A stretch of DNA of 63,161 nt, filler included, from Octopus bimaculoides (taxonomy: Eukaryota): the NCBI RefSeq assembly GCF_001194135.2. It is 6 parts of 5 records of this genome, joined end to end, with 100 filler letters (N's around TTAATTAATTAA, not from the genome) between each part and the next. Parts side by side here need not be neighbours in the genome. Positions count along the whole stretch, not along the records: positions 40,442 to 46,705 come from NC_068983.1; positions 46,806 to 55,922 come from NC_068982.1; 4 more parts are not named here. One strand, given 5' to 3'. Under the pieces are notes generated by a model, which was not told where the DNA came from, searched no databases, and worked only from the letters and a program-made list of their open reading frames with translations. The position numbers and the translations under genes are program-made. Of this stretch, positions 1 to 63,161 are shown piece after piece. Numbering within the stretch: position 1 is the first letter of the stretch; every line of letters starts with the position of its first letter.

Positions 1-193
1 ATATGCCATTAGACCTTTTCATTTTGATGAGATTGTAGTGACGCCATCGCGGTTGTAGGAGGTGTTGTGCATTTTAGACCTGGCGGAGCTCATCATTTCG
101 AGATCCTGCTCCTGGTGATTTCTTTCCAAAGAGTGAGGGAAGAGCTAGACGGGAACAAAATAATCAGAGGAAGTCCACTCTAGTCTTCATTGT

Positions 194-517
194 GAAGGCG
201 GACGGTTCTTAGGTTAGAGCGTCAGGCTTACAACCACGAGATAGTGAGTTCGTTTCCCGGACCGGGATGTGTGTTGTGTTCTTGAGCAAGACAGTTTAGT
301 TCGTGTTGTTCTAGTTACTCTCATACTATATAAACTAGTTGCTACGTTACTGTTACCAAGCTGTATCGGCCCTTTTGCCTTTCCCTTGGATAACATTGGT
401 GGCACAGAGAGAGAAGGCTGGTGCGCATGGGCAACTTCCATAAAACAACCTTGCCTGGGAGGGGAAAATTCTAGGTACAGTTCCATGGTCATTCATGACC
501 GAAGGGTGTCTTTAGCC
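194..517 (+). mobile_element. tRNA-head SINE, family E (local label)
   Basis: A/B-box-like head (GGTTAGAGCGTCAGG...GAGTTCGTTTCCC), body CTTGAGCAAGACA..., tail CCATGGTCATTCATGACCGAAGGG. A second copy lies inverted at 38031-38270. Confidence 0.75.
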
Positions 518-754
518 ATTTTTTTTTTTTAGTACTTCACTAGACATTTCTTTACCAAACCCAATAGAACTCGTCATTTATCTCAGAGAGCAAAATACTG
601 AACAATTACCAGAAACTATCGAGGCTGTAACGTTTCTGCCAATTAGCAAACTCCTATTCATCTATATTTGTACGTGTTTGTGCGTGTGCGCGCGCATGTG
701 TTTGTGTGTGTATCTTTATTGTTGTTGTTGCTGTTGTTGTTATTATTATTATCA

Positions 755-845
<91 letters not shown>

Positions 846-916
846 AATTAGAAGTCTTTTCCCTATGACTGAGGATGCATATGTAACAATATTTCCATAT
901 AATCCATTATTTTTCT

Positions 917-1275
917 GGTGGCTGTGTGGTAAGAAGCTTGCTTCCCAACTACGTCCCACTGCATGAAACTTTGGGCAGGTGTTACTGTAGGCTGGGGCTG
1001 ACCAAAGCCTTGTTAGTGGATTTGGTAGACGGAAACTGAAAAGAAGCCCGTCGTATATATATACGTATATGTTTGTGTCTGTGTTTGTCCCCTCTCATCA
1101 TTTGACAACCAACGATGTGTGTTTACGTCCCTGTAACATTAGTTGTTCGGCAAAAGAATCTGTTAAAATAAGTACCAGGCTTACAAATAATAAGTCCCGG
1201 GGTCTATTTCTTCAACTAAAGGCGTTGCTCCAGCATGGCCACAGTCAAATGACTGAAACAAATCAAAGAATAAAC
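917..1275 (+). mobile_element. tRNA-head SINE, family A (local label), with internal (TA)n
   Basis: GGCTGTGTGGTAAGAAGCTTGCTTCCCAAC...TTGGGCAGGTG...GGATTTGGTAGACGGAAACTGAAAGAAGCCCGTCG-(TA)n-...GCTCCAGCATGGCCACAGTCAAATGACTGAAAC. More than ten related copies occur in the window. Confidence 0.85.
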
Positions 1276-2165
1276 GAATATATCTATTGTATTTTATATA
1301 GATATATATTTATATATAGGTTTGTGTATGTATGTCTATGTTTGTCCCGCCCACTGCTTCTTAACAGTTGAATAGCTCCTCAATTTGGTTGTTCGCCGAG
1401 AATAAACCTATAAAATAAGGCTCTGAAGAATTATTAGTCTCCGTTTATTCAACTAATACCTTCTGTTGCGTTGCCCCAGCATGGCCGAAGTTTAGTAGCT
1501 CAAACAATTAAAAGAAATATATATATATTTATGTGTGTGTGTGTTTGTCTTTGCTTATCAGGTCTGTTTGACTTATTGTTACGAGCTCATTCTTATTTTA
1601 AGCTCCCAAATTACATTTGGCAATAAATGTTCTCTGTTCTTAATCGTATATGCATAAGTGTCACATGTGTCTGGAGTCAAGGAAGGACAAAGCTATGTGT
1701 GTGACGTGACTTGGTGCACAGGTGTTGACAGATATCCTATTGTCTGCGGTTGAAAACAAACCATGTTTTGTTCTTCATTGCATTTTGGTTTAAAGTGCAG
1801 AATTTCAACTCCATCAGATTACCTCCCTTTTTACTTCAGTGTCGGTAGCAACCTCACAATTGTTTGCTTTACTTCCTCTCTCTTGCGAGAGAGATAATTG
1901 AATGAATCGAGTATTTATTATGTACGGTATTTATTATAACAATCTCCGCCGTTGCACATAAGCCTAGGTAGTAATTCGTCTGAGCGAAATATCTAATAAT
2001 TGAGAATGTACAAACACTGGACAGCTTTTTGGCGCTATGACTGTTGTTCTGCATGAATTAGACAAACATGAAAAATGACTTGAACTACATCGCGTAAATA
2101 ATATACGCAATTTCAGTTTTGTATTTGGTTTGCAAGATTCTTTATATGAATTCGTGTGTTGTAGC

Positions 2166-2551
2166 ATATTTTATTGTGTCTGGAGAGAGTCATTCTCTTT
2201 TAGTGCCTCATTAGTTTAACACACTCACCAGTCCGATTTCCACTCATTTATATATTTGTATTTTACTAAAATTTTCGTTGCGTTTTACAACCTTTTAAAT
2301 AGTTGTTGACTCTGCCGGTTATTCGAGCTGCGTTCTTTCCTTATTTTTTCATTTTTGCGCATCAAAGTAAAAAAAAAAAAAGAGACTCAATTCTGGTGAC
2401 GACCAGAGTCAACGACTATTAAAAAGGTTGCAAGACGCAACGAAAATTTTAGTAAAAATAAATAGGTACATGAGTGGAAATCGGACCGGTGGGTGTGTTA
2501 AACTAGTGAGGCACTGAAAGGGAAGGTTTCTCCAAAGACAAAATAAAATAT
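2166..2551. mobile_element. Foldback/MITE-like element with ~148 bp inverted arms
   Basis: 2166-2314 is the reverse complement of 2404-2551 with scattered mismatches; spacer ~90 bp. Confidence 0.75.
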
Positions 2552-2682
2552 ACGCAATATTTTCCGGAAAGCTACCACGCGTGACTTTAGATGTTCTAGG
2601 AATTCTATTCCTAAACTGCTGTCGAGCGAATATACATACATACATACATACATACATACATACATACATACATTGTTGCTGT

Positions 2683-3078
2683 TGTTGGCACTCCGTCGCT
2701 TACGACGTCGGGGGTTCCAGTTGATCCGATCAACGGAACAGCCTGCTCGTGAAATTAACGTGCAAGTGGCTGAGCACTCCACAGACACGTGTACCCTTAA
2801 CGTAGTTCTCGGGGATATTCAGCGTGACACAGAATGTGACACAGAATGTGACAAGGCTGACCCTTTGAATTACAGGCACAACAGAAACAGGAAGTAAGAG
2901 TGAGAGAAAGTTGTGGTGAAAGAGTACAGCAGAGTTCGCCACAATCCCCTACCGGAGCCTCGTGGAACTTTAGGTGTTTTCGCTCAATAAACACTCACAA
3001 CGCCCGATCTGGGAATCGAAACCGCGATCCTATGACCGCGAGTCCGCTGCCCTAACCGTTGGGCCATTGTGCCTCCAC
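2683..3078 (-). mobile_element. tRNA-head SINE, family C (local label)
   Basis: Minus strand reads GTGGAGGCACAATGGCCC...GGTTAGGGCAGCGGACTCGCGGTCATAGGATCGCGGTTTCGATTCCCAG... and ends in (CAA)n. A second, gap-truncated copy lies at 26702-26931. Confidence 0.85.
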
Positions 3079-3426
3079 ACATACATATATGCATACATAC
3101 ATACATACATAAATACATACGTACATGCATTTATATGACACTTCTCTAGAGACTTGATGAGGTAGATACATCCTACGAGCTTACGAAACTTTAACTTGTA
3201 TGAAGCTGAGTCAAAATGTTAAATAGCTTATGTAAATACTACCAAATATATTGAGAGCTCCTTTCTTTCATTCATCAACTCACGCGTATGTAAGTTATGT
3301 GTGTTTCTCTGTCTTTCTGTGTGTATGTATATATGCATACATGTATCTATATGTGTGTGTGTGTCTATTTATTTCGCATGTGAGTGTGAGTATAAGATAT
3401 ATGTTTGCGTTTGTGTGAAAGTATTA

Positions 3427-3457
<31 letters not shown>

Positions 3458-3565
3458 TTAGGTACGAGTGTTTGTAATATGTCACTGTGTCACATGATCC
3501 AGATAAGAGTTTAAATATCTATGTCATTTGATAAGTGTTAACTATATATTCCATTTGTTCATTAG

Positions 3566-3642
3566 ATTACCCAGCTGAAGATAGACAATAATCCATTTGC
3601 TAAAGGATTCAGAGACAACGGAAGCGGCAAAAGAGAAAAAAA
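3566..3642 (+). CDS. tbx2/3: T-box transcription factor Tbx2/3 (omb-like), exon encoding the end of the T-box domain
   Basis: TTCATTAG acceptor and GTAAG donor at 3643. The 77 nt exon translates [25 protein letters not shown](K), matching the Tbx2/3 T-box C-terminus [26 protein letters not shown]. It ends in phase 2. Confidence 0.97.
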
Positions 3643-3952
3643 GTAAGAGGTGTTTTATTTGTTAATTTTTACATATANNNNNNNNNNNNNNNNNNNNNNN
3701 NNNNNNNNNNNNNNNNNNNNNNNNNNNNNNNNNNNNNNNNNNNNNNNNNNNNNNNNNNNNNNNNNNNNNNNNNATCATGCAGATACACACACGCCCATAC
3801 ATATTTTATATGATAATGGTACGCAATGTAATACAGATTAAGGCTATGTTATCTGTAAATCATAAAACGTAATCAATGCGTTTAATGACATAGAGAAAGA
3901 GAGAGAGAGAGAGAGAGAGGGGGGAGGGAGAGAGAGAGGGAGAGAGAGAGAA

Positions 3953-3987
<35 letters not shown>

Positions 3988-4131
3988 ACCATATCAAGTG
4001 TATCTATTGTGTTCTGGCTAGTGTATTGGTCACTTGAATTTAGAAACGTCAGTGTTAAAAGCCTATATGAATGTTTTGAATTATCATTTGGCCAACTGCT
4101 GCTGCTGCTACTGTTATTGGTGGTGGTGGTG

Positions 4132-4167
<36 letters not shown>

Positions 4168-4624
4168 TTACCACTACTGCTGCTGCTGCTACTACTACTA
4201 CTACTAATAATAATAATAAAAATAGTATTAGTAATAGTAATAATAATAATTACTATCGTTCCAAATTTTGGCACAAGGCCGGCAGTTTTAATGAAGGTAT
4301 TTAGTCGATTACAAAAGTACCAGTGTTCAATTGGTGCTTATTTTTGGAACCAACTAAAAAATAATAATGTAGATAATTCGAACTCTGACACAAAGCAAGC
4401 AGTGGTAGTGGTGGCGAGGAATAAGTCGAATAGATCGACCCCACTACTACTACTACTACTACCACCACCACCACCACCACCACCACTAATCGATTAGTAC
4501 TTTATTTTATATACCATTGAAAGATGTAAGGGAACGTGGGTCTCAACACGATTTGAACTCTGAGCTCAAAGAGGTGAAAGACTTGCCGTAAAGCTTACTA
4601 ACGATTCTACTTTCTCACCACCTT

Positions 4625-4765
4625 AGGGATACTAATATTCCACCGAGGTCGACTTAGTTTTTCATCCTTTCAGGGTCGATAAATTAAGTACCAGTTGCAA
4701 ACTGGGATCGATGTAATCGACTGGCCTACTCCCTCCAAAACTTCGAGATTTGTGCCTAGAGTAGA
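4625..4765 (+). mobile_element. SINE family B (local label), partial
   Basis: CCGAGGTCGACTT...TCATCCTTTCAGGGTCGATAAATTAAGTACCAGTTG...GATGTAATCGACTGG shared with copies at 25958, 45540 and others. Confidence 0.75.
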
Positions 4766-4834
4766 AACGCATATGCAATAGCTGTTGTTGTTGTTGTTGT
4801 TGCAGTCGTTGTTACCCTAATCGTTGGTATTGTT

Positions 4835-4891
<57 letters not shown>

Positions 4892-4897
4892 ACAGCA

Positions 4898-4960
<63 letters not shown>

Positions 4961-5036
4961 ATAGTAGTAGTAGTAGTAGTAGTTGTTGTTGTTGTCGTTG
5001 TTAATATCATTGTGTTTATGATTTTATTCCGTCTAG

Positions 5037-5188
5037 ACGTATGATGATGCATTCTCAACAAAAGAGCGTTATACCACCGTCAGCAAACATAAGCGAAGAA
5101 TTACAAAGCGACGAAGACGATTCTGAAAATATGGAGATTTGCGTTGATGACAGACCACACAGACCTGACGATGTTCCAAACACTTCTG
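5037..5188 (+). CDS. tbx2/3: Tbx2/3 internal exon (post-T-box acidic linker)
   Basis: Acceptor TTTTATTCCGTCTAG. AA+A completes a Lys codon in frame with the previous exon, then RMMMHSQQKSVIPPSANISEELQSDEDDSENMEICVDDRPHRPDDVPNTS. GTCAGT donor at 5189, phase 1. Confidence 0.88.
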
Positions 5189-5777
5189 GTCAGTGCAGCA
5201 GTTTTTATCCTATTTGTTTCTTTGGGCGAAGTGTGGGGTCGTGTATCATGAGGGTACAATATTCCATCTTTTGATTTTATCCATTCATTCATTGATTCAT
5301 TCAATCATTGAGGCTTCATTCTGTCTCTGTTTTTCTTTTTTTCTTTTTTTTTTAAATCTGTCATTCTGACTTCAATTCAATCGTTTATTCTCTCGAATAT
5401 TTTGTTTGTTTGTTTATCAGTATTATCATTGTTATTCAGTGATAGCTTCACTTAATCATTGTCTCATTTTATTCATTGGCACTCTTCATATATTTATTCT
5501 TGTCTTCGTTTTCCCGTTCTTTTACTTAATTCGTCTGCCATTCATTAATTTATTTTATCATTCGTTTAAATGAATCATATTCTTTTTTCTTTCAGTTTTT
5601 AGTCATACACTTATTCCTTCTGACACGCATATATTCAAATTTAATCAGTCGTTCAGTTACTTACTCTTACATTGGTCTTCTCATTCATTTAAATATTCAT
5701 TGAAATACTTGTCTGCAACTCATTCATTTACTTTATTTAAACTTGAGTTTAGCTTTTAGCTTTTACTTGTTACACTC

Positions 5778-5965
5778 ACTAGACTGCGGTCATGCAGGGA
5801 TACACCGCTTTGAAGGGTTTAGTCAAATAAATTGAACCTAGTAATTCTTTTCTAGTTTTAGAAGTCTGGTACTTGTACTATATCGGACGCTTTTATCGAA
5901 CCACTAAGATACTGGAACATAGAGAAATCAACACCATTTGTCGAGTGGATAATTGGGGACAAACG
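5778..5965 (-). mobile_element. SINE family A 3' half, degenerate
   Basis: Similar to the reverse complement of the family A tail (GACTGCGGTCATGC...CGAACCACTAAG...GGGGACAAAC). Confidence 0.6.
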
Positions 5966-7201
5966 CACACACACACACACACACACCACGCACACGCACA
6001 ACCCGCACGCCACTTATGTATGAGGATAGTATCTATCCAATATACTGCTTTGAGGGTACCAAATTATTGTTACACTAGTGTTATACCAAGTGCAATAAGT
6101 GGGTGCGGGGTAAAAGTTGTTTTTTTTTTAATCCTAAATTTATATAGCGATAAGAAAATGGAGGGGAATATGAGATACTCATCAACTTGCAGACACTAAC
6201 GGAATATAGTGTCTGCAAGNNNNNNNNNNNNNNNNNNNNNNNNNNNNNNNNNNNNNNNNNNNNNNNNNNNNNNNNNNNNNNNNNNNNNNNNNNNNNNNNN
6301 NNNNNNNNNNNNNNNNNNNNNNNNNNNNNNNNNNNNNNNNNNNNNNNNNNNNNNNNNNNNNNNNNNNNNNNNNNNNNNNNNNNNNNNNNNNNNNNNNNNN
6401 NNNNNNNNNNNNNNNNNNNNNNNNNNNNNNNNNNNNNNNNNNNNNNNNNNNNNNNNNNNNNNNNNNNNNNNNNNNNNNNNNNNNNNNNNNNNNNNNNNNN
6501 NNNNNNNNNNNNNNNNNNNNNNNNNNNNNNNNNNNNNNNNNNNNNNNNNNNNNNNNNNNNNNNNNNNNNNNNNNNNNNNNNNNNNNNNNNNNNNNNNNNN
6601 NNNNNNNNNNNNNNNNNNNNNNNNNNNNNNNNNNNNNNNNNNNNNNNNNNNNNNNNNNNNNNNNNNNNNNNNNNNNNNNNNNNNNNNNNNNNNNNNNNNN
6701 NNNNNNNNNNNNNNNNNNNNNNNNNNNNNNNNNNNNNNNNNNNNNNNNNNNNNNNNNNNNNNNNNNNNNNNNNNNNNNNNNNNNNNNNNNNNNNNNNNNN
6801 NNNNNNNNNNNNNNNNNNNNNNNNNNNNNNNNNNNNNNNNNNNNNNNNNNNNNNNNNNNNNNNNNNNNNNNNNNNNNNNNNNNNNNNNNNNNNNNNNNNN
6901 NNNNNNNNNNNNNNNNNNNNNNNNNNNNNNNNNNNNNNNNNNNNNNNNNNNNNNNNNNNNNNNNNNNNNNNNNNNNNNNNNNNNNNNNNNNNNNNNNNNN
7001 NNNNNNNNNNNNNNNNNNNNNNNNNNNNNNNNNNNNNNNNNNNNNNNNNNNNNNNNNNNNNNNNNNNNNNNNNNNNNNNNNNNNNNNNNNNNNNNNNNNN
7101 NNNNNNNNNNNNNNNNNNNNNNNNNNNNNNNNNNNNNNNNNNNNNNNNNNNNNNNNNNNNNNNNNNNNNNNNNNNNNNNNNNNNNNNNNNNNNNNNNNNN
7201 N

Positions 7202-7235
<34 letters not shown>

Positions 7236-8169
7236 TGTATGTATGTACATATATACATAGATCTTCCGAAGAGCGGAAACGTGAGACTTGCAGAACCGAC
7301 TTTTGAAGTTTTCAATTTCCAAGTCTCCAAATGTATAAAAATAACTCTAGTTAGAACCCCTCATTCCACTCTTTTATTCGAATTGATTCTCTCCGTGTGC
7401 ACATTGCTAAAGTGACACACAACAAAGTCACATACACGCGCATACACACATGCATGCACAAACTCACACGTGTGGGTTCGTGTATTTTGTGCATGCACAC
7501 ACACACTCACAAACACACACACACACACACACACATGTCTGTGTGACAGTATGTGTGTGTGTGTGTTTGCTTGTCTGTGTGTGAATGTCTGTGTCAGCGT
7601 GCGTGTGTGTGTGTGCATGTATACCCACTGACAGAGGGTCAATTGATAAGCTCTCAGACACTTAGTACAAAGCCACTGAAATCCGCCATGCGGCGCGTTG
7701 TTAGTACGGTGAATGGGCAAGGCGGTAATTAAAAGCTAACCATCGTAAAAGGCCATTGTCACAGAAACCATACAACACGCACTGTTTCGGCACCGTCTCC
7801 GCCCACTTTGCTCCTTCTAATTCTGACTGGAGTTACTCTCCTTTTTTCTTTTTTATTTTTCGTGGGCNNNNNNNNNNNNNNNNNNNNNNNNNNNNNNNNN
7901 NNNNNNNNNNNNNNNNNNNNNNNNNNNNNNNNNNNNNNNNNNNNNNNNNNNNNNNNNNNNNNNNNNNNNNNNNNNNNNNNNNNNNNNNNNNNNNNNNNNN
8001 NNNNNNNNNNNNNNNNNNNNNNNNNNNNNNNNNNNNNNNNNNNNNNNNNNNNNNNNNNNNNNNNNNNNNNNNNNNNNNNNNNNNNNNNNNNNNNNNNNNN
8101 NNNNNNNNNNNNNNNNNNNNNNNNNNNNNNNNNNNNNNNNNNNNNNNNNNNNNNNNNNNNNNNNNNNNN

Positions 8170-8209
<40 letters not shown>

Positions 8210-8625
8210 ATACGTATATATATATATATATATATAATGTATATATGAATACGTTTGTATTTATGTACATATATGTAAATACACACTCTCACACACATAT
8301 ATACTCTGTGTGCGTGTCTGTATAAAAACTCCATATATAAAATTTTATTTTATTCATTATATATTAAATACACACAGATACGCACGCACACACAAACACA
8401 TACATACACATACATACATACATACATACATACATACATACATACAGGCACGCATACATGAATGCACACATATTTATGAGTCAACACATACAAAAAAAAA
8501 AAGGTGTATATATGTTCGTTTTTTCTGTATTTAACTTATAGTTAAATCGTTATCTTCCTTTTTCGCCTCATCTTGTTTCATGTTTTATGTTTCATTCGGA
8601 TATTCTCTCTTCTCCCTCTTTCTCT

Positions 8626-8664
<39 letters not shown>

Positions 8665-9057
8665 TTCCACCTCGGTCTTGTTTTTTCGTCCCCTCCCCTT
8701 TTCTCGTAACAGGTGCAATTTCTCTCAGTGTGTTCGCATTGCGCTCACTTCTCTGTTACATTCTGCGTTCTTGCTTTGTTGTCGCCAATGATATTGCTAT
8801 TGTAGGATTAATTATTGTTACATTATAGTTCTTGTTATTGGTGATTGCGTTTTTTATTCATTTATTTGTTGTTATTGTTGTTCGTATATTCCTTCCGATT
8901 TTATAATTCTTCCGTTACTGCTTAGTTTTGCGATGCTGCTAACATCTTGACAAATTATACACGACATGGTTCAGTTTGATCACTAGTGTCCCATAGCGAC
9001 ATCTTGGAGGGCCGCATGGTTCAAATACGTTTTGCGTATTCATTTCCTTATTTCAGT

Positions 9058-9420
9058 CATTTCACTGCTGCCATGCTGGAGCACTACCTTAAGGGGTTTT
9101 AGTTCAACAAATCGACCCCAGAACGTATTCTAAGCCTAGTACTTATTCTATCGGTCTCTTTTGCTGAACTAAGTTACGGGCTCGTAAACACACTAAATTC
9201 GGTTGTGAAGCGATGGTAGAAGGGGACAAACTCAGATACAAACACACAAATATATACTTGTATATACATATATACGACGGGCTTCTTTCAGTTTCCGTCT
9301 GCCAAATCCACTCACAAAGTTTTGGTCGGTCTGAGGCTATGGTAGAAGACACTTGCCCAAGGTTCCAGGCAGAGGGACTGAACACAGAACCATGTGGTTG
9401 TGAAGCAATTTCCTTACCAA
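9058..9420 (-). mobile_element. SINE family A, near full length
   Basis: Reverse complement of both the head and the tail of family A, with an internal (TA/CA) tract. Confidence 0.85.
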
Positions 9421-9490
9421 CTTTTTATAAATCAGCTTCTCTGAAAAAACTTGGGTAGCTTAACATCTTACTATTTTTCTATTCAGTAAC

Positions 9491-9543
<53 letters not shown>

Positions 9544-9906
9544 CAGACAGCATCATCTGCAGAATGTGTCTCTCACGCCAATATTATTTTGTAAGTTGCA
9601 TGTCTCTTGTCAGCATCTACGTACCGTATCTGTCCAATCAACATTTAAACACAATAAATGTAAAAATTGTCCTGTCAATACAAACAAACCTTATCTTTTA
9701 AGCCAATATCTATACAGTGTCTCTGTCCAGTTAACATAAATGTATGCGGGTATACAGTATCTATCAAGTTAATAACCTTGTACTATATTTTCATCAAGTC
9801 AATATCTGTACACTGTATTTGATATGTCAAGGTTTACAGCCTGCATCTTTTCAATCAATATCTAAAGTCTGCCGTGCCTATCCTGTTAGAGCCTATACAC
9901 AGTATA

Positions 9907-9948
<42 letters not shown>

Positions 9949-10929
9949 TATATATATATANNNNNNNNNNNNNNNNNNNNNNNNNNNNNNNNNNNNNNNN
10001 NNNNNNNNNNNNNNNNNNNNNNNNNNNNNNNNNNNNNNNNNNNNNNNNNNNNNNNNNNNNNNNNNNNNNNNNNNNNNNNNNNNNNNNNNNNNNNNNNNNN
10101 NNNNNNNNNNNNNNNNNNNNNNNNNNNNNNNNNNNNNNNNNNNNNNNNNNNNNNNNNNNNNNNNNNNNNNNNNNNNNNNNNNNNNNNNNNNNNNNNNNNN
10201 NNNNNNNNNNNNNNNNNNNNNNNNNNNNNNNNNNNNNNNNNNNNNNNNNNNNNNNNNNNNNNNNNNNNNNNNNNNNNNNNNNNNNNNNNNNNNNNNNNNN
10301 NNNNNNNNNNNNNNNNNNNNNNNNNNNNNNNNNNNNNNNNNNNNNNNNNNNNNNNNNNNNNNNNNNNNNNNNNNNNNNNNNNNNNNNNNNNNNNNNNNNN
10401 NNNNNNNNNNNNNNNNNNNNNNNNNNNNNNNNNNNNNNNNNNNNNNNNNNNNNNNNNNNNNNNNNNNNNNNNNNNNNNNNNNNNNNNNNNNNNNNNNNNN
10501 NNNNNNNNNNNNNNNNNNNNNNNNNNNNNNNNNNNNNNNNNNNNNNNNNNNNNNNNNNNNNNNNNNNNNNNNNNNNNNNNNNNNNNNNNNNNNNNNNNNN
10601 NNNNNNNNNNNNNNNNNNNNNNNNNNNNNNNNNNNNNNNNNNNNNNNNNNNNNNNNNNNNNNNNNNNNNNNNNNNNNNNNNNNNNNNNNNNNNNNNNNNN
10701 NNNNNNNNNNNNNNNNNNNNNNNNNNNNNNNNNNNNNNNNNNNNNNNNNNNNNNNNNNNNNNNNNNNNNNNNNNNNNNNNNNNNNNNNNNNNNNNNNNNN
10801 NNNNNNNNNNNNNNNNNNNTTTTTTTTTTTTTTTTGTAAGCTTATTCTACAGGCATCTTTTGCGGAACCGCTATTTTGCAGGTATATAAGCACACCAACG
10901 CCAGTTGGGGCCAAATACAGTCACAGACA

Positions 10930-11155
10930 CACACATACAAACTGCTATAGACACAAGGCCTGAAATTTGGGGGATGGAGCTAGTCGATTATATAGACAGA
11001 CCCCCAGCAGTGTTCCACTGGTACTTATTTCATCATCTCCGAAAGAATGAAATGCAAAGTCGATCACAGCGGAATTTTGAACTTGGAACATAAAGATGGA
11101 CGAAATACCGCTTAGCATTGTGTCCGGCGTGCTAACGATTCTGCCAGCTCGCCAA
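10930..11155 (-). mobile_element. SINE family B
   Basis: Minus strand GGCGAGCTGGCAGAATCGTTAGCACGCCGGACACAATGCTAAGCGGTATTTCGTC... matches the family B head. Confidence 0.8.
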
Positions 11156-11251
11156 CTAGATATTGTGTGTGCATGGGTGTGGTTGTGTAGGAACAGTTAT
11201 CTAAATATTCCCTAATACCAATCTTTGCATTGTAGTACACTGTATAGGGGC

Positions 11252-11612
11252 AGGTGTGCCTGTATGGTAAGAAGTTTGCATACCAACTACATGGCTCCAT
11301 GTTCTGTCCCACTGTTTCACTGCCTGTCCTTAGACATAGGCTCCAAAACACCAAAGCCTTGTGAGTGGATTTGTTAGACGGAAACTGAAAGAAGCTCATC
11401 GTATACAGGTGTGTGTCTGTGTCTTTGTGTATGTACTTGTCCCCTTACCACTGTTTGACAACTAGTGTTGGCGTGTTTGCGTCACCGCATCTCAGCAATT
11501 CGGCAAAAGAAACCGACTGAATAAACTAGGCTTTAACAAAATAAGTTCTGAGTTCGATTTCTTCAACTAAAACCCTTCAGAGTGGTGCCTCAGCATGACC
11601 GCAGTTTGAACG
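11252..11612 (+). mobile_element. SINE family A, near full length, ending ~60 nt before the last Tbx2/3 exon
   Basis: Head GTATGGTAAGAAGTTTGCATACCAAC..., tail CCTTCAGAGTGGTGCCTCAGCATGACCGCAG. Confidence 0.8.
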
Positions 11613-11674
11613 GTATAATGTAATGTAAAACTCGATGAATATTTTCAAATGCTTCTTTTTTTTTTTTTTTTCAG

Positions 11675-25780: not shown

Positions 25781-25957
25781 CACACGTACATACGGAAATA
25801 CGCACATGCACATAGAAGGACTCAGAAAGAATGGAGTAGAGTAAGAGACATCACAATTTATTTTGAACAGGATGAATATTAGTTCATGTATTCTTGTTAC
25901 CAGGGAGGTTTAGTTCCAAAGAAACAGTGATCAACGAATCATTTCTGTATAGTTTGG

Positions 25958-26140
25958 CAAGGCGGCGAGCTGGCAGAAATGTTAGCACACTGGGCGAAAT
26001 GCTTAGTGGTATTTCGTCTATCTTTATGTTCTGAGTTCAAATTCAGCCGAAGTCGACTTTGCCTTTCATCCTTTCGGGATCGATAAATTAAGTATCAGTT
26101 GCATGCTGGGGTCGATCTAATCGACTGCCCCCCCTCCCCN
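25958..26140 (+). mobile_element. SINE family B
   Basis: GGCGGCGAGCTGGCAGAAATGTTAGCACACTGGGCGAAATGCTTAGTGGTATTTCGTC... Confidence 0.85.
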
Positions 26141-26701
26141 NNNNNNNNNNNNNNNNNNNNNNNNNNNNNNNNNNNNNNNNNNNNNNNNNNNNNNNNNNNN
26201 NNNNNNNNNNNNNNNNNNNNNNNNNNNNNNNNNNNNNNNNNNNNNNNNNNNNNNNNNNNNNNNNNNNNNNNNNNNNNNNNNNNNNNNNNNNNNNNNNNNN
26301 NNNNNNNNNNNNNNNNNNNNNNNNNNNNNNNNNNNNNNNNNNNNNNNNNNNNNNNNNNNNNNNNNNNNNNNNNNNNNNNNNNNNNNNNNNNNNNNNNNNN
26401 NNNNNNNNNNNNNNNNNNNNNNNNNNNNNNNNNNNNNNNNNNNNNNNNNNNNNNNNNNNNNNNNNNNNNNNNNNNNNNNNNNNNNNNNNNNNNNNNNNNN
26501 NNNNNNNNNNNNNNNNNNNNNNNNNNNNNNNNNNNNNNNNNNNNNNNNNNNNNNNNNNNNNNNNNNNNNNNNNNNNNNNNNNNNNNNNNNNNNNNNNNNN
26601 NNNNNNNNNNNNNNNNNNNNNNNNNNNNNNNNNNNNNNNNNNNNNNNTTACGGAAATGTAAACACACTGACACCAGTTGCCAAGCAGGGACAAACACAGG
26701 G

Positions 26702-26931
26702 TGACAAGGCTGACCCCTTGAATTACAGGCACAACAGAAACAGGAAGTAAGAGTGAGAGAAAGTCGTGGTGAAAGAGTACAGCTGGGTTCGCCTCCATCC
26801 CCTGCCGGAGCCTCGTGGAGCTTTAGGTGTTTTCGCTCAATAAACACTCACAACGCCCGGTCTGGGAATCGAAACCACAATCCTATGACCGCGAGTCCAC
26901 TGCCCTAACCACTAGGCCATTGTGCCTCCAC
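26702..26931 (-). mobile_element. SINE family C, gap-truncated
   Basis: Highly similar to 2850-3078. Confidence 0.85.
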
Positions 26932-28728
26932 TGAGTCTTCGATACACAATGTATGATCATTGCTGTGAGTTGAATCTAGCTTTTAATAATGTATAAAGGT
27001 GGGAGATATGACAATCAGTATGGAACAAAATGGCTTTTAGGTATTTAGTTATATAATTTTGTGTTCAGAGTTCAAGCCCCACTGAGGTCAATTTTGCTTT
27101 TCATGTTTATAAAGGTTTAGGATCAATAGAAGAGATTATCAGTTTGGGCGAGATGATTTCATTAACTGAGCCTTTTGTAAGTGTGTGTTGTGTGAGTGAG
27201 TGCAACAGAGAGAGAAAGGGAGAGAAGGAGAGAGAGAGTGTGTGTGTGTATGTGTGTATGCAAGAAAGAAGCAGTGTGTGTGTGTGGTGTGTGTGTGCGT
27301 GCACATGGGAGAGTGGGTGAGAGAGAGCGTGCATGCAAGAATGGAGTATGTATGCATGTGTGTGTGATAGAGAGAGGGCGAGTGTATGTGTGTATGTAAG
27401 AAAGAAGCGGTGCATGTGTGTATGTGTGTGTGGGTGTGCATGCACATGGGAGAATGAGTTTGTGTGTGTGTGTGTAAAAGAGAGAGAGTGAGGGTATGTG
27501 TGTTACGCAAGAATGAAGTAGTGTGTGTGTGGTGTGTGTATGTGGGTGTGGGTGTGCCTGCACATGAGAGAGTGTTTGAGAGAGAGCATGTGTGTGGGTG
27601 CATGTAAGAATGGAGTGTGTATGTGTGCATGTGTGAGAGAGAGAGTGAGTGTGTGTGTGCGTGTATGCATATCTATCAAGTTAATGAGCTTCAACAACTG
27701 ACTGTCAATGCGTTGATCATGTAGATATGCAGATATATGTATACATATATATGTGTGTATATATACACACACACACACATACATATATATATATATTACA
27801 TACATGTGTATGCCTGTATGCTTGACTATGTGTATATGCCTGCAGTACAGATCATATGTCGACCTACCTTATCCAACTACTTATTTACAGCTGACATAAT
27901 ATTTCATCACTTTACGTCAACAGACAACACACCAACAAGAAACCTACCCCAAAAACACAAAACACCACCACCACCACCACCACACAATCACACATCACTT
28001 ATCTCAAAACATCTCCACCCCACCCCCCATCCCACCCGAAATCTTCTACGCATATAAGTAGTAGTGAAAAACACCTTTAAACTCAATATACACACACTGA
28101 CGTGCCAATCAGCATCATCTCAGCTTGCACTCAACACACATGCACACATACACAAACACACACCTCAACGCTGCCTATACTTCATACCCATGCCCCACAA
28201 CATCATCTATACTCCACTCACACTCACACACACGCACGCTCACACTTCCCCCTCAACACTGCCTACANNNNNNNNNNCCACCCCCCATCCCACCCGAAAT
28301 CTTCTACGCATATAAGTAGTAGTGAAAAACACCTTTAAACTCAATATACACACACTGACGTGCCAATCAGCATCATCTCAGCTTGCACTCAACACACATG
28401 CACACATACACAAACACACACCTCAACGCTGCCTATACTTCATACCCATGCCCCACAACATCATCTATACTCCACTCACACTCACACACACGCACGCTCA
28501 CACTTCCCCCTCAACACTGCCTACACTTAACACACACCACTTAACATACCCTATACTCAACTCACATACACAACACTCAATGCACACTTGCTCCACTCAA
28601 CATTGCCTATACTCAACACAAACACTCATACACACACATAGAACACTCAACATACACTCACTCTGCTCAGTACTGCTTTTACTCAACACACTGCTCAATA
28701 TTGCTTTTACTCAACACACTCACACATT

Positions 28729-28765
<37 letters not shown>

Positions 28766-28786
28766 TCACACACTCACACACATATA

Positions 28787-28952
28787 CATGATGGGCTTCT
28801 TTCAGTTTCCATCTACCTAATCCACTCACAAGGTTTTGGTCGGCCTGAGACTATAGCAAAAAAAGACACTAGCCCAAGGTGGCATGCAGTGGGACCGAAC
28901 CCGGAACCATGTGGGTCGGAAAGTAAACATCTTACCACACAGCCATGCCTAT
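28787..28952 (-). mobile_element. SINE family A 5' half
   Basis: Reverse complement of the family A head, adjoining (CA)n. Confidence 0.8.
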
Positions 28953-30824
28953 AACTCAGCATTGTCATCATCATTATCATCATCATCAACATCAGCTTCA
29001 ATTCACAAACCGATCACCATCATCAGGTAGGATGACGTTTTTATGAGAAGAAAAATTCTATAGAAACCAATTTACTGTCTGCAGCACCCAGAACATTCCT
29101 TGACTCACCAAAGTCATTCTTCTTATCGATTTCTACTCTTCCTCCTCCTCCTCCCTCTTCCTGATTGCTTTTTTCTTTTTTCCTTCCTCTACTTTCAAAC
29201 CATCTTCTTTCATCTCTATGCAGTCACTTTCTCTTTTTTTCTTCTTCTCTCCACTCCACCCTCCAAACCTCCCACCGCCATCCATGCTAAGTTATTTTCT
29301 CAGTCAAACTTAACTCTTTCCATTTCCCTCTGTCTCTCTCTCTCTCACACTCACACACACACACACACACACTACTTTCTTCAAATATTTTACAAGCTTA
29401 ACACTCTCTCCTGCTTTGCTCCTGAAAATTCTTCCTCCTTACTCTATCTTCCTCTCTTTCTCTCCAAGCATGCATACATCTTTCCCTCTCCCTCTCTCTC
29501 TCTTTCCTCCTCTCTCGTATCGTTTCTGTCTTATTTAATTCCTATTTTCTCATATTTTTTCCCCCAAAATTTCATCATGTCTTTTATCTCTCCTATTTGT
29601 CTCTCAGCAATTTTTATTACCATTTGACACAAATATATCCCTTTACGTCTTTAGCCAACTCTATTCCTTTTTTACTTTTTCGTTCTTCTGCCCCCCCCCT
29701 CCTACTTCTTCAACTGTCATTTTTACCCCCTTAATTCTGTTCACAGACATTTCTCAAACCACCCAACAAACACCCAACACCCCCACCCCGTCTTGTTGTC
29801 TTACCTTTGTTTTGACTTTTTGCAAGATTTTATTACCCCACCACCACCACCACCACCACACCACACCCCACCCTCCACTTTACTTCCTTTCGTACTCCCA
29901 CCATTTCTATTGGACATATTTTCTCCTCTCCCCATTACTCTTATTATAACTGAGTACATCAAACATACAGCAATAGGAGAAAAACACATCTCTCTCTCTC
30001 TCTCTCTCTCTCACTTTCTCTCTAATACTCTCTCCCTATTTCTTTATCTCATTCTGTCTCATACCATTGTTGAATAAAACCATGTAATACCTCCAGTCAG
30101 CTGTAGTCTTATGAGATAATAGATTCTTTGAGAAACAACAGCTGTGTGAATGGAGAAGGGTCGGCTAACGAAAACTGGAATAAAATGAAACACACGCACA
30201 CACACACACACACAAAACAAACGACCAAACAAACAAAAATAAACCAACCTCGACCCCCTAAGCCACCCCACTAAGCCACCCACCTCCACGCCCGACCGTA
30301 TCCAGCTTCCCATGACATAAAAAAAACCATACGGTCACTTCACTTCTTCCATATCGCTGAAAATAACTAACTTCCATGCATGCAAAAAAACAAGACAACA
30401 CTGTGTCACATGACAGGCATTAGTACAAGACAATTTTTTTTTTATGAGCCCCTATAAAATGAGCAGTAAAAATTGAAGAATTTTCTAATGGTCTGTGCCA
30501 GCAATTAGTATAAATAGTTCAAATGAGAAATATATTGATTTGCTATGAAGAAGATGAAAAGTCTAATGTTATGAGCAGTATCTTTCGTTGGAAACTGATG
30601 CTACAAGACTTTATACATGTGTCTGTGTTTTATTATATATTAATATAAGAATACAAGTGCAATATCATATAAAAAAAAGAAAGGTTTATTTCGGTTTTTT
30701 ACGTTTTCATTTTCCGTTTTCCTTTTTTTTTGTGTTAATTTTGATGATCTTGCATCAAGTTTTGTTCCATTTTCTCCTCTGTGATTCCTATTCTGTATAT
30801 GACCACTTATTCTCCTCTTATCTA

Positions 30825-30858
<34 letters not shown>

Positions 30859-30863
30859 CACAC

Positions 30864-31140
30864 ATATCATCATCATCATCGTTTAACATCCGCTTTCCAT
30901 GCTAGCATGGGTTGGACGATTTGACTGAGGACTGGCAAGCCAGAAGACTGCACCAGGCTCCAATCTGATCTGGCAGAGTTTCTACAGCTGGATGCCTTCC
31001 TAACGCCAACCACTCCGAGATTGTAGTAGGTGCTTTCACGTGCCACTGGCACAAGGGCCAGTCACATGGTACTGGCAATGAACTCGCTCAAATGATTTTC
31101 TAACGTGCCACCAGCACAAGTGCTAGAAGGCAATGCTGGT
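30864..31140 (-). mobile_element. Family D retroposon, 5' truncated
   Basis: (CAT)n-CGTTTAACATCCGCTTTCCATGCTAGCATGGGTTGGACG...GGATGCCTTCCTAACGCCAACCAC. Confidence 0.85.
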
Positions 31141-31282
31141 AATGATATATATATACATGCATATATATATCATTCAGATATAGGGTAAAAATTAATAATT
31201 AATTAATAATTTTATCAAGTAGTTTGGTATGTTAAAAAAAACATTATCGGTAAACTTATACAAAAGTTTTATAATTATAAAC

Positions 31283-31414
31283 ATAATTAAAATTAGGGTT
31301 CAGCAAAAATTGCTTCTGGGAGATATATAATGGTAGTGGAATAGCATTTTAACTGCTATTTCTAATTTTCGGAGTGTGGTAAAGCAATTTTTGCCAAACC
31401 CTAATTTTAATTAT
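31283..31414. mobile_element. Small MITE-like element with ~33 bp terminal inverted repeats
   Basis: ATAATTAAAATTAGGGTTCAGCAAAAATTGCTT ... AAGCAATTTTTGCCAAACCCTAATTTTAATTAT. Confidence 0.7.
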
Positions 31415-31749
31415 ATAGGGAGGACAGACTCAATATTTCCCACCAGGTAAGAAATTGAAATATTAGGACTTATTCAATGAGGCTCTTGTCAAGGGCTGGC
31501 ATTTGGCCTCATTCTCCAGTTCTTTTGATTCACTTAAACAATTTCATTGTGTCTAGGGAGAGTCATTATACCAATATAAAGAATTTTACAAACCAGATAC
31601 AAAACAAACAAAAAAACTAAAAATGAAATTATCTCCATCTTCAGAAGATATATCACAATTACCACAGACGATCTCAAGAAGCAAGAATTCTCCAAAGCTG
31701 GAATGCTTTTGAAGGAAAATAACAGGCTTATTGTCTTGAGGTGAGAGGA

Positions 31750-31800
31750 CAGCTGTTGACATGTTTCAGACTCAATAGCCATCATCAGTATGACAATTGT
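31750..31800 (-). ncRNA. Minimal type I hammerhead ribozyme-like motif (Penelope-type), degenerate
   Basis: Minus strand CUGAUGA-U-GGCU-AUUG-AGUC-U-GAAAC-AU-GUC: intact core boxes, a palindromic ACAUGU stem III and a GUC triplet. Stem I is weak. Confidence 0.5.
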
Positions 31801-32600
31801 TCCAACCTTATATCCAGTAAGTGATTTAGAGTTTTATTTAATAAGGTGAGAGATGAAAGTGACCAGATAGATAATAGAGCACCAGGCAACTAAGAGGTTG
31901 GTAGTTCATATTTTGTTACAAATCTGTGATAAAATAGAACAAAATGCGGGATACATCTGTGCTCCAGACATCTCCATTGAAAATAGTTCGTTGTTGAAGC
32001 CAGAAGGTAACTGTGGTTGAATCAGAATAACTTACCATTCTAAGTTTTCTTAGCAACATTCAGTGAATGAAAATATTTTCTAGTTTGTAGAAGAGATAGC
32101 CAAGTTCAACTTCTTTTATGAATAAAAACTTGGAAGAGCCATGGCCTTGTTCCAAGCTAACTTCCTCGAAAATATATTGCGTGAGAAGGAATATGTGTGT
32201 ATGTAAGTTTAAATGTTCATTCATAAGAATTTGAAGAACTTTGCTTTGCAAACACATGGTTCCAAATCGGTTCACAGTGCACAGCATTTTGGAATAATAT
32301 CTGTAACTCTTTAGCATTTAATGCAGTCATATTTAGCCCATATATTCTACCTGATTTTTTGTTTTTGGTAAAACTGACCACATCTGATATCTCACACCTA
32401 CCTCACAATGTCATTCTAAAAATACATAAGCACACCATTGAACTCTTGGGATTAATTCAAAACAATGTGGAAAAATATGCAATATATTTGAGAAATAAAT
32501 CTGAATGCTAGAGTTAACCCATAGCTTCAAATTAACCAAAGGCTTGTGAGTGGAGCTTGGTAGATGGAAATGGAGAAGAAGTCCTTTATGTATATGTGTG

Positions 32601-32651
<51 letters not shown>

Positions 32652-32719
32652 CAGTGAAGGATAAGCACATAGGTAAGAAAATTGAAAACCAGATGAAAAC
32701 TGTGCAGATGTCTTTTGTA

Positions 32720-33972
32720 TTGGGTCATCCTGTAAATAATGTAGTTTTTTATCTTATTTTTCAAAATTAAGATAAACAACGTTCTTTTTAATCTAAAATA
32801 TACACTCCTTAATTTTCTACAATGCTCTTCCATCTATATGGCAGACTTGCAAGGCCCCTCTTCCAAAATTCACTTGTCTGTGACAAACAATACTCCTCCA
32901 GTACTGTTCTCACCTCATCTAAAGAATTCGTATATTTTCTGTCCAAATGATTTCGAAGACTGTGCAATAAATGATAGTCAGATGGGGCAATGTCCAGTAG
33001 ATTCAATCTGCTCCAGCCTTTGGAATGTCATCCTTGCTGTATGTGGCTGAGCTTTATCCTGATGGAGGAACACCTTTTGTCTTGAAACCAAAGATGGTTG
33101 TTTTTCTTCTAGTGCTGACTTAAACCACTCAAGCCGATTGTAGTAGATCTCCTTTGTTATCATTTGGTTTGGGTTTAAAAATTCGAAGTGGATTAAACCT
33201 TTCATACCCCACCAAACAGATAACAAAGCCTTACTTGGGTGAAGACTTTCTGTAGCCTGGGGTGCCAATGTTTCTCCTTTCCCTACTCATTGTCTGCAGT
33301 ACTTGACAATTTTATAGAGAACCCATTTTTCATTATCAGTCACTATTCGGCCCCAAAAAGATTCATTTGTGAGACATGACAGCAAAGAAGAGAACACATT
33401 CACTCTATGCGTGTGGTTAGACTCGGAAAGTTTGTGAGGAACCCATTGACCAAATTTGCTGACTATTCTGATGGCACGGAGGTGTCAATGAATGGTTGAA
33501 TAGCCATATCCAAGCTTCTCTCCTAGTTCCTCGACAATCACGGTGGGATTTTGTTCCACCAGGGTTTGCAGGATGTCCTCATCAAGCCCTACAGATCCTC
33601 CAGGACGAGGTTTGTATTCTAGGCTGTAGTTTCCGGCTCAGAATTTCCTTAACCACCATTAACACTAGTTTATACTTATTGTCCAATACTAATATACTGC
33701 ATTAATATTCCTCACGCTTTCCATTGTGTTGTTGCCTTCATTGAATTCATAAAGCAAAATATGCCAAATATGCTCCTTTGTCACTTCCATTATAGCCTTG
33801 AAAAAATAACTGTTAAAATCGAACTGCACTCTTTCAAAATTGCACTAAGAATAAGACTAAGGTAAATTTACTACCTACTTTTATAGCAAGTTGATGCAGG
33901 TAGTTTATCCTGTCCCCCTCTGACTTTAATTCATGCAATTGAAAAAACTGCATTATTTGTGGGATGACCCAA
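32720..33972 (-). mobile_element. Full-length defective mariner (DD34D-type) DNA transposon
   Basis: TIRs TTGGGTCATCCTGTAAATAATGTAGTTTTTT / AAAAAACTGCATTATTTGTGGGATGACCCAA, TA on the left (TG on the right), ~1.25 kb. Transposase relic from ATG 33790 with QWVPHKLSE, RIVTDNEKWV, LSVWWG, LHQDKA and LLDIAPSDY. It has stops, a frameshift, and the first catalytic Asp appears mutated to Asn. Confidence 0.92.
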
Positions 33973-34021
33973 TGTAAGAGCTTACATATATATCAGTGAA
34001 GGATAAATACATTGTTTTATT

Positions 34022-34437
34022 TTGTTACTTATTTCAGTCACTTGACTGTGGCCATGCTGGAGCACTGCCTTAAAGGGTTTCTAGTTGCAGAAATCGACCC
34101 CAGGACTTCTTTGTAAGCCTAGTACTTATTCTATTGGTCACTTTTACCAAACTGCTAAGGTGACATAAACATCAGTTGTCAAGCAATGGTTGGGGAAAAA
34201 ACAGGCACAAAGACACACACACACACTCACACACACAGACCCACACACACATACACACACACCTATATATATAACAGGCTTCTTTCAGTTTCTGTCTACC
34301 AAATCCACTCACAAGGCTTTGGTCAGCCCAAGACTATAGTAGAAGACACTTGCCGAAGGTTCCATGCTGTGGGATTGAACCCAGAACCATGTGATTGGGA
34401 AAGCAAGCTTCTTACCACACAGCCACACCTGTGCCTA
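34022..34437 (-). mobile_element. SINE family A, full length, internal (CA)n
   Basis: Head and tail both match family A. Confidence 0.85.
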
Positions 34438-35387
34438 TAAGAGAATTGAAAATGGGTGTATTCCAAATGAAGTACCTTATAATATTTGTTCCACACCTAC
34501 ACTTTTATCTGATCATTCTCGTTGTTGGAAAGGAAATAAATCAGAAGAGAATTGTGACCCACAATGCTATTGTTCGCCAGAATTGCAGTATAAAATAAAT
34601 AAGTAGTTAAAATATAGCACAGATGTATCTAAAAACCAGTGTGAAAGAGAAAAGAGAAAAAAGAAAAAAAGGAATCATCCTATATATTGTGCTGATAATA
34701 CATTGTCTGTACTTGCTGTATTTAATTGAGAATTGATTCCATTTTCAGCAATACTCACATTCAAAACTAACAATTTACAAAAAGAATGCAAAAAAAAAAG
34801 AAAATATGAAAATAAAACTTTAAAAAAAAAATACAGAAAAACTAATGCCATATGCAAATAGTACATTGCACAGTTTTAATGCAATTATGGATTTCTGAAA
34901 AATTTAAAAAGTAATAACCGATAAAAAGAAAAAAAGAAGAGAAAGGGAGCAGATTAGTAATAATAAATAAATAAGAGTAAAAAGTAAGAAATTTTGCTAA
35001 AATAATTTTGGCAATTTTTGAAAGCTACAAGAAATTTGATTTTATAACACACTTATTTCAGCTGTGATAATCAAATTATGAAGCATTTTTGGAACACTAA
35101 TTCTTGTAGTGTTATTTGCACTTACAGAGTTTGTGGAATAAGATGGTATTAAATTAACATCCTTTTAGTTATTTAGATCTGTCAATATTGAGTTCAGTTC
35201 TTGTCAAGATCAACGTTGCCTCTTTCATACTTCTGGGGGTGATTTAAATACCGGAACCCCATCGCCCCCCCCCCAAAAAAAATGGGTTAACACAGTTGAT
35301 ATTACATTTCCCTTACAAATCAAAGGGAGAGATTTCAGAAATTTTGATTTCAGTATCTGCTGGCCAGTCTGCTTTCTTTTACGGTGC

Positions 35388-35520
35388 AAGTATGGCTGTG
35401 TGGTAAGAAGCTTGCTTCCCAACTACATGATTCCAGGTTCAGTCCCACTGCATGGCAACTTGGGCAAGTGTCTTCTGCTATAGCCTCAGGCCAACCAAAG
35501 CCTAGTTAAGTGCATTTGGT
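35388..35520 (+). mobile_element. SINE family A 5' half (gap-truncated)
   Basis: GGCTGTGTGGTAAGAAGCTTGCTTCCCAACTACATGATTCCAGGTTCAGTCCC... Confidence 0.8.
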
Positions 35521-36311
35521 NNNNNNNNNNNNNNNNNNNNNNNNNNNNNNNNNNNNNNNNNNNNNNNNNNNNNNNNNNNNNNNNNNNNNNNNNNNNNNNN
35601 NNNNNNNNNNNNNNNNNNNNNNNNNNNNNNNNNNNNNNNNNNNNNNNNNNNNNNNNNNNNNNNNNNNNNNNNNNNNNNNNNNNNNNNNNNNNNNNNNNNN
35701 NNNNNNNNNNNNNNNNNNNNNNNNNNNNNNNNNNNNNNNNNNNNNNNNNNNNNNNNNNNNNNNNNNNNNNNNNNNNNNNNNNNNNNNNNNNNNNNNNNNN
35801 NNNNNNNNNNNNNNNNNNNNNNNNNNNNNNNNNNNNNNNNNNNNNNNNNNNNNNNATATATATATATATATATATATATTATTCTTTTATTTGTTTCAGT
35901 TATTTGACTGCGACCATGCTGGAGCACCGCCTTCAGTCAAACAAATCAACCCCAAGACTTATTCTTCGTAAGCCTAGTACTTATTCTATTGGTTTCTTTT
36001 GGCATATTGGATAATATAATCTCAGATATTCTATGTTTGGTTACAGATTTAATAAGTTCAAAAAAGGACTTCAGAACAATTTTGGAACTACTTTTGTTAC
36101 TATTCTTCAAATGTTCTACAAGTAGAAATGTCAAATCTTTTCTGTTTGGTTCACACTTTTTTAAATTTTAAAATTAAGTGAAAATTTTTGAATTTGGTAT
36201 ATTGATGTCATTTTTCATGCTGAATCTGATTTTATTTCTCACTTGTTCCAGAAAATGTTAATCCTAATAGACAAGATACATTGTAATGAGGTCCATGAAT
36301 GTCTAATTACC

Positions 36312-36344
<33 letters not shown>

Positions 36345-36348
<4 letters not shown>

Positions 36349-36505
36349 CATCATCATCATCATCGTTTAACGTCTGCTTTCCATGCTAGCATGGGTTGGA
36401 CGATTTGACTGAGGACTGGTGCAACCGGATGGCTACACCAGGCTCCAATCTAATTTGGCAGAGTTTCTACAGCTGGATGCCCTTCCTAACGCCAACCACT
36501 CAGGA
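36345..36505 (-). mobile_element. Family D retroposon 3' end
   Basis: Same (CAT)n-CGTTTAACGTC... terminus as 30864 and 58815. Confidence 0.85.
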
Positions 36506-37985
36506 TACAGGACGTTAGAACAATGAACTACAGACCACAGAACGAACACATAGGAAAACAGATAGCCACTTGGAATTAATCCTTCGTCAGCTGCTTCTAT
36601 TCTAACTAGACGTTTCGAAGATAAGATATATATACATAGACAATCACACACACACACACATATATATAAGGAAAAAAGTCAAGGTAGAAAATGTTAAAAG
36701 AATTGTATCATAAAAAGCATTTTAGTATTGATTTCAGTCAATGAGACTATTTCAACTCTAATGATGGAAAACAATTGAATTTGGGAAAAATTTAAATGAT
36801 AAGTTCTTTAAAAGAATATTTTTTTACAGTATTCAAATACAAGGGGCATTTTCCTTGTTTCTATCTGTCTCTCCTGTGGATTTGAGGTCATTGTGAATTC
36901 TTGGCAGAGAAGAAGAAGAAGAAGAAGAAGAAGAAGAAGAAGAAGGGAGTGGTATGATAATAGTAGGATGTTAAATGGTCAAGTGACCGGAGGGTGGCTT
37001 GTGGTGGATGGTAGTAGTGGTTGAATTCTTGAGATATCACTTTTGAATGTATTGTTGATATNNNNNNNNNNNNNNNNNNNNNNNNNNNNNNNNNNNNNNN
37101 NNNNNNNNNNNNNNNNNNNNNNNNNNNNNNNNNNNNNNNNNNNNNNNNNNNNNNNNNNNNNNNNNNNNNNNNNNNNNNNNNNNNNNNNNNNNNNNNNNNN
37201 NNNNNNNNNNNNNNNNNNNNNNNNNNNNNNNNNNNNNNNNNNNNNNNNNNNNNNNNNNNNNNNNNNNNNNNNNNNNNNNNNNNNNNNNNNNNNNNNNNNN
37301 NNNNNNNNNNNNNNNNNNNNNNNNNNNNNNNNNNNNNNNNNNNNNNNNNNNNNNNNNNNNNNNNNNNNNNNNNNNNNNNNNNNNNNNNNNNNNNNNNNNN
37401 NNNNNNNNNNNNNNNNNNNNNNNNNNNNNNNNNNNNNNNNNNNNNNNNNNNNNNNNNNNNNNNNNNNNNNNNNNNNNNNNNNNNNNNNNNNNNNNNNNNN
37501 NNNNNNNNNNNNNNNNNNNNNNNNNNNNNNNNNNNNNNNNNNNNNNNNNNNNNNNNNNNNNNNNNNNNNNNNNNNNNNNNNNNNNNNNNNNNNNNNNNNN
37601 NNNNNNNNNNNNNNNNNNNNNNNNNNNNNNNNNNNNNNNNNNNNNNNNNNNNNNNNNNNNNNNNNNNNNNNNNNNNNNNNNNNNNNNNNNNNNNNNNNNN
37701 NNNNNNNNNNNNNNNNNNNNNNNNNNNNNNNNNNNNNNNNNNNNNNNNNNNNNNNNNNNNNNNNNNNNNNNNNNNNNNNNNNNNNNNNNNNNNNNNNNNN
37801 NNNNNNNNNNNNNNNNNNNNNNNNNNNNNNNNNNNNNNNNNNNNNNNNNNNNNNNNNNNNNNNNNNNNNNNNNNNNNNNNNNNNNNNNNNNNNNNNNNNN
37901 NNNNNNNNNNNNNNNNNNNNNNNNNNNNNNNNNNNNNNNNNNNNNNNNNNNNNNNNNNNNNNNNNNNNNNNNNNNNNNNNNNNNN

Positions 37986-38026
<41 letters not shown>

Positions 38027-38030
38027 GTTG

Positions 38031-38270
38031 AGACGCCCTTCAGTCATGACTGACCATGGAATTGCACCTAGAAAGCTACCCTCCCAGGCAAAAGTCCGGG
38101 CAAGGTTGTTTATAGAAGACCAGCAGTCACCCATGCATACTGGCCTCTCCTCTCCATTTCACCAGTGTTATCCAAGGGAAAGGCAAAGGCTGATACAACT
38201 TGGCACCAGTGACATCACAACTCATTTCTACAGCTGAGTGAACTGGAGCAACGTGAAATAAAGTGTCACT
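38031..38270 (-). mobile_element. SINE family E, headless
   Basis: Reverse complement aligns to ~290-512. Confidence 0.75.
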
Positions 38271-38611
38271 GACACACATAAATGTATACTGACAAATCAT
38301 TTCTATCATATACTATGTGCTCACATTGTATATGTATGCATGCATGCACACACGTGTGCTTGTGTGTGTGTACATTTCAGGTGTGTGTAAACAGAGAAAC
38401 TATTTAAACATTGGTGCTTTTGGTGATGCCTTTGTCACCTAATACTTATTAAAACATTCCGGTCAATGTTGATGGAACGAATGAACGAACGAAGACATCA
38501 TGACAGTTGTTTATTTCTTAAGATTCAGTCTTAAGAGAGACTGGCTGTCTGGCTGTCTGTCGTATTTGGTTACAACATTACTTTGGGTTCACTGTATATG
38601 TGTGCATGTTT

Positions 38612-38663
<52 letters not shown>

Positions 38664-38751
38664 TTATTTCACAACGCTTGAAGATAAACAGTGTCGAGAT
38701 CGAAGTCAGAGATTCGGAGAGAAAAAAGGCGATCTTTCGGTATTGGTCTAC

Positions 38752-39170
38752 AGGCGCAGGAGTGGCTACAAGTGCAGTGTGGTATGTAGCTTACTTACCA
38801 GCCACACGGTTCGGGCACCAGCCACACGGTTCGGGCATCAGTCCCACTGCATGGCACCTTCGGCAAGTGTCTTCTACTATAATATAGGGCCAATAAAAGC
38901 CTTGTGAGTGGATTTACTACACGGAAACTGAAAGAAGCCTGTCGTGTATATACATACGAATATATTTGTGTGTTTGTGTTGGTCCCCCACCACCATCGCT
39001 TAACACCCAACATTGGTGTGTTTATGTCCCCCGTAACTTAGTGGTTCGGCAAAAGAGACCAATAGAATAATTACTAGGCTTACAAAGGATAAGTCCTGGG
39101 GTCGATTTGTTCGACTAAAGGCGGTGCTCCAGCATGGCCACAGTGAAATGACTGAAACAAATGAAAGAAT
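38752..39170 (+). mobile_element. SINE family A, full length, with a ~21 nt tandem duplication in the head
   Basis: CCAGCCACACGGTTCGGGCA occurs twice in tandem; the rest matches family A. Confidence 0.85.
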
Positions 39171-39577
39171 AGAGCGTCGGTATGAAGAGATGGTGTCGTT
39201 CACTTGTTTTCTTTTCAGCCTAGTCTTTTTCTATTCATGCATGAAGGAAAGCTGTGTGAATCAATAGCATCGTCTATCAATACCGAAGGATTGCTGAAAT
39301 TAAATATTGGTTCGAAATTTTGGCTGAAGACCAGTAATTTCAAGGGCAGGGATAAATCTATTATATCAACTTTGAAGTTGTGTTTCCTTCCATCTTTTCA
39401 TCATCGTGTGCCTTGTATATTCTGATAAATGCATGAATGAACACATATATACCATATTTGCAGGGTCGCATTAAGATCCAGACAAACCCTAAGGACTTAG
39501 AAGATTTTGCTGCCCCCATGTATATATATATATATATGTATCATTGGCAATTTTCTTCCTTGGTCTTCCCTTCCTTT

Positions 39578-39626
39578 GGATTTTCCTCTATTTCTGAAGA
39601 AGAGCAAGGCTCAAAACGTTAAATCC
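39578..39626 (+). ncRNA. Minimal hammerhead ribozyme relic (Penelope-type), probably inactivated
   Basis: CUGAAGA-A-GAGC-AAG-GCUC-AAAAC-GUU-AAAUCC: perfect 4 bp stem II and a palindromic AACGUU stem III. G12 is replaced by A, consistent with CpG decay. Confidence 0.5.
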
Positions 39627-39714
39627 TCTTTCTTTTCTTTCCTCAGCGTCTGATAATACAGTTCTTGTAACACGTCCTCGTGTTATTGTTTCTTCTTGTT
39701 GTTCTTCTTTGGTT

Positions 39715-40190
39715 GGTGGTTGATGACAGTACCGCCTGATTGGCACTCGTACCAGAGGAACGTTAAAAGCACATCCGAGTGTGATCGTTCCCAGGGCCAC
39801 GGATTGGCTCCCGTGACGGTGACACGTGAAAAGCACCATTCGAGTATGATCACTGCCAACGTCGCCTTACCGGCACATGTGCCAGTGACATGTGAAAAGC
39901 AACATTCAAGCATGGTCATTGCCAGTGCCGCCAGACTGGCTCCTATGCAGGTAGCACGTAAAAGACACATTCTAGTGTGGTCGTTGCCAGAACCACCTGA
40001 CTGGACCTCGTGCTGATGGTACGTAAAAGCACCCACTACAATCTTGGAGTGGTTCGCATTAGGAAGGGCATCCAGGTGTAGAAACCTTGCCAGATCAGAT
40101 TGGAGCCTGTGCAGCCTCTGGCTCATCAGACCTCAGTCAAACCGTCCAACCCATGCCAGCATGGAAAGCGGACGTTAAACGATGATGATA
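39715..40190 (+). mobile_element. Family D retroposon, long copy with internal ~65 bp tandem array
   Basis: About 4.5 diverged units, each starting ACGT(A/G)AAAAGCA, followed by the GGAAGGGCATCCAG core and a (GAT)n tail. Confidence 0.85.
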
Positions 40191-42013
40191 TGTTATTCAT
40201 AATATAAACAGTAATAAACCATAGAATAAATTTTTATTTTTGAAAACGAAGCAAAACTAACAGAAAGATGAAAAATGATGTTTACTTTTGTATATTTTCG
40301 CTTATATTTGGAAAGTTTTCTCTTTTTCTATTTTGTCTTTTNNNNNNNNNNNNNNNNNNNNNNNNNNNNNNNNNNNNNNNNNNNNTTAATTAATTAANNN
40401 NNNNNNNNNNNNNNNNNNNNNNNNNNNNNNNNNNNNNNNNNACGAAACGGTGAAATAAACTAGGAAAAAGGCTGTACAGCCAGACGTGAAGTGTGTATGT
40501 ATTGAACGCTGTGAAGCACGAACAGGAGGGGCAAAGAAGTACGTGCGAGCTTGGTGATTCCAAGAACGAAAAGAAATAGCAGCCGGACACACGTGACCAA
40601 GGCTGTGTGAAGAGAAAGAGTAGCAGAGGGAAAAGAAGGGGAGGAAGTAGAATAAAAGTGAGCAACGAGAGGTAGAGAGACAGTGAGATATAGTAGTAGT
40701 GACGGTGAGAGGCGAAGGACGAGTAACAAGAGATAGAGAGAGAAAGATAGTAGTGACAGTTAGAGGCGAAGAACAATAGAGGGAAGAATGAGAGGGGGAG
40801 ATAGAAATAGAGAGAGTCGCGTTAGAAAAATAGTTAAAACTTACTGTATTAAGGTAAAGCGTGCGTTCTGTCGTGATACAAACAATATATGAGTATATGC
40901 GTATATATGTACATGTATGTATATACGTTCATCTACATGTACATATAGATGCATAACTGGGTGCATGACGTGGCAAAAGAACATGGACAAAATGGTAAAC
41001 AAGGTGCAACAAACAAGCAGGCCACATAGAAACATCCCCTTCATCAGCTGCCACCCACNNNNNNNNNNNNNNNNNNNNNNNNNNNNNNNNNNNNNNNNNN
41101 NNNNNNNNNNNNNNNNNNNNNNNNNNNNNNNNNNNNNNNNNNNNNNNNNNNNNNNNNNNNNNNNNNNNNNNNNNNNNNNNNNNNNNNNNNNNNNNNNNNN
41201 NNNNNNNNNNNNNNNNNNNNNNNNNNNNNNNNNNNNNNNNNNNNNNNNNNNNNNNNNNNNNNNNNNNNNNNNNNNNNNNNNNNNNNNNNNNNNNNNNNNN
41301 NNNNNNNNNNNNNNNNNNNNNNNNNNNNNNNNNNNNNNNNNNNNNNNNNNNNNNNNNNNNNNNNNNNNNNNNNNNNNNNNNNNNNNNNNNNNNNNNNNNN
41401 NNNNNNNNNNNNNNNNNNNNNNNNNNNNNNNNNNNNNNNNNNNNNNNNNNNNNNNNNNNNNNNNNNNNNNNNNNNNNNNNNNNNNNNNNNNNNNNNNNNN
41501 NNNNNNNNNNNNNNNNNNNNNNNNNNNNNNNNNNNNNNNNNNNNNNNNNNNNNNNNNNNNNNNNNNNNNAGCGTGCGTTCTGTCGTGATACAAACAATAT
41601 ATGAGTATATGCGTATATATGTACATGTATGTATATACGTTCATCTACATGTACATATAGATGCATAACTGGGTGCATGACGTGGCAAAAGAACATGGAC
41701 AAAATGGTAAACAAGGTGCAACAAACAAGCAGGCCACATAGAAACATCCCCTTCATCAGCTGCCACCCACAATCGTTTGATAACCGATGCTGGTGTGTTC
41801 ACGTCCCCGTAACTTAGCGGTTAGGCAAAAGATACCGAGAGAATATGTACTAGGCTTACAAATAATAAGTTCTGGGGTTGATTTGCTCGACTAAGAGGCG
41901 GTGCTCCAGCATGGCCGCAGCCAAATGACTGAAACAAATAAAAGAGTAAAAGAGTAAGAGACATCGACAATAGGAGCAACAACAACAACAACAACAATAA
42001 CAATAACAATGAC

Positions 42014-42083
<70 letters not shown>

Positions 42084-42329
42084 AGAAGAATATATGTTTC
42101 TAATTTAAACACAAGGACAATAATTCTCCGGGACAATAATACTAACATCTCTTGTATTTAACCAGTAATTTATTTTATTTACCCTGGAGAGGATAAAAGG
42201 TAAATCTTACGCCAGGAGAAATTGAACTCGGAACGTTAAGAGTTGGAACAAGTGCTATAATGCATTTTGCTAATCCACCATCAGTAGCTATTACAATAAC
42301 TGTTAGTTATATAGGTACATTACATGAAG

Positions 42330-42525
42330 CTTTTTTTTTTGTGAGGGTGGACAGGGTGGGATATAGCATCGTTTCCAGTACTTCAATGGTACTTTATTTT
42401 GTCGACTCCCGAAAGGTTAAAAGGCGAAGTTGTCTTTTGCTCGATTTGAACTCAGAATGTAAAGAGCCGAAAGAAATATAGCTCAGCGTTTCGTCCGACG
42501 CGTTAAGAATTCTGCCAGCTCGCAG
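42330..42525 (-). mobile_element. SINE family B, diverged
   Basis: GTCGACTCCCGAAAGG...GATTTGAACTCAGAATGTAAAG...TTCTGCCAGCTCGC. Confidence 0.65.
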
Positions 42526-42531
42526 CTTTCA

Positions 42532-42602
<71 letters not shown>

Positions 42603-43164
42603 ATAATAATAATAATAATAATAGAGACTGGTGGTTGGGTGTTGAGTGTCTCGCACGATAAATTAACATCCAAGTATCAAAGTTTTTAATTTGCGGAAGG
42701 AGACCCTGTGAAACCACTGACAACAGGTTGCTGTCTGCTCTCACAGAATCAGTCAGAGCAAGTAAGACCGAGAGCTCTGAGAAGTAAAACAGTAGTAGTT
42801 GTAGCAGTAGTAGCAGTAGTAGCAGTTTAATTTTTGCGCACGTAACATCGAACAATAAAATAATATAACCAGAGAAGGATATAGCTGAAAGACGAATGAA
42901 ATACAGATGACGAACATAAATTATTCTTGAAATTTCCCCAGTGGTTTGCAAAGCATACATTTAATAATGTCATTAAGCTATTTCGAACGGCGAGGACCAT
43001 ATTGAATTCATACTGACCAGATTTCGTTGATTCCAGATTCTCATTCATATTGCTATCCAGAATATTGCTTTCCAAATACTGTCTATAAAACTACCCTGTT
43101 GTTCGGAAGTTCTGGCCCGGTAGGGTTTGGGAACTACTGCGTGATGTGTCTTCTATTGATGTGT

Positions 43165-43465
43165 CTTCTATCGGTTTCTTTTGCCGAACCGCTAAGTTAC
43201 GGGGACGTAAACACACCAGAACTGGTTGTCAGGAGGTGGTGGGCGATAGACGCAAACACGCAAATACACACACACACACAGAAGCACGCGCGCACACATA
43301 CAGACGTACGCACACACACTTACACACATAATAGGTTTCTTTCAGTTTCCGTATACCAAATCCACTCACAAGGCTTTAGTCGGCCCTAGGCTTTAGTAGA
43401 AGGTACTTGCCTAAGGTGCAACGTAGCGGGACTGAACCCGGAACCTTGTGGTTGGGAAGCAAGTT
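43165..43465 (-). mobile_element. SINE family A
   Basis: Matches the reverse complement of family A, with an internal (CA)-rich tract. Confidence 0.8.
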
Positions 43466-43682
43466 TCAAAAATTATCCTTTCTTGTCAAGCAAGATTAAT
43501 ATCCAAAACCCTTCTTCTTTACCGAGGATCTAGCAACTTGGTGAAATTCCTGTTTTAAAAACTGAAATTCCGATTATGGAAAACACAGATGTGCTACCAT
43601 AATTAACGATAGCAAATTTCTGGTTATCAGATCTCTGATCTGACAGATATGTATAACTTATGTGAGCGCTAGCGCATATGTA

Positions 43683-43738
<56 letters not shown>

Positions 43739-45424
43739 TGTTTAGATATAGACACAAAGATTCTTTTCGACAAGCATATTGGGTCAGATGGTTACAGATA
43801 ACGTTAAACTCTATTACATCGATCTGGTCATGCTATAGTGAAAACGAATAAATATTTTCGAAACATTATTAAGTAGTGTCCAAATATTTATTAAAAGTAC
43901 ACTTAAACTATTTTCAGTATACGTTGTACTTGTCATGGTAATCAGCATTCGTTTCGCTAGATTCATTTTTTTATTCAAATGATTTGAAAATAAAACTAAC
44001 ATAATGACTGGTGTTTGTGTAACCCGTATGTATTAAATTGAATTCGGAGACCAATTATAAACGAATCTATATTACACACACACACATGTATACTAATGCG
44101 CCTTCACATATATATATATATGTCTGTGTTCATATATATGTATGTATGTATTTATGTATCTATCTACCTATTTATGTATGTGTGTGTATCTGTGTGTGTG
44201 TATAAGTATGAATGTATGAATGTATATTAATGACTTTCCTGTTTATTTTGCATAATAATGGGTTAGAATACTTTGCATTTTAGTGTTTGTAGATTCCGAA
44301 TTTAATTGACCAATAAGTAAACAATTGGGGCCACACGTCAAGTGTGCAGTGAAAGTAAAGTTATATCAAAAATCGTATTAATTTTGCGAATTGGCAGAAA
44401 CGTTAGAACGCCGAATATTTTCATTTGTTCTGACTCATTGCGCTTTGATTTCAAATTTGCCTTTTGCAGTGACTAATGTTATGCTTTGGGTTGGTATGTT
44501 GTAGCCGTCTACCAAATGTAGCGTGTAGATGTAACGCTTCAAGGTTCTCACGTCGGAGTACCAGTAAACATCGAAGAATCAACACCAATTCTAGTGGTAG
44601 TGTCAACAAGGTTGGCTCGCTGGTTAGTAGTTGATAGTGTAGAAAAACGTTGTCTGACAGTAGAGAGTGAAAGAATAAAGAATGCATGGTGCTGATTAGA
44701 AAGGCAGAAGGGATAGAAGTAGCATCGTCTTTCTTGCGACTGGGGAAAGTGCTGCTCTTGGTCATGGCTGAGGCAAAAGAGAGGGTGTTGCACCTTGGTC
44801 ATAGCTGACACGTAAGAGGAAGAGATAGGAAATTCTCTCTGTTACGTAGACTATGGTCAGTAATGTAAGTCAAAGCCTAAACAAAGGACTGACCTTTCCT
44901 TGACCAGCACAGTCCTAGCGGGATCGAGTATTTCCTCATCAATCATCTGCTGTGGAGAGGATTTCACGCTCGTTTTGACAAGCAACAAACCTGTGGATGT
45001 GGTTTCAAATCTCAGGCAGGGTCAAGCTAGATCCTTACACTCTTTTTCTTTTAGGGTTGAACTAAAACCATTTTAGACTGTGGAAATGGAAGCACTGTAA
45101 GAATGTCTGACCAGATGCCTAGTGGTATTTGTTTTGGCTCTTTTCATTCCGAGTTCAAATATCACCATATGTAGGTGTTGGAGCAGTTGTCATCCATCAC
45201 TCGTTTTCACATAACCACCAGGTACCTTGAGTGATTTCAACCAACACCAGTGAGCTGCAAGCTTTCAAAGTCTGTCTACTTCTCCTCTATCTATCTCGGT
45301 GTGCTTGTGAAATATCATGGATGTTGTCTTGTAAAACTAATTAAAAGATAAAGACAAGATAAATTTTATGATTCTGATTGAAGCTTTAGCAACGTTCATG
45401 GCAATCTTTAGAGTAATATCGGAA

Positions 45425-45715
45425 TAGTTGTGTTTAAATGCACTGGGGTCGATGTAATCGACTTAATCTTTTTCTCTGTCCTTGTTTGTCCCCTCTGTGT
45501 GTAGCCCCTTGTGGGCAGTAAAGAAATAAGAAACGTTAGCACACCGGGCGAAATGCTTAGCGGTATTTCGTCTGTCTTTACATTCTGAGTTCCAATTCCG
45601 CTGAAGTCGACTTTGCCTTTCATCCTTTCGGGATCGATAAATTAAGTACCAGTTGCGTACTTGGGTCGATGTAATCGACTGGCTCCCTTTCCCAAAATTT
45701 CGGGCCTTGTGCCTN
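45425..45715 (+). mobile_element. Two family B segments in tandem (tail-2 3' end followed by a tail-1 copy)
   Basis: GGGGTCGATGTAATCGACTTAATC...GGCAGTAAAGAAATAAG directly precedes AAACGTTAGCACACCGGGCG...CGACTGGCTCCCTTTCCCAAAATTTCGGGCCTTGTGCCT. Confidence 0.8.
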
Positions 45716-45967
45716 NNNNNNNNNNNNNNNNNNNNNNNNNNNNNNNNNNNNNNNNNNNNNNNNNNNNNNNNNNNNNNNNNNNNNNNNNNNNNNNNNNNNN
45801 NNNNNNNNNNNNNNNNNNNNNNNNNNNNNNNNNNNNNNNNNNNNNNNNNNNNNNNNNNNNNNNNNNNNNNNNNNNNNNNNNNNNNNNNNNNNNNNNNNNN
45901 NNNNNNNNNNNNNNNNNNNNNNNNNNNNNNNNNNNNNNNNNNNNNNNNNNNNNNNNNNNNNNNNNNA

Positions 45968-47105
45968 TTAATAGTTATCGCCAAGCCAACATGGCAGTCC
46001 CAAAATTAGGACGAAAGCTGCCGTGAATTAGCTCCAAGAAGCCATCGCCTCTAGCTAGCTATGTGACACACGACACCTGTGTCCTTTATAACCTTCGAAC
46101 AGGGGAGGTCAGCAGTGTCCCCCTGCTGGTTTGGCATCTACAGACTAGTTTCAGGCTGTTGCCACTTGTCAATGCAGAGCAGCCAAGCCTCGGCCAGGCG
46201 GCGCTGCTGACTATCTGTTCGAAGGTTATTTATCTAATTTCAGTGGAATCTATCCACTGGTTTCAGAAATAGAGTTATTAATATTTCTAAGTCTATAACT
46301 CTATTTCTGAAAACCAGTGGATAGATTCCACTGAAATTAGATAAATAACCTTCGAACAGATAGTCAGCAGCGCCGCCTGGCTGAGGCTTGGCTGCTCTGC
46401 ATTGACAAGTGGCAACACCCTGAAACTAGTCTGCAGATGCCAAACCAGCAGGGGCACACTGCTGACCTCCCCTGTTCGAAGGTTATAAAGGACACAGGTT
46501 TCGTGTGTCACATAGCTAGCTAGAGGCGATGGCTTCTTGGAGCTAATTCACGGCAGCTTTCGTCCTAATTTTGGGACTGCCATGTTGGCTTGGCGATAAC
46601 TATTAATTTCCAGTACCGCTGCCGTAGTCTCCTTTAGAGAGACTTAGAAATATTAATAACTATATATATATATATATATATATATGATTGACCGTTGACT
46701 GAACANNNNNNNNNNNNNNNNNNNNNNNNNNNNNNNNNNNNNNNNNNNNTTAATTAATTAANNNNNNNNNNNNNNNNNNNNNNNNNNNNNNNNNNNNNNN
46801 NNNNNTATCTGCTCGAAGGTTATTTATCTAATTTCAGTGGAATCTATCCACTGGTTTTCAGAAATAGAGTTATTAATATTTCTAAGTCTCTCTAAAGGAG
46901 ACTACGGCAGCGGTACTGGAAATTAATAGTTATCGCCAAGCCAACATGGCAGTCCCAAAATTAGGACGAAAGCTGCCGTGAATTAGCTCCAAGAAGCCAT
47001 CGCCTCTAGCTAGCTATGTGACACACGAAACCTGTGTCCTTTATAACCTTCGAACAGGGGAGGTCAGCAGTGTCCCCCTGTTGGTTTGGCATCTGCAGAC
47101 TAGAC
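45968..47105. repeat. Three young copies of a ~361 bp structured unit (+ 45968-46293, - 46294-46660, + 46805-47105)
   Basis: Direct sequence comparison shows ~6 differences between copies 1 and 2 over ~320 bp. The period of 361 is measured between the GTTA tetramers at minus-strand 46660 and 46299. Confidence 0.9.
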
Positions 47106-47106
47106 T

Positions 47107-47151
<45 letters not shown>

Positions 47152-48273
47152 CATATATACATACATACATACACACATACATACATAAGTTTTATTTCCT
47201 TCTCTAAATACAATACGCATTTCTTATATGGATATTCATACTTTTGTATTACATGACACGTTTACATAACTAAAACCCACACGAGAAAAAATTCCTGATA
47301 ATCATTTTAAAAACCGCAATCATATATGTTCTAACTTAACAACCACACGTTTACATATAAGGTATTGATAATTTTTTTCATGCCTATGTTCATGTTCACT
47401 TTCAGGTTTTACGGGAGGATAATCGTCTATAAAACGGATCTGCTCTGTTCGAGGCCAATTCTGCAAGTTTCCTGACAATAAGGTTATATCAAAGTCGATG
47501 CGACATGTCGATTAATTTTTCTAGACATAGTGTCTAATGAGTCAAAATACCTAACTTATACACTGATTCAGAACTGCTTGTTTAGTGTGAATGTGTGTGT
47601 GTGTGCGAGTGTACGTGCATGTATGTGCATGTGTATGCATGTATGTACGTACTTCAAAGGTTATGCTTCCAATCGTAATAAATTTTGTACGGTTGTTTGA
47701 AGGTGCCCTTTAACCTACAAAAACCTTTTAAGTATTTTAAATTATCAATGCAAAAATCTTTTCATGCGTTCAAAATAACTAACAATTTTTTTTTTCTATA
47801 AGACATCTATAAATTTACATATACACCGTATTCTATGCACATGATTTTTCACGTGCATGAATGTATTTATGTATATATTAACACGTATATATATGTGTGT
47901 GTGTGTGNNNNNNNNNNNNNNNNNNNNNNNNNNNNNNNNNNNNNNNNNNNNNNNNNNNNNNNNNNNNNNNNNNNNNNNNNNNNNNNNNNNNNNNNNNNNN
48001 NNNNNNNNNNNNNNNNNNNNNNNNNNNNNNNNNNNNNNNNNNNNNNNNNNNNNNNNNNNNNNNNNNNNNNNNNNNNNNNNNNNNNNNNNNNNNNNNNNNN
48101 NNNNNNNNNNNNNNNNNNNNNNNNNNNNNNNNNNNNNNNNNNNNNNNNNNNNNNNNNNNNNNNNNNNNNNNNNNNNNNNNNNNNNNNNNNNNNNNNNNNN
48201 NNNNNNNNNNNNNNNNNNNNNNNNNNNNNNNNNNNNNNNNNNNNNNNNNNTGTGTGTGTGTGTGTGTGTGTGT

Positions 48274-48317
<44 letters not shown>

Positions 48318-49773
48318 ATATGAGTGTGCCTGTGTGTATTTGTTTGCATAAATTCCATAAGTATTCAAAGCATTAAAGAAGAGTGTTATTTTATATCACA
48401 AATGTACTTACAATTTGTAAGAGGTTTTATCCAGGGAGAAGCAAAACTGTATTTCGCACTCTCATTAAAAATTCTGATGTATTTACAAGTAGCTTTGCTG
48501 CTCTCTAGATGAAACATTGTATAAGTAGTGAGTAAACTTTAAAATACATACATACATATGAAGAGACAAAACAGGTAGAAGTTCGAGATCTGTGACGAGA
48601 GATTTCGAATAATCTCTCTCAGACAACACTTGCTAAACAGCAGCAAAATTTAATATATAAACTTAGCGCTGGAAACTGAAGGGAATAATATTCTACGTGT
48701 TGTGAGCTCCACAGGAAACATTCCCTTCCCGATGACCTGCCTTACAACCCCAAAACTGCCGGACGGACATACAGCAAAGACCCGGATATGAAGAACTCAT
48801 CATACTAATAAAAGGTTATGCATGGGTACGATTTCCAATGTCATGACGACAACAATAATATTGACATTAAGAGAAGCCCTTCTTGGACTCGAGACCCTTA
48901 TATCATAATACATTTCGAGGTTACTCTATTTGAAACCCAAGAACAGAAGATTGCTCTGAAATACCTAATCAACAAAAGTGACAGTGAAGCTCCAAGATCC
49001 AATCGAAAATGTAGATTGTCATATTTATGTGAAAGAAATCTCACATGCGATTAGCAGTTGCTCGAAAATGCTCAGCTGTTAGCAGCAGCAGTAATTTAGT
49101 AGTATTCTCTATTTCCCTCTTTTCTAATAATATTTTCATACTCTATATACATAATATACTAGCTACGTTTTTTTTTTAAATTTCCTACCTCCCATTTTCT
49201 TCGCTATCTTCGCCTTCTTCTCCTCTTTCTCTCCGGTCATTATTTCGCTGAATCACATATACTACATAAAACTATAAATTTTATTATAGTTTCTAGTTTG
49301 AGAGATTGCGTTACTGACACGTACCCACCTTTCTGTTTCCTTCATTCGCTCACTCGGTTTATTTTTCTCATGTTTATAGCATCTACTTAGCGTTTATGAG
49401 CTGGAATACTTCAATCTTTTTCCTTGGTTTCCCCTCCTTCATTTCTTCTCTCTTTTCTTCTGTCATGTTTTACCATCGGTTCTTTCTTTCCTTTGTGTCA
49501 CCATCTAAAAATCAAAAACCTTTGTATTAGGATGTAACCTAATTAGTTCCCCTTCCTTTTCTCTAATGCAACTTCAAAATTTATCATATATACAACATAA
49601 CAGCATAAATAACATATACCATATAATTATTGGTTGTGGTAAATTTCAGCAATTAATTTAGAATATCGCTAGATCGAAGTATACCGCTGTTTGTCAAGAA
49701 ACATTGAAATACAAACACACGTACACAGATATACACATACATGTACACCTACATACAAACAACCATACATACA

Positions 49774-51168
49774 GTTTTTTTTTATTTACCAAGGCCAAAA
49801 TTCCACATAGGAGGGGGTAACCACAACAAGACACACACCAGGCATTCCATTCATTTCCCAGCTCAAGGAGGCGAGCCCCGTCCTATGCTTGCTTCAAGGC
49901 ATAGAAGCAACTCCCGATATCAGCAGCAAGGCCCGACAGCATATGCTGGTTTACCCCTGCCGCATCATGCTGGTTCCGTACCACTTTGAGCAACATCAAT
50001 TCACTCATCTGTCCACAAACACTCTCCAAGTTCTCCTATCACTAATAAACTCTCTTGCTTCTCTCACTCCAACACTTCTAACCACCAAAGCTTTCCTCAC
50101 TCCATCCATCCACACAAACTGAGGTCTGCTTGTGGTTATGCTACCTACCACCTCTACCGTCATCACCCTCCTTACCATCCGTTCCTCGTCCATCCTCTCC
50201 ATGTGGCCAAACCACCTCAACATTCACCTATCCATTCTGGTACATAGAAGTTCTCTCACTCCTGCACACCTTCGCACCTCCTCATTCCTCATCCGGCCCA
50301 TCCGTTTCACACCAACCATAGTCCTCAAACACCTCATCTCAAACACATCTAGTTGCCTCCTTTCCGCTTGTCTCAGACCCCACGTCTCTGCACTATATAA
50401 CATTGTCGGCACAATCACGCCCTCATACACACCTCTTTTCGCTTTCATACTCAACCTCTTGTCTCTCAGCATACCTTTCACAACTCCAAGTATCTTACTC
50501 CCCTCCGTCACTCTATATCCCACCTCCTCAGCCACCACAATCCCCATCCGCCGTCACATGTCATCCCAGGTACTTAAAAACATTCACCTCTTCTAACATC
50601 TCACCATTTATACTCACATCCATCCTACCAGCCATTCCATCTCTCGAACATCTTTTCACTTTACTCTTAGCTACATTCACTTTCAGTCTCCTCTGCTCAC
50701 ACATTCATCCAAACTCTACCACTAGTCTCCTCAGTTGCTCTTCTGAATCTGCCACCAGTGCTGTATCAACAACAAACAACAACTGACACACCTACCATTT
50801 TTCTCCATTTTCTCACACCATTTGAGTTCCCCTACCAAAGGTTCTAGCATTCACATCTTACCACACCATCCATATATAGATTAAACAGCCACGGAGATAT
50901 CACACAACCCTGTCTTAATCCCACCTTCACGTCAAATCACTCACTTACTTCACCACCCACCCTAACACATGCCTACTTTCTCCTATAGAAACTCTGTACA
51001 GCTCTCAAAAATCTACCATCTACTTCATACAACCGCAACACCTGACACATTGCATCCCTATCCACACGGTCATATTGCCTTCTCTAAGTCCATAAAGGCC
51101 CAATATACATTCCTCTCTTTTGCCAAGAACTTTTCACACATTTGCCTTACAACAAATATCTGATCTGC
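49774..51168 (-). mobile_element. 5'-truncated RTE-clade LINE (reverse transcriptase to 3' UTR/poly-A)
   Basis: Minus strand: DQIFVVRQMCEKFLAK...AFMDLEKA-YDRVDRDAM...GLRQGCVISPWLFNLYMDGVV...LLFVD-TALVADSEEQL...IVPTMLYSAETW...LRWFGHMERM, then a ~230 nt UTR ending AATAAAAAAAAA. Several stops and frameshifts. Confidence 0.92.
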
Positions 51169-51468
51169 ACACACACATACACATAAATATATATATATAT
51201 ATACATGGATGTATATATATACATGGATGTATTGCTGTATGCATCAGTCACGCGACAAATATATGCTAATGTATGTGCGTATGTACGTGTGTGTGTGTGT
51301 GTGTGTGTACATATATGCATATAACTTAAATAGCTATTGAATCTCAGCCATATTTAAATGGGATATCGTATTCGTAGGACATTCAGCTGGTGTGATCAAA
51401 TTAAAATTTCTTCGACTGAGAATAAGATATGGATCATGGAATCAATGTATCCTGTACATACTGCATAC

Positions 51469-51510
<42 letters not shown>

Positions 51511-52282
51511 ACACACACAAACACACACAAACAAACAAACAAACAAACACGCGTGCACACACAAGGTATTCAAACGCATAAATTTATTTAGACATTCGCA
51601 TCAAAATGTAGCCATACACAAATAAATATATTCGTGCATATTGACGTATACAAACGATCGGATTGGAACCAAATAGATACACACACATATGTATGCGTGT
51701 AATAATGAAGCGATATAAGTGTGTTGCTTTTCGTATGTGCGTCTTTGCAGTTGAGCAAAAGGTTCTGTGATTTCTATAGTGTCAAATACACAACGTAGTC
51801 TCATTCGTGCATGGAACTATCTGCGAACTTTCTATGTCGTACAGTTCCCAAGAGAGCATCACAAGAATTTGTTTTTATTCAGTATGACATATGGAGTTGA
51901 TAGACTTGCTGATATCCCCAAGAGGTTTTGCTGCAGGGAAACGTAAATGTTGATTCATATGACGTTGTTATATTCCATGTCAGAGGAAATATTTATTGTA
52001 CGACATTAAGGATGTTTACTCTTTCTTTTTTTAACCATTCTCTTTAATCATATACTGTCTTACATTAATGAGAAACATTGTCTGAAATCTTTTAGAAAAC
52101 AGAAAACAATTTCTCTTTGAAACCTCAAGCTTGCAGAAATTAGAAATGCATATATACATGCACAAACACATGTTCACACACACAAGCACACATGCTCGCT
52201 GGTAAAGACTTTAAATACTTAATTGTATATAAATTTATAAATACAAATATACGTGTGTGTGTGTGTATGTATGTATGTGTGT

Positions 52283-52311
52283 TGATAGATAGATAGATAG
52301 ATAGATAGATC

Positions 52312-52358
<47 letters not shown>

Positions 52359-63161: not shown

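Follow-up and report, generated by a model that had tools for sequence, protein, structure and literature searches.

Penelope-like elements (PLEs) leave insertions that are truncated at the 5′ end, occur as partial tandems, come with an inverted copy and carry a tail at one end (passages of PMC8557442 and PMC3846280). In the in vitro experiments described in parts of PMC11167929, synthesis starts at two internal sites whose spacing equals the tail, both strands of AT-rich DNA are cut and extended, and the start site does not differ between the two strands. Hammerhead cleavage is unnecessary for insertion in that system, and the main substrate is unprocessed RNA. In the sections cited, the PLE papers leave open how these elements form their tails and inverted repeats. 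A PLE origin has been proposed for the metazoan non-LTR retrozymes (sections of PMC7229834 and bioRxiv 10.64898/2026.07.22.740005), and the passages concerned base the proposed mobilisation of animal retrozymes by PLEs mainly on shared ribozymes and co-occurrence. As for the ribozyme itself, a U3-A8 pair in the hammerhead core is a natural covariation that is active in vitro (part of PMC3088659); a schistosome PLE carries it, and a short palindromic helix III is a dimer design (both from passages of PMC4209133).

We analysed a stretch of 63,161 nt of joined parts of the Octopus bimaculoides genome (GCF_001194135.2), referred to here as the window. Positions 45967-46660 are one inverted insertion (genomic G000:C3:47842347-47843040) of a dispersed, non-coding unit of 361 bp. 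Unit positions u1-u361 are numbered on the strand used in the original prediction (F); R is its complement and equals the plus strand of 46295-46660. The features are the following.

45967..46294, plus strand: left arm of the inverted insertion; the top strand is the putative cDNA strand
46295..46660, plus strand: right arm, made up of one unit and 5 further nt (366 nt), with the putative RNA on the plus strand
46396..46437, plus strand: type I hammerhead motif of the right arm, activity predicted
46137..46178, minus strand: hammerhead motif of the left arm, core at 46172-46166, helix II with two changes
46345..46486, plus strand: long rod hairpin with the hammerhead at its apex, from the fold
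46488..46628, plus strand: conserved multi-stem domain of six helices with site A inside a loop, from cross-lineage structure
46603..46607, plus strand: site A (unit positions 54-58), inner of the two fixed ends; the right arm reads through it
46608..46665, plus strand: the tail, about 57 nt from site A to site B, from the end census
46661..46685, no strand: (TA)n target tract, from the sequence
46706..46805, no strand: non-genomic filler at a joint between parts of the stretch
46806..47108, plus strand: separate copy from the unrelated locus G000:C2:160532710, unit positions 299 to 235 across the unit junction

From site A (unit position 54, beside an N gap) the left arm runs over the unit junction at 46273/46274 as far as unit position 21, and the fixed end of the right arm (site B) merges into the (TA)n tract. 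Both plus copies read through the end-to-start junction seamlessly, as had been claimed. Of the three copies in the original prediction, two make up the insertion at 45967-46660; the third (46806-47103) lies past the joint at an unrelated locus, ends in a 5-nt duplication followed by (GA)n and is cut on its left side by an assembly gap. The inverted junction, formerly placed at 46293/46294, lies at 46294/46295. No contig among those listed from four runs bridges this junction, so that it has no independent confirmation; an inverted arrangement like that of the window locus recurs at dozens of loci. Pieces of an abundant repeat, which we take to be a SINE-like family, lie at 45440-45715, where a 33-nt motif is repeated at 45442 and 45659.

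The description of the unit as a structured sequence of 361 bp was borne out, since it folds far beyond shuffled controls on both strands (z -8.6 and -8.1). So was its description as a young, non-coding mobile unit: the young copies are ∼98% identical with private substitutions at 0.56% per base, and the majority sequence of the young family has no open reading frame longer than 28 amino acids. Across the lineage majorities, with monomers of 350-366 nt, the longest ATG frame spans 12-66 amino acids. The GC content of the unit is 45-47%. The copy number of the 361-nt family in the genome is in the hundreds to thousands; a first-look DNA search returned 2035 candidates, a figure that is not a copy number. 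A 28-mer of the unit has 646 exact matches; for the 34-nt hammerhead motif, exact copies number at least 372. The controls gave 0 in both cases. Among the runs listed, at least half of the unit words are present in at least 20 runs with five organism labels, and no RNA holder of these words is on record. No long tandem arrays were seen; the longest segments are 503-675 nt, and gaps in the assembly may hide longer ones. We found no published description of the family, which may stand unnamed in repeat libraries (Repbase, Dfam, the library of PMC13282606). The portions of PMC13282606 consulted do not mention ribozymes; its library and the supplements of the 2026 preprint could hold the family.

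A genome-wide search for copies and ends, as had been suggested, revealed many copies with fixed sites at one end and a scattered other end. The end census covered 89 loci and 110 segments from the first 100 exact matches listed, with one duplicate dropped and close pairs merged; five long copies were left out, which gives a slight bias against long copies. The 78 gap-free F-left ends fell at site B (u350-3) in 54 cases and at site A (u52-60) in 20, with 4 elsewhere; hence 74/78 were at one of two sites ∼57 nt apart. On the F-right side, 75 of the 81 gap-free ends were scattered off the fixed sites. The 74 fixed ends adjoin TA in 59 cases, GA in 11 and other sequence in 4. Truncation at the 5′ end and partial tandems are present among the census segments, the unit junction is crossed seamlessly by 12/110 young segments, and two 3′ ends with a tail between them were found in all four lineages described below. 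A fixed 3′ end and a truncated 5′ end indicate that F would correspond to the cDNA and R to the RNA. The GTTA terminal repeat read from the minus copy did not hold: this copy has its fixed site in (TA)n and comprises one unit plus 5 nt, other copies end anywhere, and unit-length copies with GTTA ends are not enriched. What was read as GTTA ends is read-through of 4-5 bases. As a separate observation, 12/48 cDNAs end in an 18-nt window at unit positions 264-281, the highest count of 13 windows except the last; synthesis may pause there, within the rod.

Inverted pairs combine a site A arm with a site B arm. Altogether, 21 clean A/B pairs and no A/A pair were obtained. When young and old loci were aligned permissively, both outer ends were gap-free in 18/35 pairs, which comprised 9 clean A/B, 0 A/A, 0 B/B and 9 with an end mapped elsewhere. 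With stricter mapping, the older three lineages gave 19 clean A/B and 0 A/A among 39 pairs, drawn as best-hit rather than unbiased samples; 2 were ambiguous near-B/B pairs (L260 and L330), and the remainder were gapped or mapped elsewhere. The young family contributed 2 clean A/B pairs. The two arms carry the same diagnostic haplotype in 9/9 informative young pairs (12 examined), and these haplotypes occur in 0-48% of other copies. Either one source per insertion or later conversion would account for this. The end pattern and the A/B pairing match the published PLE tail signature, and we therefore infer that the family is, with little doubt, a hammerhead element mobilised by PLEs. PLEs, which were absent from the options first considered, explain end positions, target and inversion alike.

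The family comprises four lineages, 56-90% identical, with monomers of ∼350-366 nt and the same two ends. The young lineage shares 90% identity with the older subfamily, for which a 21-mer gave 325 exact matches. Lineage 3 (2154 candidates) and lineage 4 (1362 candidates) show 56-60% identity with the young lineage and with one another. The same helices are present in all four, one of them reduced in lineage 4. Among 51 distinct rows from three lineages, 92% of the cells pair and 24/33 pairs show double changes, compared with 0/500 shuffles and 35-44% for slid pairs; the alignment was fitted to the model, and such an alignment leans toward its own structure. RNAalifold on a plain MAFFT alignment was weakened by misregistration between lineages. 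In hand-picked helices, 5/5 non-Watson-Crick positions are G-U on R and none on F, and lineage 4 agrees. G-U on R only, together with the compensatory changes, favours the plus strand of 46295-46660 as the RNA. The six-helix domain (46488-46628) would be a candidate binding scaffold for the reverse transcriptase. Within an internal loop region, an 8-nt palindrome is kept in all lineages (window 46517-46524 and equivalents: CTAGCTAG; CCAGCTGG in lineages 3 and 4); that this palindrome serves as an RNA dimerisation site is a speculative possibility.

A type I hammerhead motif lies on R at the apex of the rod (46396-46437). It consists of helix I TCTGCA/TGCAGA, the core TTGACAA (46402-46408, U3-A8; UUGACAA in RNA), a helix II with a private G>T, GAAA and the palindromic helix III ACTAGT, and the motif predicts cleavage at 46431^46432, after GTC. 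In the young copies TTGACAA is kept in 89/90, GAAA in 88/90 and GTC in 90/90; helix III is ACTAGT in 61 and a form longer by 5 nt in 27. U3-A8 was found in 14/17 old copies, and a C3-G8 core in 19/24 copies of lineage 3 and 18/25 of lineage 4, where helix III is an exact or nearly exact palindrome. Covariation across lineages is seen in helix I and in the 3-8 pair; differing registers between the lineages restricted the count to these and two pairs of helix II. A descriptor written post hoc, once the motif had been seen, matches R in three of the four majorities (that of lineage 4 fails the strict form) and none of 2000 shuffles per lineage. Predicted folding gives one helix III pair in the 361-nt monomer and four in the 366-nt variant. 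The 5-nt insertion in helix III is carried by 37/70, 25/47 and 27/42 RNA reads versus 27/90 genomic copies.

The motif escapes the usual searches. The absence of CUGANGA was correctly noted and holds for the young family; the U3-A8 motif on the plus strand at 46396-46437 was missed. Rfam models, run at permissive E-values, returned only chance matches of hairpin type and missed the hammerhead in every lineage searched. Crude patterns for the hairpin, twister, twister-sister, pistol and hatchet motifs, as generally known, gave nothing convincing. The two stem-GAAA motifs previously likened to hammerhead halves are the wrong ones and lie on the other strand. Cross-lineage comparison rejects them: older lineages differ in the base that follows GGACG (GAAT; GGT), and the second motif amounts to a simple GACACA/TGTGTC hairpin. 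The broader proposal of a retrozyme-like RNA with a non-canonical ribozyme is supported by the conserved U3-A8 motif.

Evidence on the form of the RNA came from the genomic copies and from sequencing runs. The predicted cleavage site is passed by 59/62 segments, and cDNAs that pass this site and cross the junction without scars point to a template that was either circular or an uncleaved multimer. We sampled ∼6% of each of three raw RNA-seq runs and obtained 230-345 unit reads in ∼12 million each. Both orientations were about equal, 33-46% of the reads continued into unlike sequence, and depth fell along the unit as genomic truncation does. None of the three runs showed a clear start or end at the cleavage site; the sole internal start cluster (6/21) lies near that site, but beside a 5-nt indel. 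These runs look like host read-through, which argues against an abundant free circle in those libraries. In run X19, the only matching contig is 396 nt long at depth 75 and carries the variant bases of the 366-nt haplotype. Its length is 366 + 30, and by arithmetic the positions fit a 30-nt terminal overlap. The contig thus fits a closed cycle; tandem or collapsed DNA would give the same contig. The conservation of unit length and ribozyme, and the precedent of known retrozymes (passages of PMC7229834), also speak indirectly for a circular RNA intermediate, which is plausible.

The rod (46345-46486) is also a cluster of haplotype variants and of likely A-to-I editing sites. RNA reads on R had 12/4, 10/6 and 12/4 places with A>G versus T>C, several of them absent from the X15 contigs, and the A>G excess is consistent with editing of the R rod. 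Neither strand is favoured overall among the private mutations of the genomic copies (28 T>C versus 21 A>G, p=0.25); a post hoc editing-type excess within the rod (21 versus 8 young, 15 versus 8 old) is a hint only.

On balance we favour a non-LTR retrozyme whose RNA would cut itself, be circularised and be copied by a PLE, probably of the Nematis clade, into (TA)n. Read-through transcripts of more-than-unit copies would carry the hammerhead. Two hammerheads would cleave as a dimer, because the 6-nt palindromic helix III cannot fold alone; the longer helix III of the 366-nt variant could act alone. Monomers might then be ligated into circles. Both strands of the (TA)n target would be cut and extended from internal RNA sites 57 nt apart, one strand from B and the other from A, a step visible as a pattern in the genome for which a PLE enzyme would be responsible. 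Synthesis would stop at scattered places, pass the predicted cleavage site and be able to circle more than once, as is seen in the genomic copies. Finally, two cDNAs would be joined at variable ends to give inverted pairs like 45967-46660, or a single arm would be kept.

The strongest alternative, which we regard as possible but rather unlikely, is a non-autonomous PLE copied from uncleaved linear multimers transcribed from tandem loci, with a real hammerhead that acts elsewhere or weakly and no circle. It explains all end patterns equally well, passage of the cleavage site fits uncleaved RNA too, the RNA-seq resembles read-through, and unprocessed RNA is the main PLE substrate in the relevant part of PMC11167929. 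However, no multi-unit source array was found in this gapped assembly, lineages that share no more than 56-60% identity have retained both the unit length and the hammerhead, and the X19 contig fits a closed cycle. A more specific form of the circular reading, offered tentatively, is that a long-lived lineage of viroid-sized circular RNA parasitises a telomerase-related PLE enzyme through a conserved structural scaffold, which would set the start sites, and not through shared sequence. Two start sites 57 nt apart would be used, one per target strand, on one source RNA, with rolling-circle copying, and the young core would have switched to U3-A8 as in the candidate helper. If so, PLE insertion could be dissected on the unit as a minimal substrate of 361 nt, and the unit would show directly that animal retrozymes use the PLE machinery to move.

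The candidate helper was sought among the PLEs of this genome. The search for partners used BLAST, nhmmer and two covariance models and yielded only further non-autonomous lineages; three strong matches were separate family members near PLEs, and in ∼100 PLE loci per screen, a sample of the PLEs of the genome, no 3′ end of an autonomous PLE matched the unit by sequence or model. For Naiad or Hydra helpers, four motifs of the unit are absent from the supplement of PMC8557442, in which line breaks could hide matches; cephalopod Naiads are long inactive according to a passage of that paper. A Nematis-like PLE (loci L232, L235, L237 and L249; clade from the endonuclease alignment in the supplement of PMC8557442) has a tail of ∼60 nt and is flanked mostly by (TA)n. 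Of its inverted pairs whose 3′ ends both fall within the query, 6/6 have a single tailed arm, and 17/17 pattern matches show a U3-A8 core. In a Poseidon-like PLE the tail spans ∼26 nt, 13/13 unique pairs have a single tailed arm, the targets are mostly not (TA)n and the core is C3-G8. We lean slightly towards the Nematis-like clade as the best candidate helper, because tail length, (TA)n target and U3-A8 core are alike; against it stand the C3-G8 cores of lineages 3 and 4 and the lack of any sequence link found.

Several further observations were made on these PLEs. The Nematis-like 3′ end (L341-L370; L249:5380-5600) has a minimal hammerhead-like motif with a U3-A8 core and an AAATTT palindrome. 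Other PLE loci carry U3-A8 hammerhead-like motifs with a CATG palindrome (L098:2227 and L109:1313); the variant thus also occurs outside the Nematis-like family. A CTGATGA...GAAA hammerhead-like motif just past an old-subfamily copy (L232:6351-6380) is probably from another PLE. The Poseidon-like PLE (L372-L400) is young, 96-98% identical, with 1768 candidates. Upstream of the hammerhead, its repeat contains a segment resembling a tRNA, with motifs like the A and B boxes of Pol III promoters (for example L373, ∼1410-1680); in L379 this segment follows the apparent end of a PLE ORF, and ARAGORN calls no tRNA. The family is possibly a PLE or a PLE-SINE with a Pol III promoter.

The remaining explanations fare much worse. 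In rolling-circle elements one end is expected to be fixed and the other variable, with read-through into tandems and without a clear duplication of the target; a Helitron or Replitron has a single fixed origin end. A Helitron- or Replitron-like DNA element with a fixed origin, variable termination and folding of single-stranded DNA would thus produce the one fixed and one variable end, the read-through and the lack of a clear target duplication seen here; G-T wobble would suit single-stranded DNA, and the private mutations show no strand bias. We consider it very unlikely, since there are two fixed ends, which inverted insertions combine as A/B, two PLE families of this genome show this pattern too, and the hammerhead motif covaries. 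DIRS and Ngaro elements have both ends fixed, split or inverted terminal repeats and a tyrosine recombinase. A non-autonomous derivative, integrated as a DNA circle by such a recombinase, was among the origins first suggested, and the few letters shared by the two ends of one copy would fit, as would the junction-spanning copies. It is unsupported, because a single end is fixed and the other is randomly truncated (75/81 scattered, without enrichment of GTTA-ended unit-length copies); the end census largely refutes it, no split or internal complementary repeats were found, and we hold it to be highly improbable. Hardly more credible is a misassembly, or a conventional satellite with random breakpoints: N gaps adjoin many copies (32/110 left ends) and the junction is unbridged among the listed contigs, but the breakpoints are non-random, the copies are dispersed across many contigs, the window arms differ at 6/303 positions and the architecture is repeated in four lineages. 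A LINE-mobilised SINE with twin-priming inversions would share the fixed 3′ end, the 5′ truncation and the microsatellite-rich flanks, and is equally implausible, given that no Pol III A/B box was matched on either strand of the four lineage majorities, no tRNA was called in loci L002, L289 and L314, the unit junction is read through seamlessly, the arms pair A/B, and the outer end of the inverted piece, which varies in twin priming, is fixed here.

We conclude that the element is real, young and abundant, and is likely a novel sort of non-LTR retrozyme, with a PLE insertion signature. Here a retrozyme-type unit shows the full PLE insertion signature in four lineages, and tail length, target and core variant point to one PLE clade. 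For PLE tails and inverted repeats, two predictions open to testing follow, one arm per site and arms of the same haplotype, and the small RNA offers a substrate ready for use. Searches restricted to CUGANGA or to Rfam miss a motif of such abundance in this genome.

Compared with PLEs as described in the passages cited (PMC8557442, PMC3846280 and PMC11167929), the unit shares the two 3′ ends, the 5′ truncation, the partial tandems, the inverted 5′-truncated copy with a tail at one end only, the AT-rich or (TA)n targets and a hammerhead upstream of the two ends. It differs in having no ORF, a tail of ∼57 nt versus 30-40 in PLEs, and no sequence match to an autonomous partner among the PLE loci screened. 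The non-autonomous Chlamys elements such as MRC1 (part of PMC8557442) are likewise non-autonomous PLEs with head-to-tail insertions; unlike the unit, they generally resemble the 3′ end of their autonomous family, and most Chlamys have no canonical hammerhead. With the non-LTR retrozymes, as far as the sections of PMC7229834 and bioRxiv 10.64898/2026.07.22.740005 describe them, the unit has in common a protein-free length of ∼350 nt, one type I hammerhead, a short palindromic helix III, strong structure and head-to-tail read-through. Its copies are mostly dispersed, truncated and inverted, in contrast to their tandem arrays; its GC content is 45-47%, and the U3-A8 core of the young lineages escapes CUGANGA searches. 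It also bears the PLE tail signature, whereas the portion of the bioRxiv text concerned makes no mention of a tail. The Nematis-like PLE of this genome resembles the unit in all of tail length, (TA)n target, one tailed arm per pair and U3-A8 core.
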